Part shown: positions 1 through 64,000 of the stretch, one piece after another
Numbering within the stretch: position 1 is the stretch's first letter
Layout: the number at the start of each line of letters is the position of its first letter
DNA from: an uncultured Nitrososphaeraceae archaeon
GTDB taxonomy: Archaea > Thermoproteota > Nitrososphaeria > Nitrososphaerales > Nitrososphaeraceae
Length of the DNA: 64,000 nt
Direction of reading: 5' to 3'
Assembly: GCA_963779615.1 (NCBI GenBank)
Contig: CAVZZA010000003.1
Location: forward strand, 53,237-117,236
The notes under the pieces: model-generated
What the model was told of the DNA's origin: nothing
Database searches by the model: none
What the model saw: the letters and a program-made list of their open reading frames with translations, nothing else
Made by a program: the position numbers and the translations under genes

Positions 1-763
1 CGAAATTAGGATATGTAGAATAATCAAGACAATCAAGGTAGCAGATCTGCAGTAACGGCTCGTTACAAAATATATCCTTGTTCCCTATTATATTTATTAC
101 AGATAATCCGATAATTTTATCATTCTTGTCCACAATTAGAAAAAGTTTTTCTTTAGATATCAAATCATAAACACCATCAAAGGTATTTTTCAGCTTATAG
201 AATTTCCATTCATTAAAATATCGGCCATCCATTTTTGAGTAAACTTCAGAAGTATCCAGATAATTTTGTATATGTTTAATGTCGTGGATGTTAGCACATC
301 TAAAAATCAATGAATGACCATTGAATTGCAAAGTTTTCCCTATTTTCATGTTGTAGTATCTACAAACCGAATTTGCAGAAAACCCATGCCTTTCAAACAG
401 TCTTTTGGAAATTACGTTTTTATTGGATACCAATGCACAAGACTCATCCAATCCCTTTTTAATCCCATATTTTACCATATACTTTAAAAGATACGTGGCT
501 ATTCCCTGATTCCTACAAGTTTCATTTACTCTCAAACCCTCAATCCACAAGACATTATTTGGACATGAACTGATATGAGATACAGCAACAGGACCATAAA
601 CCAACGTGCCCGAATTGGGCATGTCTACAACAAGCAATAATCCAGAAGGGTCGGTTACCCATGAATCCCAAACTATGTCGATATAGTCCCCCCAAGCAAA
701 AGTGTCTTGGCAAAAATTTAAAACCTTATGCTTGTCGGAAGGTTGTGCTTTGCGAATATGCAA
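1..763 (-). CDS. GNAT-family N-acetyltransferase (3' end runs off the window; missing from ORF track)
   Basis: Hand translation from TTG at 763: LHIRKAQPSDKHKVLNFCQDTFAWGDYIDIVWDSW...LWIEGLRVNETCRNQGIATYLLKYM...SKRLFERHGF. Contains the acetyl-CoA-binding motif A (R-N-Q-G-I-A). Frame stays open to base 1. Confidence 0.75.
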   Translation of the reverse strand, partial: MHIRKAQPSDKHKVLNFCQDTFAWGDYIDIVWDSWVTDPSGLLLVVDMPNSGTLVYGPVAVSHISSCPNNVLWIEGLRVNETCRNQGIATYLLKYMVKYGIKKGLDESCALVSNKNVISKRLFERHGFSANSVCRYYNMKIGKTLQFNGHSLIFRCANIHDIKHIQNYLDTSEVYSKMDGRYFNEWKFYKLKNTFDGVYDLISKEKLFLIVDKNDKIIGLSVINIIGNKDIFCNEPLLQICYLDCLDYSTYPNF

Positions 764-1143
764 ATATTTATCTTATTTTCAAGCGCAACATTAAAGCTTT
801 TACGACATAATTTAATTTGTCATTATGAAAATGATTGATTATTGGCCCTTTTCTCCAAAATTCAGGGCAAGAAACAAAAAAATGAAGAATTTGATTATTG
901 AATCCTCTGGCACAAGGCCAGTAACAATATAATGCCGGTTTGTTATTTTTGATAAAATGGCCAATAACCTATGTTAGGTTAACCTGGGTGTGGTTTTCAC
1001 TTTTATTTTATCTGGTTTTGCACTTCCAGTTGCAACAAAAATATAATACCACGCCCAAAAATACAAATTTTTAGGAATGCGGGTAGTTTCTTTATAATAT
1101 ATAGTTATTTAAAGTATATAGAATATAATACATTAGAGCATAA

Positions 1144-1557
1144 ATGGGAGAAATCATAGACAAGGTTAAAGATAAAGCAAAGGATGTTAAGGATGCAGTT
1201 GTAGACACAACAAAAGGCGTCGGAGAAAAAACAAAGGACACATTAACTCCATCATCATCCTCATCAGATTCATCATATTCTGACTCACCATCGTCCAATC
1301 AAGATGGGAGATATGAAGAGGGTGGCCCAGGTACCGAAATAGGGAGAAAAGATGACCCCTTAACAGAATACAGAGATAAAGAAGCAATGACACCTGCAAA
1401 AATAAATGCAGGGGAACCTACTGCTGTACGTAGAGATCCTTCAGACCAAAAGATAACAGAAGAAGGTCAAACAGGAACAGATACTGAACAAGCAAATGAG
1501 CAATTACGTAAACGTGGCATGACCAAACTCGATTCTGATTCTTCTAACACATCCTAA
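1144..1557 (+). CDS. Hydrophilic low-complexity protein, LEA/hydrophilin-like
   Basis: 137 aa, rich in K/D/E/S/T/G with few hydrophobic residues. N-terminus MGEIIDKVKDKAKDVKDAVVDTTK. TATA-like tttaaa ~30 nt upstream; T-rich tract downstream. Confidence 0.65.
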   Translation: MGEIIDKVKDKAKDVKDAVVDTTKGVGEKTKDTLTPSSSSSDSSYSDSPSSNQDGRYEEGGPGTEIGRKDDPLTEYRDKEAMTPAKINAGEPTAVRRDPSDQKITEEGQTGTDTEQANEQLRKRGMTKLDSDSSNTS

Positions 1558-1714
1558 AATATAAAATCAAATACAAAAAAGAAACAGAATACAAATTATC
1601 CCTTTTTTTATTTTTCCAAAACTTTTACCTCATTTTACTATATCAAGGTAATAAGGTTAGCAGTACAACCTTAAAATTTGATGTTGCAATAAACTTTTTT
1701 GGAAAAGGAAAAAG

Positions 1715-2555
<841 letters not shown>

Positions 2556-2708
2556 TCAAGTATAAAAATTAACTTGGTTTCAATAAACTAAAACCTATTG
2601 CAACATGATTTAAATTATGTTGAATTAAAATGCTTTCAAAACACAGATAAAACATGAGAATCACTTAACTATCACTTCTGGATACATTAAATAACTTTGA
2701 TTTAACTA

Positions 2709-3038
2709 ATGGGTATGAGCGAATACAGAGATAACAATGTAAATTATACCGTAAAGATACTTAGGAACTCAATAAAATATTATCTACCAAGGGTGGAGGG
2801 ATACCTTGAGGTTATACGAAACCTGTCTTCAGAATATAGTGGTATGTCACTTATAGAGTTTGATGGGTATTTTGAGAAAAAGTTTGAGCCGGTAAAATAT
2901 GTAAGGGTGGAAGTTCACATAGGCGAAATTGACGAAGGAAAAATAATAGAATTTGCAAATGACATAAGAAACACACTTAGACAAAAGAGCCTGGCCATAG
3001 AATTTAACAATCAGCTGATGTTGGTAGAAGAAAAATGA
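2709..3038 (+). CDS. Hypothetical protein (109 aa, small alpha/beta)
   Basis: Clean ORF with protein-like composition; no family recognised with certainty. Confidence 0.65.
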   Translation: MGMSEYRDNNVNYTVKILRNSIKYYLPRVEGYLEVIRNLSSEYSGMSLIEFDGYFEKKFEPVKYVRVEVHIGEIDEGKIIEFANDIRNTLRQKSLAIEFNNQLMLVEEK

Positions 3039-3418
3039 CAATAAACAAAATTTTCAACCTAAGCAAGACGTCACCAATTAAAAGAATAAAAGGTAATGCT
3101 CCCAAGAGATAATGATTGTTACAGATAAACCATGAAACAAAATTAGGTGCTTAACTAATAAATTTTAATGCGTTGACTACTAGCTAAATGAAGAAGTATT
3201 ACTCGGATCTAGAGACATGACAGTTTGATACATCACTGGCAAGGATGAAATAACATTTTGAATTTAGAAAGCACCAACACAATTTGCCTGCAATTATCTT
3301 TTTTAGAAACGCAGGATTTATGTGAGGGAGAAGGAATTACAAATTGTTCTCCGATACATACACATCTTTTTCTTTTCAGCATGTTGTTCATCTTAGGCAG
3401 AGGTAACAATGTAAACTC

Positions 3419-3766
3419 CTATGGTTCTGTCATTTTTTCATTTACTGAATTGACTCTATCTTCTAGTGTTTCCATTTTATCAAGTCTTTCGTCTATGCGA
3501 ATCGTTGAAACTATTCGTTTGGCGCCCAAATCCTTTATAGCCTGATGTGCCACCTCAATTGACTTTAATATGTCCTGGATATTATTGGCCTCTATTTCCG
3601 TTCCCATTGCATTTAGATTGACTTTAACCCCCTTGAGTTTTTTAATTGCTTTAAAAGCAAACGCTATCTCTCTACTTATGCTTGTTTGCATTGCATCAGT
3701 TGAATAGTTTTTTCCCAGCGGGATTATGCTGATTTCTGCAACTACTTTAAGATTTTCTAATGCCAT
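3419..3766 (-). CDS. MTH1187/YkoF-family thiamine-binding protein
   Basis: AEISIIPLG...SISREIA...NAMGTEIE...RIVSTIRIDERLDK pattern typical of the family. Confidence 0.85.
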   Translation of the reverse strand: MALENLKVVAEISIIPLGKNYSTDAMQTSISREIAFAFKAIKKLKGVKVNLNAMGTEIEANNIQDILKSIEVAHQAIKDLGAKRIVSTIRIDERLDKMETLEDRVNSVNEKMTEP

Positions 3767-4507
3767 ATTATTACTACTTGTAAAGAATATGTAAATTTAA
3801 TGTGCATTAAACCTTAAAAACACCTTCTTTTGGATATGGGAGCCGTATACTGCTAAACGGTAATTGGATTATGTGCTTATTCCCTTTAATTGATGTTAAA
3901 TCAATAGATTGTAATTCACACACCCTTCAACTTTAATATTGTATGTTCATTAATTTTAACCATTTATACATGCAGCATTGGGATGTATCTGCCTGTTTAA
4001 TATTATTTTTAAGTCCAGCTTTCAAATCAGATTTTTGCTGTTTTGAGGCTATCGACCTTTCAAAATACTTCAAGGTCAATAGCTTGGAATATTCCATCTT
4101 ACAGTCTCAAATCAGTGAATACTCCTTGATCCGAGGATTATCCAATTTTTTGGCAAAACTTTGTGCTTCGTCCTATTGTACAATCAGTGGATGTTGCCAA
4201 TCAGATAAACAGCTCAACTATTTGGATTGTAAAGCATGAGAAACCAGATTTAGTACAAATGAATATTGTTTTGGCAACCCAAAATCAACAACACTTATTT
4301 TGCCTATCGATTCCATCTCCTTAGATTTTATTTAGGTAGTCGATCAATCAAATTTGTTTCACATTCCAATGAACCTATGATTCGTGTTTTTCTACAGATA
4401 TTCTTCACTATTGCTTCACGAATATGGATTTTCATCCATCTATGAATTGCCCCAATCTTGCAACATGAAAACAAGATCTTCTTATAGTTTTATTCATAAT
4501 AGCGCAT

Positions 4508-4870
4508 GTGAATTGCATGACAATTATTGCAATTGTTGCATCTATTTTTACTATTATAGCAGGATTTTATCATATAATGATGGTTCCTGCCAACAATTTT
4601 AACGCCACAATTCTTTTTCTAGTTGGAGGTCTAGCCCAAATTTTTTGGGCAATACCCACTATAAGAAATTGGGGAAGAAAATGGGATTGTATAGGAATTG
4701 CTGGAACTATTGCTTTCATAACCATCTGGGCAATAACAAGGATACCTGATAACCCAATAACTGGGAGGGGAGGACCAATAGGCCAAAATGCAATCATTAT
4801 AGAATTATCTCAAATAATGTTTGTTATTCTATTAGTTATCTTAGTTAGTAAAAGAAAAAAATCAAGATAA
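4508..4870 (+). CDS. Small integral membrane protein (about 4 TM); ATG at 4517 is the likelier start
   Basis: Four hydrophobic segments and a basic C-terminal tail. Confidence 0.7.
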   Translation: MNCMTIIAIVASIFTIIAGFYHIMMVPANNFNATILFLVGGLAQIFWAIPTIRNWGRKWDCIGIAGTIAFITIWAITRIPDNPITGRGGPIGQNAIIIELSQIMFVILLVILVSKRKKSR

Positions 4871-4917
4871 CCAATGCCATAATCAAGTTTTTATAATAAT
4901 ACAAACGAGTAGCCTTA

Positions 4918-5142
4918 TTGACAAAAGACAAAACAACTCATCAAACAGTATTTACACAAGAACCAGGTCTTGGGTTAGTGGCTGTTGTTCCTTTTAATTG
5001 GGCTCACAGGCCTGTCAGGTTTGAATTTGAAGGTGAAGTGTTTACAACTAATGCAATTGAGAACAATGGGAGGGCAGAGGTTCGATTTTCATCTCTATCG
5101 GCAGGGGGACCTGTTGAAATTGAACTTTATGAAAACAAGTAA
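4918..5142 (+). CDS. Hypothetical protein (74 aa)
   Basis: Protein-like ORF directly downstream of 4508..4870 on the same strand. Confidence 0.5.
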   Translation: MTKDKTTHQTVFTQEPGLGLVAVVPFNWAHRPVRFEFEGEVFTTNAIENNGRAEVRFSSLSAGGPVEIELYENK

Positions 5143-5839
5143 TTAGATTGGTTTTCCCAAAAGGGTTTTCTCATAATGTTTTTATTTAACATGTTCGAGT
5201 ATGTAAAAGAAATTGCACTTTCGAAAAATATAGATTCAATTAAAGTGTGTCAAAACCCTACGTTTGGATTTTATCGATACACACAATAAATTTTCCTATA
5301 TTCTTTTTACCCTTGATTATAATTCATTTCAACAAAGCATTGAAATAAAATATTATAAAAAACTCTGTACTATAGACACATAGATAGTCACCTAAAACAA
5401 CATAGATTTGTTTATAAACTTTTTTTTCATTTACCACAATATTGTCTTTTTAAGAAGGAATGGTAAAAAATTGCATCTTCCAGGTTACATCTTTTTGGAT
5501 ATAACGCATTTAACCAAACATAACTTTTAATGAAATCTGTATTGGCACATATGGTTTGAGGGGATTATCTATAAAAAATCTAAAGGAGCTTTTACTCATG
5601 TCTCAATTTCAGCAGCTTTGTATGAAAATGCCTTTTTAAAAACTTTTACTGGCAATTAAGTTACTCCAAATAAAGCAAAAACACAAAGCATGCATCCAAT
5701 ACAAAACAGTCTCTGCATTTTTCTCCAAACAAGAAAAGGATCATCCCATTCAAATTGTAGTTATTGTGTATACTACCTAAGAATTTCATGTAGACAGCAC
5801 TGTAAATAAAGCACTCATTTTAAATGCCATTGCAATTAA

Positions 5840-6649
5840 TTAATCAGATAACTTTAACTCCAGATCTTCAATTTTTTTTCTGATTTCTTTTATTTCCAAT
5901 AGTATCTCTTTTTGGGTCGCAGGCTGCATAATTTCATTTTCTAATTGCTTGTATGCCTCTTCGGATTTCCTTACAATCACTGCAACAAATATATTGATAA
6001 CAATAAACGTTCCTATCACTATAAAGCTTATGAAGAAAAGCCCATAAAACGGATTCACAGTTGTTGCAGGAGACATTACCTCAACCCAGCCTTCCAATGT
6101 CAGTATTTGAAACAACGTTAAAACAGACCTCGGCAGTGTGTTCCAATGTTCTGGATCTATATTGTTAAATAAATGAAACCCCGCAATACCGTAGATAAAA
6201 AAAAGAAGAGACAAAAGTAAAAAAATGTTTACCATGCTTGGAATTGACTTAATTATCGTCATAACCACAATTGACATTTCCCTGGATCGATTTGTTAAAC
6301 GGGTAACTCGCAATAGTCTAATCAACCTGGCGACAGTGGAATAACCACCACCAAGGGGCAAAAGTGACAGTACGATAATTGAGAAATCCAATATGTTCCA
6401 TCCGTCTTTAAAGTATTTGAAAACATTTGGGTACGAGGAAACCATCTTTAGTCCGGCCTCAATCATAAAAACAGATAATACGAAAATGTTGATTGACTCA
6501 AAGAGCAAAAAATAGCTGTTAAATTCAGAAATTGTTTCTAACGCCAATACGGCTGCTTGTATCAATATAACTATAGTTATGAAATAATTAAAACTTTTAT
6601 GGTTAACTAACATTTTTACCATTGCAGACATTTTTACCATTGCAGACAT
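5840..6649 (-). CDS. Voltage-gated cation channel, BacNav/6TM ion transporter family
   Basis: S1-S4 sensor with S4 ARLIRLLRVTR (four Arg at every third position), pore helix and filter LTLEGWVE, S6 INIFVAVIV, C-terminal coiled coil. Confidence 0.92.
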   Translation of the reverse strand: MSAMVKMSAMVKMLVNHKSFNYFITIVILIQAAVLALETISEFNSYFLLFESINIFVLSVFMIEAGLKMVSSYPNVFKYFKDGWNILDFSIIVLSLLPLGGGYSTVARLIRLLRVTRLTNRSREMSIVVMTIIKSIPSMVNIFLLLSLLFFIYGIAGFHLFNNIDPEHWNTLPRSVLTLFQILTLEGWVEVMSPATTVNPFYGLFFISFIVIGTFIVINIFVAVIVRKSEEAYKQLENEIMQPATQKEILLEIKEIRKKIEDLELKLSD

Positions 6650-6653
6650 TTTT
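6610..6653. repeat. 18-bp tandem duplication at the start of the channel gene
   Basis: acatttttaccattgcag x2 plus a partial third copy; encodes MSAMVK-MSAMVK-M. Confidence 0.95.
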
Positions 6654-6980
6654 CTCAGTTCTTAATTTTATTTGTATAATATTTTTAACTTTTGAATGGT
6701 TATTCGCTCTTACATCAAAATTATGAACTATAACTGTATCGATAGGAATTATAAGAAGCGTGGCTTTTAAAATTCAATAAAGTTAGATTTATCTTTTGCT
6801 TGTATAATTTATCTGAAAAAAAACCGTTTTGTTTGTTGAAATAGAAGAATTATATGCAAGAGGGGGGAATGAAAATTCCAAAACGCTTGAAGATCAACCT
6901 TCAACAAATCATCATATCCTAACTAAACTGAATTACCTAAAAATAACAAACACAATCCAAAATAATAAAAAAAAGGGTAA

Positions 6981-7199
6981 TTATTCTTTTTTTACGCCTT
7001 CTTTATGTATCCAATGGTACACAATGTTTTCGGCAGTAATCCAATAAGTTTCGGTACCCGCATCCACAATAATTTCCTTTGTATTGTCATCAAACTTTAC
7101 ATTATGTTTGTGCAACTCAAGCTCTTCACCAGAACCCAATCGGATCATTACCTCCCCATTATTTTCTACGCTGTCTTTTATAGATTCATAATTTGCCAT
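6981..7199 (-). CDS. Hypothetical small protein (72 aa)
   Basis: Beta-rich, protein-like ORF (MANYESIKDSVENNGEVMIRL...); better supported than the overlapping + strand ORFs. Confidence 0.65.
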   Translation of the reverse strand: MANYESIKDSVENNGEVMIRLGSGEELELHKHNVKFDDNTKEIIVDAGTETYWITAENIVYHWIHKEGVKKE

Positions 7200-7671
7200 T
7201 ATCTTAACTCAATTGTAATCTTCCTTTTAACTTTATCAGGAATAAAACGGAAAAACAAGTCATTAAATAAACATTAACGAATTCCTTTGGTTTTACTGCT
7301 TTTCCTTTATTTTGATATCGCAAAAGACGCTAATCCTATTTAACTTTGTAATTTAGGTTGCATTTTCCCTTTATCTTAATAAAGCAATACAATTGATTGA
7401 TTTCAATTCCTTAGACATGGCTAGTGTTTGATTAAAAGAATTGGCTTATTTTTATTAATGAATACGGGTATTGAAAATGACATTTAAGCACATGTAACTG
7501 TGAACAGGTATTTTTTGGGCATTAATAAAAAGAAATCACAGTACTAATAAAAAGGCATTTGACTGATATATTTATAGTTGTTAACATATGTACATATATG
7601 TATATTTGCATAAGGATCCCATTAGCAATATTTATCCACACTCAGGACAAGTATTTTAGAAGGTAAAGAGG

Positions 7672-8118
7672 ATGCCTGACAGATTATTTTCAGAAGATGA
7701 CACGGAATTCATTGAGGCAAGAATCAATAACATTGGCTTTCTTGACACAATGGGATTGGAGGGCGCCGTTATCTTAAAATCCATCGACGGTGTGGAGTTT
7801 CCTATTGTTGCATTCTCGGGGGAGGTAGCAGGACACATAGCTCTGTTTCAACAGGGAAAAAAAAATGACGTACCTACCATGTACAATCTGGTTGAAGAAA
7901 TCGCGGTAATGCATGATTTACTTTTAATTGAGGTAAGAATATATCAAAGTGATTCGGCTTTGCGGGCTAACCTATATTTTCAAAACAGAAAAAAAGAAAT
8001 CCAGATCCTGAGAAACTACCGCGCGTCTGATGCGATAGCGCTGGCGGCTTATCATGACATCCCAATCAAGATAAGAAAGACATTATTGAAAAAAAAAGAT
8101 AACGAGATTGGCATCTAA
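7672..8118 (+). CDS. Bifunctional nuclease family protein (DUF151/BFN)
   Basis: VILKSIDGVEFPI...PTMYNL...RASDAIALA motif. Confidence 0.75.
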   Translation: MPDRLFSEDDTEFIEARINNIGFLDTMGLEGAVILKSIDGVEFPIVAFSGEVAGHIALFQQGKKNDVPTMYNLVEEIAVMHDLLLIEVRIYQSDSALRANLYFQNRKKEIQILRNYRASDAIALAAYHDIPIKIRKTLLKKKDNEIGI

Positions 8119-8650
8119 AAAAAATAGTATTGTATTTTCTTTCAACATATAACGCCTATATTTCATTAATGAACATGACAAGGTTTTCAACTATCTACAA
8201 TACTGTAACAAAATTTAATTGATCTAAAATAAACTGTTGTACTGCTTTATCTTTTAGCATTAGTTGGTGAAAATAGATTTAGGACAACAGCAAGCGTCAA
8301 TACGTTAGGAGACCAACACGATTGGTAATGATGCCAATCTAAGAATTTCACATCGACATTTAGCAACACCCCATAAAACGGATTTGTTATTACAGGCATT
8401 AGGTAGAGACTGTGAAAGGCAATAATAGATATATAGAATTTTTCAATACATTCACCTTGAATAACTTATTACTCTATTTCTTGTTTTTTTTCTTATGCAT
8501 AGCCTTTAATTGTCATGTTCATAGATTAACATTATCATGGTATTATAAAAGAGAATATTTGGGTTTTTTATTATTTTGTTTTAGAAAAAACACAGCCATG
8601 AAGTACTCATAATCTTAAAGAGGTAGTAACGGCTTATTTTGTTTGTGCCA

Positions 8651-8749
8651 CTACTCTTCTTCCCCTTCCAATTTTTCTCTTTGTTCCTCTTCTTCTTTTT
8701 CATGCTCTTTTTTTAATTCCTCCAAATCTTGGTCAGTTTCCATATTCAT
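8651..8749 (-). CDS. Candidate 32-aa acidic microprotein
   Basis: MNMETDQDLEELKKEHEKEEEEQREKLEGERE*; TATA-like tatatataaa on the minus strand at ~8761-8770. Confidence 0.35.
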   Translation of the reverse strand: MNMETDQDLEELKKEHEKEEEEQREKLEGEEE

Positions 8750-9057
8750 TCCACAAATAATTTATATATAAACACTTAAGCCTTTTATCAGAATTAGTTC
8801 ATTACTAGTTTTGTTAACAATAATAAATAAGATATTTTGATTTAGTACCAGTGTAGAATACAATTTGGTTTGCGACAAGTTATCAGTATTAGGCATTTCC
8901 ATACAGTTTTTACAGATTATTTTTTTGGATTTTTATACCGAACAATAAGCAATACACCCAGAAAACGCCATTCCGTAACACATTCTCCCATTAATTATTG
9001 GAGGTGGATGCTAAAGTAGCTTCATATTAACTCAGGTATTTAACACATAACAATATT

Positions 9058-10020
9058 TTGAGTGAAAAAGTTGACAAGAAGTACTGTATTTCAGTTTCCA
9101 ATTTGAGAAAAGAATACGCACACAAAAAAGTTGCACTGGATGGCATTTCATTCAATGTGGAGTATGGTAAGATATTCGGATTCCTTGGGCCGAACGGGGC
9201 TGGCAAGAGCACAACGATAAAGATATTAACCACATTACTTAACCCAACTTCCGGGAACGTGCATATCTTTGGAAAAGATATCACAAAATTTGCCGTTGAA
9301 ATAAGAAAGAAAATAGGCGTGATATCTCAACAGCCAAGTTCGGAGAATCATTTGACAGTGGAAAAAGCCCTGGACCTGTATGGATTGCTATGGGGGATCA
9401 AAGGGAAGAAAAGGAAAGACAAAGTAAATGAAATAATTGAGGTGTTTGACCTGCAAGAAATTCGGAAAACAAATAATGACGAGCTCTCAATAGGTCAAAG
9501 AAGAAGGGTTCAAGTTGCAAGGGAATTTATCCATGACATGAAATTGCTTTTTTTAGATGAGCCTACAGTTGGGTTGGATCCCTCTGCAAGGAGAATGCTC
9601 TTGGATTATATCAAAAGTCAGGTAAAGTTGGGCCTTACTGTTTTTTTTACAACTCACATAATGGAAGAAGCAGAATATTTATGCGATGAAATAGCCATCA
9701 TCAACAGAGGAAAAATAATTGCTTTTGATACACCTAGCGGATTAAAGAATAAATATGATGTGAACAAAATTATCGAGTTAGGGGTAAAGGATATTTCCGC
9801 CAAATCAATCTTTCCTTTATTAAAGGACACCGCTTTTGATTCACAAGTTGAAATTGATGGGGTGCACAGTTTTAAGATAAAGTCTTTAAATCCCCAACAG
9901 GTTTTAATTAAAATAATTGAAGGCTTTTCAAAAAACAATATACAGATAGAAAGCATCGCAATCAAATCTCCTTCTTTAGAAGAAATATTCCTAAATATGG
10001 TAAGCAATGAAAAGCAATAA
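9058..10020 (+). CDS. ABC transporter ATP-binding protein (DrrA/NodI-like exporter)
   Basis: Walker A GPNGAGKS, signature LSIGQ, Walker B LFLDEPT, H-loop TTHIMEE. Confidence 0.95.
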   Translation: MSEKVDKKYCISVSNLRKEYAHKKVALDGISFNVEYGKIFGFLGPNGAGKSTTIKILTTLLNPTSGNVHIFGKDITKFAVEIRKKIGVISQQPSSENHLTVEKALDLYGLLWGIKGKKRKDKVNEIIEVFDLQEIRKTNNDELSIGQRRRVQVAREFIHDMKLLFLDEPTVGLDPSARRMLLDYIKSQVKLGLTVFFTTHIMEEAEYLCDEIAIINRGKIIAFDTPSGLKNKYDVNKIIELGVKDISAKSIFPLLKDTAFDSQVEIDGVHSFKIKSLNPQQVLIKIIEGFSKNNIQIESIAIKSPSLEEIFLNMVSNEKQ

Positions 10021-10043
10021 AATAAAAACTCCGACAAATTGTT

Positions 10044-10838
10044 TTACACTTTTACTTTCAACATAGAAATGGCGGCGATTAAAAAAGCTATGGACGAAAT
10101 CACTGAAATAATAACGACTTCAATAGCAGTAAAGCCAGTAATTTGTGAGTATATCCCCGCCCTGGTTATATCTACTATATAGGTTAGAGGATTAATGTAG
10201 AAGGCTGTCTTTAGAGGTTCAGGTACTGATTCCGCAGGATAAAATGTAGAACTTGCAAAGGCGAAAAACAAAAAAACACCATTACTGATAACAGTAAATC
10301 CTTCACTGCTTTTTAGCCTTGTGGATATTATTACTGTAACAGACCCAAAAAATACTGCACCGATGACTATGGCAAAAATTGTAAAAGGTATACTCACCAT
10401 TGTGGGATTTGCATTGCCTACCATAGTCGGAAGGCCAACCACTAGGATCAATGCAGCGCTAGCCAGCCCCATAATCATAATGGTAACAAGATTACCGATT
10501 ATGTATTGGAGTTTTGTAAAAGGCAAGACAAGCAATTGCTGAAACATGCCGTTCCTCTTATCACTCCAAATAATGCTTCCAGTAACAGTACTGCTATTCA
10601 TAACATTAAAACCAATCATTCCCACGGCCAAATACGAGGGATATGAAACGAGTATATCGCCTATTTGCACTCCTTGATTTCCAATTAATCCAGAATATGC
10701 ATATCCTGATACAAATATATAAAAAGTAGGAAAGACAACTTGCCATATCAAAAACACCTTATCGATAGAAGCTACAAGGTTTCTATAGGTTAACGTTAAA
10801 ACTTCATTAAACAACATCGCATCAATTAAGAGTATCAT
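10044..10838 (-). CDS. ABC-2 type exporter permease
   Basis: About 6 TM segments; FASSTFYP and INPLTYIVD ABC-2 motifs. Confidence 0.9.
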   Translation of the reverse strand: MILLIDAMLFNEVLTLTYRNLVASIDKVFLIWQVVFPTFYIFVSGYAYSGLIGNQGVQIGDILVSYPSYLAVGMIGFNVMNSSTVTGSIIWSDKRNGMFQQLLVLPFTKLQYIIGNLVTIMIMGLASAALILVVGLPTMVGNANPTMVSIPFTIFAIVIGAVFFGSVTVIISTRLKSSEGFTVISNGVFLFFAFASSTFYPAESVPEPLKTAFYINPLTYIVDITRAGIYSQITGFTAIEVVIISVISSIAFLIAAISMLKVKV

Positions 10839-11045
10839 TTTTCCATGTTATTATGTGCTTTGCGGCTTCAATTTTTTTCTTCTTTTCACTTTTTTTACCC
10901 TTTAAATTATATTTTCAAATGACGCAACTCGCCCTGTAAATCACAGATCATCCAACAGACAGATTGTAACGATTATCAAATGCATTGAAATCCTATATCG
11001 CCATAAAGGAGGCAAACTAGCAATGTTTTGCAGGCATTCAGTAAT

Positions 11046-12479
11046 TTAATTATTAATTTTCTGGTACCTTTCATAACATAATTTCATAATAAACGGGATA
11101 GTTGAAACTACCATAAGAATCGCCGATATCAGGAAGATGGCCTGTAAAGAGGTCACAAATGCGTCAACTTTCATTGTGTCAATATTTAATGCATCAAAGG
11201 ATCCTGAAAAGATATTTTGAGTCTCATGTAATGGCATAATATGAGTAAATACCAAAAATACCAGACCAATGCTGAATGCACTTCCTGTCATAACCAACGT
11301 GGTACTTATACCTGCCGCCACTCCTCTTCTAAAAGATGGAACAGAATTCATGATTATAGTTCTATTAGGCGATGCAAATATTCCCATTCCAGCCCCTACC
11401 AAGACCAAAGGCAACACAGAATCATAAAAGGACATTGTTGCACCTACCGAGGAAAGTATAAAAAAACCTGCTGCAGATATAAGCAACCCCGCAGGTGCGA
11501 TTAAGGTAAAGTTGTATTTATCGTATAACCATCCACTTATTGGCGCAAAGGCAGCCAATGCCAGGGAAACTGGGATCAGATAGATTCCTGCGTCGAGGGA
11601 ACCGAGTCTCATTGATGGCCCCTGAAGATAAAACACCATAACCAATGTAAAGGCTCCCCTGGCTAATGCGTTGAGAAATATAGCGATATTACTACTGGTA
11701 AAAAGATTTATTCTAAATAAAGAAAAATCAAACATTGGTTTTGACACTTTTTTCTCCACAAAGTAAAACAAGGTTAGTAGGGCAGAGCCTCCCAAAATAA
11801 CTAAACAAATTTTTAACTGATCAATAACCTGAAATGCCCCAAAAGTTATTCCAACCAAAAGAAGAAGCATTCCTCCAGAAAATACAGCGTTTCCTAGCCA
11901 ATCTATTTTCTCTTTTTTAATTGTACCCAATTCTTTTAGCTTGGAGTATGCCCAAAGGGTCGCAAATATCCCTATAGGCATATTTATCCAGAATATGGAT
12001 CTCCACCCTAAATATGAAGTCAAAAACCCTCCAAGGGCAAGCCCTATTACAGAACCTACAACTATAGATATCTGGTTTAAACCCAATGCTCTTCCCCTCT
12101 CATTTTCTGGGAAAACATCTGTAATGATTGCAGCACTATTTGAGAAGAGAAATGCCGCCCCTACGGCTTGAACAACTCGAAACATTATCAACTGTTCTCC
12201 AGTACTGGAAATGCTACATAGGGCAGAACCGACGGTAAATACTGCAAAGCCCATATTATACAATTTGACTCGTCCAAACATATCGGCTAGCCTACCAAAA
12301 GTTAAAAGTACAGATGCAGTCACTACCCAGTATCCAATAGCTATCCATACAAGTGTCAGAAGCGATGCATGGAGATCGTACGCTATTGCGGGTAAGGCAA
12401 TGATAACAATGTTTCTATCAAGGGACGCCATTAATGTACCAATTGTAGTATTACTTAACGCCATCCATTTGTAATTCAA
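11046..12479 (-). CDS. MFS efflux transporter (DHA2/EmrB-QacA-like, 14 TM)
   Basis: SLDRNIVIIALP, GRLADMFGR, FRVVQAVG and GGFLT...WRSIFWINMPIG motifs. Confidence 0.93.
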   Translation of the reverse strand: MNYKWMALSNTTIGTLMASLDRNIVIIALPAIAYDLHASLLTLVWIAIGYWVVTASVLLTFGRLADMFGRVKLYNMGFAVFTVGSALCSISSTGEQLIMFRVVQAVGAAFLFSNSAAIITDVFPENERGRALGLNQISIVVGSVIGLALGGFLTSYLGWRSIFWINMPIGIFATLWAYSKLKELGTIKKEKIDWLGNAVFSGGMLLLLVGITFGAFQVIDQLKICLVILGGSALLTLFYFVEKKVSKPMFDFSLFRINLFTSSNIAIFLNALARGAFTLVMVFYLQGPSMRLGSLDAGIYLIPVSLALAAFAPISGWLYDKYNFTLIAPAGLLISAAGFFILSSVGATMSFYDSVLPLVLVGAGMGIFASPNRTIIMNSVPSFRRGVAAGISTTLVMTGSAFSIGLVFLVFTHIMPLHETQNIFSGSFDALNIDTMKVDAFVTSLQAIFLISAILMVVSTIPFIMKLCYERYQKINN

Positions 12480-12830
12480 ATTTAGCTATTAGTTTAATAA
12501 CTGTATTATAAATAATATTTCCAAAGTGCCTTGGCTCACTGTATCCTACGTATAAATTGTTTTTGAATAAAAAATTATATTGATTGCTGAATAAAAACAG
12601 GTAAGCAAAGCCTGTTGTCGTTACTACACAGTTGTGAGACAATTTTGCTAGGATATGGCCCCAGGAATGGGCTGAATGAAAAAAGAGCAAAAGTGAAATT
12701 TAAAATTGGTAGATGCACATGTCAAAACGTGCAAAACACAGCATCACTAGACAATATTGATTTTGAATTGTATTGCTATGCCTTTTGGCACTAAATGAAT
12801 TAAGTTAAGTTTTTAAATACACTGTAATAA

Positions 12831-13334
12831 TTGCTGATATTGTACATATCCACATTCATTTTAGTTTCAATCATGATAGAATTATTGTTATTTACCCTAA
12901 CTCAAAATAGTAATGCCCAATTGGATTTTCCTACCAATTACACTCTTGACATTAAAATTCAAGAAAAAAATCAACTAGCCAGTGGTAATCATACTTCTCA
13001 GCTATACAGCTCGGGAGCAATCAATACAAATGTGGGCGACTTGATAGGAGCAAAAATTGCCAGGTCTTCAACCTATATATTAGTGTCAGAAGACCAGGTT
13101 TTTCTGAAATTCAATTTAAAAATTCCTGAAGAAATTGGCAGTACTAATTCCAATGTGGAAAAAGTAGACTTTTTCTTAAAGGTCGATGCCATAAAAGACA
13201 GTGAAAATCAAACAAAGACATATGTACTAAAACCACAACAATACAGTAATGCCCAAATAGCAAACCATAAGGTTTTAGGAGGATTGATTGACCTTCAAGG
13301 AAGTAAAGGCATTTTACGCTTATATTTACTATAG
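12831..13334 (+). CDS. Hypothetical exported protein
   Basis: Hydrophobic N-terminus followed by a beta-rich soluble domain. Confidence 0.6.
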   Translation: MLILYISTFILVSIMIELLLFTLTQNSNAQLDFPTNYTLDIKIQEKNQLASGNHTSQLYSSGAINTNVGDLIGAKIARSSTYILVSEDQVFLKFNLKIPEEIGSTNSNVEKVDFFLKVDAIKDSENQTKTYVLKPQQYSNAQIANHKVLGGLIDLQGSKGILRLYLL

Positions 13335-13415
13335 ACATACTTTGAAATTAAATTGCTTTGTTTTTTTTCACTGACCCTTAAACTCTTAAAAATGATTGTG
13401 TACTAAACTATTCTT

Positions 13416-13562
13416 ATGGTCAAACAAGTCTTGCCTTCTTGCAATGTATGCGGCGTCTCAGTTATCGATCATGTGGACCCGGAGGTAGAAAAAGAGGGGC
13501 AAATTAAAAAAGGAAAATATGTTGATAATGTTTGGGTTTGTGATGATTGCCTAAATAAGTGA
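13416..13562 (+). CDS. 48-aa CxxC...CxxC zinc-finger microprotein (not in ORF track)
   Basis: MVKQVLPSCNVCGVSVIDHVDPEVEKEGQIKKGKYVDNVWVCDDCLNK*. Confidence 0.6.
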   Translation: MVKQVLPSCNVCGVSVIDHVDPEVEKEGQIKKGKYVDNVWVCDDCLNK

Positions 13563-13870
13563 TAGCAGCAGATATTTTATTTTTCGTGGTCTAAAGCAAT
13601 CCCTTATTTGGGATATGGTAAGGAATACAAATCCACTTCAAGGCATTATTGAATATATCGATATAATTTACCTCTATTTGAATCCATAGTTGCAATGTTG
13701 TGTATTTACGAATAGATCAAGCAATACCAAAGAACGGATAGCCTGTCCACAAGTTACGATTTAATTTTGTTTTGTCATGTTCTATTACATAAATTCAGGG
13801 ATATCCCGCACAGATATTGAAATCAATAGTTGTCGGTTTTTGCGTCATCCACTGTTAGAGGAATTTTTTG

Positions 13871-15082
13871 TTAGTCATGAGATTTCTTTTTATCTTTTTT
13901 TTGATTAAACATTCTGCTTGAGTATTCAGCCAGTTTCTTCAAAGCCTCGACTCTCTCCCCTCTTTGTATTTCTGCCCCCTCAATTGCAGAAAATAGATAA
14001 CTGATAGATTTATCATATGTTTTACGCGCCACAGGATACGGAACACCATCCTTACCGCCATGTGCAAAATTATACTTTACTGGATCCTGCCATGATGCTT
14101 TGCTTCCAAAGATTATTTCGCCTATAAGAGAAAGTGCTCTTACACTTGCTGGTCCTACTCCTGGAATAGAGATTAGCTGCTCGTAGTTTTGGGGCTGTAT
14201 GTCGTAAATTTTTTTAAACACGCTCCAGTTAAGCTTGCGAGGCATCTCATAGTGTTCGGTAAAATGCATAGTTTCCTTTTTGCCATTAGATACGTAACCT
14301 CCATTACTGGCACCATCTGCTGCAATCCAACTGTCTAGGGAAGCATTGTTGGTTTCCGTGGTGGGCCTTTTTGTTATCTCCACTACTTTGTATGCGGAGG
14401 ATTGCAAGTTATGAAAATCCCCTTTTGCCAATTCAACACACATTTTTTGATTTTCAACTGAATTAGTTGATGTCATGTCAAGAGTGTTTGGATTTTTGTG
14501 TTCGCTTATAATCCCTACATGAGGTTCAGACACAAAGCTCTTGATATCATCTGAAATCCAATGATACCTTCTTGCCATTTTAGTATTTGGGTTCATCCCT
14601 TGCTGCACGACAGTCCAATCTCCATATTCATCGAAAAGAATTGCATGATGATATAATGAATAGTCATCCTGTATTGCGGCACTATCCACCTTTGCTGTCA
14701 TTCTACTAGCATACAGGAGTTTATCAATTTTGGCTGAAGATAGATTGTAATCCCTCTCTGCGATCTGTGGAATTTCATGTTTTGTTTGGGTAGCCTTCTT
14801 TCCTTTTCCGCCTGCAATAGATATTCCATGAACACCAGCACTGATTGATTGTTTTAAAACACCTGTAAGCACAGTTGTAACCCCTGAAGAATGCCAATCA
14901 AATCCCAGGACACATCCAAATGCCTGAAACCACAATGGGTCGGCTAATCTATTTAGAAACAAATGTTGACCATACTCATCTATAATTACCTTTGATATAG
15001 CGTAGGAAAGTCTAGCCATTCGTTGAACCAAATATGCCGGCGCATGCCCACCATGTAAAGGAAGGTTGATTGTGGAAATCAA
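13871..15082 (-). CDS. DUF763 domain-containing protein
   Basis: LPLHGGHAP...DPLWFQAFGCVLGFDWHSSGVTT...FAHGGKDGVPYPV, the DUF763 signatures. Confidence 0.9.
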   Translation of the reverse strand: MISTINLPLHGGHAPAYLVQRMARLSYAISKVIIDEYGQHLFLNRLADPLWFQAFGCVLGFDWHSSGVTTVLTGVLKQSISAGVHGISIAGGKGKKATQTKHEIPQIAERDYNLSSAKIDKLLYASRMTAKVDSAAIQDDYSLYHHAILFDEYGDWTVVQQGMNPNTKMARRYHWISDDIKSFVSEPHVGIISEHKNPNTLDMTSTNSVENQKMCVELAKGDFHNLQSSAYKVVEITKRPTTETNNASLDSWIAADGASNGGYVSNGKKETMHFTEHYEMPRKLNWSVFKKIYDIQPQNYEQLISIPGVGPASVRALSLIGEIIFGSKASWQDPVKYNFAHGGKDGVPYPVARKTYDKSISYLFSAIEGAEIQRGERVEALKKLAEYSSRMFNQKKDKKKSHD

Positions 15083-15852
15083 GTTCCTAAATTATAGGAT
15101 ATCTAATTCTATTTAATTTATTGTCATGATATACATTATTTCGGTTTTTTCCGGTTTTTTGATTGTTTAATTCATTGTTTAATCAATAGTACCGTCATCA
15201 TCTTGGGAGGAACAACCCTTCTGTTTGTTCTCTGTAAAACATTGAGTTTGCCATACCGTGACAATTTGTTTATGCTTAGTGATCTTTACCATTACCAATA
15301 TCTACACCAATGCTCGATATTATGGCCAAACTATCGCCTGAAAAAAGACACGGCATCATGTAACCGTTTGACAGAATAATTTTCAAGAGCATATAACAAT
15401 AAAAAGTGGTCAGGTTCTATTTATTTCCCTTATGTTCGGTTTGGCAAGACATATGAAAATATTGGATTGAAAGCATTATACAAATAACCCGTAATCAACA
15501 GACACCCATGATAACGAGTAAATCTACAGGAATGAAATATTTTTTGAAAAGTTGTTCTTTCTGTGATTTGATTTCAATTCATAGAAATGCAAACAAACCA
15601 CTCAACAGGGAAAAAATTTTTTGGCATCTAGTCATATCCATATCATTATTAGGCAATCATGAAACAGTTAGCAGGGGAATAAAATGTGCCCGTCTTTTGA
15701 TTCTTAAAAAATATGTGAACCCAATGCACATTGCATTTGGATTTATTTGGTTTTTTAATAAAGTAACATTCACCTGCAGGATGAACTCCATGTTTAAAGT
15801 TATTGTGTTGTTATAAACGCTTTTTAAAGAAGGGTAATAAAAAAAATTCAGT

Positions 15853-16437
15853 ATGGCTATAATATCATTTAAGGGCAAGGAACCAAAGATAAGTCAAGGT
15901 TGTTTTATAGCAGATAATTCTACCATTATCGGAGATGTAGAATTGGGTTCACATTCTTCTGCCTGGTTTGGCACTGTCATAAGGGGAGATGTATTTCATA
16001 TCCGAATTGGTCGTAATACCAATATACAAAATAACAGTGTCGTTCATGTTACTACCAATAAGTTTCCAACGTTGGTTGGTAAAAATGTGACTGTAGGTCA
16101 CTCGGTTACATTACATGGCTGTGTGGTGAATGATAACGTTCTAATTGGTAATGGATCGGTTGTGACGGATCAATCTAGGATAGGGGAGTGGTCAATATTG
16201 GCAGCAGGGTCGGTTGTAAAGCCAGGAACAAACATTCCCTCAGGAAAGCTTTGGGGAGGGGTACCTTCAAAGGAAATACGCGATATCAAAGATAAAGAGA
16301 AAGAATGGATCAGAGAATTGTCCAATAATTATGTAAGGTTATCCACTGATTATTTGGAGTCAAACAATCTGAGTAACCGGATCATTAAACAAGCAAAAAG
16401 GAGACAGGATTACCTAAAATATTTTTTTGTGTTATAG
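15853..16437 (+). CDS. Gamma carbonic anhydrase family protein (hexapeptide repeat)
   Basis: Left-handed beta-helix repeats; three candidate metal-ligand His in VVHV, VGHSV and LHGC. Confidence 0.9.
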   Translation: MAIISFKGKEPKISQGCFIADNSTIIGDVELGSHSSAWFGTVIRGDVFHIRIGRNTNIQNNSVVHVTTNKFPTLVGKNVTVGHSVTLHGCVVNDNVLIGNGSVVTDQSRIGEWSILAAGSVVKPGTNIPSGKLWGGVPSKEIRDIKDKEKEWIRELSNNYVRLSTDYLESNNLSNRIIKQAKRRQDYLKYFFVL

Positions 16438-16594
16438 ATTAATCTTCAATTATTATGTTATCCATTGGAGCTGCGCCAACATTTTACCAAATCATCTAAA
16501 AATTCTAAATACACTACCAATCAGAATTTTGTGAAATAAATTATTTTTTTATGAACAATGACTTTAGGTCATACAGTAAATAAACACCATCCTT

Positions 16595-17479
16595 TTACAT
16601 GCCATCAAATGAAATCCAAATCCCAGGTTGGGTTTTTTTATCTATATATTTCCATATCGTAGGCGCAATCTCCAGTTCCGAGAAGTTTTTTCTTAGTGAA
16701 TTGTGCATGTTCAAATAAACCGTATGGCTTGTAACTATTTTGTTGGGTTTTGCCAGTTTGGTTAATTTGGCTGCCATACTTATGCCATAACCCAAAATAT
16801 CAATATATGATTTTTCTCCTAACACATATTGAATAATTGAATGTTCACTAGCGTCAATTCCTATCTTTACTTGCAATTGTTCATAATTATTTCGCATTAG
16901 AACAGGATTTATTATTTGCTCAAGGATGGCAATCATATATAGAGCACACTTTATTGCAGAATTGCAAGAGAGAGAATTGCTTTTATCCATAGGAAAATAA
17001 GCTATTACTGCATCCCCAACATATTTTAACACCTGGCCATTAAAATTGGATACTGCGACAGACATTTCCTGCGTAAACATTTGAATTATCGTAGCTAACT
17101 TATCAACAGAAAAATTCCTTGTCATTAGTGTAGAGTCGACTAAATCGACATAAAGTACAACAAGTTTCAGTTTGGAACCTACATGCTGCAACAAAAACTG
17201 TTCAGATGTTTCTATTTTGGGACTCAGTCCAGAGCCTTTTTCAAACGCTTCCAAGATCCTGGTCTCAGTTTCCGTAATATGTGTTTGAAAATCCGTGATT
17301 TGTGGAAAACTATTGTGATTGAAAGGAACTTGTTTGTCTTTATCATGCATGTGTTTTTCTTGGCAATTTATGTGGTTGATTACAACAGACGCATCTTCTC
17401 GCACACCTCTCCAACACATACTAAAGTCCAACTTTTTTCCCTCAGAAATATACTCATTGAAATTCGGCCCTGAGAACAA
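16595..17479 (-). CDS. Class III adenylate/guanylate cyclase domain protein
   Basis: VVLYVDLVDST, KYVGDAVIA, VKIGID, DILGYGISMAAKL. Confidence 0.85.
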   Translation of the reverse strand: MFSGPNFNEYISEGKKLDFSMCWRGVREDASVVINHINCQEKHMHDKDKQVPFNHNSFPQITDFQTHITETETRILEAFEKGSGLSPKIETSEQFLLQHVGSKLKLVVLYVDLVDSTLMTRNFSVDKLATIIQMFTQEMSVAVSNFNGQVLKYVGDAVIAYFPMDKSNSLSCNSAIKCALYMIAILEQIINPVLMRNNYEQLQVKIGIDASEHSIIQYVLGEKSYIDILGYGISMAAKLTKLAKPNKIVTSHTVYLNMHNSLRKNFSELEIAPTIWKYIDKKTQPGIWISFDGM

Positions 17480-17686
17480 GTTTCTATGTTCTATAAGAAA
17501 TCCTTACATAAAAAGCCAATCTAATCTTTTTAGCATGGCAGCCTCAATAATATGTTCTAAACCCAAAAAAATAAAAATTAACAATATATCCTATTACAAT
17601 ATGGCTATAACGTTCCATTACATTTTATTCAAGAAACAATTAAAGAGTCGGTCAGTGTAATTCTATATGGAAACCAGTGTATTATA

Positions 17687-18529
17687 ATGGAGTATGCGTA
17701 TTCTAACGTCTTGGTTAGTACGCAATGGATAAACGACCATTTAAAGGATCCAAAAGTACGAATTATAGAGGTTGACTATAATCCCTCCACAAGTTACTTA
17801 CTCGGTCACATTCCAGGAGCAGTACTCTTTGACTGGAAACTAGAATTGGTTGACTCAACTAAGCGTGACATAATTTCAAAGGAGGTTTTTGAGGACCTAG
17901 TTCAAAAAGCTGGCATAAACAATGAAACCATACTGATTGTTTATGGCGACTTCAAGAACTGGTTTGCAGCATTTGCCTTCTGGATATTCAAGTATTATGG
18001 CTATGGCGATATCAGGTTGATGAATGGTTCACGTAAGAAATGGTTTGAGGAAGACCGGCCATTTAGTATGGACATTCCGACTTATACAAGAGGGACATTC
18101 AAAGCCTCCTCCCCTAATAAAAGCATAAGAGTTTTGATGGACTATGTAAAAGAATCTATTGGTTCTCAGGGCAGAGTACTGGTTGATGTTAGAACCAATG
18201 ATGAGTATGATGGAAAAACTTTAGCCCCATCAGAATATTCTTCGGAATACGGTCAGGTCGGTGGACATATTCCAGGTGCAGTGAATGTACCTTGGAGTTG
18301 GATGGTATATGATGACGGCACCTTCAAGTCTGCAGAAGAGCTAAGGAAAATATATGAATCACATAGTGTCACGCCAGATAAGGAAGTCATAACATATTGC
18401 GGGATAGGGGAGAGGGCATCTTTTACCTGGTTTGTTCTGACATATCTTTTAGGGTATCCTAATGTAAAGAGTTACGACGGATCATGGCTTGAGTGGGGAA
18501 ACAGCCTTGGTAACCCTATTGAAAAGTAA
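17687..18529 (+). CDS. Two-domain rhodanese / thiosulfate sulfurtransferase
   Basis: GHIPGAV in both domains, active-site loop YCGIGERAS, C-terminal YDGSWLEWG. Confidence 0.93.
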   Translation: MEYAYSNVLVSTQWINDHLKDPKVRIIEVDYNPSTSYLLGHIPGAVLFDWKLELVDSTKRDIISKEVFEDLVQKAGINNETILIVYGDFKNWFAAFAFWIFKYYGYGDIRLMNGSRKKWFEEDRPFSMDIPTYTRGTFKASSPNKSIRVLMDYVKESIGSQGRVLVDVRTNDEYDGKTLAPSEYSSEYGQVGGHIPGAVNVPWSWMVYDDGTFKSAEELRKIYESHSVTPDKEVITYCGIGERASFTWFVLTYLLGYPNVKSYDGSWLEWGNSLGNPIEK

Positions 18530-18722
18530 GATATATTAGTTAAGGTCACTTTTTCTGAAGTGCTTTGTGTTTGATTTATATATAATATCATGAAAATGTA
18601 AGATACAAATTTTATTGGCCAAAGATACTTAATTTGGTTCTGTTCACTTATAGTGCGTTATTTCTGGGTGGTCAAAATGGGGCAGTAACTAGATTATATA
18701 CTATATTGAATAACAGGTATCA

Positions 18723-18878
18723 ATGAGCGATATTATAGATGATGCAACAAAGAAAATAAAAAACACCCAACAAGACTCCAAAGCAAAGGCTGAAACTGCA
18801 GAAGACCACGCAGAAGGAAAACCAAGTTCTGAAACACTTAACAAGGCAAAAGAAAAGGCAAAAGACGCCCTCACCTAA
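18723..18878 (+). CDS. 51-aa hydrophilic microprotein, copy A (not in ORF track)
   Basis: MSDIIDDATKKIKNTQQDSKAKAETAEDHAEGKPSSETLNKAKEKAKDALT*. TATA-like ttatata ~25 nt upstream, T-run after the stop, clear paralogue at 49840. Confidence 0.8.
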   Translation: MSDIIDDATKKIKNTQQDSKAKAETAEDHAEGKPSSETLNKAKEKAKDALT

Positions 18879-18914
18879 TTTTTTTCTATTCATCATTAAG
18901 AAGACCAATATTTA

Positions 18915-19115
18915 GTGTGGCAGAAATCAACAACCATCATAACGTATGGAGAATGGATAAACGCTATCTTAGTTTTTATATCTATTCCATTAACAATCTA
19001 TTTTGTAAAACTAGAATTCATGGTAAAGGATTTAGAAAAACACCCTTTTCTAGATGGTATTAAAGAAGAAAATAAACAAGATGCCATAAATGCCTATAAA
19101 AAAGAAGGACAATAG
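18915..19115 (+). CDS. Possible small membrane-anchored protein or remnant
   Basis: One hydrophobic segment, GTG start; no family recognised. Confidence 0.3.
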   Translation: MWQKSTTIITYGEWINAILVFISIPLTIYFVKLEFMVKDLEKHPFLDGIKEENKQDAINAYKKEGQ

Positions 19116-19833
19116 GCGATTCAAAAGGAGATAGTTCACAAAATGATTCAACTAAATCCTAATGAAGTAGAAAAAAGAGACAATTCTGTAGAGAAATTTA
19201 GGACAAATCCACTCACTAAACCAAAATCAAAAGAATTAAAACGAATACCAGAAAAGGAAAAACAACAAGCTATAGAACAGGCGATATTGCACCTCTATAT
19301 GGAATAGGGTTGTGATTGGGTGTGATAACAGATTATCCATCTGATAACGAAAGCTTGTGGGAAAAAATCTTTAAAAATTGAAGTTGTCTCTTTTTAAGGT
19401 TTTGTAAAGAAGCAAACCCCAGTTCTGTTGTTTCTTATGTTGTTTAAATCAGTTGTTGGGATTCAGTTAGTAAGATAAATAACAGGTAATGGTATTGACA
19501 AAACGACAAAAAGAAAACTTGACATCAAGAAAAAACATGTTTCCAAATTTTAGTAAAGGTTTATATACCTTTTTCCCCTATAAAAATAATGATAAAAATT
19601 AATAATTGTAGATATTGTAATCATGAAGCAGGAGAACATGGTATTTTTAGAGGTTCCGATATTAACGAAACACATTCTTGCAATAGATATGATTGTCGTT
19701 GTAGTCAATATATAAATTAAATAATTTTTAGGTTAGTCAACCATTTGCCATCCTAACCAAGTTGACAGAACCAAATAACATAAATAGTTGTAGACAAAAG
19801 CCCATAATCAAAAAATAAGGTGTAGGTTAAGGT

Positions 19834-20803
19834 TGTTTAGTTGCTCAACCCTTGATTAAGCAACCGTTTGCAACCTAGGCCAATAAGACGACCAATCCAG
19901 CTATGGAAAGACCCGTTGACAGGTTGTCTAGTAGATTACAGATATTGCATCTGATATCCATATCACCTACTTTGTATTCAAGAACAATGAATGTTTCTTC
20001 CAATCCTTGTTTCAACATATAGTGAGTTTTCTTATTGGGCCATAGCCGATGGGTTTCCAAGGGTGTGGCTGGTTTTGGTCTAACCCTGGCGTTCCTCCTT
20101 GCTTTTGTGCAATGGTAAATACAACTGCCTGCTAGACATTCAAAAATATCATTAATGCCATAGTCCCCGTCCGCAAATAGCTTACCTGTTATCTTATCAT
20201 TTGATTTTGCAATATCTTCTGCCTTCAGGCAACACTTTGCCATCATGTAGATGCTCATTGGTTGCCTTCATCGACAAGGTTTTCTTGCTTTTTACATTTG
20301 CTGCAGCATGGATTTTCAGGCATCCTTTTTTCTTATCTTCCGTATTTCGTTCTTCCACTGGCCCCTGTTTGTTACCCTGATGACAGCGCTGCATATTGCA
20401 ATTATGACAGGTTGATTGTTGAGTTCTTTGCTACGGTAATCATCATCGTTTATTTTGACACCCTACCCGTTTGTTCTTCTGCTTATTGCACTGTAATTGG
20501 GGGTTGACGGAACTTTTCCATGAGCATGTCCTTTTGCAATTCCCTCCGTTTGCCGATAGGGAACATGAAAAGTACGCTTTGGAATACCCAAGGGGAAAAA
20601 GAAATGTGTTGGGATATGAGATGGTTCGCTCACCAACCTATCTCTGTTCATATCCTTTAGTTCTTTCCCAGTTGTCAATGACATCAAAATAAATCAGTGT
20701 TTCGCCAAGTTTACAAGAGATTGGTTGTGTTCTGACCATTTCACATGGTTCCTTAAAAAATACCATCTAAATGCATTTGGAACTGCTAATCATGCAACAA
20801 ACC
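19834..20803 (-). mobile_element. Decayed IS5-family element (same family as 52884..53883)
   Basis: Fragmented transposase (FHVPYRQTEGI, RVTNRG, KGCLKIHAA, ADGDY) over several frames. Right end aatcatgcaacaaacc matches the TIR at 53868-53883; left boundary approximate. Confidence 0.8.
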
Positions 20804-20874
20804 AATTACGCAAGAGATCTAATGTATTTAATATGTGATTCATTAAAACTGTTATATGGGTAGTGTAAGCTAAA

Positions 20875-21351
20875 ATGGAGATAGGAAACTTTTATAACAA
20901 ATACAAAGATTATATTCTGTTTAACAAAAATATCATCATTTCGGGGGTGTTTGCATTCTTTGGTGGAGCCCTATTCACGCAGATATATACCCAATATGAT
21001 AACAACAATCTTGCCAATTCTCTTACCACCCTCCTAATAGAATATGGGATTTACATCCCACTCTTTGCGTTTTTATATTATGTGGATAACAGAAAGAGGT
21101 ATATAGAACCCTCTACAGGAAAGAAGGACCATAGCAAGATAAAGAGTGATATAAAAAAACTAATTGCTGCATTTTCCGTCTCCGAGGTTATATTCTCTTT
21201 TGCAAAGGTAACCATTCATTATGAATTACTCCAATTTAAGATAGTAGAACCATATCAGGCATCAATGATTGGTTCTCTAATAGCATGGGTAATATTTTTA
21301 GTATCAATAAACTTGAGTGTAAAGGCCGTGAAACTTTTTCGTTCTAAATGA
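20875..21351 (+). CDS. Membrane protein (about 4 TM), hypothetical
   Basis: 158-aa ORF with alternating TM segments. Confidence 0.75.
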   Translation: MEIGNFYNKYKDYILFNKNIIISGVFAFFGGALFTQIYTQYDNNNLANSLTTLLIEYGIYIPLFAFLYYVDNRKRYIEPSTGKKDHSKIKSDIKKLIAAFSVSEVIFSFAKVTIHYELLQFKIVEPYQASMIGSLIAWVIFLVSINLSVKAVKLFRSK

Positions 21352-21871
21352 GACCATGCTTTAAAATACTACGGCATCCAATGTTATCTCGGTTTTTCAA
21401 TGGACTGTGTTTTGCTTTTTTGTACAATTTATTGTAATATATTATATGAATTGAGGTTTTTCCCTTGTTGTTTTAGGTCATTGCATAAAAAAAACCAAAT
21501 AACGAAACTAAATTACTATTGCATGTGGTTCACTTTTTTTGCATTCTTGTTTTCACAAAATCCCATTTTAAAGAACAGTTTTTGTAACACAGTGGTGGAG
21601 GCAGAGCCGAAATCGATTCTCCAAGAATACCACACTACGCATTATAACAATCAGGTTCCAAGTTTTTGGTCAAAAGATTGACCTAATTGTGAAATAATTA
21701 AATTTAGACATCTTATTTCAGAAGATTTAGAAAAAACAAGAGGTGCGTTAACTAAAACTATTCAGATGGTTGTATATTTGATAAATTGAGGCTTGCATCA
21801 TATGATCATCTTCAATTTATGGATATATCCCCAAAGACCACCACCACCATTTCAAGATTCATCAGTTCCAA

Positions 21872-23428
21872 TCACTTTGATATTGATAGGTTTGTCCTCC
21901 TTTTTAAAATGAGCCCCGATGCAATGGATATGGTTGATATCAAAGTAGCTGTTAGAAAGATCAGGTTGTAAGATAATAATGATGGATATGATCTTCCACC
22001 AACTTCATTCACAGAGTCTTGGTATGTTTGCATGAATATTGAGGCAATCACAGGTCCGATTGAACTTCCAATTAGCACAATTACAATCGATATACCAACG
22101 GATACACCACTAAATTGGTGTGGAGTGTATTGCAACACGATATTAAATGCGCCTACATTTATCAATGACAGCCCTGCAGATATCATCACCAAATTAACAG
22201 CAATCATGAATTCCGTTGCATGAAAAACAAACAGGACGAAAAAACCAATTGTTGTGATAATGCTCCCCGCTATTACTGGTATAAAGTTACCAATTTTAGC
22301 TACAATGAATCCGGAAGAAGGAGCAAATACCAAAAACACTACCATAAAGGGCAATTGGATATTGGCACTGGTTATTGCGTCCCCGCCAAATCCAATGGGC
22401 GGAGGACTAGTTACTAAAATTGGAATAGTTTGATACACCATAAACATTGTGATACCAAAAGTTAGAAGAATGATGTTCGTAGGAAGAAGGATTTTATTTG
22501 CTATTAAATTAAGTGGGATTAACGGCGTTGGTACTTTCCGCTCTATGACAATAAAAAGGATTGAGGAGACTATTGTTAATGTGGCTAATGAAACTAAAAC
22601 AGCAAAAGTATAGGACGAATCAACTGAACCCCTGTTGATATCACTATTAGTATTTGCAAAATAGGTCAGCGTAAGTAAAAATGAAGTTATTGTTATTGCC
22701 AAGGTTACAGTTCCCTTTAGGTCCATGCTATATTCATTACTGTTAACAATTTTTTGCGACTCTGAGGTGTTCTTTATTGTATGATTGGCATCTATACTTT
22801 GCATAAAATCTGCTTCCCCATTTCTTTTTTCCTCCGCTTTTGAGCGGTCATCGTTTTGGACAAATTGTTTGATTATTACCCAAAGAATAATAGCAACAGG
22901 TATTATAGTAAAAAATGTAGACTGCCATCCGAAATTTTTAATGATAGTGCCACCTATCGCTATGCCCACTACTGAACCTGCAGCAAACATTGAACTAAAT
23001 ATACCAACACTTATTGCAAGCTTATGTACTGGAAATTGATCTCTTATAATCCCAAATGCTATCGGAAACATGGATATACCCAAGCCTTGGATAACCCTAG
23101 CAGTAAGAAGAACATAGATATTAGTCGATAGCCCACCAAGAACAATTCCTATGATATAGACAATAAATATAATCAACACCATTTTCTTTTTGCCATAAAC
23201 ATCAGATAGTTTTCCGGCAATTGGAGTCATTACCGCGCCTGAAATAAGGTATGCCGTAAGTATCCACGATGAAGTGCTATACGAAATATCAAAATCTTTA
23301 ATGATCTGGCCAATAGCTGGTATTAACATAGTCTCACCATACATAGTAATTAAAATGGTAGACCCCAAAATGGCAAGTGTTATCCATGTGGATGCCTGAA
23401 TTTTTTCAGAAGGTTTTGCCACATTCAT
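21872..23428 (-). CDS. MFS transporter (14 TM type)
   Basis: GKLSDVYGKK motif A, ARVIQGLG, FGWQSTFF; SD-like gaaggtgat just upstream of the ATG. Confidence 0.92.
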   Translation of the reverse strand: MNVAKPSEKIQASTWITLAILGSTILITMYGETMLIPAIGQIIKDFDISYSTSSWILTAYLISGAVMTPIAGKLSDVYGKKKMVLIIFIVYIIGIVLGGLSTNIYVLLTARVIQGLGISMFPIAFGIIRDQFPVHKLAISVGIFSSMFAAGSVVGIAIGGTIIKNFGWQSTFFTIIPVAIILWVIIKQFVQNDDRSKAEEKRNGEADFMQSIDANHTIKNTSESQKIVNSNEYSMDLKGTVTLAITITSFLLTLTYFANTNSDINRGSVDSSYTFAVLVSLATLTIVSSILFIVIERKVPTPLIPLNLIANKILLPTNIILLTFGITMFMVYQTIPILVTSPPPIGFGGDAITSANIQLPFMVVFLVFAPSSGFIVAKIGNFIPVIAGSIITTIGFFVLFVFHATEFMIAVNLVMISAGLSLINVGAFNIVLQYTPHQFSGVSVGISIVIVLIGSSIGPVIASIFMQTYQDSVNEVGGRSYPSLLSYNLIFLTATLISTISIASGLILKRRTNLSISK

Positions 23429-24193
23429 CGATCACCTTCCGCCTTTAATATGTCCTAATACCTATCGGTTACTTTTGCCATGAGGGTGAAGAAGAAGATG
23501 ATGTGAAAACACATTTCCTAGCCAGTTCCTAAATGTATGTGTCATTTTTAAATCCCCATCTTACCCTGTAACATTTCACTATTCTCTTCTATGTTAGAAC
23601 CATCCAAGCCTAAAAATTAAGACTTTTCCGTTGTTGCAGGTATTTCCCCTTATTAATAATACAATGTTTTTATGCTGATTACATTTGCATTTATCTTAAC
23701 AAATAAAACCATCATTCATTTGTTATTGGGTTCAACCGTATTTTAGCAATTAGAAATACAATAGCAAAATTACAGATTTAATGTAAAATCTTACTTGACA
23801 AAAAAGAAGAGAATCAACGGGTTTCCGACTTCTTTTTGTTTTGTATCTTAATCTATTGTTAAGGCCACAAGGAACAACAAACAGCACAAGCAGATGATTC
23901 AGCAGGAGGATATCCGTTAGTTCAAACAGGTGGTACTACTGGAGGAAAAATAGGATTAGTCAAACATAACCAATTATGAATATTTTTTTCATTTATTTTT
24001 TATTTTCGTATCTTTCAGGCGGATATAATAGTCATGGTTGTTAAAATACCTTTTAATATAAAAATTCAGTAGTAGAGTTATCTTACTAGTAGCATAAAAT
24101 AATTCAATGGCCTTTATTGAATAAGTTTACTTTTACCATTAATATTATATTATACGATAAATAATTTGACATTTATCTTGATTTTTGTCCACT

Positions 24194-25137
24194 TGGACCC
24201 TATACCAAAACTATCATTCTATAAACAGTTATCCCCAGGAGAACGGTACTAACTCAAGATAGTTTTCCATCTTTTCATATCATTTGAATATCTTTCTAAA
24301 CCTGTTGTGCCATGAGTTGGTTCTCTCCACAACCCATGTTCTTGCAGGATGTTCTTTGCGATTTGAGGTTTTTTCTTTTCCGTATCTTTCTTGACCTCTC
24401 TTTTTTTTCTCCTGTACGGTAAATGTAGCACATATCCTCGTTTTGCAATTGCTTGTTCTTCGGGCTTGGACTATATGCTTTATCAAGACAAGGGTGTTGC
24501 AGTTTTCTTTTTCTTCCCGTCTTTGTTTTAGCATATGGAATACATCTTTAGCAACCGCATTATCCACTACATCTGTTACTAATTTAACATCATTCATACT
24601 TGCAGATGACATGACAGCTGAGAGCGGGATACCTTCCTTATCTGTTAAAACATGCTTATTTGTGCCCAGCTTGCCTCTGTCGGCGGGATTGCTTCCAGTC
24701 ATCTCCCCCCCCTAAATGCGACTTTATGGATACGCTGTCAGGTGAGCACCAGGTCCACTTGATGCCCACTAGATTGTCATAGATTTTTAGCACCCTTATC
24801 CATATTTTCCTAAAGATGTCAAGTTTAATCCATTCCTGAAATCGCCTATGGCATGTCGAACCAGATCCATTTCCAGGATGGAACACCTTCCATCGGCATC
24901 CTGTTCTTAGAATGTATAGGACACCAGCAAGTACTTTTTTAAATGGTATGATTGGACGACCAACAGTTTTAGATTGTTTCTCTTTGGGTCAAACGATTCT
25001 AAAATTATCCCACAATTCATCTGAAATCTTGCATATAGTGCAAATATCCTTTTTATCCTCCTCCTTCTGGATGCAGGCCCCACGTTGGCAGTGATGATAA
25101 CAAGCTATACTTCTATCGAATTTTGGGATAGGCTCTA
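24194..25137 (-). mobile_element. Decayed IS5-family element (IS427/IS1031-like)
   Basis: Transposase fragments (HRRFQEW, LGG-EMTGSNPADRGKLG, WVVERTNSW). Ends tggaccctataccaaaa / ttttgggataggctcta form a 14/17 inverted repeat. Confidence 0.85.
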
Positions 25138-25729
25138 GAAAATTGATTTAGTAACTTTCAAAAGGATCCTTCAAGTATATATGGAAAGTCAGAGTCCCGT
25201 CTTTACCTGATATACTAGAGATGCTAAAAAATAATGTCGGGTACGGTAATTTGGAACAAGTAGATCCTCCAAAAAGGAATCAGAATTGAATAGTGTACTA
25301 AAGGAACTACAATGTTCTAAAATGTTGCATAGTGTATTTTTTTTAATAATCTTACTAAATGGCCCGTTAACTCGGTCATGTGAGCATATTAGAGACTATT
25401 TTTGTCAAAAGACAAGATTGCAATTATTTCCAGAATAAATAGATCTCAATTAATATATAATTACCAAGACTGCAAACCTCAATAATTAATTATAAATATA
25501 CCTTAAACGGTAAAATTTGTGCTTAATACCCTAGGGGTTTTATTAGAAATTTTATAACTGCTTAGTATGCGACAAATCTATCGAATTGTATTTGAAATAT
25601 TAAACCCAATAACAAATCGAGAACAAAATTTATATAAATAATCATACAAATACTTTGATAGGTTGAATTGATCTATTAATTTTACTAAATAACAGACACC
25701 CTTATCTAGGACTATTATGATTATTTAAT

Positions 25730-25906
25730 ATGCCTATAATAACTGTTGATATGTATAGTGGAAGAACCCAAAGAGAAAAAGACAAATTAGCAGAGGCAAT
25801 CACCGAGGACGTAGTAAAAATACTAGGTGTAACAAAAGAGGAGGTCATAATAGTTTTCAATGAGCTATCTCATGGGAATTGGTATGCCTCAGGTATTCGC
25901 CTCTAA
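25730..25906 (+). CDS. 4-oxalocrotonate tautomerase family protein (58 aa; not in ORF track)
   Basis: MPIITVDMYSGRTQREKDKLAEAITEDVVKILGVTKEEVIIVFNELSHGNWYASG: catalytic Pro after Met, GRT motif, NW motif. Confidence 0.85.
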   Translation: MPIITVDMYSGRTQREKDKLAEAITEDVVKILGVTKEEVIIVFNELSHGNWYASGIRL

Positions 25907-26097
25907 TAAAAAACCAAAAAAAACAACAATAAACCTTGCTTAATGATGATAAAACTCATTCAAAATTATTGTTGATTTTAGCAGACTAGTTTTGTTTTTT
26001 TCAGTAGGGCTTTCTTTCTATTGCCATAATCTCTATTTTTTTGTATTTGGTTCATTTAGACACAAGCAAAATATATCTTTCTGTAAACAAATACTGA

Positions 26098-26749
26098 TTG
26101 TATTAACAATACGTCAATCAATCCTAAAGACGAATGGTCATCAGAACAGCATGCCCGGGCTTTTTTGAAAAAAGCCAATAATATACCCCATAGATCAGAG
26201 GGGGAGGATGTTTTGTTTGACCACATTCCAAAGGAGGCAATCCGAGTGTTAGACCTTGGAACAGGAGACGGTAGATTGCTAAGATTGTTAAAAAACAAAA
26301 TTCCAGACATGCGTGCGGTTGCCATGGATGTTTCGCCTATAATGCTAGAGTCGGTAAAGAGCAATTTTGCTAATGACTCTAGTGTACAAATAATAGAGCA
26401 TGATCTTGGCAATTCCCTACCAAATATAGGATGTTTTGATGCAGTTATCTCTGGCTTTACCATACATCATTTAAGCCATGAACGTAAGCGTTCACTTTTT
26501 AAAGAAACCTATGATATGCTTAACCCCAAAGGAATATTTTGCAATTTGGATAATGTTGCTTCAACTTCCGAGAAACACCATATTCGATTTCTTTATGCAA
26601 TAGGCTTTGCACCCGAAACTGAAAGTAAATCTGATAACCTGTTACCTATGGAAATACAATTAGAGTGGCTAAGGGAGATAGGGTTCAAGGATGTAGATTG
26701 CTACTGGAAATGGCTAGAATTTGCTCTTTTAATCGGATATAAATTATAA
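26098..26749 (+). CDS. Class I SAM-dependent methyltransferase
   Basis: VLDLGTGDG motif I, FDAVISGFTIHH, LNPKGIF. The open frame extends upstream of the track start (26165). TTG at 26098 joins it if one extra base at ~26101-26104 is removed. Confidence 0.85.
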
Positions 26750-28442
26750 ATAGACACAGCAAAATGAATTTTCTTTTTTTTCAGGAGGTTTACCTTTGAA
26801 AGAAGTTTGAATAAAACTAGAGATTCAGGACATATAGAATGATTTTTCTTTTCTTTAATATGTTGAGCCTGCAATATTATGTTGATATTTGTAATGTCCA
26901 TAATTATTTTTAATGCAGAACAAACTATTTATTTAAAACTTACTTTGATTATCTTTACCGCACTTTTGTCTTTTTACTATATCAAACTATAGTATCACTA
27001 AATGAAGCTTGAACTAATATTCTAACTAAACCAAATAGACAACACCACAATTGCAAAAACAATGAAAAATTAATCTTTATACATTCATGGCTGCTCGGCT
27101 TGCGGTATCCTTAGAACGAATCCTTAAGTAATAACAAACGAGTAAATTATGATTTCCGTCAAGGCGTTCCATAAAACAATAAACATTTAGAAAAGATGCC
27201 ACAATATTAAATATAAAATCAAACCCAATAGTACAAAGGATATCAAATAGACATAGAGAAAATTTTTAGGTTAAGAAAATTGACATTGGCCCAAGGGCGC
27301 AAATGGGAATATCCGTTCTTTAAAACACACCCCATTTTTTACAATATCTGTATTTTTTTTAGGAAAAAGGGCATAATTGGTGACAGCAAAACAATATTAA
27401 ACTTTTAACTCGTGGAAATTTATAAGGTTTCCTAAATGAAAGCCAAAAAAGGGGGATGGGTTTTTTGCGTTAATGGGAGGTATCCGTATGTTCCTTTAGT
27501 TCTTGTCGAGAATTAAATTTCTGATCACATTTATCACATGAGAATGTTGCGTCTACGTTAGTAGAACTTTCATCAGATTGTTCTCCGCTATCTACTTTAT
27601 CATAACTCATTGTTTTCAGTTACATATCATAATATATAAGATACCTGCGTCTTTTTTATGGCGATGGACTTGGACGTCATCTTTTTTTATTGAAAAAACA
27701 GCTGTTCTTTACATTTAAATAGAGATGTAGGCCACCTCCAAATTTTCTTCCTCTTTTGTTGTCTTTTCTTTTTGATTCAAGATGTTATAATTCAATTCAT
27801 TTTTGTGACACCTTTTTGTTATCCATTTGTTGTTGTAAACAATGTCTAACTGGATCCTTTGGCACTGGTGAATGGTCCAAAAACCAATGCTTTTTGGACA
27901 GCCTATCATACGGGAGCAAAGAAGTTAGTTGGAACAAGTCTAGCGCACCAGTCCAGCCCATGACCTTTAACAATAGTTCTTTCAAAAGCAATGACAGGAA
28001 TGTGCCACTGCATTCAGAAAAAAATGTACCAGGTAAGGAATTAGTAGATAGTGTAAGGCAGAGGAAATACGTAAAAAGGGAGCAGGCAAGGGAATTGGGT
28101 GAACTTAACTACAGCAAAAATGGCATGGGCATAACCATTCAGGACATGACGTCTTGGATTCAGTTTTCTTAACCATTATAGAATGTTTTGCTGTGAGTTA
28201 TTATGCAACAACCTTTTCAAACTTCCTCTCCTAACTCCATACCGATCATTGCCATCAAACATACGGTTGGAGAGAAAAGTAGAATAGCTCATTGCCGGCC
28301 AAACAAGGATTTGTTAAATGTAATATTTTGGTTCAGGATTTAGCACACCATTTAACAAATGTTAAGTAAAATCAATTTAAAGTTATCATTAATAAATAGA
28401 AAAGTACGGAAAGTTTATCTTTATTATTGCAGGAAATTATGA

Positions 28443-29951
28443 ATGCAGGTAGGAAAAATCTACAGAAATTCCTCATTAGACATAACAAATGAATTAGAAA
28501 AGGCCGAAATAAAGTGGGTAAGACTAAATTTTTGCGATCCTTTGGGTTATCTTCATCAAATTTCTGTCAACAGCAAGGAGATTACAGAGGATGCATTTAA
28601 GCAAGGACTACCAAGGCTCGATGGCAGCTCCATAAAAGGATTTAAGGAGATCTATGAGTCAGATATGCTGCTCAAACCCGACCCTTCCACTTTTGCCATA
28701 TTGCCAGACTATTTTGACAAAAATCACCATCAGACTAGGGACTGCACATATCCTTCAATGGCGGCACGCATGTTTGTCGATATTTATGAGGGATTCGGTG
28801 GAAAAAGGTATTCTAGGGATAGCAGATATATCGCACAAAAAGCCGAAGAGGTATTGAATGACAAAGGCTTTGAGAAGAGTTATTGGGGGCCCGAGTTGGA
28901 ATTTTTTGTTTTCAACAAAATTACTCTCCTACCAAATCCCATGTCCTCCGTAAATTGTTCTGGTGGGTCGGGATACTCTATTGAATCCTCCGAGGCACCG
29001 TGGAACTCCTCCAATGACAGTGGGTACACCATTCCATTTAAGGGAGGCTACTTTCCTGCTCCCCCAGCAGACAGTTTGACAGATTTAAGAGATGAAGTTT
29101 CGGAAACTTTGCAAGAGTTTTTTGGAATAAGAGTTGATGCCCATCACCACGAGGTCGCGACAGCCGGACAATGTGAGATTCAGATGGTATATGATGAGCT
29201 TACACACATGGCAGACAACGTAATTACCTACAAGAAGACAGTAAAGGAAGTCGCGGCCAAACGCCATATGATTGCAAATTTTATGCCAAAACCAATAGCG
29301 CTTGATAATGGTTCTGGTATGCATGTGAGCCAGAGCTTGTGGACAAAAAGGAAGCATGGAAATGACATGAATGTGTTCTTTGATATTTCCGACGAATACG
29401 CAGAGCTAAGCCAAACCGCCCATTACTATATTGGAGGATTAATAGAGCATGCAAGGTCGCTTTGCGCTATAACAAACCCCACAACCAATTCCTACAGGAG
29501 ATTAGTCCCTGGGTATGAAGCCCCAATAAATGTGGCATGGAGTAAAATGAATAGATCGGCCAGTATAAGAATTCCTGCCCACTTCAAAAACATGGAGAGG
29601 CAGAAAAGAATAGAGTACAGAACACCTGATCCAAGTTCAAACATCTACCTTGTGGAGGCTGCGTTGTTGTTGGCAGGTCTTGATGGGATAAACAAAAAAA
29701 TTTCGCCACCAGACCACATAGATAAGGACATTTACAAACTTACAGAACAACAAAAAAGAGAAGGAGGAATCAAGAAATTACCCACTTCATTATTGGACGC
29801 TATTGAGTCTTTGGAATCAGACAATGAGTTTTTGAAGCCAGTTTTTACAAATGACTTCCTTGAAACATACTTCCAGATCAGAAAAGATGAGTATACAGCA
29901 GTTGCAGCAGTTCCCTCACCGAGAGAATTTTATATGTACGGGAATATCTAG
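28443..29951 (+). CDS. glnA: Glutamine synthetase type I
   Basis: DGSSI, GPELEFF, KGGYF, HHHEVAT, FMPKP..NGSGMH, RLVPGYEAP, NRSASIRIP, RIEYRTPDP. Confidence 0.97.
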   Translation: MQVGKIYRNSSLDITNELEKAEIKWVRLNFCDPLGYLHQISVNSKEITEDAFKQGLPRLDGSSIKGFKEIYESDMLLKPDPSTFAILPDYFDKNHHQTRDCTYPSMAARMFVDIYEGFGGKRYSRDSRYIAQKAEEVLNDKGFEKSYWGPELEFFVFNKITLLPNPMSSVNCSGGSGYSIESSEAPWNSSNDSGYTIPFKGGYFPAPPADSLTDLRDEVSETLQEFFGIRVDAHHHEVATAGQCEIQMVYDELTHMADNVITYKKTVKEVAAKRHMIANFMPKPIALDNGSGMHVSQSLWTKRKHGNDMNVFFDISDEYAELSQTAHYYIGGLIEHARSLCAITNPTTNSYRRLVPGYEAPINVAWSKMNRSASIRIPAHFKNMERQKRIEYRTPDPSSNIYLVEAALLLAGLDGINKKISPPDHIDKDIYKLTEQQKREGGIKKLPTSLLDAIESLESDNEFLKPVFTNDFLETYFQIRKDEYTAVAAVPSPREFYMYGNI

Positions 29952-30559
29952 TTAAAGACATGTCGTATCCTAAAGATGTATTGGAGACTAAAGGAAACCT
30001 TCTGAAGGAATCTTCTGCTTCTTCTTATTCTCCTATTCTAACAGACAATATTTCGAATTCTCATTATTATGACAAGACAAAGATAATCCTAGACGCAAGA
30101 AAAGCATTTGATGGGCTTATCCCATATTCAGGATTAGGCGCCAATTCAACGAATGATTATTTTTCATCTATTGATTTTATTGGCGGTGGAAAACTTAAAG
30201 CAGATGAAGACTACAGCGATGTGGATCTATCAGTAACGATTGAGAGCGTTATTTATATGTATGGGAATGTCTAGTTAAAGATATGTCGTATCCTAAAGAT
30301 GTATTGGAGATTAAAAGAAACCTTCTGAAGGAATCTTCTGCTTCTTCTAGTAGTATTTTAGATAATATTTCGAATTCTCATTATTATGACAAGACAAAGA
30401 TAATCCTAGACGCAAGAAAAGCATTTGATGGGCTTATCCCATATTCAGGATTAGGCGCCAATTCAACGAATGATTATTTTTCATCTATTGATTTTATTGG
30501 CGGTGGAAAACTTAAAGCAGATGAAGACTACAGCGATGTGGATCTATCATTAACGATTG
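29921..30559 (+). repeat. Imperfect ~320-bp tandem duplication across the glnA / glutamate synthase junction
   Basis: Unit 1 ~29921-30242, unit 2 ~30242-30559. 30047-30232 and 30364-30549 read as identical; the 5' parts differ by several substitutions and small indels. Confidence 0.95.
29960..30274 (+). CDS. Chimeric 104-aa ORF: N-terminus of the GOGAT FMN subunit fused to a copy of the GlnA C-terminal tail
   Basis: First ~94 aa nearly equal the start of 30283..31752; ends IYMYGNV* versus GlnA FYMYGNI*. Confidence 0.55.
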   Translation: MSYPKDVLETKGNLLKESSASSYSPILTDNISNSHYYDKTKIILDARKAFDGLIPYSGLGANSTNDYFSSIDFIGGGKLKADEDYSDVDLSVTIESVIYMYGNV

Positions 30560-31752
30560 GAGGACGTTACTCAAATAATGTTATAACATCAGACATACCA
30601 TTTTTTGTTTCTGGTATGAGCTATGGTTCATTGAAGCTTCCTGCAAAAATAGCATTGCACATAGCATTAAACAAACTTGCTATTGAAGATGGGATAAGAG
30701 TAATAATGAATACTGGTGAAGGTGGAGCATTGCCATGGGAAATCTATGGCTCGGATACTAAAAATAATAGTATAATGGAATATGCTGAAAGGCTGCTTAG
30801 GGAGCACAATTTAGACAGTATAGATAGAGAACAACTTTTCCAAAGGCATTATCCTTTGGTAGTTCAATATGCGTCAGGCAGATTTTGGAGAGACCCTAAC
30901 TACTTGTTGATACCGGATGCGATAGAAATCAAGATAGGTCAGGGTGCAAAAATAGGACATGGAGGAATGTTACCAGGTTCAAAGGTAACGGAGCTCGTAG
31001 CTGAGAATCGTGGAATACCTCCTTATAGATCAGCTTACTCGCCTTCAAGACATTTAGATATCTTGGGGCCTGAGGATTTGGTTGCCAAGATCCTTGAATT
31101 AAGAGAACTCACTGATTGGAAGGTTCCAATAATTGTAAAGGTAGGGGCTTCAAGAGCTTATGATGACATTCAGATAATACTCAAATCTTATGCAGATTCT
31201 GCTGCCATAGATGGAATTGTGGGAGGTACTGGTGCGGCTCCATGGGAGATTCGAGATATTGTTGGAATAAATACAATACCTTCGATAAGGTTGGGAAAAA
31301 ATGCAATAAATGATTATTATTTGAATAACGAGACAAATGAGTTTAAACTACTCGCCCATGGTGGTATTTGGGATTCGAAACGAATTGCAAAATGCATTGC
31401 TCTTGGAGCAAATGGAGTAGGCATAGGTACAGGGTTTCTCATATCAATGGGGTGTACATTGATTCAAGACTGTTATACTAATACTTGTCCTGCAGGCTTA
31501 ACCGGCTCATTTGAAAAGCTTGATATAGAATTCAGTGTAAAGAGAATAATCAATTACATTAAGGGAACAATGATCGAACTGCAAAATATTGTAGGTTCAT
31601 TAGGGAAGAAAAGAATCAAAGACCTTGGCCGAGAGGATCTTATTGCTACTGATGAAATATCAAGCATAGTATCGGGACTCTATAACAATAAGAATGTAAA
31701 GGCAGAGGATCATAGAATGTATGGAAAAAAAATTGCTGAGTTAAAAAATTGA
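30283..31752 (+). CDS. gltB: Glutamate synthase, FMN-binding subunit (archaeal split GOGAT)
   Basis: SGMSYGS, NTGEGG, QYASGRF, EIKIGQGAKIGHGGMLPG, DGIVGGTGAA, and the [3Fe-4S] motif CTLIQDCYTNTCP. Confidence 0.9.
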   Translation: MSYPKDVLEIKRNLLKESSASSSSILDNISNSHYYDKTKIILDARKAFDGLIPYSGLGANSTNDYFSSIDFIGGGKLKADEDYSDVDLSLTIGGRYSNNVITSDIPFFVSGMSYGSLKLPAKIALHIALNKLAIEDGIRVIMNTGEGGALPWEIYGSDTKNNSIMEYAERLLREHNLDSIDREQLFQRHYPLVVQYASGRFWRDPNYLLIPDAIEIKIGQGAKIGHGGMLPGSKVTELVAENRGIPPYRSAYSPSRHLDILGPEDLVAKILELRELTDWKVPIIVKVGASRAYDDIQIILKSYADSAAIDGIVGGTGAAPWEIRDIVGINTIPSIRLGKNAINDYYLNNETNEFKLLAHGGIWDSKRIAKCIALGANGVGIGTGFLISMGCTLIQDCYTNTCPAGLTGSFEKLDIEFSVKRIINYIKGTMIELQNIVGSLGKKRIKDLGREDLIATDEISSIVSGLYNNKNVKAEDHRMYGKKIAELKN

Positions 31753-32909
31753 ATCCCAAAGAGAAATTTATTATAAGGTCTTCGATCCTAGAATTAGCAG
31801 AAACTGGTACTCCTCGCAGTATTTCAATAGATGAAAAAATAAGAATGGATCACAAAGAAAGAGGAAATGAAAATACAACAACAAACATCTGGGATTGCAT
31901 AACTGCGTTGGGTGCACAATTATCAAGGCCCCCCTATGATCCATATCGGGAGATAATAAATCTTGGAATATCTGTAGGCAGAAGACAATGTCCAACTAAG
32001 GTTATTTTATCTATGCCCCTGATGATTTATGATAACGATAGGAAGATAGAAGAAGCGCCTTTGGAGGCTCTACATGTTGCATTGAATTGGCTTGCTGTTA
32101 ATGACAATATAAATTTAGGATTGGTTTCAGAAAATAGAGTAAACAATAGTAGAAAGTACCCACATTTTAAACGAATAAGCGAAAGATCAATAGGGGAGGA
32201 GGATTATGATTCTGAAGGACTTGTATTACAATACAACAGTGGCAAATCCCTACAATTTCTAACAGAGATGAGGAAAGAATTCAGCGGCCCAATTCTTGTA
32301 GAGATTGATGATGATTTTGAGAGATACATTGGATCATTGCTGGATGCAGGAGCTGATGGAATTATTGCAGATACTGTTAAAATAACAAACAAAGAGAGGT
32401 ACCAAGGAAAACATGCAGTAACAGTAATACACAAGGTACGATGCGCTATAAACCAATACTATGCTGGAAAAGAAAATGATGGTACGTTATTAATGGTTGC
32501 AGGGGACTTGAATAATACAGGCAGAATTGTAAAAGCTGCTGCATTGGGTGCGGATATTATTGGATACTCCACCAGTTTGTTGATTGCAAATGCTGCAATT
32601 CATCATGATAACCCATCCAACATAAATGCAATATCAGAAAGGATCTGTAGACACATTCAGGCCACCAAAGGAGAACTTAAAGGAGTACCTGCCGCATTAG
32701 GATACAGTAATTTCTATAACATATCACCTGCGGATTTGCGTACCTCTAGTATCGAGGCAAGTTTACAGGCGGATATTGCCATAGAAGGAGTGGATAAAAC
32801 TTATCGCCAAATAATTGAGGAATCGACAGGTGAACATGCCATAGAAGAAGGAATGGAAATTGATAAAGATAAAAATCAGAAACTTAGTTGCATATCTATT
32901 GATAAATAG
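31749..32909 (+). CDS. Degenerate paralogue of the glutamate synthase FMN-binding subunit
   Basis: GAQLSRPPYDPYRE, AGADGII and VKAAALGAD match the GltB-FMN barrel; GEGG, GQGAK, GGTG and the three-Cys cluster motif are absent. Overlaps the upstream stop (TTGA). Confidence 0.7.
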   Translation: MNPKEKFIIRSSILELAETGTPRSISIDEKIRMDHKERGNENTTTNIWDCITALGAQLSRPPYDPYREIINLGISVGRRQCPTKVILSMPLMIYDNDRKIEEAPLEALHVALNWLAVNDNINLGLVSENRVNNSRKYPHFKRISERSIGEEDYDSEGLVLQYNSGKSLQFLTEMRKEFSGPILVEIDDDFERYIGSLLDAGADGIIADTVKITNKERYQGKHAVTVIHKVRCAINQYYAGKENDGTLLMVAGDLNNTGRIVKAAALGADIIGYSTSLLIANAAIHHDNPSNINAISERICRHIQATKGELKGVPAALGYSNFYNISPADLRTSSIEASLQADIAIEGVDKTYRQIIEESTGEHAIEEGMEIDKDKNQKLSCISIDK

Positions 32910-32931
32910 TTAAGGAGGGGACGGAAGGAAC

Positions 32932-33789
32932 ATGTGTGGCATTTGCGGAATTATATTAAAAGATCACAATCCAAACTTTTCAATCGGTGCTCTGCTTTAT
33001 CAGATGATGGAAGGCCAGCAGGTAAGAGCTCAAGATAGTGCAGGCATAGCCATTTTTAATAATGGAAATAGAGGTAATAACGATTCACTATATAATCTTA
33101 CCTACCTTATGAAATCTCCTACTGGATACGAGTTGAGAGAAGAAAAAAGGCCTTTAAATGAACAAGATCGACGTGCTTCCAGATTAATCAAGGATGATCG
33201 GGTTTCTATAATAGGTTGTTCAAAAGAAATGAAGTTGGTCAAAGATGTAGGCCTTGTAAGAGATCTTGATAAAAAATATGATATAAAATCAATGCAAGGA
33301 TCTCACGGTATTGGACATTTAAGAATAGCAACGAGCAGTAGAGTTGACATGCATAATGCCCATCCATTCAGTACTACAGTCATGCCCGATATAGCAGTTG
33401 TGCATAATGGAGAAATCACAAATTATTCCAAATTAAAGAATTCGCTTGAGATTCAAGGATACCCTTTCTATTCTAATTGTGATTCAGAGGTCATAGCTGT
33501 TTTTCTTGCTGACCAGTTGTTAAAGCATGGAGACATAGAAAGGGCACATAATGAATTTATTCAAAAAGCCGATGGGCCATTTACCTATATTGCTGCTACA
33601 AATCATTCATTATCATTGATAAGGGATAGATTTGGAACAAGAAAGGGGATTGTAGGATACAATCCAGGAGGAGAGGGCCATCCTGCATTCTGGGCAATGG
33701 CAACGGATCTATCTGCATTAGATATTGTCGGAGCTAACGAAGATGTGAAAGCAGCGTCACCAGGCAAATCACTAATTTTCACAGTATAA
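32932..33789 (+). CDS. Glutamate synthase, class II glutamine amidotransferase subunit
   Basis: N-terminal nucleophile MCGICG, R-x-QDSAG, GHLRIAT, HPF, HNGEITNY, DSEVI; ggaggg SD upstream. Confidence 0.9.
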   Translation: MCGICGIILKDHNPNFSIGALLYQMMEGQQVRAQDSAGIAIFNNGNRGNNDSLYNLTYLMKSPTGYELREEKRPLNEQDRRASRLIKDDRVSIIGCSKEMKLVKDVGLVRDLDKKYDIKSMQGSHGIGHLRIATSSRVDMHNAHPFSTTVMPDIAVVHNGEITNYSKLKNSLEIQGYPFYSNCDSEVIAVFLADQLLKHGDIERAHNEFIQKADGPFTYIAATNHSLSLIRDRFGTRKGIVGYNPGGEGHPAFWAMATDLSALDIVGANEDVKAASPGKSLIFTV

Positions 33790-33829
33790 TAAATAAATTA
33801 ATAAAGCCATATCTAAAAAACAAAGACAA

Positions 33830-34759
33830 ATGTGTTATACGTTAGATATCGATGAATTACGAGCAATAGTAAAGGACATAGGCTCAAAGGTATCTAATCC
33901 AGATGCACAATTTGAAAGTGTCAACAACGCTTTTGAGAAGAATTTTGGAACAAAACTTCCTTATGGATTAAAACGCGCATCTATAGAAAAATTTGGGGAT
34001 GTTGCAAGTTCTCCCCTAATAATGGAAAGGGCAATTAACTCCATAATAAAAAAAAAGGTGGCAGCGGGTGAAACTAAAATCATACTAAAAAATCCAAAAG
34101 CCCTTTACAGAATAGGGATACTTGGTTATGATGAGACTATAAAATTAGACATGACAGTGGAAGGAAATGTTGGCAATTTTTTTGGCGCATTTTGCAACTT
34201 TGATGGAACCTGGATAGTTAATGGAAACGCCGAGAATGGATTGGCGGACAAGGGGTACAAAGGAAAAATAATTGTGGAAGGGTTTGCCACAGAACTTGCA
34301 TGCCAAAACAATCAAGCAACCAAATTCAGTAATGGTGTCGATCTCTTGATTAAAAAAGGGTGTATGGAGAGAGCTATGGGTCAAGCCAGGGGAGGAAGGT
34401 TGGTAACTTTTGGCGCAGGATACAATTCTGGTCTGTACATGTCAGGGGGAGTATTGCTTAATTTGGGCCTACCGGGAGAACTGTTTGGCCCTGGAATGGT
34501 TGGTGGCGTTATTTATTCTCCTGAAGGAACTACTGCAGCAGACGGTGCGGTTATCAATAAATTAAAGGTGGAAGATTATTCAATTATTAAAGAAACACTA
34601 CGGGTATTTGAAAATGAGTTACGGATAGAGCAACTAGATAATTTATCCATGGAAAACCCGACAGTGTATTTAACCAACAATGTTATTAAAGATAATCAAA
34701 AGTATAACATAAGTGACTTTATCAAAATAGTCCCAAATATAACCAATTCTCATAACTAG
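33830..34759 (+). CDS. Glutamate synthase, GXGXG (beta-helix) subunit
   Basis: GNVGNFFGAF, GNAENGLAD, GQARGG, GAGYNSGLYMSGG, GPGMVGG repeats. Confidence 0.85.
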   Translation: MCYTLDIDELRAIVKDIGSKVSNPDAQFESVNNAFEKNFGTKLPYGLKRASIEKFGDVASSPLIMERAINSIIKKKVAAGETKIILKNPKALYRIGILGYDETIKLDMTVEGNVGNFFGAFCNFDGTWIVNGNAENGLADKGYKGKIIVEGFATELACQNNQATKFSNGVDLLIKKGCMERAMGQARGGRLVTFGAGYNSGLYMSGGVLLNLGLPGELFGPGMVGGVIYSPEGTTAADGAVINKLKVEDYSIIKETLRVFENELRIEQLDNLSMENPTVYLTNNVIKDNQKYNISDFIKIVPNITNSHN

Positions 34760-34871
34760 TGATTAGTGACAAAGCTATCCTCAAATTCACGGATGACGTA
34801 TGATCAATATCCGGTCTTTAAGGCTGAACAGATGTTAAAACGGCTTTAATAAGCGCCTGTGAACTTGATTG

Positions 34872-35310
34872 TCATAACAGCCGAAAATCCTCTTTCACAG
34901 TAATCAAAACTATATGTGTATTGGTTCTGTCAACATATGGTAACGATAGGTCCCTCTTGACAAAGTCACTTAATTCCCTTCGATTCCTAAATTTAGCAAC
35001 TATTATCATATCCGTCAATCCAGTGATATCATAAACTGCACAAACATTTGGGAGCTTTGAAATGTGTTTCTCAACATCGTTTATTTTATTTTTGATTGCA
35101 GTTATTTCAATTACCGCCGTCAAATCAAATCCTAACTTTACATGGTCCACTATTGCAGAATAAGATTTTATGATATTGTCTTTTTCCAATCTTGATATCC
35201 TGTTAAGTACCTGTGGGTGGAGAGACCCCTATTTCAAATGCTATTTTTCGGTAAGAACTCCTAGCATCTGCCAATAGCCTTTTTAATATCTTTGTGTCTG
35301 TCTCATCCAT
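34872..35310 (-). pseudogene. Lrp/AsnC-family transcriptional regulator with a +1 frameshift in the HTH
   Basis: From ATG at 35310: MDETDTKILKRLLADARSSYRKIAFEIGVSPPT; an extra G at ~35210-35211 precedes VLNRISRLEKDNIIKSY...; RAM domain intact (track ORF 34872..35189). Confidence 0.85.
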
Positions 35311-35762
35311 TAATGTGATTTGAATTGTTAACTTTATAAACATAAAAACAACTCCACTTTTTTTAATAAATATTAGTCAAAAACAATAACAAACATCGCA
35401 TAATTATCAAAAAGCATAATTGGATATGCCTGAAAAAAGATGCAAGTACACCACCACCGTCAAATGCTGTTGCTAATGCATCCCTATATATCAAAATAGG
35501 GAAAGGTGTCAATCTTGGCGACTGCTCGACTTGCCTTAACTTGTATTTTTTTTATTGCGGGTCAGAATATTTGATATCCTTGTAAATCTGTCACTATCAG
35601 TTGGAATATTTAGCAATCAATACGCGCTTAACCCAAAACTGCGCCTAAATGACAGAACAATATTATTTGAATTATCAAAACAATGCTTGATTTGGCGGTA
35701 TTGCTTTGATGGAGATAATGGTTGCTCCAGGAGTAGAAATCTGTTATATGGGACAACCTTTA

Positions 35763-36155
35763 TTATTGTTGTTTTTTTTCTTTTACTTTGCCTGACTGTC
35801 TTTCTCTTCTTTGTTCTTTTGAAGATAAAGGATTACGAAATTTGTTTAACCAGTATTTAGTCATTCTCTCGGTACTCGTGACAGACTCCTTATACAATTC
35901 AGTCATCCTTTCTGTATTTACCGCCAGATCCTTATACAATTCAGTCATCCTTTCTGAGCTTTTGATATATTCTTTATATATTTCAGTCATTCTTATGGTA
36001 TATTCAACATATTCGTTGTACATTTCACCCAAAGCCAGGGGAGAATATTGTTGCCACCAATCCGTAATTGATTTAAATTGATTGGGATTGTTCAAGTTTT
36101 TCTTATCTATATCGATGTTGTCGTTTCCCTGTCCTTGATTTTCCTTAATATCCAT
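35763..36155 (-). CDS. Protein with four 14-aa amphipathic repeats (possibly phasin-like)
   Basis: EMYNEYVEYTIRMT / EIYKEYIKSSERMT / ELYKDLAVNTERMT / ELYKESVTSTERMT; 42-bp periodicity in the DNA. Confidence 0.75.
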   Translation of the reverse strand: MDIKENQGQGNDNIDIDKKNLNNPNQFKSITDWWQQYSPLALGEMYNEYVEYTIRMTEIYKEYIKSSERMTELYKDLAVNTERMTELYKESVTSTERMTKYWLNKFRNPLSSKEQRRERQSGKVKEKKQQ

Positions 36156-36569
36156 AGATACTCGATACCTAGTCCGGGTATTTTACCATTTTTTTGTATT
36201 CCATCATAAAAAAGAGCCTTCTTAATTTTAGCTAGTCAGGTACATCAAATAATTTTTTTTGCACTGGAAAAAAGGTATTGTGGATTAAAGGCATTAATGA
36301 TGGATGACTGTTACCCCAAAAAAAAAGTCAGACAGCAATTGAGTGTAAAATAGGACTATTTTATAACGTTTTGCAAAAGCCTCTTTATGCAGTTGCCTAA
36401 TGGTTTAATTCTTTTCAAAAGAATTTTTCTTTGATTTTTTACATTTCCACATTTCCATAAATTTGACAGATAACGACAGATAACAATAAGAGGTAATTGA
36501 AAAATTGATAAAAAATAAAGGAATTCCCTCTGTGAAACATCAGTTATTAATTATAAATTGTGTTTGTAC

Positions 36570-36750
36570 GGCCCTGTTAACTTAAGGAAATTTTTCCATT
36601 ATTAAGCCATTAAAAATCATGGTAAAATATTTTTTAGAAATAAATGGTCACAAATTATGCTCAAAAATAGAACAAATTCTATCTGACGGGTAAAATGAAC
36701 CTAGGGAATAGTTAAAGAAAATTATTATCAATACTTAAGTTAACAGGGCC
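36570..36750. mobile_element. 181-bp MITE with IS6-type ends
   Basis: Perfect 17-bp TIR ggccctgttaacttaag / cttaagttaacagggcc; 8-bp direct repeat gtttgtac at 36562-36569 and 36751-36758; no internal ORF. Confidence 0.92.
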
Positions 36751-37017
36751 GTTTGTACAATTTGCTCAAAACCTGCATTTTGAAACAACACACAAGAAAG
36801 AATAATGCACATTATTTGACGGGTTCAGCCTATCCACCTATTGATATATTGAAACAGAAAAGGGCAGATAAACAAGCCGAATAATCCACATCATCAGCCG
36901 TCGATAGAAATTGGACATGAATTGTAGACAGGCATCATTGAATATAATCATAGAATGCACTAATTTATGTTATCTGGCAAAGGTATCATTATATAGTTTG
37001 TTTCCCTTGTTAATATT

Positions 37018-37428
37018 ATGCCTAAACAAAACCAAAATGCGCATCCACAACAAGACGTAAACACACCATCAAATGTTGTTGCTAATGCATCTCGATATAA
37101 CAACAATGCATCCAGATTAAACAGCACAGAGACAGGCGGCAATTCCGTTATTGCGAGTGTAGGCAAATTATTAACAGTAATGGGAGTACAAGACGACACT
37201 ATCAGGACATTATCAAAGATATCGGGACAAAGTTACAACAATAGACAAATGCATGAAATGCATAATTCATTATTCGGAGGCCCTACAGGTGATTATGGCA
37301 CTGATATTAGTGACCTTTTAACTAATGCGAATAATTTTATAAAACAGCAAAATCAACAGATTCAGAAACTTTTTACTTCATGCATGCATCGCGGGCCACG
37401 GTTTACTTATCAGATGCAATCACCATAG
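37018..37428 (+). CDS. Hypothetical Asn/Gln-rich protein
   Basis: 136-aa ORF with biased composition; no family recognised. Confidence 0.45.
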   Translation: MPKQNQNAHPQQDVNTPSNVVANASRYNNNASRLNSTETGGNSVIASVGKLLTVMGVQDDTIRTLSKISGQSYNNRQMHEMHNSLFGGPTGDYGTDISDLLTNANNFIKQQNQQIQKLFTSCMHRGPRFTYQMQSP

Positions 37429-37565
37429 AAAGCAAAGGTCATTGTCCAGGTTCGCCACCATCTGTTTGGTTACCTGTTGTCATAGTTCAAAGCCAAAAGC
37501 ACTTTAACAATAATGCAATTTCTTGGGAATATTCCTTACTCTCCAATAACAAACACCCTGGCAAT

Positions 37566-37718
37566 TTAATTATTCATTAATCCATACATTTCTTTGACAC
37601 AATTTGAACACACTTTCAAATCACCCCTATCAAATCCATACTTAACATGAACATAGTGACTTGTCTCATTATCACACACTTCGCATTTGGTTGTGTTGGT
37701 ATCTAATTCCATCTTCAT
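37566..37718 (-). CDS. 50-aa CxxC...CxxC zinc-finger microprotein (not in ORF track)
   Basis: MKMELDTNTTKCEVCDNETSHYVHVKYGFDRGDLKVCSNCVKEMYGLMNN*. Confidence 0.55.
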   Translation of the reverse strand: MKMELDTNTTKCEVCDNETSHYVHVKYGFDRGDLKVCSNCVKEMYGLMNN

Positions 37719-38607
37719 TGTTTTCCATTATTATAGAATAGCAAGCGAAACTTAAACTTTTTTTTATATTGCGAAACATACGCATAATTAATCATTCAAG
37801 TCCATTTCCAAACATTTAATTCATATGTTCCCTGTCCTTCAACACCAAATGCAGTTATATCCAAATCAATGAATGTGAAGCAGAATTCGTAAACTTTATC
37901 TCTAACACCCTCGTGAGTTGAACTCGATAAAACAACATAGCCATAGGTTGAAAGGCAATGGTGAACCTAATCAAGTGGCTCAGAGTAATTGGCCATAAGA
38001 TTTGGCAAAGTTCATAAGTTTAACGATTGTCGGTTATGTCAGATTAAGGGACATGGATTGAAATAAAAATAAAAAAAAATTAGTCGTTTTGATAGTCTTT
38101 ACGGATTGTATTGTATCTGCCTTTCTCGATTTCCATTATGACTTTTTTCCTATGTCTTTGGATAAATCTTGAGATTCTTGTATGATATTTTTAAAGATTT
38201 CTACCAAGTTTCTATGGTTTTGAAAAATTACTTCGTCTTTTTTTAACATTTCAGTGACTCTTTAATTCATCTTCCCCATCTTTGGAAACTTTTGCTATTG
38301 TTATTGCATTATTGATTTTTAAATATCCATCAGCACATCCAAGGTTAAATGAGAATCTTCCTCACGCCAACAGCGTTTTGACATTCGTAATAACTAACAC
38401 CTATGGTATTTTCCTCAGTAGGCATTATCGGGTCAATAAAAGCCTTGAAACCCTCTTTTCCGAAAAGTTGACTTAATATTTCTCGTATATAGTTATCAAA
38501 TTTTTCGAGGTCTTCATTATAATCTTCGATTTCTTTTTGTTTTATTTTTATGCACTATTTAGATGTTTAAAAACGAGTAGTAAAAAATGGTAAATGATAT
38601 TAGAAGT

Positions 38608-38758
38608 TTAACCTGAACCGCTTGGTGGTTTATGTTCAGAATGTTCTAATTTTATATGTTCTTCTTTGTCATTCACATTGTCGAAAGTAATTTTGCATTG
38701 TTCACAGGTAAATCCTGATGAGACTGCTCTAGATTCTGTTGTTGAAGACGTACTCCAT
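38608..38758 (-). pseudogene. C2H2-type zinc-finger microprotein with an extra G right after the ATG
   Basis: atg[g]agtacg... gives MSTSSTTESRAVSSGFTCEQCKITFDNVNDKEEHIKLEHSEHKPPSGSG* (F-x-C-x2-C-x3-F-x8-H-x4-H). TATA-like ttatat ~20 nt upstream. Confidence 0.6.
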
Positions 38759-39362
38759 AATTAGTGTCTAATGGATATAAGGATTTTGAGTTTAGGTTCT
38801 GTCAAGTTTTGGGTTCATATTCAATTATATTATTTAAAATTTTCATCACAATTCATTATTAAAGTTAAAGATCTTACGGGGAAAAGTTAAATGTACCTTA
38901 ATCGAACAGAACCCGATTGTCAAATGTTTTAATCACACTATAACATGAGACCGTTTTTTGCATTCCGTGCTGTTAACTTAATCGATCATTTTACTTAATA
39001 TTACAGCCTTGGAATAGATTAACCCGATCAACAACATGCTTTAGTTTACACTTTTCTTCAATATCCCTACCACAGACTTTTCAATTTTTTTCAGATACAT
39101 CTTTTCATGCATGTTGAAATCCCAATTTAATCTGAACAATATAACTATTAGTTTATTTTAGCGTGCTTATTCTGTTTTGTTGTCCAAATTTTGCCATTAA
39201 CAGTAAATTAAATAATTTAAACATAGGTAGAACACCAAAAGACCCAACCATCATAAAAACAATATCCATCTATTTTACCAATACTTGAAAGTTGTTAAAT
39301 GATAAAAAACAAGAATATAAAATAAAGGGAGACGGTAGTTTTCTATTTGCAATTTTCCGCCC

Positions 39363-39761
39363 CTACGGAGCAAGTCCCTCTTTCAACTTTTCGGCTATAA
39401 TATCTGATCTTGCCACAACACCAATAATCTTATTAGTATTATCCTCTACAACAGGCACCATTACAACCTCTTTTTTAATCATAATATCAATTATGTCGTT
39501 TATTGGCGTGTCTTTATTTGCTACTGATGGATTTGGAGTCATTACATCTTTTGCTACCATGGTATAGAGCTTTTTGCCCCCTCTTATGGCTTTTAGTACG
39601 TCAATAGCAGTCACAATACCAACAACAGAATCATTATCATTCACGACAGGCACCCCGTTAAAATCTCCTGCAAACAGTTTAGCATTAATTTGTTCAACAT
39701 TGGTGTTTTCTTTTACCATGTCAACCTGTGTGGACATTACATCTTTAGCATTCAAATCCAA
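39363..39761 (-). CDS. CBS-domain pair protein
   Basis: AKDVMS...GVPVV...VGIVTAIDVL and AKDVMT...VPVV...IGVVARSDII. Confidence 0.92.
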   Translation of the reverse strand: MDLNAKDVMSTQVDMVKENTNVEQINAKLFAGDFNGVPVVNDNDSVVGIVTAIDVLKAIRGGKKLYTMVAKDVMTPNPSVANKDTPINDIIDIMIKKEVVMVPVVEDNTNKIIGVVARSDIIAEKLKEGLAP

Positions 39762-39889
39762 TACTCATTACACACCATCTTTTATCATTGTATAAAAGTT
39801 AGATATGCAACCTAAAAGGCCAATTCAATGCGTTACCTGTTTTAATGGGAGTCAGTAAACAAATTAATTCTATTTTTTTAGATCCCATA

Positions 39890-41025
39890 CCAATTAGCAC
39901 ATATGTTCAAACTGCATTTTTCATCTGTTTATTTTTTAATAAATGTTTATAGCTAGGCTGATTCCATTGTCATCTTGTTCATTTGAATCTTACCAGAGAA
40001 TCTTTTGAATGGATCTGTAGATGTGAACAGGATGTATAGACAAAGGAAAGTATGCTGCTTGTCCTCAACGTGATTTATCATGGTTTAATAGCTGCCAAGG
40101 TAGCCAGGGATCTCCACAGAAGTAAAGCTTGGGCCCGTGAATGGCTAAAAAAGATACTATAAGGAGGGTACAGGAGGATTAAAAAATAGACCTAAAAGCG
40201 GCAGACCACCTGAACTATCTGAAGAGATTAGTTTTAGCATAAAGAAAGAACTAAAGGAAAGCAACCAGGGATGGACCACAAGACAGGTGGATGAACTGAT
40301 TGTAAGAAAAAGTGGCATTAAGATATCATTACACCCACATATACCGCATACTTCGCAGGTGGGGCTTCAAACAGAAGGTTCCCCGAAAAACGCATGTTAA
40401 TACTGCATCCAATGAAGAGAAGAATGATTTCAAAAAAAGGCCACCCAAATATTTGTGGATAGACAACAGCAACAAAAAGAGGAGCAAAAAGAAGGCTTTT
40501 TTGCCCTAGTGTCTCTGGATGAATCCTTTTTCTTCTGTGATTCCCTGGTAAGGAGGGTTTTTTTGGGTTGATGAGAAGAAAAGACCTGTAGTGAGGGTAA
40601 CAGGCTCACACAAGCATTCATGCATTTTCGGAGCCTTGAGTCTGGAAGGAAAGCAGCTGTTCAGACATACGACAGGTTCAGTGGAGACACGTTCCTGGAG
40701 TTCCTAAAGACAATTCATTCCAGGTTTCCAAAATGCCACCTGTTTATGGACAAGGCGTCACCACACCACAGGTCAAGGAAGGTAAAACAAATATTTTGAG
40801 GAAAACAATGATACTCTGATACCAGCATGCCTTCCCACTGCGTCACCCGAGTTTATGGTTATGGACGAGGTATGGAACAGCCAAGTGAGACCTGCTGGTG
40901 CTAAAACACTACCCATCCTTTTCAGATTTTAAAAACAGGATATCTCGGTATTTCAGGACAAAAAGATTCAGTCTTGCTATGAGAACCTATTTGTTAATGG
41001 ATGTTCGATAACTTATGCTAAATGG
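39890..41025 (+). mobile_element. Decayed IS630-family element
   Basis: HTH region (WLKRYYKEG...SGRPP...YRILRRWGF), A-run at the HTH/DDE junction, DDE fragments (SLDES, FMDKAS, PEFMVMDEVW) with several frameshifts. Ends ccaattagca / tgctaaatgg flanked by TA. Confidence 0.85.
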
Positions 41026-41324
41026 TATAAATTCATTCATTATTCTTATCATAAAAAAATAAAATAAATCCCACTAGGAAACAGCAACAACTATAACAAA
41101 GCATTTTTTATTGCGGGTATTCTTGTCGGCTATGTAATTTTGTTTCTTCTTGACGGTCAAATGATGCATTGTATTGCACGCATCTTTATGGACTGTTTGT
41201 TTGGTGGATGGTGAGAATGATATGCAATGTTTAAAATATTTAATTGACACACCTTATAAAAATTATTTACTTAATTTACTTCTAACAATTAGAGTTAAGC
41301 AAAAATTACAACTTTTTGGAATTA

Positions 41325-41948
41325 TCACTGCATATCAAATGCTATTCCTTCTTCCTCTGTTGCATCCGTAACAAAAATAGCTGAATGATGATTTTCTAAA
41401 ATTGTATTAGTCCACTTTCCTTCGGTATTGACTGTATTCTTACTAACATCATAATGACATAACACCAAACCATTAAAATTTATAAGCATAGAATGATATT
41501 TTTGCTCTAGAGCCAAGTCAGCCTCGATATTCTCTTTTGTATTTAATTTATCAACAAATCTTATTACCAGGCGAAAAGGCACGTTCAGGTCATGAAACAT
41601 TTTTTCTATTATCCCTTCGGAGCCTTCAAATACACCTCTTGGATGTCTCACAACATCAGATATTTTACATATCTTTAGCAAACCTTTTTTGTTAAAATCC
41701 CTAACATTGATATTGTTACTGATCATATCCTTTTCAATAGACACTATATCATCGTCATGAGTGGCGTATACACAATATTCTCCCCTAATCAACCCATTTC
41801 TTATAAATCTGAATATAATCCTTTTACCAAATGGCGAATTCTGATAACAAAGAACAACATGCTTATTGCTTTCTAAAGCATCTATAAATTTCAGGGGATC
41901 TTTGTATGTTTTATTAATGTCTTCATGCATAATTAGGTTAGAAATCAT
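41325..41948 (-). CDS. MEDS (DcmR-like sensory) domain protein
   Basis: HVVLCYQN...FIRNGLIRGEYCVY...LVLCHYD pattern. Confidence 0.7.
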   Translation of the reverse strand: MISNLIMHEDINKTYKDPLKFIDALESNKHVVLCYQNSPFGKRIIFRFIRNGLIRGEYCVYATHDDDIVSIEKDMISNNINVRDFNKKGLLKICKISDVVRHPRGVFEGSEGIIEKMFHDLNVPFRLVIRFVDKLNTKENIEADLALEQKYHSMLINFNGLVLCHYDVSKNTVNTEGKWTNTILENHHSAIFVTDATEEEGIAFDMQ

Positions 41949-42156
41949 ATAATACCCTCTTATAGAACATTATACTATAAATGTTTTATAGTAAATATTC
42001 ACATCCAAAATAGGCAGGTTTGAAAATGACCATGCAATGCTAGAACTCCAATGAGCAATTTCTGGCCCACTTTTGGTGATTCTAGAGTGCCACAAATTAC
42101 ACTTTGACAGAAGAGCAGGAGAAATCCTTTTAGTTGTAATCGAGAATAATTAATAA

Positions 42157-43593
42157 TTGAGTAGTGTAGCACCATTTGATTTAATTGTAATAGGGACGGG
42201 AACAGCGGGCTCAACTGCTGCAGCAGAATGTCGCTCCAAAGGATGGAGGGTCGCAATAATAGATTCACTACCATTTGGGGGAACATGTGCTTTGCGTGGG
42301 TGTGAGCCGAAGAAAATTCTTCTTGAGGCAGCAAAGACAGTTGATTCAAACCAAAGGCACGAAAACAAGGGCACAAGTGATTCAGAGGCAATCCAGATAA
42401 AGTGGCCTGATTTGATTCGCTTTAAAAAAACCTTTACCGATCATTTCCCAAAGCAAAGGGAGGATAGTTATCACAATTTAGGTATCATTCCTATTCACGG
42501 TCATGCCAAATTTATTGGCCCGGCCACGCTCAAGGTGGAAAATGATGGCGAAGGTGGTGACGGTAAGGGCAACGATGTGCTGGAAGGAAAACACATTTTG
42601 ATAGCAACAGGATCAAAACCCGCAAACTTGACCATTACGGGTTATGAGAATGTCATTACAAGCGATCAGTTTTTGGAATTTGATAGAGATCATTTGCCTG
42701 ATAAAATTGTATTTGTGGGTGGAGGATACGTCTCATTTGAATTTGCGCATATTTCTGTTCGCGCTGGTTGCAAGGATGTCACAATTTTACATAGAGGCAA
42801 ACAACCCTTGGAACGCTTTGATCCAGATCTTGTTAAACAATTAGTACAAAGGAGCCAAGAAATCGGAATCGACATCAGGTTGCAAACGGCAGTAAAAAGA
42901 ATAGATTTTTCTGATGATGGAAAGTTGGTTGTGCATTTTTCCAGTATTTCTAATTCTCAAGAGGGTAGCGATAGTCTAAAATCAATGAAAGCAGACATGG
43001 TTGTCCATGGAGCTGGCCGGGTTCCAAATACCGAAGGACTTGATTTGATTATGGGAAAAATAGAGTCCAACAACAGAGGAATAAAGGTCAATGAATACCT
43101 GCAAAGTATTTCAAACCCTGCCGTATATGCGGCGGGTGACGTCGCGGCAACAGCAGCAAGTGGTGGCCTACCATTAACTCCTGTCGCAAGTTATGACGGA
43201 AACATTGTAGCGAATAACCTATTGAATGGAAATTCCGTCAAGTTCAACTATGATGGCCTGCCCAGTGTAGTTTTCACCATCCCACCTATTGCATCAGTGG
43301 GTTTGCAGGAGAAAGAGGCAAAGGAGCAAGGCTTTCGGTTTAAAGTCAATCATAAGAACACATCAAGCTGGTATTCCTCTAGGCGCGTGGGTGAAACCTG
43401 TTCTGGGTTCAAGGTATTAGTTGAGGAGGGCAGTGATAGGATCTTGGGCGCTCACCTAGTGGGTCCACATTCTGAGGAAGTTATTAACATATTTTCTGTG
43501 GCTATCAGATTAGGGCTTGCTACAAAAGATCTCAACGACCCCATACTATATGCTTATCCCACCAACTCATCAGATGTAGTCTATATGCTATAG
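42157..43593 (+). CDS. Pyridine nucleotide-disulfide oxidoreductase (glutathione reductase-like)
   Basis: GTGTAG FAD motif, redox-active GGTCALRGC, GGGYVSFE, YAAGDV, dimerisation domain ILGAH. Confidence 0.9.
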   Translation: MSSVAPFDLIVIGTGTAGSTAAAECRSKGWRVAIIDSLPFGGTCALRGCEPKKILLEAAKTVDSNQRHENKGTSDSEAIQIKWPDLIRFKKTFTDHFPKQREDSYHNLGIIPIHGHAKFIGPATLKVENDGEGGDGKGNDVLEGKHILIATGSKPANLTITGYENVITSDQFLEFDRDHLPDKIVFVGGGYVSFEFAHISVRAGCKDVTILHRGKQPLERFDPDLVKQLVQRSQEIGIDIRLQTAVKRIDFSDDGKLVVHFSSISNSQEGSDSLKSMKADMVVHGAGRVPNTEGLDLIMGKIESNNRGIKVNEYLQSISNPAVYAAGDVAATAASGGLPLTPVASYDGNIVANNLLNGNSVKFNYDGLPSVVFTIPPIASVGLQEKEAKEQGFRFKVNHKNTSSWYSSRRVGETCSGFKVLVEEGSDRILGAHLVGPHSEEVINIFSVAIRLGLATKDLNDPILYAYPTNSSDVVYML

Positions 43594-44286
43594 ATTTTCC
43601 CTCGTTGTATTCTCGGTTTTATTTATTGACTCACTAAAGGATTTAGGGATCCTTATCCATATCCTTGAAACTGCATTGTTCTTTCAATGATGATGATTAT
43701 GCCGCCGCCGCCGCTTTTCTCACAATGGAAATAATGCATATGAGGGCCTAGTTTCAAGAACAGCCCCACAAGCATAAGGTGGATGCAAATATTACCACCG
43801 TTTGCTGTGGACAGTGGATGTTACCATTTTCCCTTGCTGGATACTACACCTACCATTATGCCGCAGCGGATAGGACCATACCTCAACTGTTCCTTGGGTT
43901 CCATATACCTCCTTCCCTTCCCCTTGCTCAACAAAGGTGACATAAATAACAATCCTATAGGAACATCCAGTATCCAATTTGCTCCACTCCGAATGAAAAA
44001 TTGATGGAGTCAATTGTTATGACTCAACCTTTAACCTCTGCCATCTACCAGCCGTGTTTGATAACATATGGAGCCAATAAATATAGCAATATTAGTGATA
44101 TTGCCATCCATAGGCAATACCAAGGCATCAGGTACTTACAAGTCGTTTTCCCCTTTCGCAACAAATAATGCTAAATCTTCACCAAAAGGCGATAAACCTA
44201 CTGTTTATGCATAGAAATGGCTGAATCTATTATTGGATCATTATAGCATTGTATAGTGCCTTAGGTTTATTGACTATCGACTGAAT

Positions 44287-45417
44287 TTGTTTATTAATTT
44301 GTTTATATTTTATGACGTGGATAATGAACATGAGCACCGTACCATGACCTTGGAAAAAAAAGATCAAGGTGTATTAGGAATACACCATGTTACAGCTATC
44401 GCACGTGACCCTCAAAAGAATTTTGATTTTTATGCAGGCATCCTGGGATTAAGATTGGTTAAATTAACGGTAAATTTTGACGACATAACCACATATCATT
44501 TGTACTATGGTGATGAATTAGGGCGACCAGGAACCATACTTACATTTTTCCCATGGAAAAACATACATCAGGGATGGAGGGGAACAGGGGAAGTGGTCAC
44601 TACATCATTTTTAATTCCTCAAAATGCTATCGACTACTGGAGTGATAGATTCGAGGATAAGGGAGTGGAACATACAGAACCCACTAGGCGATTTGACAAT
44701 AATGAGCAAATTATAACATTTTATGATACGGATGGTTTAAAATTGGAACTTGTAGCCAATAAAGAAGCAGAAAATAGAAAAACAAATGCCTGGAAAAATT
44801 GCCCCATTCCTGCAGATTATGCTATCAGGGGACTTTATTCTGTTACTCTGTCTTTAGACGGATACGATAAAACTGCATCTCTATTAACGAATGAAATTGG
44901 GTTTTCTAGAATAGCGCATGAAGGAAACAGATTTCGTTTCCAAATAAAAGACAAGTTCAATGAATCCTCATTAAAGAATCCTGACAGCAATGAGTATGAA
45001 AGATCTATGCATTCTACATCATCTATTGTTGACATAGTCTGTCTTCCATACACACAGCCTGGAACCATTGGTGCAGGCAGCGTTCATCATGTTGCATGGC
45101 GAACTCCAACTGATGAAAGTCAATTAGAAATGCGAAAAAAAATTACAAGAACAGGGTTAAACGCAACCCCCGTAATTGATCGCTTATACTTTCATTCAGT
45201 ATATTTTAGGGAACCAGGAGGCGTTCTTTTTGAGATAGCAACAGACCCCCCTGGCTTTTTGATAAATCAAAAACCGGAGGAGTTAGGACAAAAGCTTGTC
45301 TTACCCAAGTGGTTGGAGCCTAAACGAGGTTACATTGAAAAGACTTTGCCATCAATTGACGTTACAAATATTGGAAATATTAACTCGATAAAAGAGAGCA
45401 GGAGCGATTTAAATTGA
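44287..45417 (+). CDS. Ring-cleaving dioxygenase, VOC superfamily (MhqO/MhqE-like); likely start ATG at 44344
   Basis: GIHHVTAI...GLRLVKLTVNFDD..TYHLYYGD..GRPGTILTFFPW; GAGSVHHVAWR; DRLYFHSVYFREPGGVLFEIATDPPGF. Confidence 0.92.
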   Translation: MFINLFIFYDVDNEHEHRTMTLEKKDQGVLGIHHVTAIARDPQKNFDFYAGILGLRLVKLTVNFDDITTYHLYYGDELGRPGTILTFFPWKNIHQGWRGTGEVVTTSFLIPQNAIDYWSDRFEDKGVEHTEPTRRFDNNEQIITFYDTDGLKLELVANKEAENRKTNAWKNCPIPADYAIRGLYSVTLSLDGYDKTASLLTNEIGFSRIAHEGNRFRFQIKDKFNESSLKNPDSNEYERSMHSTSSIVDIVCLPYTQPGTIGAGSVHHVAWRTPTDESQLEMRKKITRTGLNATPVIDRLYFHSVYFREPGGVLFEIATDPPGFLINQKPEELGQKLVLPKWLEPKRGYIEKTLPSIDVTNIGNINSIKESRSDLN

Positions 45418-46085
45418 GTGATGAAAGCCTTAATTTTATACATCGTTTTATGCCATCAACTACAAGTTCTGAAAAAGAGTACGGTAGTGATGAAAATAAA
45501 ATAAAATCATTGTCCCCAACTTTATTACTGCTCCATGGGACAGGGGGAAATGAAAGGGATTTGATACCGCTTGGTCGCAGGATATATCCAAATTCATCCA
45601 TACTTAGTCCAAGGGGTAAAGTGTTGGAACATGGAATGCCCCGATTCTTTAGGAGATTAGCGGAAGGAGTTTTTGACATAGAGGATCTTAGGTTTAGAAC
45701 ACGGGAATTGGCAAAATTTGTTTATGAAGCATCGTTAAAGTATTCATTTGATTTAGGCAAAACAGTTGCTGTAGGCTTTTCAAATGGCGCAAACATTGGT
45801 GCAAGTCTCCTTTTACTTGATCCTCAAGTTATAGCAGGTGCTGTATTGTTTCGCCCCATGGTACCATTTATTCCCAATGACCCTTTACCTGACTTGTCCG
45901 AAAAGAAAGTATTTATTTTGTCAGGACAATACGACCCCATTGTCTCAAAAAAGCAAGCAGAAGATTTATTTTCATTATTGGAAGGTTCTGGTGCAAAAGT
46001 GGAAATGCAATGGCAGGCAAGTGGACACGAGATAACCCAAAACGATGTACAGGTTGCAAAAAAATGGCTATCAGAGAATTTCTAA
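45414..46085 (+). CDS. Alpha/beta hydrolase (carboxylesterase, MhqD-like)
   Basis: LLLHGTGG, RFFRR, nucleophile elbow GFSNGA, GQYDP, GHE; overlaps the upstream stop. Confidence 0.9.
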   Translation: MSDESLNFIHRFMPSTTSSEKEYGSDENKIKSLSPTLLLLHGTGGNERDLIPLGRRIYPNSSILSPRGKVLEHGMPRFFRRLAEGVFDIEDLRFRTRELAKFVYEASLKYSFDLGKTVAVGFSNGANIGASLLLLDPQVIAGAVLFRPMVPFIPNDPLPDLSEKKVFILSGQYDPIVSKKQAEDLFSLLEGSGAKVEMQWQASGHEITQNDVQVAKKWLSENF

Positions 46086-46138
46086 ACATCCCATAACAAC
46101 AGTTATCGATAAATAATTAATTAGTAATATACACATCA

Positions 46139-47062
46139 TTGGATAACGAACACTGGCCAGCACTGCCATTGGAAGAGTGGAAAGACACATACGACACACT
46201 TCACAGATGGACTCAAATAGTCGGAAAGATTCGACTTGCAACCGCACCGCTGGAGAATCACTGGTGGAATACCACCCTGTATGTCAACCCCAGGGGACTC
46301 ACGACATCAGCCATGCACTATAATGGCACAACCTTCCAGATGGACTTTGATTTCATTGATCACAACCTTCTAATCCAAACTAATGAGGGCTCTACGAAGA
46401 CAATTGCGTTGCGTCCCCGCTCTGTGGCTGATTTTTATCAAGAAACGGTATCTGCCTTGGGGGACCTTGAGATTTACGTTCCCATCTGGACGACACCTGT
46501 GGAAGTGCAGGATCGAACCCCTTTTGAGGAAGATGACAAGCACGCCTCATACAATCCTGAATATGTGCAGCGATTATGGAGTATTTTATCACAGACAAGC
46601 AGAGTATTTACCGAGTTTCGATCTCATTTTATAGGCAAGGTGAGCCCGGTCCATTTTTTCTGGGGTGCGTTTGATCTTGCCGTTACGCGCTTTTCGGGAC
46701 GTAGTGCCCCACCGCATCCAGGAGCATCAAACCTTGCCCGATTTGTCGCTGTTGAAGCATATACCCATGAAGTCAGTAGTTGCGGCTTCTGGCCAGGCGG
46801 TGGTCCTATAGACGAACCTGTGTTCTATGCATATGCCTATCCTGAACCAACGGGATTTAAGGACTTTAATATCCAGGCACCAAATGCATTCTATAGTTCA
46901 GATATGAAAGAATTCCTATTGCCCTATGAGACAGTTAGAACCTCCGAATCCCCCGATAGCGTCTTGATGACTTTCCTGCAAAGCACCTATGAGGCAGCAG
47001 CGACCCTTGCAAAGTGGGATAGGCAAGCATTGGAGCGTCAGCATAATGTGATTTATCCATAA
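46139..47062 (+). CDS. DUF5996 family protein
   Basis: WPALPLEEWKDTYDTLH.WTQIVGKIRL...NHWW...SPVHFFWGAFDLAVTRFSGR...CGFWPG...FYAYAYPEP. Confidence 0.85.
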   Translation: MDNEHWPALPLEEWKDTYDTLHRWTQIVGKIRLATAPLENHWWNTTLYVNPRGLTTSAMHYNGTTFQMDFDFIDHNLLIQTNEGSTKTIALRPRSVADFYQETVSALGDLEIYVPIWTTPVEVQDRTPFEEDDKHASYNPEYVQRLWSILSQTSRVFTEFRSHFIGKVSPVHFFWGAFDLAVTRFSGRSAPPHPGASNLARFVAVEAYTHEVSSCGFWPGGGPIDEPVFYAYAYPEPTGFKDFNIQAPNAFYSSDMKEFLLPYETVRTSESPDSVLMTFLQSTYEAAATLAKWDRQALERQHNVIYP

Positions 47063-47120
47063 CAATTGCAAATTCTGACAAGAATGCCCCTTGTTTCTTT
47101 TGTTATTTGGTATCTTGTTT

Positions 47121-47140
47121 ATGCATTAAATTTAATGCAT
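47121..47140. other. Perfect 20-bp palindrome downstream of the detox cluster
   Basis: atgcattaaatttaatgcat equals its own reverse complement. Confidence 0.9.
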
Positions 47141-48012
47141 TAAAGTTACAAATTCCAATACAGCAAATCCATTCGCTCAGGCAAACGCATAGAAAAAGGG
47201 TGCAGACCTTTTGACCAATTCTGAAAAGTCTTTGTTATCTTTATGATATTTTACTAATATCTTGTTTGTCATGCCAAAACGTTTGAAGTACGACTACTGA
47301 TTGCATGTTATCATTACACATATTACCGGTATCCTCCATCATAGAGCAAAATCCTTGAAAACCTTTTATCTTGTCTTTAATGGAGTAAAGAAATTACAGA
47401 ACATATATACAACTTTATATTTATTTTTAGATATGCCACTTACCCCATTATTGCATTTTATATGTTCTATATCAGAAAGTTTATCCATTAATTTCATATC
47501 ACGCATGAAAGAGATTTGGATTATTAACCTTATTGACAGAACCCATTATTAAAAATATTAAACAGTATAAAATACGGTATATTGTTGCATCTTACGGTAA
47601 CAGACATCCAATTGATATCCAATTCTCCGCAAGGAATAGCAGTAATTGAACAGGGTTCAGAAGATCTTTATACCTATGTTAACATTATTACTTTTGGAAT
47701 TGACGTTGCAGCAGGAATTATTGGTGGTATTTCATCACTTATTGCTATAAGTTGATTAGATATATTATATATAATATCGTCTTTTAATTTGTACTTTGTT
47801 TATTAAAAAATTTAACCCAAGATAACAATTTAATAATCCTAACAATTTATCATCGATTAAAGAAGGTTAAATAGCCATATAATCCAGTTACGGTTTAGCA
47901 ATATTTTTGCTATATCTTAACAAGGAAAAGTATTCTTAATGATTAACGCATTCTATATCTCTATGCTCATAGCAAATTTTGAAAAAAAATCAAAGATAAA
48001 AAAAGAAAGCCG

Positions 48013-48978
48013 CTATTTGTTTGGAACGTAGACATGGACATCAGAGTCTTTTCCATCACCTACATATACATCCCCAATGGAGCTTATAGCTATTCCTACA
48101 GGGTCCTCAAACCGTTCCTCAAGAGGACCAGTGTTACCAAATTGGGCAAAATAATTCCCGTTGTTATCAAACACCTGTACACGGTTGTTGTCATTATCAA
48201 CCACATACACATTATCCGCGGAATCTATTGCCATTTCAATTGGATTATCAAACTGACCATTCCCCTTTCCATAAGAGCCAAAACTCATCAAAAAGTTCCC
48301 GTTTTTATCAAATTTTTGTATTCTGTCATTGCCCGAGTCCGCTACAAAAATGTAATCAAGAGAATCTATCGATACATCAGTAGGATCGATAAATTGACCA
48401 TTCCCCTTTCCATAAGAGCCAAAACTCATCAAAAAGTTCCCGTTTTTATCAAATTTTTGTACATTGTTTTTTTCACCAAAGTCAGTAGCATATACGTTGT
48501 CTTCTTGGTCTACACCCAAACCACCTGGATTGATAAACTGCCCAGGTCCCAAACCAAATGATCCAAAGGAACGGTTGAATGTTCCGTTTTTATCAAATTC
48601 TTTGATAGCATAATTTGGGTTTCCAAAATCCGCCACGAAGATATTATCTTTTGAATCTATAGCGATACCTGAAGGGTGAGTAAAATATTGGGGACCGTTA
48701 CCTAATATTCCGAACCCTAAAATATAGGTCCCATTAGGTGTAAGTTTTTGTATCATTTTGGTAGAGTATCCGTTGAAGTCTGCCACATACACATTATTTG
48801 CCGAGTCTATACCTATACCAGTGACTTGTTTGAACTGTCCTAGGGACACGCCTTTTTCACCCCACATTGTCTTGTGTGAAAATTCAAGGGCAAAAGTAAA
48901 AAGAGGGATTAAACTTACTATTACTAAAAAATACAACACCATTGTCAGACCAAAGATAAAAAATGGTTCAACTTTCAT
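48013..48978 (-). CDS. Membrane-anchored or secreted NHL-repeat (6-bladed beta-propeller) protein
   Basis: N-terminal hydrophobic segment; six repeats of F-x-x-P-x-G-I-A-I-D-S-x-D-N-V-Y-V-x-D. Confidence 0.92.
   Translation of the reverse strand: MKVEPFFIFGLTMVLYFLVIVSLIPLFTFALEFSHKTMWGEKGVSLGQFKQVTGIGIDSANNVYVADFNGYSTKMIQKLTPNGTYILGFGILGNGPQYFTHPSGIAIDSKDNIFVADFGNPNYAIKEFDKNGTFNRSFGSFGLGPGQFINPGGLGVDQEDNVYATDFGEKNNVQKFDKNGNFLMSFGSYGKGNGQFIDPTDVSIDSLDYIFVADSGNDRIQKFDKNGNFLMSFGSYGKGNGQFDNPIEMAIDSADNVYVVDNDNNRVQVFDNNGNYFAQFGNTGPLEERFEDPVGIAISSIGDVYVGDGKDSDVHVYVPNK
48254..48461. repeat. Identical 67-bp internal repeat with a 141-bp (one NHL blade) period
   Basis: 48254-48320 equals 48395-48461; encodes QKFDKNGNFLMSFGSYGKGNGQ twice. 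Confidence 0.9.
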
Positions 48979-49503
48979 AACATCCTATCAAGAGGTATAA
49001 TTTAAATACTTTTAATTTTCCCGGCAAAACCGCCAAAGGGAAGTGCAACCCTATAATATGTTGGAAAGCCTAAGGGATAAACAGGTTCTGGAAAATAATC
49101 AAAAATTGTCATCAGAAACAAAATCTTTTTTAGAAAAAAAGCAATGTCGAGACATTTGGATTAACTACAGGATTCGGAGGATTGACCAAGTTGCTTGTTT
49201 TTTCACTCTTGATAATGGGAAGCCACTGCTTTTGTTTAATGAAGAACTAAGGTTGGATGAATTTCATCAATTGCGTACAGGTTTTTTACTACGCTCATGA
49301 TAATAGACACCATAAGAATGTTCATATTGACTTTCATCACTCCACCCCTTACAATGAAAACCAGTATCAAAACAACAAAGCAATGAAGACATTTTCAATA
49401 TTAAATTAATTGAGTTGATTGTTGATTTTGTTTAAATCCCAGAAAGAGCGGAATTTAAATGAAAAAAGGATGCACTGAATATAAAAAAAGGATAACTACT
49501 TCC

Positions 49504-49713
49504 TTATTCATACATGGTTTTCTCAGACTTGTTTGATCCTTCTTTTGCTTCCTCATAAATTATCATTGCAGAGTGATACATCTCATTGTCTTTAAACGTC
49601 ATAGAATATTTTATATTAATCAAGTTATTCTTGCCAACTTGTTCAAGGTAACTGTTTACGCCTTTTTCCAAGTTCCCCTCATCGCTTGATTTAAAAATTT
49701 TGATTTTTACCAT
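49504..49713 (-). CDS. Cse60/DUF2758-like small protein
   Basis: MVKIKIF....E..LEKGVNSYL......LINIKYS........SAMIIYE resembles the Bacillus Cse60 pattern. Confidence 0.65.
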   Translation of the reverse strand: MVKIKIFKSSDEGNLEKGVNSYLEQVGKNNLINIKYSMTFKDNEMYHSAMIIYEEAKEGSNKSEKTMYE

Positions 49714-49839
49714 AATTATTAAAGTATTTTGTCTTATTTGAATTTTAAATTTTTGGGTTCTGTTAACTTGGTTAGGATAATACTTGAGGCTTTATAGCCC
49801 TAGTGAGTATATATAAACTATTTTAAACATTATTGACTA

Positions 49840-49992
49840 ATGAATGACTTTGATAAATCCGTAAAGAAGATGAAAGATGCACAACAAGATGTTGATGCAA
49901 AGGTGGAAACTTCACAAGACCATGCAGAAGGAAAACCAAGTTCAGAAACACTGAACAAGGCAAAAAACAAGATTAAGGATGCACTCTCCTAA
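49840..49992 (+). CDS. 50-aa hydrophilic microprotein, copy B (not in ORF track)
   Basis: MNDFDKSVKKMKDAQQDVDAKVETSQDHAEGKPSSETLNKAKNKIKDALS*; tatatataaa ~23 nt upstream; T-run after the stop. Confidence 0.8.
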   Translation: MNDFDKSVKKMKDAQQDVDAKVETSQDHAEGKPSSETLNKAKNKIKDALS

Positions 49993-50376
49993 ATTTTTTT
50001 AGTTCTGCTCATTCTATAGGTATTATTTTGTGTTTAAAATATAGATAAAATAAAACTTTGAAATTTTTAATGATATGTATTTTTGCAGTTACTATCGTAC
50101 CATTATATGTAAAACCTTTTTTTTATCCTATGGGGTAATTGCCAAAATGGGTTCAAGATCTAAAATGCTATTACTCTCATATGCCTACCAAATAGAGTAA
50201 AAAACCGCAAGCCAGTCTCTAATCATTTGTTAAGTTTTTCAACAGGTCTAACTGCAAACAATGGTGTGAATAAGCATGGAGCAAAAGGATGGTAACAAAT
50301 TAAATTTAAGAATAGCAAAATACACAGCAGGACAGCAGAATTGACAATATGTTATTTCAAAAAACAATCAGGCTGT

Positions 50377-52365
50377 TTATTCCCCATTTTTCGCTTTGTC
50401 GTCTTTATGCTGGTTATCTGAATTAACGTATATCAAATTTATGAGCAATGGGGATAGTGTGGGGGGAGATGCCCTAATCTTTTTGGTTGCAATGTTATAG
50501 TAATGATCGACTAACTCGTTAAAGTGGTGGATCTGTCTGGCCATTAAACTTATGAAAGAAACTGCGGTTTGGCATTGTGAAGAAAGATCCTGCTTTTGCC
50601 TGTTTAATTCACTCGTTTCTCTCTTTGTTTTTTCCAGTGTCTGCTGTTGTTCTTTTATCGATGAGTTTATGTTCCCCAATTTTCTCAGATTCTCTATAAA
50701 TGATTTCCAGTGTTCTGCTCTGTTACTGTTGTTGTTACTGTTACTGACATTTACGGCTTTGCTGCCCTTGTCTGTGCTGCCTTTGCTGCACTCGCCTTGA
50801 GGATCCAACTGTAACTTGCCACTTGCGGTTTCTGTCACCAATTGGCTGATGCTTATGATGTCACTTTCGCTTATTCCGTTTTGGAAGAGATAATGCAAGG
50901 TTGTGCCTACAAATGGTGCTGATTGCATTGCCAGCCTATTGTTGTTCAGCTCTTGCTCTGCCTTAAAAAGCTCTTTTCTTTTTTCCTTGACTTTGTCTTC
51001 CAACAAAAACTTGTCATGGTAGTTTTCCTCAATGTCCCTTATGAACAAGGACACTGCATCTTGTGATGATAGGAAATCCTTTCTTGTTCCGGCAATTTCC
51101 AAAATGGTGTTCCATATCTGTTTTAGCTCTGTTAGTCCAAAATTCATTGCCTGCAGTTGCCCATACACACCCATCGTTTGCCTGTGCATGCTTACCTGAG
51201 ATTCTAAATGTGAAACCAGGTTTTGCAAAGAACTTTTTTGTTCAAAGAGTTCATTGACCTCTTTCTGGTTTTCCGTTATTTGCAATTTGAGGGACAGTGA
51301 ATTTTTATACGCCCTTATTATTTCGGCTGCGTCATAACCCTTCTCCTTAAAGTCATGGATTAGCTTGGCTAGTTCCTTTATGCCCTCATCCATGTTAATG
51401 TCATAGGTATCCCTTAACACTTTTTTTAGGTCTGCAAATATCTGAAGGTAGGTCATGGTGTTTTTTTCCCTCTTGTTTGTTATGGCAAGATTCTCCTCTG
51501 CCTGAGTCCTTTGCAACTCTAGTTCCTTTATTTCCTCCATTGCCTTTTTTCTGTATTCCTCAGCCTTGGAGTATTCTTTTTTCATTTGGGCAATACACAA
51601 AGAAATTCGGGAAACAAACGGCATTTCAGTTTCATCATTTGGATAGGGGGAGGAAGAGGGGGAGGCTGTTTGTTTTGATTTGGCATCAGGATGGTTTTCC
51701 TTTACCTGCGTGAGAGAGTTAAGACCGTCATCATTATCCTCCCGTGAACTGAAACCTGGTGTTTTGCCTGTTTTCTGGGGTTGCTGATATTGTGGTTGCC
51801 GGGTGGTGGTTGTGATGGTGTTATCCAGTCCACTTGCACTTAGCTTCGGTTGGGCATACCTGTTTCCATCCTTGTCAAAACCATCATCATCGACATCATA
51901 GTTGCCGTTTGGGGAAAAGGGTGACTTGTTTTTGTTGTTGGGGGAAGTGCCGTAAAAGTCAAACAAGTCTTTAATCCATGCTGGTACGGTTGAGGGTGCA
52001 AGACCTTGCCTTTTGCAGTTCTTATAGACGTCCTCTATAAAGGAGGCGAACTCGTCGTAGTTGCCCTCGTATTTGTTATCGATGCCATCATCATCACCTT
52101 CATGTATGTCAAGTCTTTTCAGTATACCTATCATCCTAAAGCCCTGGGCGCATTGCCCAATCGATATCTCCGACTTCCTGACCTTGATCGAAAACTCCCT
52201 CAGCGTGTCAATGTCGGGTGTCCCGATTTCTCCTTTCCAGTCGTTTATCAAATAATGCACCTTGCCTTTTGAGACATTGGTTTCTGAGGCTATTTGGTCC
52301 ATCGATTTGCCGTTTAGGTAGCCTTGTATCACTAGCGATATGCCGGTTTGTTTTGAACTTGACAT
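50377..52365 (-). CDS. N-terminal HTH plus long coiled-coil protein, hypothetical
   Basis: YLNGKSMDQIASETNVSKGKVHYLI (HTH), low-complexity linkers, heptad-rich segments; visibly more GC-rich than the flanks. Confidence 0.8.
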   Translation of the reverse strand: MSSSKQTGISLVIQGYLNGKSMDQIASETNVSKGKVHYLINDWKGEIGTPDIDTLREFSIKVRKSEISIGQCAQGFRMIGILKRLDIHEGDDDGIDNKYEGNYDEFASFIEDVYKNCKRQGLAPSTVPAWIKDLFDFYGTSPNNKNKSPFSPNGNYDVDDDGFDKDGNRYAQPKLSASGLDNTITTTTRQPQYQQPQKTGKTPGFSSREDNDDGLNSLTQVKENHPDAKSKQTASPSSSPYPNDETEMPFVSRISLCIAQMKKEYSKAEEYRKKAMEEIKELELQRTQAEENLAITNKREKNTMTYLQIFADLKKVLRDTYDINMDEGIKELAKLIHDFKEKGYDAAEIIRAYKNSLSLKLQITENQKEVNELFEQKSSLQNLVSHLESQVSMHRQTMGVYGQLQAMNFGLTELKQIWNTILEIAGTRKDFLSSQDAVSLFIRDIEENYHDKFLLEDKVKEKRKELFKAEQELNNNRLAMQSAPFVGTTLHYLFQNGISESDIISISQLVTETASGKLQLDPQGECSKGSTDKGSKAVNVSNSNNNSNRAEHWKSFIENLRKLGNINSSIKEQQQTLEKTKRETSELNRQKQDLSSQCQTAVSFISLMARQIHHFNELVDHYYNIATKKIRASPPTLSPLLINLIYVNSDNQHKDDKAKNGE

Positions 52366-52502
52366 TTATGGTATAGATAATATATGGTCAAGTAGTATTT
52401 AAATTCGGTCATTTTGATCAATAAAGCGGTCAAAATAGTCAATTATTCGGTCAAATATAATGGTGCTTGGGGATGAGGTGATTATGCTCTGTTGGGCAGG
52501 GG

Positions 52503-52860
52503 CCAAAAGACGTATTCCATATGCTAAAACAAAAGAAGGTAAAAAAAGAAAACTGCAACATCCATGTCTTGATAAAGCATATAATTCCGAGCCCGAAGAG
52601 CAAGCAATTGCAAAAAGAGGATATGTACCACATTTACCGTACAGGAGAAAAAAAGGAGAGGTCAAGAAAGATACGGAAAAGATCATAAATCGCAAAAAAC
52701 ATCCTGCAAGAAGATGGGTTGTGGAGAGAACCAACTCATGGCACAGCAGGTCCAGAAAGCTGTTCACATGGTATGAAAAGAAAGCAGAGAGATACCTTGG
52801 CTTGGTGCAGCTATCATATGGTATCATAATCTACAGAAAGATAGTTTTGGGATAGGCTCT
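52503..52860 (+). mobile_element. 3' fragment of the IS5 element family seen at 24194..25137
   Basis: LDKAY...RWVVERTNSW...YLGLVQL; ends in TIR ttttgggataggctct; strong DNA similarity to the reverse complement of ~24194-24550. Confidence 0.85.
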
Positions 52861-52883
52861 TAATTTGCTTAACTGTTTTATGT

Positions 52884-53883
52884 GCTTTGTTGCATAACTA
52901 GTAATCAAAAGACTATTTCCATTTGTTTATGCCTTTCCCCTAAGCACGTTATACAAATATACTTTCATTATCATCTCTTTCACCATGTTTTGAAGCTTGG
53001 TAGCAGACACATATTCTCCATAGGTTTTCTTCATAGAAGAGAATGCAGTCTCAGCCATCCATCGCTTCCCATACCTTCTTTTCTTTTTCCATTTGGGTAG
53101 ATCATCTGTTGTTTGCAATTTGGCCTCTCTGTTCCTTATCTTGTTGTTTTTGGGTGAGATGATGGAACTCTTACTTACCCTTATTCCTGGCAGAATGTTT
53201 TTCTCTTGAAGACACTTGAAATTCTCATTGCCATTATAGGCCCCATCTGCCAGGACTGTTTTGATATTGGCAGCGGCGTTATTTTGCTTTAACATGCGGT
53301 CAACCAATCCACACAACACTTTTCCATCATGCACCTTTTCATCAGCCACTTCTAAAGCAAGGATTTCCTTGGTCTTTATGTTCACTGCAAAATGTATTTT
53401 GAGACAGCCTTTCTTTTTTTAACAAACCACTTGTCCCTTAGCCATTGGCCCCTGTTTGTTACCTTGATGCCAGTGCTATCTACTGCTATGATAACATCAT
53501 CATCATCCAATTCACTACTGCTTCTACCACTATCAATGTCAAGGTTGTTTTTCCTTCTGTTGATTTGTGAATAGCTGGGATGGCTTGGCAGGTTCTTTCC
53601 CGTTGTTGCCTTTATGATCCCTTCTGTTTGCCTATAAGGCAGGTGAAAGTAAACCCTGATGCAACCAATAAAAAGAATAAGGGAATTTGGATACCTGTAC
53701 TTTCTGCCTCCCTTCTTTTCATCCATCTCTTCAACCTCGGTATCACGCCATAAATCCAGAAAGTCACAGGCAAATAGAATCTCTCCCCTCTTCTTACCAT
53801 GGACCGGTTATAGGAAGGCCAGTCAGTCAATAATGTTAGTCTAATTTAATCCCAGCTAAATAGATTGAGTCATGCAACAAAGC
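52884..53883 (-). mobile_element. IS5-family element (IS903-like), 1000 bp, frameshifted transposase
   Basis: TIRs gctttgttgcataact / agtcatgcaacaaagc (15/16). Transposase in three frames (MTDWPSYN, VDSTGIKVTNRGQW, LADGAY, RWMAET). Confidence 0.92.
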
Positions 53884-53970
53884 ATAAAAATAACAACATA
53901 TTAAAACTATGAATTATATGGTTCTGTTAACTTATTTATGGTGATATAATGGTTACGAATAATTATTATA

Positions 53971-54625
53971 TTAAATACTTACTCTATCAAAACGGTTATA
54001 ATTTGATGAATTTGTTTCTATAACCTCAAACGTGCATTCTTTGTAATCTATGGGATTTTCTTCATCATGTTCATTGAGAACCATCATCTTGACACTATAA
54101 TCACCTAATGGCGCATCATTAGGAATACCCCAAGTCCAATCAATCCAATCAATTGTTTTTATCCATTTATTCAAAATACCGCTTTTATCATCCGAATTTG
54201 ATATTGTACCTAGGACAATAAGACTTGGCACTCAATCCATTGTTACAAATATTGGGTGTGGTATATGTAAAATTATACAAGTGTTGGTATTTGGGGTCTT
54301 TTAAAGGCACAAAGATTTCATTCATAAAATATCCATTTTTTATCGTTCCTACATATTTAGAGCGAAAAGATATAGAGTCTTGACCTCTCACGTATATTTT
54401 CTTATTGACTATTTGTGCCTCAAATATGGGTTTTCTGAAAAATCTTGGAAAAATTTTTTTGATTATTGTTTTGTCATTTTTATCATTTTTGAATACAATG
54501 CCAGTTAGGATTGTACTAATTGCACCAACCACTCCCAAAATATTGGATATGAGTGCTTCTACTTTGAATACATTGATAAGCACGCCTGTAAAAAAATACA
54601 AATAAGAATAAAATACAAATTCCAA
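53971..54625 (-). pseudogene. Membrane-anchored protein with Ig/MG2-like domain, split by a +1 frameshift at ~54225
   Basis: Track ORFs 54188..54625 (TM anchor) and 53971..54231 (WTWGIPNDAPLGDYSVKM) overlap, offset by one base. Confidence 0.55.
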
Positions 54626-54951
54626 TAATCGCGCCTATCCTCTTTAAATTCAAATTTGTTATTATTGGGTAATAATTTATTCAATAATTATAGTATACCT
54701 TTTGCCTAAGCTATATACTTTGTTTTAGCATTTACCCATACTCAAAGTCGTTTTACCTAACACCCTTTTTTACGCATAAAAGAAGAAATTACTTGGGTCA
54801 ATATTGGTAAATGTTTATCTATAACGCCTTAGTTAAGATCTGTAAATGCATTGGTAATGGTTAATGTAAAGTAGTTGTAGTTATTTTACTTCATTTGTTT
54901 TTTAAAAACAGTATCAAATAAACGATTACTACAATCATCTCGTTTATGGAA

Positions 54952-54985
54952 ACAACCACAATTTGTTTACAACCACAATTTGTTT
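54952..54985. repeat. 17-bp tandem duplication, intergenic
   Basis: acaaccacaatttgttt x2. Confidence 0.9.
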
Positions 54986-55150
54986 ATAAACACAACTGGG
55001 CTACACATTACACAACTGTTAAGCAAGCCAAATTTAAAAATACAACAAAGAAATAAACGTCAATGAATTTATTGCAATTCTGATTTTAACATGTTTCATC
55101 CACTCCATCAACAATAGTTGACAAAAATAAAGGAAAAGACATTTGTTTTC

Positions 55151-56152
55151 TTAAATCAAGTCTAACAGACTTATCACCATAAAGTCGTTATCTTTTAGAT
55201 ATTTCATCTCTGACTTGAATAATTCAAAACTTGTAGTATAAAACCCGCTTGTTGTGTCAACATCATGGTATATTATTATGGGGATTGCACCTATATCTTC
55301 ACCATCATTATACTTGCTTTGGCTTTCAACCACATCGATGAATCTCTGCAACATTTGCTCATCATCATATCCATGGTCTTCTCTTTCAGAGTCATGGCTC
55401 CATCCCATTATGGAATATTTACCATATTTTGCGTTGTCATTCAATGAATGGCAATTTATCTTCTCTTTTGGCAATGAGGAACTAGTTAAACCGCACTTTA
55501 GAAATGCCAGTGGATCGTTACCGGTCCTTGCCATCTCATAATGTTTGGCAACTTCTTTCAGTATATCAGGGTTATCTGAACCCCCATTTTTTGGATACGT
55601 GAATACTTTAACATCCCTAACGTCATTATCTAATAGGCATTTTTTTGAATCACTTATTTCATAAATTGCCATATCCATTGGCATATCTTCAAGATCTGTA
55701 TGACTCATTGAATGAGATGCTATGTCATATCCGTCTTTTTCCAACTGCTGTATATCATGCCAATTCAAATGGTCGCTCATTGAGACATTATTGCATATAA
55801 TAGAAAAGGTAGCAGGATAACCATAGGTGTCAAGTATCTGTTTGGCGTATTTCATTTGGCCTTTCTTCCCATCATCAAACGTAATAATTGCCAATTTTTT
55901 ATCACCGTTGTTTAATGCATCATTTGATTCGTTACCAATGTTTTTGTCTTTGTCTGTTTGACCAAATACAACCATGTAATTAGATTCACTAAATACATTG
56001 GTGGTCACAATCATGCCAGATAAAATTGTAAGTAATATAGATCCCGATAACATGAAGTTAATAAAAACCATCCTTAATCTCTGCTCTCCTCCAAATAGTA
56101 TTTTAGGGTTAGGTTGTCCTTCACAGGGATAGGAAGCTATAAAGAACCACAT
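55151..56152 (-). CDS. Polysaccharide deacetylase (NodB-type) family protein, exported; ATG at 56071 is a plausible alternative start
   Basis: ITFDDG, ATFSII, IASHSMSH, FTYP, IIIYH motifs after a hydrophobic N-terminal segment. Confidence 0.88.
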   Translation of the reverse strand: MWFFIASYPCEGQPNPKILFGGEQRLRMVFINFMLSGSILLTILSGMIVTTNVFSESNYMVVFGQTDKDKNIGNESNDALNNGDKKLAIITFDDGKKGQMKYAKQILDTYGYPATFSIICNNVSMSDHLNWHDIQQLEKDGYDIASHSMSHTDLEDMPMDMAIYEISDSKKCLLDNDVRDVKVFTYPKNGGSDNPDILKEVAKHYEMARTGNDPLAFLKCGLTSSSLPKEKINCHSLNDNAKYGKYSIMGWSHDSEREDHGYDDEQMLQRFIDVVESQSKYNDGEDIGAIPIIIYHDVDTTSGFYTTSFELFKSEMKYLKDNDFMVISLLDLI

Positions 56153-56258
56153 TTTTTGAATTGCATCCCATAGGCGATTCTTTTATTTTTTTGGGGAATT
56201 ATTAAATTTAAAGATATTGCAAATTGTAACAGTTTAAATAAATTTCAAACGTTGTTTT

Positions 56259-58688
56259 TTAATTATTTTTGGTGTCTAGCGGTAGACTAAAAGAAAATGT
56301 TGCACCCTTTCCATCCTCATTGTTTTTTGCCCATATTCTTCCACCGTGGGCTTCTATTATATTTTTTGAGATAAATAGGCCAAGGCCAGTTCCCCTGTCT
56401 GATTTGGTGGCAAATTTGGTAAACAACTTGGGCAGTATTTCCTCATGGATACCACTTCCGGCATCTTTCATTGTTATGACAGCGTACTTTTGGCCATTGA
56501 TGAATTCTTTTTTTAATTCCATATCGATTTTCTCATCTTCATTTGTGAATTTAAATGCATTATCCAATAGATTGGAAACAACTTGGGACACCCTTGATCT
56601 GTCTACCTCAGCTAAAAAGGAATCGAAACTGCCATTTTTACTTAATTGTGCAAAGCCTAGCCTGGTTTTGCATCTTTCTCTGTCGGTTAAATGATGTCTA
56701 CGACTATCTCCAACATTATCCATTATCTGCTTTTCGTATTCTGCCATGTGCTCAAGTAAAAACATTCGGAGATCGACGGTCTCCTTATAAAGACTTAGAG
56801 AGTTTGTTTCAATCCTCGTAATGTCTAAAACATTTGCTGTCAATGATATCAGTTTTTTTGTGTTTCTTATAATAATGTCAACATAACTATTGATTTGGTT
56901 TTTGTTTATCAGTACTTCTTGTGAATTCTCTGATTCATTTTGGTTTATAATCCATTTGAGTGTTTGGGAAATTGCGAGTATTGGCTGGATTGGATTCCTA
57001 AACTCATGTGCCGCGATATGAATAAAGTCTTTCTGGAGTATTTCGTTTTTCTTTAGTTGTTGGTATAGTTCGGTTTGTTCCCACAGGTTTTCAAATATTG
57101 AGACATAAGACAATACGCCTGCTTTGCTGTTTGAGTATGTCGATAACCCTATAGCTTCGTGAAACGTTTCTTTTGTATCGTCCTTTAGCTCCATTACCAA
57201 GGATACTTTTTTGTCAACTACCAGGATGGTAGATCTTGTCTCTAATAACGTTTGGATATACCTTACTTGAACATTGTTGTTGTTGTTGTTTGCGTTGTTC
57301 ATTAAGTAGTTGTGTTTTTCCAGTCTTTCAATCAACTCTACAGTGTTTTTACTTTTAGGAATCAGCACCCTTACTTTTACGCTTCTAGCTGATGAGGCGT
57401 CTATTATCCAGTCAATTAATCCTATTTTGTGCTGTCTTAGAAATGCATTAGAGGTGGGAAGCATTAGCATAATCTCCTTATTTGCCGATCTCAATAAATC
57501 CAAATAGGCATTTTCAGCGTTAGTCGACCTCGATATCACTTCCACCCTTTCAGTATCAAGTCCCCTCTCAATGTCCTCTATAATGTCTATCGCATCAATG
57601 CCATTTTTCCACAGCTCCTCAAATACGGTTTGGTATTGAGTGATGTAAAGACCATCATTGCTTGTAATAATACTGTTAATGGTTTTTCTGCCTTCTTTAC
57701 GATCGATTTTCTCTGCATTTGAAATGAAAACTTTGTCAGTTACTAGAAAGTTTATTGGAGGCAGGTCTCTTACGCTTCTGATTTTGATCCCAATGTCCAT
57801 GAATAGCTTGACCAAAGCCGCATCCTCTTTACAGCTTATATTTGTAATCCACCGTACGCCGTCGTGACATTCCCTGTCATACTTATCCATTATTTCTTGA
57901 TACATTCCGAAAAAGGAATCGTGTAATATTTTCAGCAAACCAGTATCCGAGCAAACTAATATTTCCTCACTGCCTTTACTCAACGACTTTATTTTATTGC
58001 ATATGTCATCTGTATCGTCCAGGACTTTGGTTTCTATTCTTTGGACTCCCTCCTCAATCTCCCTTATCCTTTGTGCTGCAGGTATGGCATTGGCCCAAAA
58101 ACTTTTGAAAACGAGCTGCTGCTGCTCTACTATTTCCTTTACATTGCTATGAATAAGGTGGGATACGGGTTTAGCTTCTTGCAAATTGGCCGTGGCAATA
58201 AATTCAATTTCGGTTACTGCCATTCCCCCTTTTGCACTGTCCATGTGGCGCACCTCTGCTATCTTCATTAGCTCTTTGCAGTAATTGATATTGTGCTTTG
58301 TAATTTCAGATATGTACCGTATTTTGACACCCCTCTTATGCGCGTTTCTAAAACCTTTTCTCAATTGCTCTATGCCCATTGCTATTGTGGGACCATTGGA
58401 GTCTGCATAATTGTCCCATATACTTCTTGCATTGTCTAGTGTTTGCAGAATCAATTCTGTGGTTTTATCTTCACCATAGACAACCATCGTTTTTTCTTTT
58501 AGCGTGGCATTGCCATTGTTATCCATATCACCATTGGAGGTTTCGTGAGTGGCATTGTGGGAATCTTTGTCTTTGTTGTTTAAAGGTAAATTTTCACCAT
58601 TTTCAATGGAATTAAAAGATGATTTATCATATCCATTACCAATATCATCACAGTTTTTTTCTTCATCGATATTGATTTTAAAGTTCAA
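56259..58688 (-). CDS. Cytoplasmic sensor histidine kinase
   Basis: H-box AAHEFRNPI, N-box NLLDNAFKF, G1 DAGSGI, G2 GTGLGL; no TM segment; long N-terminal input region. Confidence 0.93.
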   Translation of the reverse strand: MNFKINIDEEKNCDDIGNGYDKSSFNSIENGENLPLNNKDKDSHNATHETSNGDMDNNGNATLKEKTMVVYGEDKTTELILQTLDNARSIWDNYADSNGPTIAMGIEQLRKGFRNAHKRGVKIRYISEITKHNINYCKELMKIAEVRHMDSAKGGMAVTEIEFIATANLQEAKPVSHLIHSNVKEIVEQQQLVFKSFWANAIPAAQRIREIEEGVQRIETKVLDDTDDICNKIKSLSKGSEEILVCSDTGLLKILHDSFFGMYQEIMDKYDRECHDGVRWITNISCKEDAALVKLFMDIGIKIRSVRDLPPINFLVTDKVFISNAEKIDRKEGRKTINSIITSNDGLYITQYQTVFEELWKNGIDAIDIIEDIERGLDTERVEVISRSTNAENAYLDLLRSANKEIMLMLPTSNAFLRQHKIGLIDWIIDASSARSVKVRVLIPKSKNTVELIERLEKHNYLMNNANNNNNNVQVRYIQTLLETRSTILVVDKKVSLVMELKDDTKETFHEAIGLSTYSNSKAGVLSYVSIFENLWEQTELYQQLKKNEILQKDFIHIAAHEFRNPIQPILAISQTLKWIINQNESENSQEVLINKNQINSYVDIIIRNTKKLISLTANVLDITRIETNSLSLYKETVDLRMFLLEHMAEYEKQIMDNVGDSRRHHLTDRERCKTRLGFAQLSKNGSFDSFLAEVDRSRVSQVVSNLLDNAFKFTNEDEKIDMELKKEFINGQKYAVITMKDAGSGIHEEILPKLFTKFATKSDRGTGLGLFISKNIIEAHGGRIWAKNNEDGKGATFSFSLPLDTKNN

Positions 58689-59009
58689 TACCTAACAATA
58701 CCATATAATAACAATATGATATAAACATATCCATATTTGTTTCCATTTCTGCAAAAAAATGAGTTAAAATTTATCTAATTTAGATTCGCAATATACCTAT
58801 TATTAAACTCCCAGGTCGATTACAATAATGGAGTTAATCAGTTTAATAATATCTATCTGGAGGAGGAGGAAAAGTATGAAAAATCTTAATCTGATATTAT
58901 TTTCAAAATCCCAAATGGGGCATATCATTTATTTATTAAAACACTAGTGATAAAAAAACTACTTTATTTTGATGCAAGTTTAATATGTTACAGGCATTAA
59001 AGATGATAA

Positions 59010-59363
59010 ATGCAAAGAAGTAGACCTTTGGGTGTTACAATAATTGCCATACTTGCTGTTATAGGAGGTATTGGTTCATTATTAAGTGGATTTGCAGTAA
59101 TAGCGATAATACCATTACTCGGTATAATCATTGGGGGGCTTCTCATTATAATTGGATTAGCATATTTTGTTGTGGCTTATGGACTGTGGAAAGGGCTAAA
59201 CTGGGCTTGGAATATAACCTTGATAGTATCTGCAATAGGGATTATCGCGGGTTTAGGATCGATTGCAGTTGGAAATCCAGGAGCAATATTCCATTTAATA
59301 GTCAATTTTATTGTCATTTATTATCTGTACCGACCAAATGTCAAGGCGTATTTTGGAAAATAA
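59010..59363 (+). CDS. Small membrane protein (4 TM)
   Basis: RPLGVTIIAIL...YGLWKG..WAW...YYLYRPNVKAYF. Confidence 0.8.
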   Translation: MQRSRPLGVTIIAILAVIGGIGSLLSGFAVIAIIPLLGIIIGGLLIIIGLAYFVVAYGLWKGLNWAWNITLIVSAIGIIAGLGSIAVGNPGAIFHLIVNFIVIYYLYRPNVKAYFGK

Positions 59364-59796
59364 ATACACCACCATTTTTTATGCAGAACCTTTCCTTTTT
59401 CGTTTACTCCGTGTATCTGTAATTCCGTTAAAGTACGAAATGCAAAGTTTTTGATTTTACTCTTTTTTTAGTAAAGATAATAAATTACTCCATAATTGCT
59501 GTAGCGAGATAATACATTAATCTATTTTGATGGTCAAACTGTAAATAAACAGATCCCTTGCATAATACCATAATGTCCTTATTGGAAAATATCTTTACAT
59601 CATATATTTTGAGATTCCATTTTAAAAAAGACACATCCATGTTTTGTCAAATCAATTGACACCATCATCGCTGCAAAAGCCAATAGCAACAAGAGAAGTG
59701 AGATGTGGTATGGATTTAGTGGAAAAGACATGCAATGCAAATAAAAGATGATTTGGATGGCATTGTGGTTTTCTTATATCTTAATTATAAAATTAA

Positions 59797-60285
59797 TTAA
59801 TCTGCTTTATTTTCACACATTTTTGACATTGCTTCTTCTGCTGCTTTGTTCATCTCTTCTGGACTGAGGTCTTTTACATGAGTAGAAATTGACCATCTGT
59901 GTCCAAAGGGGTCTTCGATGCTACCATGTCTGTCTCCCCAAAATTGATCTGCAACCGGATCCAATACCTTTGCACCTTCGTTAACCGCCTGGTTAAAGGT
60001 TTTGTCCACATCTTCCACATACAAGAATATTCCGCCTGAACTTCCACCTAAAGTTGCAGGTGAAGGGTTTTCCATCTCCGGAATTTCATCTGACAACATT
60101 AATTTGGAATCACCTATCTCAAGTTCTGCATGGGCTAACGCTTTTCCGTCTGGAGTCATCATACGCATTAGTTCTTTGGCTCCAAATGCTTTTTTATAAA
60201 AGTCTATGGCCCTTGCACCACCTTTTACATTCAGGTAGGGTGTAATAGAACGATACCCATCTGGAATTTTTTTCACTTGGCTCAT
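59797..60285 (-). CDS. VOC/PhnB-like glyoxalase family protein
   Basis: TPYLNV...AIDFYKKAFGA...HAELEIGDS...DQFWGDRHG..EDPFGHRW. Start moved to MSQVKK because the track start lies inside the IS6 end. Confidence 0.92.
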   Translation of the reverse strand: MSQVKKIPDGYRSITPYLNVKGGARAIDFYKKAFGAKELMRMMTPDGKALAHAELEIGDSKLMLSDEIPEMENPSPATLGGSSGGIFLYVEDVDKTFNQAVNEGAKVLDPVADQFWGDRHGSIEDPFGHRWSISTHVKDLSPEEMNKAAEEAMSKMCENKAD

Positions 60286-60333
60286 AGATAACTCCATACA
60301 ATTATAGGTTATAAGCATACAAGGGAGTAAAAG

Positions 60334-60998
60334 GGCTCTGTTCACTTAACGAAATCTTATAGCTTGAAGATGCACAATTTCCTTTGTGCACAGTAGAAAC
60401 AGAACACCTTCACAATACATTGGTTATGGCCTGTACTTTTATTTTTCAGGACTCTCCTTAAGAATAGCCTCTGAAAGGCTGTCATCATGCTTTATCAAGC
60501 GAAACCATGTTTCCATCTGGAACTGGATACAATAGCACAACCCAAGGAAGTCGTCCTCAAGTAAAAGGAGGGTTGAGGAGTTTATTGTTGATGGAACATT
60601 GCTTAAGATTGGTTCAGAGTTGGTATGGCTTTGGGTGGCAATTGAGCCTGCCAACAAAGAGATTCTCTCAATAAGCATATCCAAGGAGAGAAACATGTTT
60701 GTGGCCGAGCGTTTCCTGTACCGCCTATTGGAAAAGCATGGGGAGCATCCTGTTTCGACCGATGGCGGAACATGGTATCCGCAGGCCTGTCAGTTTTTGA
60801 AACCAAGGCATCACATGCATTCACCTTATGAGAAAAGCATCATTGAGAGAACAATGCAGTACATCAAGGACAGGACGGAAAGCTTTGATGACTATTTTCC
60901 ATGTAAAAAGAAAAACTGTAAACTCAAGCATGTAAATAATTGGTTGAACCTATTTGCGGATTTGCATACAAGGGATTATCCATTAAATGAACAGAGCC
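60334..60998 (+). mobile_element. IS6-family element with decayed transposase and intact target-site duplication
   Basis: TIRs ggctctgttcacttaa / ttaaatgaacagagcc (15/16); 8-bp DR agtaaaag at 60326-60333 and 60999-61006. Transposase (WLWVAIEP, STDGG, IERTMQ) has a 5' frameshift and an in-frame TAG. Confidence 0.93.
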
Positions 60999-61416
60999 AG
61001 TAAAAGCATAGTTGGATGTTCATGCAATCAATCCACTCAATAGGTCATCAAAAACTTTATTAAAAAAAAAGATATGTTTGATTTAACAAAAGTGTTCATA
61101 AAAACACTTGTTCAAACATTTTCTAAAAACAAAAAATTTTAGCAAATAAATTAACTAGGTTATGCCATAATTTTTATTTTTTTATCAATTTCTGATAGAA
61201 TCCAATCCCTTTTGATAATTGCTTTATGAGGTATAAAGAATTCTACAGATTAACATCTTCAAGCGTGTGAATTTCTTCGATTACCTGATCAAGTTCAAAT
61301 ATACTCCAAGTAACAGTTTGATAATCAATCGAATCCTTATAATGTATCATTGGCAAGGCAACAACAAAGTAAACTCCATGATTTTAAAACAACAAAACTA
61401 TTGATTCCACTTTATT

Positions 61417-61436
61417 CGCCGGGAGTGGGACTCGAA
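61417..61436 (-). other. tRNA 3'-end fragment (T-loop to discriminator), candidate att site
   Basis: Minus strand reads ttcgagtcccactcccggcg; no D or anticodon arm upstream. Confidence 0.7.
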
Positions 61437-61710
61437 TCCATACCGCCCGCTAACAAAAAAATCCATTATAGTTTTTAATTATGAGAGGAGAAAATGAGAT
61501 CTGACTCCGCTATTTGCATTCCGGGGTTTATGCATAATCAAATGAATTCAAATATCATAATCAAGATTTTCTATCTAATCAAGAAAGGGGATTTTATTCA
61601 TCCAAGATTTAATTCATCCAATAGTATTGATATTTTAGTTTTAGTGGCACTGCTTGCCCAATACTATCTATTAAGATATAAAATGTCACAATGAATCAAT
61701 ACTGGTTCCC

Positions 61711-61959
61711 TCAACCATATACAAACTCTATCAAAATTGAATCAGCATAATCTTTTATCTTTAATCTTTTCACCAATATCTCAAGGTCAGTGTCTTTATC
61801 CAAAAGCCTTTTGTCCTTAATTGCTACATATTGATTTTTGTGATATTTTTTGAAATATTCACAATTTGAATAAAACCAATCCAAGTTATCATTTAACCTT
61901 TCCAATTTTTCTGATTCATTTGTTTTATCGGAATTTTTAAAAATTCCTTCTATTTGCAT
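61711..61959 (-). CDS. DUF5678-like small protein
   Basis: NLDWFYSN...Y..QYVAIKD..LLDKDTDL pattern. Confidence 0.6.
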   Translation of the reverse strand: MQIEGIFKNSDKTNESEKLERLNDNLDWFYSNCEYFKKYHKNQYVAIKDKRLLDKDTDLEILVKRLKIKDYADSILIEFVYG

Positions 61960-62122
61960 TGCTATTTTACATTGTTAACAAAGATAAACTTTCCTTTCAT
62001 TTTCCTTTATAATCAATAAAAGAATATTGATTTATCTTAACAATTGTTAAATAAAACGTTCAAAAGTGTTTCGAAATATTCCAGATACTAAATCGAGTAC
62101 TCAATAGCAGGAGGGATTCGTT

Positions 62123-62225
62123 GGCCCTGTTCACCTAAGCGTCTTTAATTCTTCTTATGAACTTCTGCAAACATATTCAACCATGGATTGCACGTCTTAG
62201 TTTGCATTTCTTTTTTTTACTGCTG
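62123..62225 (-). mobile_element. 3' terminal fragment of an IS6 element
   Basis: Minus strand encodes a KKKCKL...WLNMFAEVH-like tail and ends in cttaggtgaacagggcc; similar to 60900-60998. Confidence 0.75.
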
Positions 62226-62563
62226 GGAAAGTTTTGTTGATGTCGGTTAACCCTAGATTAACCTTAAAAACGCCGTTTCCAGAAACATCGTTTGCAAATT
62301 TGGTTATAAATGGCCCATTTATTTTGATGGCAGCCGATACAAAAGAAACAACATTTTCATCATTGCCAGATTATTGCAGTGGCAAAATTGTTGATGCAGT
62401 AAAAGCCAAAAACACAATTGCTGAAAATTTAATTGGTGATAAAACAGTCATTCTAGTGATTCTGTGTGCTATGTTAAAAATTGTTGCTATGAACTTTATT
62501 TTTATTGCATGTTAATTTGTTTCATCGTTTATAATAAATAATTTAAGTGATGTGTGAAAAAGG

Positions 62564-63461
62564 TTAAGGGGACATGGGTGGCATTATCTCTCTAATGGAT
62601 ACAATGGCATAATCGACTTTTTTAAAACCATCTATTCTGGAGGTGAACATCCCACCCCATAATGGAGGTTTGTCATAGTCAACAACTTTTCCGTCTACCG
62701 TACCGCTATCAGTTGCATATACTTGTTCCTGAAGTGGATCCCAATTGTTTTTTGGGTTACCATTATCACAAAAAGGATTCCAATCAACATAATCCCTTGC
62801 TGTTACTGATTGATTATCTTGATTTGTCCAAACCATTGTTTTTCTTCCAATCCATTTGCCTTCTTTTGAATTGTTATTTGCGGCAAATCTTTTAGTTTTT
62901 TTCCCACCATGACCTGGCAAATAATCAGGATGATTATATTCCATATTGGATACTAAGGTATTGCTTCCACCACCGATTTTAAACGCCAACTCAATGCAAC
63001 TCGCTCTCGGATCATGATCATCCGTATGTATTCCTCCCCTCATTTTGGATGAACATTCAGTATGATTTGCTGCTATACCATTTCCATGAACCTTATCATT
63101 AAGCTCTAAAATAATATGTAAATTCTGCATTTCTGTTGTCATTTGAAGTCCATATGAATTGAGGGTTGTCTTTCCATGTATTCTTTTGATCTCCATCCAG
63201 TCCACCGCCTCCATTGATATTGACCCTTACAGTTTTTCCAACAGAATGATCAGAATAATGAACATCGTTTGCTCTAACTCTGTAAAAAGCTATGTTGTTT
63301 TCAGTTTTTCTATCTGCTGAATTATCATCTGTTGAGATAAATATTCCTGATGTTATACCATGTGCATCTGACAAGTAAAATTCAGATCCACCTGGTTTGG
63401 TTTCAAACAACATTTTTACTCCATTTTTATCTAAATTATTGGTCGACACTATAAATTGCAC
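62564..63461 (-). pseudogene. Beta-sandwich protein (possible carbohydrate-binding/lyase-like fold) split by a +1 frameshift at ~63100
   Basis: ...RNAEFTYYFRA joins NDKVHGNG...KMRGGIH...GKWIGRKTMVW...VSIREI if one T is removed from gcttaat. Confidence 0.6.
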
Positions 63462-64000
63462 CTGTGGCTAATAAAGAGGACATATTTTTTTAAACATGAC
63501 AATTAATATATTATATATAAGTATTTAAGGGTATTGAGATTGAAAACCAAAATCAAAAGAATTTTGTATTGGTATGAAATAGATGCTTTTAATACATTAT
63601 TAGTTGTATCTGCAATCATGATTGCAGATGCCTTGCTGCAATTCCCACACTGAAGCAGTCAAAAGCTTTTGAACAATCCAAAATAATGCGTATCTCTATC
63701 TTGAAAATCCTTTGGGCGTGTGACAGTGTGACAAATGTTCCGGTCAGGTGGCACTATCATGTACTTTAACATCAGAAACCTGATAGTATTTGGAATTATT
63801 AAATGGTATTATTTGATAGGAATATACTCCAGATAACAATTTTCACCGACATCTAAATTTATTATTTGAGTCCCAAAATTTTTATTCATTTTATAAATTC
63901 TCGTTGTACCACACTAAAACAAAATTAGCCAGAGATAGACTGTCCTTTTCTTTGTTAGTCAAATTTGTCATGGGCCCAAGGGGGCTAATGCAGATATCGG

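Follow-up and report, generated by a model that had tools for sequence, protein, structure and literature searches.

A complete ion channel gene occupies positions 5840 to 6649 on the minus strand of the window, by which we mean the whole 64,000-nucleotide stretch of DNA analyzed here. It encodes a protein of 269 amino acids (aa) and ends with a TAA stop codon at 5840-5842. The ORF, a match to Pfam Ion_trans (PF00520; E 6.6e-49; profile positions 1-239 of 241) and direct reading of the sequence all agreed with the earlier note, which had described here a complete 6TM channel with four S4 arginines and the filter TLEGWVE. A single-domain, BacNav-like architecture of a 6TM voltage-gated cation channel, with an arginine at every third S4 residue, was supported by the PF00520 match, the invariance of these arginines, the helices of an AF2 model and Foldseek. 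This is the only Ion_trans gene in the host genome (3.17 Mb, 92.5% complete). A K+ channel reading was dropped, as the protein contains no TVGYG-type filter.

According to the alignment and the AF2 model, the voltage-sensor module S1-S4 comprises residues 18-119 (6293..6598, minus strand). Its counter-charges E38 (S1), E64 (S2) and D88 (S3) were invariant in a 51-sequence alignment of the family, and so were the gating-charge arginines R108, R111, R114 and R117 (6299..6328, minus strand), which are spaced every three residues in an S4 segment reading VARLIRLLRVTRLTNRSR. Beyond this ladder, the channel has two extra arginines, R121 and R123. The S4-S5 linker starts with T-N-R-S-R-E (residues 119-124; 6278..6295, minus strand), which the alignment revealed to be specific to ammonia-oxidizing archaea (AOA): all AOA channels have T-N-R-S-(K/R)-E where other BacNavs and the AnclNavs (ancestor-like BacNavs) have 'xxVPxLR' with a Pro. 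E124 was invariant in the 51 sequences. This AOA-type linker start puts extra charges directly after S4.

The pore module S5-P1-filter-P2-S6, delimited in the same way, spans residues 136-228 and includes Asn219 of S6 (5966..6244, minus strand); its pore loop reads LTLFQILTLEGWVEVM. The selectivity filter T184-L-E186-G187-W-V189-E190 (6080..6100, minus strand) is encoded by ACA TTG GAA GGC TGG GTT GAG. T184, W188 and N219 were invariant in the 51-sequence alignment, and L185, E186 and G187 were conserved in at least 90% of it. A cytoplasmic neck and a C-terminal coiled coil (residues 229-269; 5843..5965, minus strand; alignment and AF2) complete the protein, and the helical tail formed by residues 246-268 aligned with BacNav coiled coils. 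The C-terminal coiled coil would be the tetramerization bundle typical of BacNavs.

The AF2 model, built from 51 homologues, had a mean pLDDT of 73, reaching about 90 in the pore, and contained helices for S1-S4, S4-S5/S5, P1, P2, S6 and the C terminus. With this model, Foldseek retrieved NaChBac, NavAb, CavAb and NavMs (probability 1.0; TM 0.64-0.78). The best single-domain matches in a PDB sequence search were NaChBac (6vwx; E 2e-42), followed by NavMs and NavAb, and the best per-domain matches were T-type Cav3 channels.

At its 5' end, the gene carries a perfect 18-bp tandem duplication (6614..6649, minus strand) in which ATGTCTGCAATGGTAAAA occurs twice and encodes MSAMVK MSAMVK. The unit is single in most orthologues (263 aa) and is present as two diverged copies in 94%-identical metagenomic relatives (L067/P0002 and P0003). 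The duplicated N terminus offers two candidate translation starts, Met1 and Met7. Upstream, an A/T-rich, TATA-like element, TTAAAAATATTATA, is located 26-39 nt from the ATG (6675..6688, minus strand). The 45 nt preceding the ATG (window 6650-6694, compared to positions 105-149 of L067) differed by one base only, although dS of the gene was 0.37. Given this near identity, we take the A/T-rich stretch to be a conserved, predicted archaeal promoter with a short leader. A scan for sigma-70 promoters and intrinsic terminators yielded 3 matches versus 6.5 expected and carries no information for an archaeon.

The same contig harbors an archaeal amoA gene (E 1.6e-117), and the nearest homologues of the channel are from Nitrosocosmicus. 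From these two sequence matches, we assign the host to the Nitrosocosmicus-type AOA, in line with the ammonia-oxidizing archaeal host named in the earlier note. The channel gene is solitary, with intergenic regions on both sides and unrelated neighbors. It is flanked by three small ORFs without a Pfam match, of 120 aa (4508-4870, plus strand), 74 aa (4918-5142, plus strand) and 72 aa (6981-7199, minus strand), which were not found beside the channel in other Nitrosocosmicus loci. The other genes around it encode a BFN-domain protein, an ABC-2 transporter pair, an MFS transporter and an SDR. An operon partner or a Ca2+-related neighbor was rejected, since none was present in the flanks or conserved across about ten Nitrosocosmicus loci; the sole recurring neighbor was the ABC pair, about 5 kb away, in two of them.

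Elsewhere in the host genome we detected one antiporter of the Na_Ca_ex family, and therefore a Ca2+ extrusion route is predicted to be present. Neither archaellin nor a match to the EF-hand pair domain (EF-hand_7) was found in this genome. A link to motility, as speculated for CavMr, the Ca2+ channel of Meiothermus ruber, was ruled out for a host whose genome lacks archaellin. With no EF-hand pair domain, archaellin or conserved neighbor, a downstream Ca2+ effector is not evident from the sequence.

The survey of AOA genomes that the earlier note had suggested revealed a patchy distribution. The channel had matches in 34 of 401 genomes of the class, belonging to 7 of 80 genera. In the host's own genus, Nitrosocosmicus, it was present in 14 of 18 genomes. 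Nine Nitrosotenuis genomes had a match, no other genus of the second family (f2) being represented, and so did three Nitrososphaera genomes, one of them with a fragment containing an internal stop (the three genus labels used for counting are based on sequence identity to named references). Since the remaining 367 of the 401 genomes had no match, the channel is dispensable. We conclude that AOA, mostly those from terrestrial and freshwater habitats, have it as an optional gene.

A comparison of the window gene to its closest relative (L067; 91% nucleotide identity) gave a dN/dS of 0.08, and thus the channel gene is under strong purifying selection. Metatranscriptome contigs from four soil and rhizosphere sets covered positions 6058-6637 at 97-99.5% identity, and the ten listed differences were all located at third codon positions, nine of them being synonymous. 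The gene is therefore probably transcribed by the host or a sister species, with the reservation that metatranscriptome libraries can carry DNA. Such contigs also covered a region at about 6998-7100, within the small ORF at 6981-7199.

Among the 121 best database homologues, TLEGWVE was the most frequent filter (69 sequences), followed by TLEGWIE (20) and TLEGWVD (19). The AOA clade also contains natural filter variants, present in the homologues P0005/P0026, P0074/P0085, P0108 and P0092 and at the loci L057 and L062 (G084). They are TLDNWVD, TLEDWVD, TLEEWVE and TLEEWSN, of which TLEDWVD corresponds to the filter of the CavMr-G4D mutant. In a further variant, TLANWTD, the key Glu is lost. It was found in a complete genome of the genus Nitrosocosmicus (L057; G103:C1:2149759-2150493), in a copy with a TGA codon before the coiled coil. 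A second channel copy in the same genome (G103:C1:936365-937794) is fragmented, with 53-74% identity in its fragments, and is interrupted by several in-frame stops. Being a pseudogene, it indicates ongoing loss of the channel in some Nitrosocosmicus lineages.

To place the protein, we calculated a tree (IQ-TREE; LG+C20+F+G4) from the window protein, 43 sequences of the PMC7041947 set and 18 homologues from metagenomes. A phylogeny had been proposed in the earlier note as a check, with placement among ordinary BacNavs as the unfavorable outcome. The window channel did not group with the Na+-selective BacNavs, i.e., the Bacillus BacNav clade (support 100/95) or the NavAb-like BacNav clade (100/99), but was located inside the AnclNav clade (98/98). 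By its sequence, the channel thus classifies as an AnclNav. CavMr and NavPp (Plesiocystis pacifica) were found together in one AnclNav sub-branch (10 sequences; 99/98) from which the AOA clade was excluded, and the window channel belonged to another (27 sequences; 99/97). The AOA channels, including that of the window, were monophyletic (22 sequences; 100/100), and their stem was long (1.13 substitutions per site). In a second tree with bacterial loci, the ORFs of L017 and L021 were out of frame, so that the root was distorted and the resolution reduced. Only two results were accepted from it, both of them recovered again: the AOA clade (100/100) and its position apart from the CavMr/NavPp group.

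Within the AOA clade, Nitrosotenuis and Nitrosocosmicus grouped without Nitrososphaera (92/92). We do not claim a transfer, since according to the AU test the Nitrososphaeraceae copies could still be monophyletic (p = 0.13). The nearest bacterial relatives with TLEGWVE (40-44% identity) were from Burkholderiales, other Betaproteobacteria and Dehalococcoidia metagenome-assembled genomes, in a list biased by the LEGWVEVM search pattern. The view of a bacterial sister group is also biased by the search of representative sequences, in which the top 150 were dominated by four-domain channels of eukaryotes, which accumulate score over their domains.

The two AnclNav sub-branches differ in the P2-S6 loop (L6). 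In the CavMr/NavPp branch, 47-51 residues separate the filter Trp from the S6 Asn motif, often with two cysteines. In the other branch, including the AOA channels, this spacing is 29-30 residues and contains no cysteine. The short, cysteine-free spacing was present in 117 of 119 scorable sequences among the 121 best homologues (query included). With 29 residues and no Cys, versus 47-49 residues and two Cys in CavMr and NavPp, the window channel does not have the long-L6 scaffold, which the characterized members have in common and which may or may not be essential. Currents have been recorded from two AnclNavs, both of them with the long loop. The channels of T. turnerae and H. elongata are outside the long-loop sub-branch; the spacing is short in T. 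turnerae and was not scorable in H. elongata.

That AnclNavs occur 'even in archaea' was stated by Shimomura et al. in 2020 (PMC7041947). Figure 1-source data 1 of that work lists "Candidatus Nitrosocosmicus exaquare" and "Candidatus Nitrosotenuis aquarius," both with the filter TLEGWVE, and "Candidatus Nitrososphaera gargensis" with TLEGWID, but these archaeal channels were neither expressed nor discussed beyond the quoted phrase. Their proteins are 73%, 62% and 49% identical to the window channel, respectively, and belong to the same AOA clade (100/100). All four share the short P2-S6 loop, an NRSKE-type S4-S5 start and the coiled coil, and the filters of N. exaquare and N. aquarius are identical to that of the window. 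The differences are the species and the six-residue N-terminal tandem duplication. We conclude that the window channel is new as a species-level member of a sequence family already cataloged in 2020. Therefore, the earlier note, which had described electrical or Ca2+ signaling in AOA as essentially unstudied, overstated the novelty as far as sequences are concerned; a full-text literature search retrieved no functional study of an AOA or archaeal AnclNav channel.

CavMr is the reference for a Ca2+-selective AnclNav. The filters that the earlier note had given for comparison proved accurate: that of CavMr is 183-TLEGWVD-189 (PMC7041947), and the sequence set of the same work gives TLESWAS for NaChBac and TLESWSM for NavAb. 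The window channel resembles CavMr in being a single-domain channel of the 6TM homotetramer type; both have four S4 arginines and a coiled coil at the C terminus. Their filters agree from position 1 to position 6 (TLEGWV) and differ at position 7 only, where each has an acidic residue (E in the window channel, D in CavMr). The CavMr-type determinants are thus present as G187 (position 4) and V189 (position 6). In contrast, the overall identity is 36%, the host is archaeal, the sub-branch is another one, the S4-S5 linker lacks the conserved Pro, and the two-Cys L6 extension of roughly 18-20 residues is missing (29 versus 47 residues from Trp to Asn). Hence, the closeness to a native Ca2+ channel that the earlier note had claimed applies to the filter (6 of 7 positions, with Gly4 and Val6), but not to the protein as a whole.

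The other known channels are less similar in the filter. NavPp, which is Na+ permeable and Ca2+ blocked, shares the AnclNav group and the architecture, but its filter is TLEDWTD (Asp4, Thr6), its L6 loop is long, and its identity to the window channel is 32%. NaChBac, NavAb and NavMs share the fold (TM 0.64-0.78), the short L6 length class and about 32% identity, but they are Na+ selective, belong to separate clades, and have the filters TLESWAS or TLESWSM. The window filter has two acidic residues, versus one in TLESWSM and TLESWAS, which agrees with the AnclNav pattern T-L/F-E-[G/D]-W-x-[D/E] of one or two acidic residues in excess of the canonical BacNavs, and it deviates from the canonical TLESW(A/S)(S/M) at positions 4, 6 and 7. 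The same seven-residue motif TLEGWVE is found in domain I of the eukaryotic T-type channel Cav3.3, which reads FQVITLEGWVEIM; domain I of Cav3.1 and Cav3.2 reads ...TLEGWVDIM. However, T-type channels are 24TM proteins with four domains and an asymmetric EEDD, while four like subunits of the window channel would give an EEEE ring.

Published electrophysiology links this filter to selectivity (PMC7041947). The PCa/PNa of CavMr is 218 (Table 1), and it was lowered to 11.9 by G4S, to 7.7 by G4D, to 40 by V6T and to 144 by D7M, and NavPp equipped with the CavMr filter changed from 0.3 to 215. These values identified Gly4 as the key determinant of the Ca2+ selectivity of CavMr, Val6 as auxiliary and position 7 as dispensable. 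Since CavMr D7M still had a PCa/PNa of 144, the exchange of D for E at position 7 in the window channel should be harmless. Mutants of CavMr and NavPp that had a filter in common behaved alike. Furthermore, one-domain channels in which Gly follows the filter Glu/Asp were classed as Ca2+ selective (PMC10120453). The presence of TLEGWVE in domain I of Cav3.3 lends the rule further independent support.

Based on this comparison, we propose the following mechanism. Subunits would assemble via the pore module and the C-terminal coiled coil into a homotetrameric voltage-gated AnclNav cation channel. Depolarization would move the four S4 arginines, and the S4-S5 linker would then open the S6 gate. 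Cations would pass a filter made of four TLEGWVE copies, with a ring of Glu186 together with Gly187 (position 4) and Val189 (position 6). Most likely, the channel would thus be a voltage-gated route for Ca2+ into a non-motile Nitrosocosmicus of soil. What we firmly conclude is that the locus harbors an intact, constrained and probably transcribed single-domain channel gene of the AnclNav group, whose product is a predicted voltage-gated cation channel; assembly as a tetramer, gating by voltage, selectivity for Ca2+ and any role in physiology we infer.

Judging from the sequence, we lean narrowly toward a Ca2+-selective, voltage-gated channel, because the combination of Gly4 and Val6 that makes CavMr Ca2+ selective is present and conserved, and because, to date, selectivity within the AnclNavs could be predicted from the filter sequence in two backbones. 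The chance that a channel on the short-loop AnclNav scaffold would be truly Ca2+ selective (PCa/PNa above 100) we put slightly below even. The long AOA stem, the unusual S4-S5 linker, the lack of a pointer to a Ca2+ target, and the absence in 367 of 401 genomes count against the Ca2+ reading, as does the fact that no current is on record from any AOA channel or short-loop AnclNav. The last point also favors the main alternative, a voltage-gated channel that is non-selective or prefers Na+, possibly being Ca2+ blocked like NavPp, if the short-loop backbone alters the filter geometry. We regard this outcome as rather unlikely but to be taken seriously. It is favored by the position in a sub-branch other than that of CavMr, the 36% identity, the linker without the conserved Pro, the long stem branch and the absence of the Cys-pair L6 loop found in both characterized AnclNavs; in CavMr, the disulfide-bearing loop was considered a possible contributor to selectivity (PMC10120453). 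Moreover, the effect of filter transplantation depends on the backbone: NavAb with the CavMr filter (NavAb-Mr) and the reverse swap (CavMr-Ab) were both silent, and the filters TLEDWSD and TLEDWAD made NavAb and NaChBac, but not NavPp, Ca2+ selective (PMC7041947). Homologues are also labeled 'voltage-gated sodium channel' in databases, which reflects automatic naming only. On the other hand, Gly4 together with Val6 was enough to convert NavPp, the selectivity of mutants followed the filter in both backbones, and Gly4 is strongly conserved in the AOA clade, all of which argues against this alternative.

The fold, the identity of about 32% to NaChBac and NavAb, and the shared short P2-S6 length class could also suggest a common Na+-selective BacNav, similar to NaChBac and NavAb, in which a Ser-to-Gly change in the filter is tolerated. 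We consider this the least probable explanation, since the tree separates the window channel from both canonical groups (98/98), the filter differs from TLESWSM and TLESWAS at three positions, and CavMr G4S lost monovalent discrimination without gaining Na+ selectivity (PMC7041947). Hardly more probable is a decaying or silent gene, a dispensable passenger that provides no conducting channel. Its patchy distribution (34 of 401 genomes) and the shortened TLANWTD copy and stop-ridden fragments in the complete Nitrosocosmicus genome would be in line with this, and in the insect cell experiments of 2020, in which two of four bacterial AnclNav genes gave currents, the related genes of T. turnerae and H. 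elongata gave none (PMC7041947). However, the window copy is intact and has a dN/dS of 0.08, its gating charges and filter are conserved, as is the region upstream, and there is evidence of transcripts.

The Ca2+-selective reading, which we prefer, would have several consequences. To our knowledge, CavMr, a bacterial protein, is the only native prokaryotic voltage-gated Ca2+ channel characterized. If the reading is true, the Archaea would gain their first known functional voltage-gated Ca2+ channel, more compact than any other native Cav, and the Gly4/Val6 filter rule would hold without the extracellular L6 loop of CavMr. Being compact and without the loop, the channels of the AOA clade offer a natural experiment on whether Gly4 and Val6 in an EEEE filter are enough for Ca2+ selectivity, and the natural variants TLEDWVD, TLDNWVD and TLEEWVE of this clade mirror laboratory mutants. 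As the family was cataloged in 2020, the remaining gain lies in functional measurement, for which the window channel is a worthwhile patch-clamp target. For the organism, a Ca2+-selective channel would mean that a non-motile ammonia oxidizer couples its membrane potential, presumably set by ammonia-driven respiration, to Ca2+ entry, with no effector evident. Among globally important nitrifiers, voltage-dependent entry of Ca2+ would thereby be indicated for the first time.

Follow-up and report, generated by a model that had tools for sequence, protein, structure and literature searches.

The locus raises the question of whether a glutamine synthetase (GS) gene and the four glutamate synthase-type genes behind it could serve nitrogen assimilation in an ammonia-oxidizing archaeon (AOA), and with which reductant. 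Most AOA are described as having GS and glutamate dehydrogenase (GDH) and no glutamate synthase (GOGAT) (PMC6657660, PMC10432482, PMC7554672), in agreement with the original prediction. We consider it likely that the five genes form a conserved AOA nitrogen-assimilation module, made up of a dedicated type I GS (glnA3) and a GOGAT in which each of the four GltB domains is a protein of its own. The finding is not new, as four GOGAT genes were annotated in Ca. Nitrosocosmicus arcticus and Ca. N. oleophilus by Alves et al. 2019 (PMC6657660), so that the core claim has been in print for two sister species since that year. Beyond PMC6657660 and PMC10432482, the present analysis adds that glnA is specific to the module, that one "subunit" has no cofactor sites and that the module spreads more widely; further refinements are the likeness of P4 to the GltB central domain, the insertion of P3 at the Fd-GltS position and a module type distinct from the ancestral thaumarchaeal GOGAT.

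The locus and its host

The window, that is, the whole stretch of 64,000 nucleotides analysed, carries the five module genes on the forward strand between positions 28443 and 34759, in the order glnA, P3, P4, P5 and P6 (Table 1). The tight co-orientation originally described, with gaps of -4 to 40 bp, agrees with the ORF coordinates, and the spacings across the six ORFs of the block are 8, 8, -4, 22 and 40 bp. The P3 stop and the P4 start share four nucleotides (TTGA), an overlap that we count as predicted translational coupling. Neither a ferredoxin gene nor a beta-subunit gene was found within the five-gene block, as had been noted before. The genome carries an archaeal amoA (390 bits) and close homologues bear Nitrosocosmicus names; the host is an AOA of this genus, and the earlier assignment to the ammonia oxidizers holds.

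Table 1. Coordinates of the module genes and adjoining features in the window.
Feature	Position	Strand	Length	Description
glnA	28443-29951	+	502 aa	glutamine synthetase (glnA3)
Tandem duplication	29929-30568	+		two copies at 95% identity, period 323/317 bp (repeat search, tblastn)
Chimeric ORF	29960-30274	+	104 aa	between glnA and P3
P3	30283-31752	+	489 aa	FMN/[3Fe-4S]-type glutamate synthase subunit (predicted)
P4	31749-32909	+	386 aa	cofactor-less P3 paralogue, TTG start
P5	32932-33789	+	285 aa	class-II (Ntn) glutamine amidotransferase subunit (predicted)
P6	33830-34759	+	309 aa	GXGXG (GltB C-terminal domain-like) subunit
Lrp/AsnC-family regulator	34872-35310	-		PF01037 on a 105-aa ORF; head 35310-~35203, RAM-domain ORF 35189-34872

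Ca. N. arcticus Kfb (NARC_80135-80138) and Ca. N. oleophilus MY3 (PMC6657660; review PMC10432482) share the five genes, their order and the Lrp neighbour. Identities to the N. arcticus and N. oleophilus proteins are 86 and 84% for glnA, 80 and 80% for P3, 69 and 69% for P4, 76 and 71% for P5, and 78 and 79% for P6, the host here being a different species or strain. Only the genome studied here has the 323-bp duplication at the glnA/P3 junction and a frameshifted Lrp gene.

The 104-aa sixth ORF within the block was not part of the earlier finding. It is a chimera made by the tandem duplication, whose unit comprises the 3' end of glnA, the spacer and the 5' end of P3, and it joins the head of P3 to a GlnA-like YMYGNV tail, while both glnA and P3 are left whole. 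None of the eight related AOA loci compared has the duplication. The junction between the copies was crossed without mismatch by a DNA contig of run X1, which may be the source sample, with only ~18 nt on one side.

Convergent with the operon lies the Lrp/AsnC gene, which adjoins the module in most Nitrososphaeraceae loci and whose product would probably act as its local regulator. In the window, its HTH region contains a +1 frameshift that splits the gene, and a change of frame at ~35205-35212 is needed to recover the intact protein of ~150 aa encoded by relatives; a metatranscriptome contig of one relative has one base fewer at 35210. A transposase fragment also lies near the cluster.

Predicted subunits and reaction

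The glnA product scored 530 bits against TIGR00653, above the equivalog cut-off of 429, and its best PDB matches were GS-I enzymes (359 bits) rather than GmaS/type III proteins (116-125 bits). Alignment to 4S17 revealed that the ammonium-site segment LDGSSI (Asp/Ser) is kept, as is the Glu flap GYEAP, and the module GS is classified as type I with a predicted intact ammonium site. The genome also holds a GDH gene and two other glnA genes elsewhere, glnA3 being the third paralogue. Orthologues of glnA3 (at least 72% identity) are confined to genomes holding the module, and genomes without it contain only paralogues at 49-53% and 42-45% identity; from these comparisons glnA3 is judged module-specific, in strict co-occurrence with the module.

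P3 matched PF01645 with 270 bits. When aligned to GltB and Fd-GltS structures, it retains QGAK and the Arg ("AENR") of the 2-oxoglutarate site, GGTGA and a C-x5-C-x4-C-P motif (C390, C396 and C401-P) of the [3Fe-4S] type that would hold a putative cluster, exactly as in the GltS of A. brasilense and Synechocystis. The same Cys motif is present in all AOA P3 orthologues and in classical GltBs. At two positions the QGAK loop departs from GltB (GAKIGHGG versus GAKPGEGG), and in the tree P3 and its AOA orthologues form a long-branched clade of their own. No Fer4 domain was matched on P3, the N-terminus of which is free of Cys. An insertion at residues ~150-190 occupies the alignment position of the Fd-GltS insertion, where NADPH-GltS has none. 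We read it against the role that we presume the Fd-GltS insertion to have.

P4 is collinear with P3 at 27% identity, and as such a paralogue it upholds the original count of four glutamate synthase-type genes. Three features of P3 are missing from it (QGAK loop, GGTGA, Cys motif). It carries a GAQLSRPPYDPYRE motif, after which comes a degenerate TIM barrel; no Pfam family was matched at default thresholds. Its AF2 model (pLDDT 69.7) is an FMN-oxidoreductase/IMPDH-like barrel. Profile comparison by hhalign matched P4 to the GltB central domain, the rudimentary barrel between glutaminase and synthase represented by PF04898, over 262 columns (Prob 76%, E 2e-5; a weak match from shallow alignments), and to the FMN domain with Prob 15%, P4 resembling the FMN barrel as well. 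An AQxxxPPxDPxRE motif is common to P4 and the central domain. Weak PF04898 matches were obtained in only 6 of 22 P4 members, and weak PF01645 matches in 15 of 22. The family is narrow (72 matches among 1.84 billion representatives). We propose that P4, which looks like the central domain of GltB, is its counterpart in the form of a separate protein.

P5 matched the class-II GATase families PF13522 and PF13537. It begins with MCGICG, and its alignment with PurF and GlmS shows that Cys1 is kept, as are the Arg in GHLRIAT, the Asn-Gly pair in HNGE and the Asp in CDSEV, so that the predicted set of Ntn glutaminase residues is complete. P6 matched PF01493 (GXGXG) with 45.9 bits and aligns with residues ~1264-1472 of GltB large chains in the PDB. 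The P5 residue set, the QGAK/Arg site and Cys motif of P3 and the GXGXG subunit bear out the multi-subunit GOGAT originally predicted, as far as sequence can tell.

Enzymatic activity, complex formation and electron donor are what we infer for this module, and the reaction would run as follows. GS would convert glutamate, NH4+ and ATP to glutamine, which would be hydrolysed by the Ntn glutaminase P5 through its catalytic Cys1, the ammonia being handed to P3. There, 2-oxoglutarate would be aminated and the resulting 2-iminoglutarate reduced by FMN, with electrons fed to FMN by the [3Fe-4S] cluster. P4, as a dead barrel with a central-domain motif, and P6, as a GXGXG beta-helix, may together form a non-catalytic scaffold.

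Electron donor and competing readings

The module parallels the domain set of Fd-GltS, a single chain of ~1500 aa (Synechocystis, 1LLW/1OFD): an Ntn glutaminase, an FMN domain with the C-x5-C-x4-C-P [3Fe-4S] motif and GXGXG are common to both, and P4 would take the place of the central domain. Both are without a beta subunit and both have an insertion after the GEGG motif. Unlike Fd-GltS, the module is encoded as four polypeptides, in the order FMN, central-like, glutaminase and GXGXG; the P5 sequence resembles PurF/GlmS-type domains more closely than GATase_2, and the FMN domains are only ~30-35% identical.

Ferredoxin is the most likely reductant, because there is no GltD in the genome, no Fer4 domain on the enzyme, and an insertion in P3 where Fd-GltS has one; the argument is built on these absences and on the insertion. 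Together with the three-Cys motif, this evidence fits the probable ferredoxin dependence originally proposed. An NAD(P)H-driven GOGAT acting through an unrecognised reductase partner is unlikely, even though PMC6657660 and PMC10432482 term the enzyme "archaeal type" and describe an NADPH-dependent reaction, and in the aerobic AOA reduced ferredoxin is not an obviously abundant currency. No Fer4_20/GltD (PF14691) match was obtained in the whole 3.17-Mb genome, which is 92.5% complete and whose missing part could hold GltD, whereas the same search was positive in 9 of 14 reference genomes used as controls; a GltBD-type NAD(P)H glutamate synthase was rejected on this ground. Moreover, no reductase gene lies between the five module genes in 34 related loci, and the three-Cys motif and the insertion resemble the ferredoxin enzyme.

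A GltS-family amidotransferase with another reaction, in which a different 2-oxo acid would be aminated, or glutamine from a specialised GS mainly disposed of by conversion to glutamate, in place of the canonical high-affinity assimilation of NH4+, is slightly less probable still. The module does have its own diverged GS despite the two other GS genes and GDH, and P3 belongs to an uncharacterised, long-branched family with a modified QGAK loop. Against this, the Gln, Lys and Arg that bind 2-oxoglutarate in GltS (QGAK...R) are conserved in P3, and the module GS is canonical. In addition, a related four-gene cluster of a distant relative, on another archaeal contig, has ilv genes of amino-acid biosynthesis around it, in keeping with a role in glutamate supply.

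With regard to other split enzymes, the three-gene "archaeal" GOGAT of non-AOA Nitrososphaeria is likewise often beside glnA (loci L022-L024) and would be expected to have the same chemistry. It comprises a glutaminase, a GXGXG protein and an FMN subunit with a 2x[4Fe-4S] ferredoxin domain. Unlike P3, this FMN subunit has Fer4, a four-Cys C-x2-C-x2-C-x4-C-P motif and its own SRPPxDxYRE motif; P4 has no counterpart, and the clades are separate in the tree. Identity with this type, held to have been lost at the AOA ancestor (PMC7554672), was rejected on the absence of Fer4 from P3, its three-Cys motif and its separate clade.

Automatic IMG/KEGG annotation labels many P3 orthologues mgsC ("methylamine-glutamate N-methyltransferase subunit C"), by which P5, P6 and P3 would be MgsA, MgsB and MgsC of an N-methylglutamate-like pathway, the GS a gamma-glutamylmethylamide synthetase, and the function methylamine handling. 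Bacterial MgsABC with GmaS does offer a parallel, with three homologous stand-alone subunits (GATase-II, GXGXG and an FMN barrel without Fer4) beside a GS-family ligase. This reading is nonetheless very unlikely. In genuine MgsC, encoded in the mgsABC-glnT clusters of Paracoccus yeei and R. leguminosarum, the cluster cysteines are missing and 16 extra residues are inserted at this position, whereas P3 has the GltB motif and no such insertion; P3 shares only 31-34% identity with MgsC and falls into a different clade, which is strongly supported. The bacterial clusters also differ in gene order (A-B-C-ligase), lack P4 and have a type III/GmaS ligase, whereas the partner here passes the TIGR00653 cut-off with its ammonium-site D/S kept. 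The MgsABC/GmaS identity was rejected on the P3 Cys motif, the absent insertion and the type I partner, and GOGAT is favoured over the mgsC label because P3 keeps C-x5-C-x4-C-P and the GS has an intact ammonium site.

Distribution and transcription

Of 81 Nitrososphaeraceae genomes, 12 contain the module; among 185,579 genomes, 34 species representatives have it, every one of them an AOA. It reaches beyond Nitrosocosmicus to other Nitrososphaeraceae genera and to Nitrosopumilaceae MAGs. Its distribution is patchy. With these counts, ubiquity in AOA is not borne out, and the lineage specificity originally claimed stands. The order glnA-P3-P4-P5-P6 is kept in the eight fetched loci and in 34 named species loci, as far as contigs reach.

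All five ORFs are intact, with 44-90% identity across two AOA families and catalytic motifs kept. Metatranscriptome contigs of 95-99% identity are found for each of the five genes and cross the glnA/P3, P3/P4, P4/P5 and P5/P6 junctions, though they carry no strand information and DNA carry-over is possible. A decaying or silent relic, functionless in this strain, as the junction duplication, frameshifted Lrp neighbour and nearby transposase fragment might suggest, is highly improbable given these conserved ORFs, a duplication that spares both genes, and the transcription of the genes by near-identical relatives in soil and rhizosphere.

Composition of the module and identity of its synthase subunit

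The core observation on this module is already in print: PMC6657660 made it for N. arcticus and N. oleophilus, and a review restates it (PMC10432482). The window represents a further species carrying the module. Beyond those publications, our analysis adds a module-specific glutamine synthetase (GS) paralogue, a central-domain-like P4, an Fe-S motif argument against the mgsC annotation, the failure to find an NAD(P)H subunit in the genome, a wider distribution and two strain-specific lesions; it is of some use in correcting the annotation and in offering a model for enzymology. Six plus-strand ORFs occupy positions 28443 to 34759 with successive gaps of 8, 8, -4, 22 and 40 bp, the overlap being a TTGA in which the P3 stop codon meets the TTG start of P4. 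The genome (3.17 Mb in 5 contigs, ~35% G+C) also encodes an archaeal amoA (390 bits) and a glutamate dehydrogenase (GDH, 275 bits), and its close homologues bear Candidatus Nitrosocosmicus names. About 4 kb upstream of the operon, a 140-aa ORF on the minus strand (24280-24702) gave a sub-threshold match to the transposase family DDE_Tnp_1 (21.1 bits, cut-off 23).

Features of the glnA-P3-P4-P5-P6 module and the adjoining regulator gene in the window
Feature	Position	Strand	Length	Remarks
glnA	28443-29951	+	502 aa	530 bits on TIGR00653 (cut-off 429)
104-aa ORF	29960-30274	+	104 aa	P3-head/GlnA-tail chimera
P3	30283-31752	+	489 aa	PF01645 (Glu_synthase), 270 bits
P4	31749-32909	+	386 aa	no Pfam match at default thresholds
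P5	32932-33789	+	285 aa	class-II amidotransferase families
P6	33830-34759	+	309 aa	PF01493 (GXGXG)
Lrp/AsnC regulator	34872-35310	-		+1 frameshift in HTH

P3 can be aligned with the synthase domain of Azospirillum brasilense GltB and of the Synechocystis ferredoxin-dependent enzyme (Fd-GltS), with the QGAK segment, the downstream Arg and GGTGA all kept and with the [3Fe-4S] ligand motif C-x5-C-x4-C-P retained at C390, C396 and C401. P5 begins with MCGICG and has the residues typical of Ntn glutaminases (Arg, Asn-Gly and Asp), and P6 matches the C-terminal domain of GltB. The GS of the module is a canonical type I enzyme, as its best PDB matches are to GS-I (359 bits) versus 116-125 bits for glutamate-methylamine ligase/type III proteins, and it contains both the LDGSSI ammonium-site segment and the GYEAP flap.

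Many P3 orthologues (P0121, P0125-P0147 and others) carry the automatic IMG name 'methylamine-glutamate N-methyltransferase subunit C'. For comparison we used genuine mgsA-mgsB-mgsC-glnT(type III) clusters from plasmids of Paracoccus yeei and Rhizobium leguminosarum, the latter adjoining dimethylamine monooxygenase genes. The MgsC of these clusters lacks cysteines where the Fe-S cluster would bind and has 16 inserted residues at that site, whereas the GltB motif is present in P3 and in every one of its orthologues in ammonia-oxidising archaea (AOA); strongly supported branches of a maximum-likelihood tree set the AOA P3 clade apart from MgsC. The cysteine motif and the tree therefore lead us to reject the IMG label, which, judged by sequence, is wrong for the AOA clade. 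On the same two grounds and on the type of the GS, we reject a reading of the module as an N-methylglutamate synthase.

P4 and the central domain of glutamate synthase

P4 is a collinear paralogue of P3 (27% identity) from which the whole QGAK substrate loop, GGTGA and the cysteines are missing. Its N-terminal motif, GAQLSRPPYDPYRE, is nearly invariant throughout the P4 family; MgsC and the FMN subunits of three-gene archaeal enzymes also have the same motif at their N-termini, and in P3 it is degenerate. The counterpart in classical GltB is FAQVTNPPIDPIRE, the signature of the central domain at residues ~530-545. A P4-family profile aligned with the GltB central-domain profile over 262 columns (Prob 76%, E 2e-5), compared to a Prob of 15% with the FMN domain, and weak matches to PF04898 and PF01645 were detected in 6 and 15, respectively, of 22 family members. 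The family is tiny: 1.84 billion representative proteins contain only 72 matches, of which about ten are full-length clusters. A search of the PDB with the P4 sequence returned chance-level matches only.

An AF2 model of P4 (pLDDT 69.7) predicts a TIM barrel of the FMN-oxidoreductase/IMPDH kind. Foldseek searches with this model retrieved generic barrels of that kind at TM 0.4-0.5, with GltS specifically absent from the top 50 matches; the predicted fold class is thus supported by Foldseek, and structure does not decide the central-domain assignment. Pfam describes the central domain as a rudimentary version of the TIM barrel that binds FMN, and the anatomy of P4 is exactly that. Our reading is that P4 would be a free-standing equivalent of the GltB central domain, either its orthologue or an independent duplicate, in which case the module would encode a complete four-piece GltS, with P5 as domain 1, P4 as domain 2, P3 as domain 3 and P6 as domain 4. 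A GltS with its four domains on separate proteins, one of them a stand-alone central-domain-like subunit, would be convenient for dissecting the roles of the enigmatic central and GXGXG domains.

The electron donor

A whole-genome search found no GltD-type Fer4_20 domain, P3 has no Fer4 domain, the block contains neither a reductase nor a ferredoxin gene, and no gene is inserted between the five module genes in 34 related loci. The cluster motif of P3 has three cysteines, like those of Fd-GltS and GltB, in contrast to the three-gene archaeal enzymes, whose motif has four. Directly after GEGG, alignments revealed an insertion of ~40 residues in P3 and its clade; Synechocystis Fd-GltS also has an insertion at this position, whereas NADPH-GltS, MgsC and the three-gene archaeal subunits lack one. 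This loop of Fd-GltS (residues 907-933) has been proposed to dock ferredoxin, which provides a lead. On these grounds, our best guess at the reductant is ferredoxin. A GOGAT (glutamate synthase) of this type has been worded as 'NADPH-dependent' (PMC6657660, PMC10432482), but this is generic text unsupported by the gene content, and the label is unwarranted on present evidence.

Distribution, expression and local lesions

A set of 300 genomes from the class was examined for close orthologues of P3. Besides this genome, 4 of the 8 others in the genus have one, as do 3 of the 6 in a sister genus and 1 Nitrosopumilaceae genome. Orthologues of the module glnA (at least 75% identity) are present in exactly the 12 module-bearing genomes out of 81 of the family; genomes without the module have only a 'housekeeping' paralogue of 49-53% identity, often accompanied by one of 42-45%. 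One sister-genus genome has two module-specific glnA copies with identical scores (G348:C6:198712-200187 and G348:C8:491123-492598), which suggests a duplication of the whole module or of its GS.

A P4 pattern run against 185,579 species representatives yielded 34 loci, all from AOA: Nitrosocosmicus, other Nitrososphaeraceae including TH1177 and TH5894, six Nitrosopumilus/Nitrosopumilaceae MAGs, and NORP47. The range of the module thus exceeds 'some Nitrosocosmicus'. Gene order is constant wherever the contig reaches, with glnA being divergent in Nitrosopumilaceae. Two stand-alone 534-aa FMN-binding proteins of the glutamate synthase family with the three-Cys motif (L027:6519-7499 and L028:6603-7610, Nitrosopumilaceae genus g10) have no glutaminase, GXGXG or P4 matches within ~6 kb and group with a bacterial 'glutamate synthase-related protein' (Monoglobus); loosely worded claims that Nitrosopumilaceae have GOGAT may go back to genes of this type.

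In the FMN-subunit tree, the AOA clade divides into Nitrosopumilaceae and Nitrososphaeraceae, and its sister is an archaeal clade with the same four-gene architecture. The FMN / P4-like / glutaminase / GXGXG arrangement is found at 40-45% identity on the archaeal contigs L036 (5515-10041) and L038 (8001-12693); in L036 a single 608-aa protein combines the glutaminase and GXGXG parts, and the cluster lies among ilvD, ilvC and ilvE-like genes. A search for this non-AOA sister lineage in a 400-genome sample of the phylum detected no member besides this genome. Non-AOA Nitrososphaeria have instead the three-gene Fer4 type, adjoining a 36%-identical glnA, and Abby et al. inferred a loss of GOGAT in the ancestor of AOA (PMC7554672). 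Taken together, the distribution, the tree, the three-gene type outside AOA and that loss suggest, under thin sampling, that AOA later gained a different type of GOGAT, which then descended vertically with many losses. As a joint reading to which we give somewhat less than an even chance, all four GltB domains would be naturally unfused, with the central-domain motif in a free-standing P4 and the catalytic barrel in P3, either as a pre-fusion relic or because the duplication behind the central domain took place a second time, independently; this ferredoxin-type module would have been gained after the AOA ancestor lost the three-gene thaumarchaeal GOGAT, and would then have been inherited vertically, with many losses, in Nitrososphaeraceae and Nitrosopumilaceae.

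Metatranscriptome contigs from soil and rhizosphere (95-99% identity) extend over all five module genes and across their four junctions, consistent with an operon expressed in situ. In most Nitrososphaeraceae loci a full-length Lrp/AsnC regulator gene adjoins the module; in Nitrosocosmicus it lies downstream and is convergent, and in other genera it precedes glnA. GS-GOGAT is the route by which ammonium is assimilated with high affinity at the cost of ATP, GDH alone is thought to serve most AOA, and these organisms compete for ammonia with the monooxygenase that they themselves produce. A module that combines a dedicated GS with GOGAT and has a regulator of its own marks a physiological divide among soil and some aquatic AOA. 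This divide could affect growth yield, N isotope signatures and the affinity with which ammonium is assimilated.

In the window, one extra base at ~35205-35212 splits the Lrp/AsnC gene in its HTH, while relatives have it intact (~150 aa); the base at 35210 is missing from a relative's RNA contig. The lesion may be a real pseudogene or a sequencing or assembly error. In view of the relatives' full-length Lrp and the frameshift, we reject a reading of the downstream 105-aa ORF as a stand-alone RAM-domain protein.

The second lesion is a tandem duplication of 323/317 bp (95% identical, 29929-30568) comprising the glnA 3' end, the spacer and the first 94 P3 codons. It generates, between two intact genes, a 104-aa chimera of the P3 N-terminus and a GlnA-like tail, YMYGNV, which is no independent gene family. 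That the two copies differ by 5% and that one DNA contig spans the junction speaks, if thinly, against an assembly artefact. The duplication is missing from all eight related loci checked, being unique to this genome among them. At the C-terminal tail of P3 (position 31687), metatranscriptome contigs of close relatives (runs X2 and X6) carry a 27-nt in-frame insertion compared with this genome.

Follow-up and report, generated by a model that had tools for sequence, protein, structure and literature searches.

Partial tandem duplications are usually short-lived. Gene remnants left by such duplications are a textbook outcome of illegitimate recombination in bacteria and archaea (cf. the reviews of Reams and Roth). 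In archaea, long-lasting gene conversion has been described between two copies of mtrA in the mtr operon of Methanococcales and Methanomicrobiales (PMC4632066), and the available text of a survey of concerted evolution in prokaryotes presents gene conversion as rare but long-lasting (PMC6053082). A four-subunit archaeal glutamate synthase (GOGAT) whose genes adjoin glutamine synthetase (GS) has been described in Ca. N. arcticus and Ca. N. oleophilus (PMC6657660, PMC10432482). The locus analysed here has the same operon as these two organisms (glnA, FMN subunit, paralogue, amidotransferase and GXGXG subunit), and a glnA-GOGAT operon is found in about half of the genus; unlike the present locus, the operon is not said to contain a duplication in the available parts of those two descriptions.

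The window is the whole 64,000-nt stretch of DNA that was analysed (C3:53237–117236), and it belongs to a 3.17-Mb genome in 5 contigs, a metagenome-style assembly with 2.3% contamination. The host is a soil ammonia-oxidising archaeon, a Ca. Nitrosocosmicus species. The glnA of the window, one of three GS paralogues in the genome (three PF00120 matches), is followed by a small open reading frame (ORF1) and then by a co-oriented five-gene block with the FMN-binding GOGAT subunit at its head (Table 1). This full-length FMN subunit matches GltB residues ~853–1204 of 1ea0, 2vdc and 1llw, and the 386-aa paralogue downstream of it has no family match. An Rfam scan of 28000–32000 gave no match, RNA folding of the two initiation regions gave stabilities not above those of shuffled sequences, and a scan for bacterial promoters and terminators, whose models are ill suited to archaea, gave a count not above that of shuffles.

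Table 1. Features of the glnA-GOGAT region, in positions of the window
Feature	Position	Strand	Basis
glnA (glutamine synthetase, 502 aa, intact)	28443–29951	+	ORF list; Pfam Gln-synt_N + Gln-synt_C, E = 1e-117
Copy 1 of duplicated unit, 323 nt	29929–30251	+	repeat search, pairwise alignment, offsets checked
ORF1, 104 aa, GOGAT FMN-subunit N-terminal remnant plus last 6 GlnA codons	29960–30274	+	ORF list
Hypervariable island, copy 1 (Ser-rich linker, "A-type" head)	30026–30046	+	pairwise and multi-contig alignment
Gene-conversion tract, copy 1, 186 nt	30047–30232	+	identical to 30364–30549; lineage-specific substitutions in both copies
Novel junction, GOGAT codon ~96 joined to glnA tail	30233–30256	+	copy alignment, contig comparison
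Copy 2 of duplicated unit, 317 nt ("B-type" head)	30252–30568	+	repeat search, pairwise alignment
Full-length glutamate synthase FMN-binding subunit, 489 aa	30283–31752	+	Pfam Glu_synthase, E = 3e-80
Gene-conversion tract, copy 2	30364–30549	+	partner of 30047–30232
Remaining operon after FMN subunit	31749–34759	+	ORF list, Pfam, NCBIfam
Class-II amidotransferase subunit	32932–33789	+	family search
GXGXG subunit	33830–34759	+	family search

An earlier note, made from the letters of this DNA, had claimed that the end of glnA, the spacer and the start of the GOGAT gene are duplicated, that an in-frame junction yields a 104-aa product ending YMYGNV, and that a diverged 5′ part of the copies gives way to 186 identical bases; the repeat search and pairwise alignment bear out all of this, including the chimeric nature of the frame, with a GOGAT head and a GlnA tail inside a GS-GOGAT operon. 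The duplicated unit contains the last 23 nt of glnA, an 8-nt spacer and the first ~95–97 codons of the FMN-subunit gene, and its two copies adjoin head-to-tail with a single novel junction at about 30243–30252. In copy 2 the duplicated glnA tail now serves as the 3′ end of ORF1; the 8-nt spacer comes next, and then the beginning of the functional GOGAT gene, which retains 31 nt of native upstream sequence. The start-to-start spacing of the copies is 323 nt ahead of a 6-nt indel and 317 nt past it. In the 5′ 97 nt of the unit the copies differ by 5 mismatches, the island that follows (~21 nt in copy 1 and 15 nt, 30349–30363, in copy 2, a 6-nt length difference) is barely alignable, and after it comes the 186-nt run without a mismatch and then one further mismatch ahead of the junction; the contrast of 5/97 against 0/186 has a Fisher p of 0.0044. 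Since the whole genome holds only two matches to ORF1 and these are adjacent, the duplication is far beyond chance. Like duplications produced by illegitimate recombination, it has head-to-tail copies, a novel junction with little or no breakpoint homology, intact parent genes, a truncated extra ORF and a distribution limited to one species. Unlike usual tandem duplications it persists over about 11% synonymous divergence, and unlike usual remnants ORF1 is in frame with the tail of the upstream gene, whose stop codon is reused.

The junction reads ACGATT-GAGAGCGTTA/TTTATATG (junction 27-mer GATTGAGAGCGTTATTTATATGTATGG), and relative to its parental GOGAT counterpart, ACGATTGGAGGACGTTA, it has lost 1 nt and acquired two substitutions. 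Before their stop codons GlnA ends in EFYMYGNI and ORF1 in DLSVTIESVIYMYGNV (also written TIESVIYMYGNV). The start of ORF2, the full-length GOGAT gene, lies 30283 − 29960 = 323 nt from that of ORF1, which is 2 modulo 3. The 1-nt loss puts the GOGAT head in the GlnA frame, so that the remnant ends on the second copy of the glnA stop codon. From there to the GOGAT ATG is 8 nt, identical to the spacing from glnA to ORF1. Without this loss the unit would be 324 nt long and ORF1 would read through into the GOGAT gene; the product with the lost base restored would be an N-terminally duplicated FMN subunit. We infer the order of events at the junction from the sequence. The resulting frame may be luck (1 in 3) or may have been selected, for example for translational coupling or for avoidance of a deformed subunit.

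We regard it as practically certain that the duplication is real and resides in the genome. Its junction occurs in 15 contigs (the window, an ENA contig, 12 JGI contigs and one from a pattern search) that represent at least 14 other samples and both long-read-style and short-read assemblies. The ENA contig (299.8 kb, with a Flye-style name) was found by exact look-up of the 104-aa product and matches the window over 6.3 kb at 99.64% identity, with 17 SNPs and six 1-nt insertions and zero differences from 29558 to 30993. The 90% protein cluster of ORF1 also holds 104- and 105-aa forms from JGI metagenomes, and the 12 JGI contigs fetched via the ORF1 sequence have the order glnA, small ORF, FMN subunit. 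A DNA-pattern search for the exact junction gave 1 additional contig among metagenome contigs and 0 matches among genome contigs outside the window's own genome. The junction ACGATT-GAGAGCGTTATTTATATGTATGG, odd bases included, is the same in 15/15 contigs and is surrounded in them by lineage-specific SNPs and indels. Across 1300 nt of glnA, the five lineages formed by these contigs differ by 2.0–3.1%, and pS is about 0.11.

A survey of relatives, which the earlier note had proposed as a check, found the duplication in all five lineages of the species and in none of 33 other Ca. Nitrosocosmicus species representatives. The N-terminal FMN-subunit head is present in 16/33 of these other species, one copy each, and lies directly after glnA in the nine species examined of those that have it; the nearest relative with the head has only about 83% DNA identity. 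Because the relatives are single-copy and the nearest is so distant, the event is specific to this species clade and older than its present diversity. The duplication is one old event, found in every recovered strain of one species, where the strains were recovered by searching for ORF1 and the sample is therefore biased toward duplicated strains. Five or six JGI contigs from the same metagenome series (samples 3300075615, 3300075596, 3300078729, 3300075562 and 3300075637) have glnA followed by a 500-aa FMN subunit with a copy-1-type head. This single-copy form would be the exact product of recombination between the identical tracts, and it could equally arise when a short-read assembler skips the loop; no SNP separated the single-copy from the duplicated JGI contigs in a linkage test. 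Several short-read contigs break inside copy 2, which indicates that the locus is difficult for assemblers.

Copy 1 and copy 2 of every contig were aligned for the analysis of gene conversion. Within the 186-nt tract the window and the L023 lineage differ at 8 bases, and 6/8 of these differ in both copies alike (AAT/CAT, GAC/GAT, CC/TT, GGC/GGT and GAC/GAT); the two private differences lie within 10 nt of the island. At the CC/TT site contigs L027, L029 and L039 have TT in copy 1 and CC in copy 2, and L031 has the reverse. Copy 1 of L040 has a copy-2-type head through the island and retains, in the spacer, a base specific to copy 1. Only near the ends of homology do private changes accumulate in copy 1; position 30233, for example, is G in the window, C in L031 and L032 and T in the rest. 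The ends of the conversion tracts vary among strains. Paralogous tracts are thus identical within a genome and orthologous tracts differ between lineages, which is the hallmark of concerted evolution; we conclude that the mosaic very probably reflects such evolution, driven by gene conversion that followed a single duplication. As far as the available text on mtrA goes, the two cases are alike in being in-operon duplicates in archaea whose copies are closer within a genome than orthologues are between lineages, and in being mosaics of converted and unconverted segments. Unlike mtrA, where two complete functional genes have been converted over a far longer time scale, the present case concerns a 95-codon fragment on a within-species scale, and its unconverted part decays.

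The product of ORF1 had no family match in Pfam and NCBIfam. Its GOGAT-derived part ends at about residue 96; in the full protein the FMN-domain family match begins at residue 104, and FFVSGMSYG (residues 107–115), the first alignable strand, aligns to GltB 853–861 of 1ea0 and 2vdc. ORF1 thus falls about 10 residues short of the FMN (beta/alpha)8 barrel of PF01645; it possesses neither the barrel nor its ligands and has no cofactor or substrate site. AlphaFold2 gave mean pLDDT values of 33 for the full FMN subunit and 49 for ORF1, from shallow alignments of 5 and 8 close relatives, respectively, values too low for the models to be informative. The 8-nt spacers within the operon suggest that glnA, ORF1 and the GOGAT gene are co-transcribed, and ORF1 is probably translated, since it owns the original GOGAT initiation site. 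In type I GS, as in the E. coli and Salmonella structures, a C-terminal "helical thong" locks the two hexameric rings together. ORF1 resembles this tail in that its six C-terminal residues, YMYGN(I/V), are those of the local GlnA, and differs from it in that VI replaces the conserved EF, in that L031 and L032, through a 1-nt deletion, end in YMYGSSS, and in having no Gln-synt_C match; against the GS domains (PF00120/PF03951) it gave no match at all, and 6 residues are what it has in common with GlnA. The suggestion that the peptide could be a GS-tail mimic or a GS-GOGAT tether is unsupported in view of these few GlnA residues, their replacement by YMYGSSS in two lineages, the lack of a Pfam or NCBIfam match, and the near-neutral evolution of the non-converted codons.

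This last point comes from Nei-Gojobori counts of pN/pS, with ORF1 codons 1–36 taken as the part that escapes conversion. The ORF1 frame is open in five of five lineages. Codons 1–36 have pN of 0.05–0.15 and pN/pS of 0.29–0.66, from small counts of 4–12 nonsynonymous and 4–6 synonymous differences per pair; the same codons of the functional copy have pN of 0.012–0.025, so that pN is about five-fold higher in ORF1, and the pN/pS of glnA is 0.04–0.12. The replacements in ORF1 include I10T, R12G, L8S, L14P and Y3D at residues that are invariant in the genus. We found no purifying selection on the non-converted codons, which evolve almost neutrally. Codons 37–101 have pN/pS of 0–0.06 and look constrained because the converted tract mirrors selection on the real gene, a pattern that a selected small protein would also show. 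Over the ~33 nt of unique junction and tail, about 3 changes have accumulated among the lineages, against a rough neutral expectation of ~9; part of this stretch is the upstream region of the real GOGAT start, and that may explain the shortfall.

How much room do these observations leave for other origins of the structure? An assembly artefact, whether a two-strain chimera, as the earlier note had allowed, or an unmerged overlap, would fit the crowding of mismatches into the 20 nt that precede the junction, which recalls contig ends of low quality, and the metagenome-style 5-contig assembly with its contamination, but the identical junction with its odd bases recurs in 14 further contigs of long-read-style and short-read origin, and we consider an artefact extremely unlikely. 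The same odd junction in 15 contigs of five lineages, from different samples and assemblers, excludes a chimera in our judgement and points to a single origin. The earlier note had also offered recombination between two divergent alleles, and in that case the A-type and B-type heads would be pre-existing alleles on two chromosomes, brought together by an unequal recombination event. Metagenomes do contain full-length genes of both kinds (A-type head, 500 aa; B-type head, 498 aa), the island is far more divergent between the copies than its flanks are, and the island haplotypes conflict with the glnA tree, the island of L031 being that of L023 and not that of its sister L032. Each A-type full-length gene found, however, is the expected product of deletion between the repeats, with flanks identical to those of duplicated contigs, and among the contigs examined there is neither an independent single-copy A lineage nor a B-type head directly after glnA. 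The island is also hypervariable across the genus, and between lineages the two copies of the central tract have changed together. Recombination of alleles at the origin is insufficient here, since it cannot make both copies change together later; the both-copy lineage substitutions and varying tract ends amount to conversion, divergent alleles are not needed, and we hold such an allelic origin to be very unlikely. Import of the A-type island from another species was considered separately and rejected, as no relative compared has a similar island.

A different kind of alternative accepts the duplication and its conversion and makes ORF1 a selected small protein or translational device. A free N-terminal FMN-subunit segment could modulate assembly of the four-part GOGAT or contact GS, or, as an upstream ORF terminating 8 nt ahead of the GOGAT start, ORF1 could set GOGAT translation by coupling. 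In favour of this, the frame has stayed open across five lineages at a divergence of pS about 0.11, all 15 contigs share one junction sequence, the stop/start spacing is like that of native glnA and GOGAT, the duplication persists although the flanking repeats are identical, and the 1-nt loss prevents a 324-nt in-frame run-on, so the present frame could be selected. Against this, the non-converted codons have pN/pS of 0.3–0.66 with radical changes at genus-invariant residues, the terminal residues vary by lineage (NV, NI, SSS), conversion fully explains the conservation of codons 37–101, the fragment has no family match and no barrel, and duplication-free contigs occur in the same populations. 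The lack of a stop among ~27 private substitutions is not significant, as by rough estimate the chance of this by luck is 0.3. On balance we think a selected ORF1 rather unlikely. Flanking repeats of ~190 identical bases should lead to loss of a duplication by recombination, yet this one persists over the same divergence, and selection might have kept it if ORF1 were a "decoy head" or a coupling upstream ORF that tunes the FMN subunit against GS, with the frame-setting loss itself selected; we judge this quite unlikely.

The account that we favour as a whole, and consider probable down to the absence of a selected function for ORF1, begins with illegitimate (non-homologous) recombination or replication slippage, which occurred once in an ancestor of this Ca. 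Nitrosocosmicus species and duplicated about 320 nt in tandem, between a point 23 nt ahead of the glnA stop and codon ~96 of the FMN subunit. Nothing was destroyed, as glnA stayed whole and the GOGAT gene kept its own start, and the junction is the sole new item; with the remnant stopping 8 nt before the GOGAT start, the native stop/start geometry was recreated. Gene conversion has since acted repeatedly across the central ~190 nt. Purifying selection acts on the functional copy, which the remnant matches in its central part, and transfer probably ran from the former to the latter. The segments near the ends of homology and the island with its 6-nt indel escape conversion and drift almost neutrally in the remnant. 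Recombination between the identical tracts would delete the duplication and leave a single gene with a copy-1 head. The product of ORF1 would be a non-catalytic fragment that is tolerated and serves no selected function; most probably it is a harmless by-product, not a new regulator.

The locus is a new instance of two known processes, partial duplication and gene conversion, and its unusual points are its persistence, conversion tracts resolved to the base, and the reuse of an upstream gene's tail and stop codon. At present it gives no pointer to a new regulatory mechanism of nitrogen assimilation. For annotation, ORF1 should not be called a glutamate synthase or N-methylglutamate synthase subunit, as it is in IMG, and assembly of this species from short reads may collapse the duplicated region or break within it. 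The odd feature is genuine biology and not a mis-assembly, and it provides a small, well-resolved archaeal case in which a functional gene and a truncated tandem duplicate of it evolve in concert, with tract boundaries that can be seen at base resolution across strains.

The island in copy 1 of the tandem duplication, the stretch in the Ser-rich linker of ORF1 that is not homogenised with copy 2, is hypervariable among strains when the window is set beside L023, L031 and L032, three other metagenome contigs with the duplication. The window and L023 differ here at about 10 of 36 nt, compared with a synonymous divergence (pS) of ~0.11 between lineages carrying the duplication. The island occurs as two haplotypes, and these are discordant with the glnA tree because the L031 island is of the L023 type and not like that of L032, the sister of L031 in that tree. 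Variability and discordance together suggest either inter-strain recombination or multi-nucleotide mutation in the linker. The spacer between the glnA stop and the ORF1 start is also indel-prone, and that from the ORF1 stop to the GOGAT start is 8, 7 or 5 nt long across contigs.

Coordinates of features in the window, related contigs and genome G000 (contigs C1–C5)
Feature	Sequence	Position	Detail
Operon glnA	window	28443-29951	
Other glutamine synthetase paralogues	G000, outside window	C1:518824-519921; C1:20840-21979	
Copy-1 island region	window	30020-30060	
glnA-stop/ORF1-start spacer	window	29949-29962	8 nt, stop TAG
Same spacer	L023 lineage	2496-2503	2 nt, stop TAA
Same spacer	L040		4 nt
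FMN-subunit stop/next start overlap	window	31749-31752	4 nt
One-base insertions	L022	locus 47, 1668, 4743-4756	six
Early-ending FMN-subunit gene	L043	locus 2501-2872	124 codons
Two-copy tandem duplication	G000, outside window	C5:601364-601863	250 nt, 100% identical
Further two-copy tandem repeats	G000	C1:412796; C3:1083882; C5:354160; C5:829737	180-440 nt

Several related contigs carry irregularities of their own. The one-base insertions that separate L022 (ENA ERZ25039516 contig_10701) from the window break its glnA into 67-aa and 453-aa pieces and cut the FMN subunit to 478 aa, and they have the appearance of errors in a long-read consensus. Of the 17 SNPs between the two, 11 are G>A or C>T. 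In L043, the locus of a related MAG (MFD07386.bin.2.15, contig_24030), the FMN subunit gives a tblastn match over residues 1-471 despite the early stop, which is probably a frameshift in the long-read assembly. Upstream of the glnA tail, at a distance of 423-681 nt, L026 (JGI 3300076617) has ~27 SNPs clustered in 260 nt, and it is otherwise identical to L023. The cluster marks either a tract acquired by recombination with another lineage or a chimeric short-read contig.

Tandem repetition is found elsewhere in this genome, both as two-copy repeats (table) and as many short-period arrays with multiple copies. The genome encodes three glutamine synthetase paralogues, one of which is the operon glnA. 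In IMG, "methylamine-glutamate N-methyltransferase subunit C" is the name given both to ORF1 and to the FMN subunit. The operon may be either GS-GOGAT or a system resembling GmaS/N-methylglutamate synthase. The gene that follows the FMN subunit encodes 386 aa with no family match, and the overlap of its TTG start with the FMN-subunit stop suggests tight coupling along the operon.

Follow-up and report, generated by a model that had tools for sequence, protein, structure and literature searches.

A cofactor-less paralogue of the FMN subunit as a probable central-domain-like fourth subunit of a split archaeal glutamate synthase

What could a glutamate synthase barrel still contribute to its enzyme after losing all of its cofactor loops, and where would such a barrel come from? 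This question is raised by a gene in the window, the whole stretch of 64,000 nucleotides from an uncultured Nitrososphaeraceae archaeon. The "central domain", which comprises residues 423-780 of Azospirillum GltS alpha, is the point of comparison. In the literature this domain of GltB (PF04898) is a degenerate second copy of the FMN domain, and its bacterial form has lost three beta/alpha units (PMC5011417). It lines the ammonia tunnel (PMC8097209), its role in GltS has been described (PMC8097209, PMC5775586), and a recent review considers two ways in which it may have arisen, from a duplicated FMN barrel or independently (PMC8097209).

The gene is part of a GS-GOGAT operon of a Nitrosocosmicus-like host, in which the order is glnA, FMN subunit, CEN-B, Ntn-glutaminase and GXGXG subunit:

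28443..29951, plus strand: glnA, type I glutamine synthetase (TIGR00653 530 bits, cut-off 429; PF00120/PF03951)
30283..31752, plus strand: catalytic synthase subunit with FMN/[3Fe-4S] barrel, here FMN-B (PF01645, E 2.9e-80; motifs from the translation)
31749..32909, plus strand: cofactor-less barrel paralogue of 386 aa, here CEN-B, the proposed central-domain-like fourth subunit
31911..31952, plus strand: codons for GAQLSRPPYDPYRE (CEN-B residues 55-68), the most conserved block (translation, invariant columns, cross-group alignment)
32932..33789, plus strand: class II (Ntn) glutamine amidotransferase subunit (PF13522/PF13537/PF13230; sequence)
33830..34759, plus strand: GXGXG beta-helix subunit, counterpart of the GltB C-terminal domain (PF01493, E 6e-12)

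The first gene, glnA, keeps its placement 5' of the GOGAT genes in Nitrososphaeraceae relatives, and the four-module gene order is kept in relatives. The translation of FMN-B contains GEGG, GQGAK, GGTG and C-x5-C-x4-C-P; FMN-B has no N-terminal ferredoxin domain, and the alignment shows that it lacks the AQxSRPPxDxYRE segment. The glutaminase begins with MCGICGI, which places the nucleophilic Cys directly after the initiator Met, and the GXGXG subunit has a weak match to GltB positions 1269-1432. The operon therefore combines the four modules that we take as the definition of a GltB-type enzyme, namely an Ntn-glutaminase with N-terminal Cys, an FMN/[3Fe-4S] barrel, a GXGXG domain and a central-like barrel. 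Neither GltD nor a ferredoxin domain was found in the operon among the window ORFs or in the domain scan. N-methylglutamate synthase (MgsABC) is also made of three GltB-like subunits, encoded beside GmaS and NMG dehydrogenase genes. We rejected this assignment because glnA, the gene in the upstream position, is a genuine type I enzyme at 530 bits for TIGR00653; the lack of mgd genes nearby, the cluster cysteines kept in the FMN subunit and Cys2 kept in the glutaminase speak against it as well.

CEN-B starts with TTG (31749-31751), which overlaps the TGA stop of the upstream FMN subunit (31750-31752) in the four nucleotides TTGA. The TTG start is supported by the homologues, which begin with the same N-terminus, MN..EKF.IR..ILELA. 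Relatives also have overlap or abutment at the FMN/CEN-B junction, with values of 4 nt (L001), 11 nt (L003), 0 nt (L043) and 23 nt (L047). By BLASTP, residues 171-330 of CEN-B match residues 270-453 of the neighbouring FMN subunit (E 1e-9) and residues 42-166 match residues 60-200 (E 2e-4), both collinearly, and the family profile matches FMN subunits at E 1e-11 to 1e-18. These alignments show true paralogy between CEN-B and the FMN/[3Fe-4S] subunit next to it, and in trees CEN-B falls within the radiation of FMN subunits. CEN-B is below the reach of domain models: Pfam and NCBIfam scans gave no usable assignment, PF01645 matches residues 246-282 only (16.1 bits, E 0.0067, below the gathering threshold of 20.4 bits), with matches that are no more than weak in 21 of 25 family members, and PF04898 (gathering threshold 22.8 bits) has no match to CEN-B even at E <= 10 and none in the host genome. 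Seven of the 25 family members have weak PF04898 matches (best E 6e-4). Another weak PF01645 match in the genome (L005) is a type 2 IPP isomerase and unrelated.

In the L-INS-i alignment, NTGEGG of the FMN subunit is opposite VS--ENR in CEN-B, the FMN-subunit segment 222-264 (AKIGHGG...SPSRHLDIL) is deleted, with LVLQYNSG opposite IEIKIGQG, GGTGAAP is opposite ITNK/ADTV, and the loop CTLIQDCYTNTCP is replaced by AAIHHDNPSN. The replacement or deletion of GEGG, GQGAK(P)G.GG and GGTGA(A/S)P extends to all family members, and the family alignment has no column of invariant cysteine, the C-x5-C-x4-C-P loop of the [3Fe-4S] cluster being deleted. An earlier note, made from the letters and ORFs of this DNA, had described an intact, full-length glutamate synthase paralogue whose start overlaps the upstream stop and which lacks GEGG, GQGAK, GGTG and the [3Fe-4S] cysteines, and each part of this description was borne out.

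Loss of the cofactor loops has not been followed by decay of the gene. We found 339 homologues of CEN-B with E <= 1e-3, and together with invariant blocks of the family such as GAQLSRPPYDPYRE and TKGE..G..A.GYS, they indicate conservation far beyond chance. The dN/dS ratio is 0.09-0.22 for CEN-B against 0.075-0.16 for the FMN subunit; CEN-B evolves faster than its neighbour genes, and it is under purifying selection and not neutral. Among 151 family genomes, 23 carry CEN-B. The FMN subunit is present in 22 of these and in no others, and in the one left over a contig end cuts the locus; the two genes thus co-occur in 22/22 positive genomes. The frame is intact in 22 of the 23, with a single in-frame TAA in the remaining genome (G148). 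Gene order and overlap are kept in Nitrososphaeraceae, in one Woesearchaeota-like contig and in one further archaeal contig. A search of genome and metagenome contigs for the distant subgroup returned only Nitrososphaeraceae loci, and the genomic context of this subgroup was taken from exact sequence look-ups. The gene is also expressed: contigs from soil metatranscriptomes cover 31703-32173 and 32227-33051 or 33068 and thereby cross both junctions of the CEN-B gene. The earlier suggestion of a retained pseudo-enzyme coupled to the active FMN subunit is thus upheld on both counts: this copy of the FMN barrel is under selection, neutral evolution is not seen, and conserved order, stop/start overlap and complete co-occurrence lock it genetically to its partner.

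The AlphaFold2 model of CEN-B from a more diverse alignment has eight strands (pLDDT 82, pTM 0.79), and a Foldseek search with it ranked FMN-dependent TIM barrels highest (TM 0.5-0.67); an earlier model from 22 close sequences had reached pLDDT 60 with weak fold-search matches. Confidence in the motif region is moderate (pLDDT 56-68). Searched by sequence and by profile, the PDB yielded chance-level TIM-barrel matches only and no GltS entry. The sequence following strands 7 and 8 (AGDLNNTG and GYSTS) is invariant in the family. As modelled, the CEN-B barrel looks more complete than the truncated central domain of bacteria, and with the invariant sequence this leaves a small chance of a ligand site.

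Profile comparison links CEN-B to the central domain. When the family was aligned by hhalign with full-length E. coli GltB, residues 501-621 in the central domain were picked (probability 81%, E 1.2e-5); the E. coli central segment alone gave 85% (E 6e-6) and the FMN segment alone 3%. Far stronger values were obtained with the C-terminal PF04898 domains of FMN+central fusions (99.3%, E 2.9e-20, 280 columns) and with a stand-alone, Pfam-positive central subunit from another Thermoproteota genome (97.8%, E 1.3e-12). The stretch GAQLSRPPYDPYRE...ISVGRR of CEN-B aligns to E. coli GltB residues 501-540 and has the pattern FAQVTNPPIDPxRE followed by S(I/V)GR; GAQLSRPPYDPYRE corresponds to FAQVTNPPIDPLRE of the central domain in E. 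coli GltB and, among FMN subunits of the classical archaeal type, to PAQTSRPPIDxYRE. Since the AQ..RPP block is also found in these catalytic archaeal subunits, it does not define a central-domain family by itself. The PF04898 control matched in all 14 control genomes, M. jannaschii included, and these matches are uninformative because the model cross-matches archaeal FMN subunits.

CEN-B and the GltB central domain are both cofactor-less barrels derived from the FMN/synthase barrel, have in common the AQ-x-[ST]-[RN]-P-[PS]-x-D-P-x-R-E block and a beta7-alpha7-beta8 "LGA" piece, and belong to a four-module enzyme (glutaminase, central, FMN and GXGXG). Unlike the central domain, CEN-B is a free-standing polypeptide encoded after rather than before the FMN module, lies under the Pfam threshold, appears to keep all eight strands and is outside the central-domain grouping in maximum-likelihood (ML) trees. 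Plain BLAST is enough to match free-standing archaeal central-like proteins with the canonical central domain as well as with FMN barrels, which supports an origin of the central domain by duplication.

We consider it probable that CEN-B is a non-catalytic, central-domain-like fourth subunit of a split GOGAT. It would be a (beta/alpha)8-barrel pseudo-enzyme whose gene goes back to a tandem duplication of its neighbour, the gene for the FMN/[3Fe-4S] subunit. As a fourth chain it would complete a glutamate synthase of GltB type that is fully split and co-transcribed with glutamine synthetase. Such a subunit would bind neither FMN nor an Fe-S cluster. It would assemble with the other three subunits by packing between the Ntn-glutaminase and the synthase barrel, as the central domain does in single-chain GltB, and would supply the segment AQLSRPPYDPYRE, which its catalytic partner has lost. 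The homologous segment of GltB sits in the tunnel-lining domain, and CEN-B may have a corresponding role in the tunnel and in coupling; a literature search for tunnel residues of the central domain found none. The earlier note had left the choice between a scaffold, a ligand sensor and a ferredoxin dock. By analogy with the central domain, a scaffold with an ammonia-tunnel role is the most likely reading, and the other two functions found no specific support. The CEN-B family is a natural experiment in which a central-like module sits on a separate and removable subunit, so that the need of this module for ammonia channelling and for glutaminase-synthase coupling becomes directly testable.

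A regulatory subunit, whose barrel would bind a phosphate-bearing or amino-acid ligand such as flavin, 2-oxoglutarate, glutamine or glutamate and thereby tune GOGAT, could be read from the eight predicted strands, from the fold similarity to FMN-dependent oxidases and IDI-2, and from the invariant residues at the FMN-phosphate positions of relatives (G252-D253, N255, G258, G272 and S274-T275-S276). However, the segments that hold isoalloxazine and substrate in GltS (GEGG, the GQGAK loop and GGTG) are deleted or replaced, conservation is strongest in the N-terminal segment and the C-terminal helices instead of the barrel mouth, and no ligand is known for the canonical central domain (PMC8097209); we regard ligand binding as very unlikely. 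A slimmer chance is given to an electron-donor adaptor that docks ferredoxin or another reductant near the [3Fe-4S] cluster of the FMN subunit in place of GltD or a ferredoxin domain. The operon lacks both, and for bacterial GltS a part in electron transfer has been suggested for Met479 of the central domain (PMC8097209), but CEN-B has no redox motif and no conserved cysteine, we found no specific sequence evidence for docking, and single-chain ferredoxin- and NADPH-dependent enzymes have the central domain regardless of their donor. It is extremely improbable that CEN-B stands outside glutamate synthase, as an unrelated enzyme or a decaying duplicate that happens to be located in the operon: the missing Pfam or NCBIfam assignment and the faster evolution would fit, whereas the low dN/dS, the frame kept in nearly all genomes, the strict co-occurrence with the FMN subunit, the stop/start overlap kept across archaeal phyla and the fusion of homologous domains to FMN subunits in other archaea contradict it.

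The origin of the CEN-B family can be approached through the distribution of the AQxSRPPxDxYRE segment. Classical archaeal FMN domains carry it, and so does the Pacearchaeota-like subunit P0135, whose operon is FMN-GATase-GXGXG with no central-like partner gene; FMN subunits with a CEN-B-type partner have lost it. This comparison indicates that the segment is ancestral. In ML trees, the CEN-B family is sister to its partner FMN-B subunits and P0135 (support 99/97 and 100/99), AU tests reject the grouping of all central-like barrels in one clade (p 0.0036, 0.020 and 0.0046), and an insertion of 5-6 residues after the ALN.LA helix is common only to the CEN-B family, FMN-B and P0135-like proteins. 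The trees, the AU tests, the shared indel and the operon comparison argue for a second, independent tandem duplication. We therefore judge it likely, as far as sequences can tell, that the CEN-B family of Nitrososphaeraceae and Woesearchaeota-like archaea came from a duplication separate from that of the canonical central domain and represents a convergent second case of such a division of labour.

A rather unlikely alternative is that CEN-B is a fast-evolving orthologue of the canonical central domain, descended from a single ancient duplication, and that gene conversion from the adjacent gene, rate differences or alignment has produced a spurious grouping with the neighbouring FMN subunits; its function would be unchanged and only its history would differ. 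The AQxxRPPxDPxRE block and the full-length profile similarity are common to CEN-B and Pfam-recognised central domains, and the gene lies in the identical position directly 3' of the FMN subunit. In addition, the N-terminal half alone weakly groups all central-like barrels (support 59), and the three functional loops are deleted at identical alignment boundaries in the CEN-B family and in archaeal canonical-type central subunits, a pattern that common descent with later gene conversion from the adjacent gene could produce. Against a single duplication stand the AU tests and the restricted insertion; the block is ancestral to catalytic archaeal FMN domains and hence no marker of the central domain, and the nearest outgroup operon has no central-like gene. 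Both central-like groups are on long branches, but long-branch attraction would join the two groups, not part them.

An account of two gains of the central barrel goes further, and we hold it with somewhat less assurance than the separate duplication: the FMN gene of an FMN-GATase-GXGXG operon would have been duplicated in tandem, and the copies would have degenerated complementarily. One copy would have retained FMN together with the Fe-S cluster and substrate loops and lost the AQxSRPPxDxYRE segment; the other would have retained the segment and lost every cofactor loop. The lineage of CEN-B, now in Woesearchaeota-like archaea and soil ammonia oxidisers, would mirror the older event in canonical GltB. 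If there were two gains, the AQxSRPPxDxYRE segment would be the indispensable contribution of the central domain, and the repeated duplication, with its complementary degeneration, would make a clear-cut example of pseudo-enzymes evolving convergently.

Other split GOGATs put the operon into context. In other Thermoproteota, stand-alone central subunits recognised by Pfam overlap the upstream FMN subunit (L072, 3089-4060; L074, 4080-5036). These systems and the fusions P0157 and P0162 resemble the CEN-B operon in having FMN, then an overlapping central-like gene, then glutaminase and GXGXG modules, and their central subunits have full-length profile similarity to the CEN-B family (97.8-99.3% probability). 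They differ in their PF04898 scores of 35-67 bits, in clustering with bacterial central domains, in fused glutaminase and GXGXG modules, and in FMN partners from the bacterial-like FMN clade, whereas the FMN partner in the window falls into the classical-archaeal one. The classical archaeal GOGAT of M. jannaschii, Archaeoglobus and Methanothermobacter, with a [4Fe-4S]x2 + FMN subunit, a separate glutaminase and a GXGXG subunit, is also split and has the AQxSRPPIDxYRE block, and its FMN barrel is the closest relative of both FMN-B and CEN-B. Unlike in the window, it has no central-like subunit, the block is in the catalytic FMN subunit, and an N-terminal ferredoxin domain is present (PMC2483277).

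The same four-gene cassette is found in Ca. Nitrosocosmicus arcticus Kfb (NARC_80135-80138) and N. oleophilus MY3 (NMY3_03179-03182), where GOGAT was annotated by Alves et al. 2019 (PMC6657660). Four subunits were already counted in Ca. N. arcticus, and the second gene of the cassette, the counterpart of CEN-B, was given no analysis (PMC6657660). The earlier idea of an undescribed four-subunit architecture holds only in part: the number of subunits had been reported, the central domain is a standard part of GOGAT and stand-alone versions exist in Thermoproteota, and the tree places CEN-B as sister to its own partner subunits, in line with the earlier reading of a retained copy. The cofactor loss, the relation to the central domain and the origin of CEN-B-type proteins are not addressed in the published annotation. 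From Nitrososphaeraceae and DPANN genomes, hundreds of proteins now called "hypothetical" can be annotated as GOGAT central-like subunits, and calls of GS-GOGAT in ammonia-oxidising archaea should demand a CEN-B gene. The N. arcticus protein (P0041) is 69% identical to CEN-B; databases give this counterpart the name "glutamate synthase domain small domain protein" or call it hypothetical.

The open reading frame at window 31749-32909, hereafter the paralogue, belongs to a tight operon on the + strand (window 28443-34759) composed of the following genes:

28443-29951, +, glnA (TIGR00653, 530 bits)
29960-30274, +, 104-aa ORF, product of a local tandem duplication
30283-31752, +, glutamate synthase (GOGAT) FMN subunit (PF01645, E 2.9e-80) with GEGG, GQGAK, GGTG and C-x5-C-x4-C-P
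31749-32909, +, paralogue ORF, 386 aa, TTG start
32932-33789, +, class II glutamine amidotransferase (glutaminase), N-terminus MCGICGI
33830-34759, +, GXGXG protein

The TTG start of the paralogue overlaps the TGA stop of the FMN-subunit gene in the sequence TTGA. The homologues, which come from Nitrososphaeraceae and chiefly from Candidatus Nitrosocosmicus, the genus group of the window genome, have the same N-terminus as the window ORF. Gene calls and domain scans of the operon found neither GltD nor a ferredoxin domain. The tandem duplication (window 29929-30559) has ~320-bp copies that are 95% identical, each running from 23 nt before the end of glnA through the spacer to ~280 nt into the FMN-subunit gene, and the 104-aa ORF begins like GOGAT and ends like GlnA (YMYGNV). 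Because the gap between glnA and the FMN gene is only ~10 nt in close relatives (L032, L051) and metatranscriptome contigs have loose ends at 29950, 30210 and 30527 around the duplication, it is either a strain-specific or an assembly feature. The only domain of a 105-aa ORF at 34872-35189 (-) is the Lrp/AsnC ligand-binding (RAM) domain, and in relatives (L001, L002) a full 150-aa AsnC-type regulator (HTH+RAM) is encoded upstream of glnA in divergent orientation; truncation or rearrangement may have affected the local regulator. No ETF or ETF-QO/FixC-like genes adjoin the window operon. In one Nitrososphaeraceae genome (L003 1-3648, -), genes for ETF alpha, ETF beta and an ETF-QO/FixC-like flavoprotein lie divergently upstream of glnA-GOGAT, a possible hint to the electron supply.

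Two segments of the paralogue align collinearly to the FMN subunit by BLASTP (residues 171-330 to 270-453, E 1e-9; residues 42-166 to 60-200, E 2e-4), and PF01645 reaches only 16 bits on it. In the multiple alignment, the GEGG turn is absent from the paralogue family, a deletion extends from AK of GQGAK through the next loop (FMN-subunit residues 222-264), GGTGAAP is replaced and the loop with the cysteines is gone; no cysteine position is conserved across the family. Because of this collinearity and these losses, the earlier note, made from the sequence alone, was correct in describing a GltB-barrel ORF without GEGG, GQGAK, GGTG and the cluster cysteines. The AlphaFold2 model of the paralogue, based on a diverse alignment (pLDDT 82, pTM 0.79), has eight strands (91-94, 124-127, 139-143, 157-161, 182-185, 204-208, 247-251 and 270-273), lacks helices after strands 2 and 3 and is helical at the C-terminal end. 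Its Foldseek matches are FMN-dependent TIM barrels (IDI-2, glycolate oxidase, flavocytochrome b2; TM 0.5-0.67). Judging from the alignment, the paralogue seems to have lost functional loops only, whereas bacterial GltB central domains, the cofactor-less non-catalytic barrels of Pfam PF04898 (Glu_syn_central), lack whole beta/alpha units too.

The paralogue is under purifying, somewhat relaxed selection, with a pairwise dN/dS of 0.09-0.22 against relatives with unsaturated dS (0.075-0.16 for the FMN subunit, 0.04-0.17 for the glutaminase, 0.07-0.12 for GXGXG and 0.03-0.05 for glnA), and its protein diverges faster than its operon neighbours. Of 151 genomes of the family Nitrososphaeraceae, 23 have the paralogue and 22 the FMN subunit; the genomes are the same, save one in which the ORF is cut at a contig end. 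The order FMN / paralogue / glutaminase / GXGXG, with the first two genes overlapping or abutting, is seen in Nitrososphaeraceae, on a contig with a Woesearchaeota-like NrdR and on a further archaeal contig, where the paralogue is only 26% identical. Soil and rhizosphere metatranscriptome contigs, which are assembled and strandless with DNA carry-over possible, cover the operon at 95-99% identity to the window and cross both paralogue junctions (31703-32173; 32227-33051 and 32227-33068). The earlier note, which took the ORF for a pseudo-enzyme subunit retained beside the active FMN subunit, had named dN/dS and synteny as checks; the purifying values, the same-genome co-occurrence and the recurring gene order bear this reading out, and the gene is functional and tied to that of the FMN subunit.

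Some Nitrososphaeraceae MAGs have the glutaminase gene broken into two ORFs (L003/L013 8247-9045; 137 and 145 aa), and at locus L016 the glutaminase match is limited to residues 149-285 and the FMN-gene match to residues 103-348. In parts of the family the GOGAT operon may be undergoing decay, in keeping with its patchy distribution (23/151 genomes). One genome carries, far from its intact operon, a second, fragmentary paralogue copy (G078:C6:200208-200570; profile positions 267-382) with four in-frame stops, which is a pseudogene remnant.

According to SCOP curators, the GltB central domain is a duplicated FMN domain minus three beta/alpha units (PMC5011417); a recent review has the ammonia tunnel lined by this domain and the synthase domain, and leaves the origin of the former open (PMC8097209; see also PMC5775586). 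Against full-length E. coli GltB, the paralogue-family profile picks central-domain residues 501-621 (probability 81%, E 1.2e-5), and against isolated GltB segments it gives 85% (E 6e-6) for the central versus 3% for the FMN segment. Only 77 matches were obtained when 1.84 billion representative proteins were searched by profile. They include archaeal proteins of 700-790 aa with PF01645 followed by PF04898 above threshold, whose C-terminal domain matches the family over 280 columns (probability 99.3%, E 2.9e-20) and downstream of which lies a glutaminase+GXGXG fusion. Other Thermoproteota have stand-alone proteins of 318-345 aa, recognised by Pfam as Glu_syn_central, which overlap the stop of the upstream FMN subunit and are followed by a glutaminase+GXGXG fusion; one of them matches the family with 97.8% probability (E 1.3e-12). 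Because of these fusions and stand-alone subunits, a separate central-type subunit 3' of the FMN subunit already exists as a little-noticed archaeal arrangement. The suggestion of an architecture without precedent thus had to be abandoned, as other Thermoproteota already have separate central-type subunits and GltB already has a cofactor-less barrel. A four-gene GOGAT set of Ca. Nitrosocosmicus arcticus has also been published, with the second gene left unanalysed there (PMC6657660); its product (P0041) is a 'hypothetical protein' in NCBI.

We started from the expectation that the paralogue family clusters with central domains, but maximum-likelihood (ML) trees and AU tests placed it elsewhere. 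In the 53-sequence ML tree, bacterial, Thermoproteota stand-alone and fused central domains fall into a single clade (99/96), and the paralogue family (100/100) lies outside it, grouped with the FMN subunits that partner it and with the Pacearchaeota-like FMN subunit P0135 (99/97) within the classical archaeal FMN clade (100/99). A single clade of all central-like barrels is rejected (AU p 0.0036 for 53 and 0.0046 for 62 sequences; with the L-INS-i alignment, p 0.020 for the whole and 0.019 for the C-terminal half); on the N-terminal half by itself, all central-like barrels come together weakly (support 59). In the 62-sequence tree the family and the partner FMN subunits are sisters (90/66), and the Pacearchaeota-like group branches outside them (100/99). 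Two independent characters agree with the trees: an insertion of 5-6 residues after the ALN.LA helix is found only in the paralogue family, partner FMN subunits and P0135-like proteins, and the P0135 operon, FMN / glutaminase / GXGXG with the central-like gene absent, is the state expected prior to tandem duplication of the first gene. These comparisons make a separate origin of the paralogue family fairly probable. Against it speak the three loop deletions, whose alignment boundaries are the same as in archaeal canonical-type central subunits, and an old gene conversion from the neighbouring FMN gene is possible because the phylogenetic signal lies mainly in the C-terminal half.

The block linking the paralogue family to PF04898, GAQLSRPPYDPYRE (nucleotides 31911-31952), is not specific to central domains. 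The segment PAQ[TVI]SRPPIDxYREPC directly precedes the first barrel strand in all classical archaeal FMN subunits examined, including Archaeoglobales, Methanothermobacter, Altiarchaeota and the GXGXG-Fer4-FMN proteins of Bathyarchaeia/Thermoproteota, and P0135-like subunits have a variant of it. FMN subunits or domains with a central-like partner lack it (window, Woesearchaeota-like contig, Thermoproteota, fusions and bacteria); every system examined has the segment on exactly one barrel. Classical archaeal glutamate synthases differ in lacking a central domain and bearing the Glu_syn_central hallmark block AQxSRPPIDxYRE on the catalytic FMN subunit itself (L075, L067, L069-L071; P0211, P0224, P0252 and others), which accounts for the precomputed PF04898 matches of these subunits and for that model's signal in M. 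jannaschii-type control genomes. The one-barrel distribution is what complementary degeneration of duplicates would leave, and it points to this segment as what the central-type barrel essentially contributes.

By homology and analogy, the paralogue would be a barrel without catalytic activity that forms a complex with the FMN subunit, the Ntn glutaminase and the GXGXG beta-helix, the four polypeptides rebuilding the four-module GltB architecture. Its conserved segment would go to the interface and the ammonia tunnel between the two active sites, and it would bind neither FMN nor an Fe-S cluster. A separate cofactor-less central-type partner is itself already known; to judge from the literature searched, the probable separate origin and the complementary segment distribution are new.

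Only the partner FMN subunits of the paralogue family have a ~31-residue insertion, DTKNNSIMEYAERLLREHNLDSIDREQLFQR (residues 158-188); classical archaeal, Thermoproteota, fused and bacterial FMN domains do not have it. The insertion could serve for docking in this lineage. The window-type FMN subunit has three cysteines, C-x5-C-x4-C-P, like bacterial [3Fe-4S] GltB; its nearest relatives (P0135-like and classical archaeal, including L075) have four, C-x2-C-x2-C-x4-C-P, a pattern suggestive of a [4Fe-4S] cluster. The duplication may have been accompanied by a change of cluster type.
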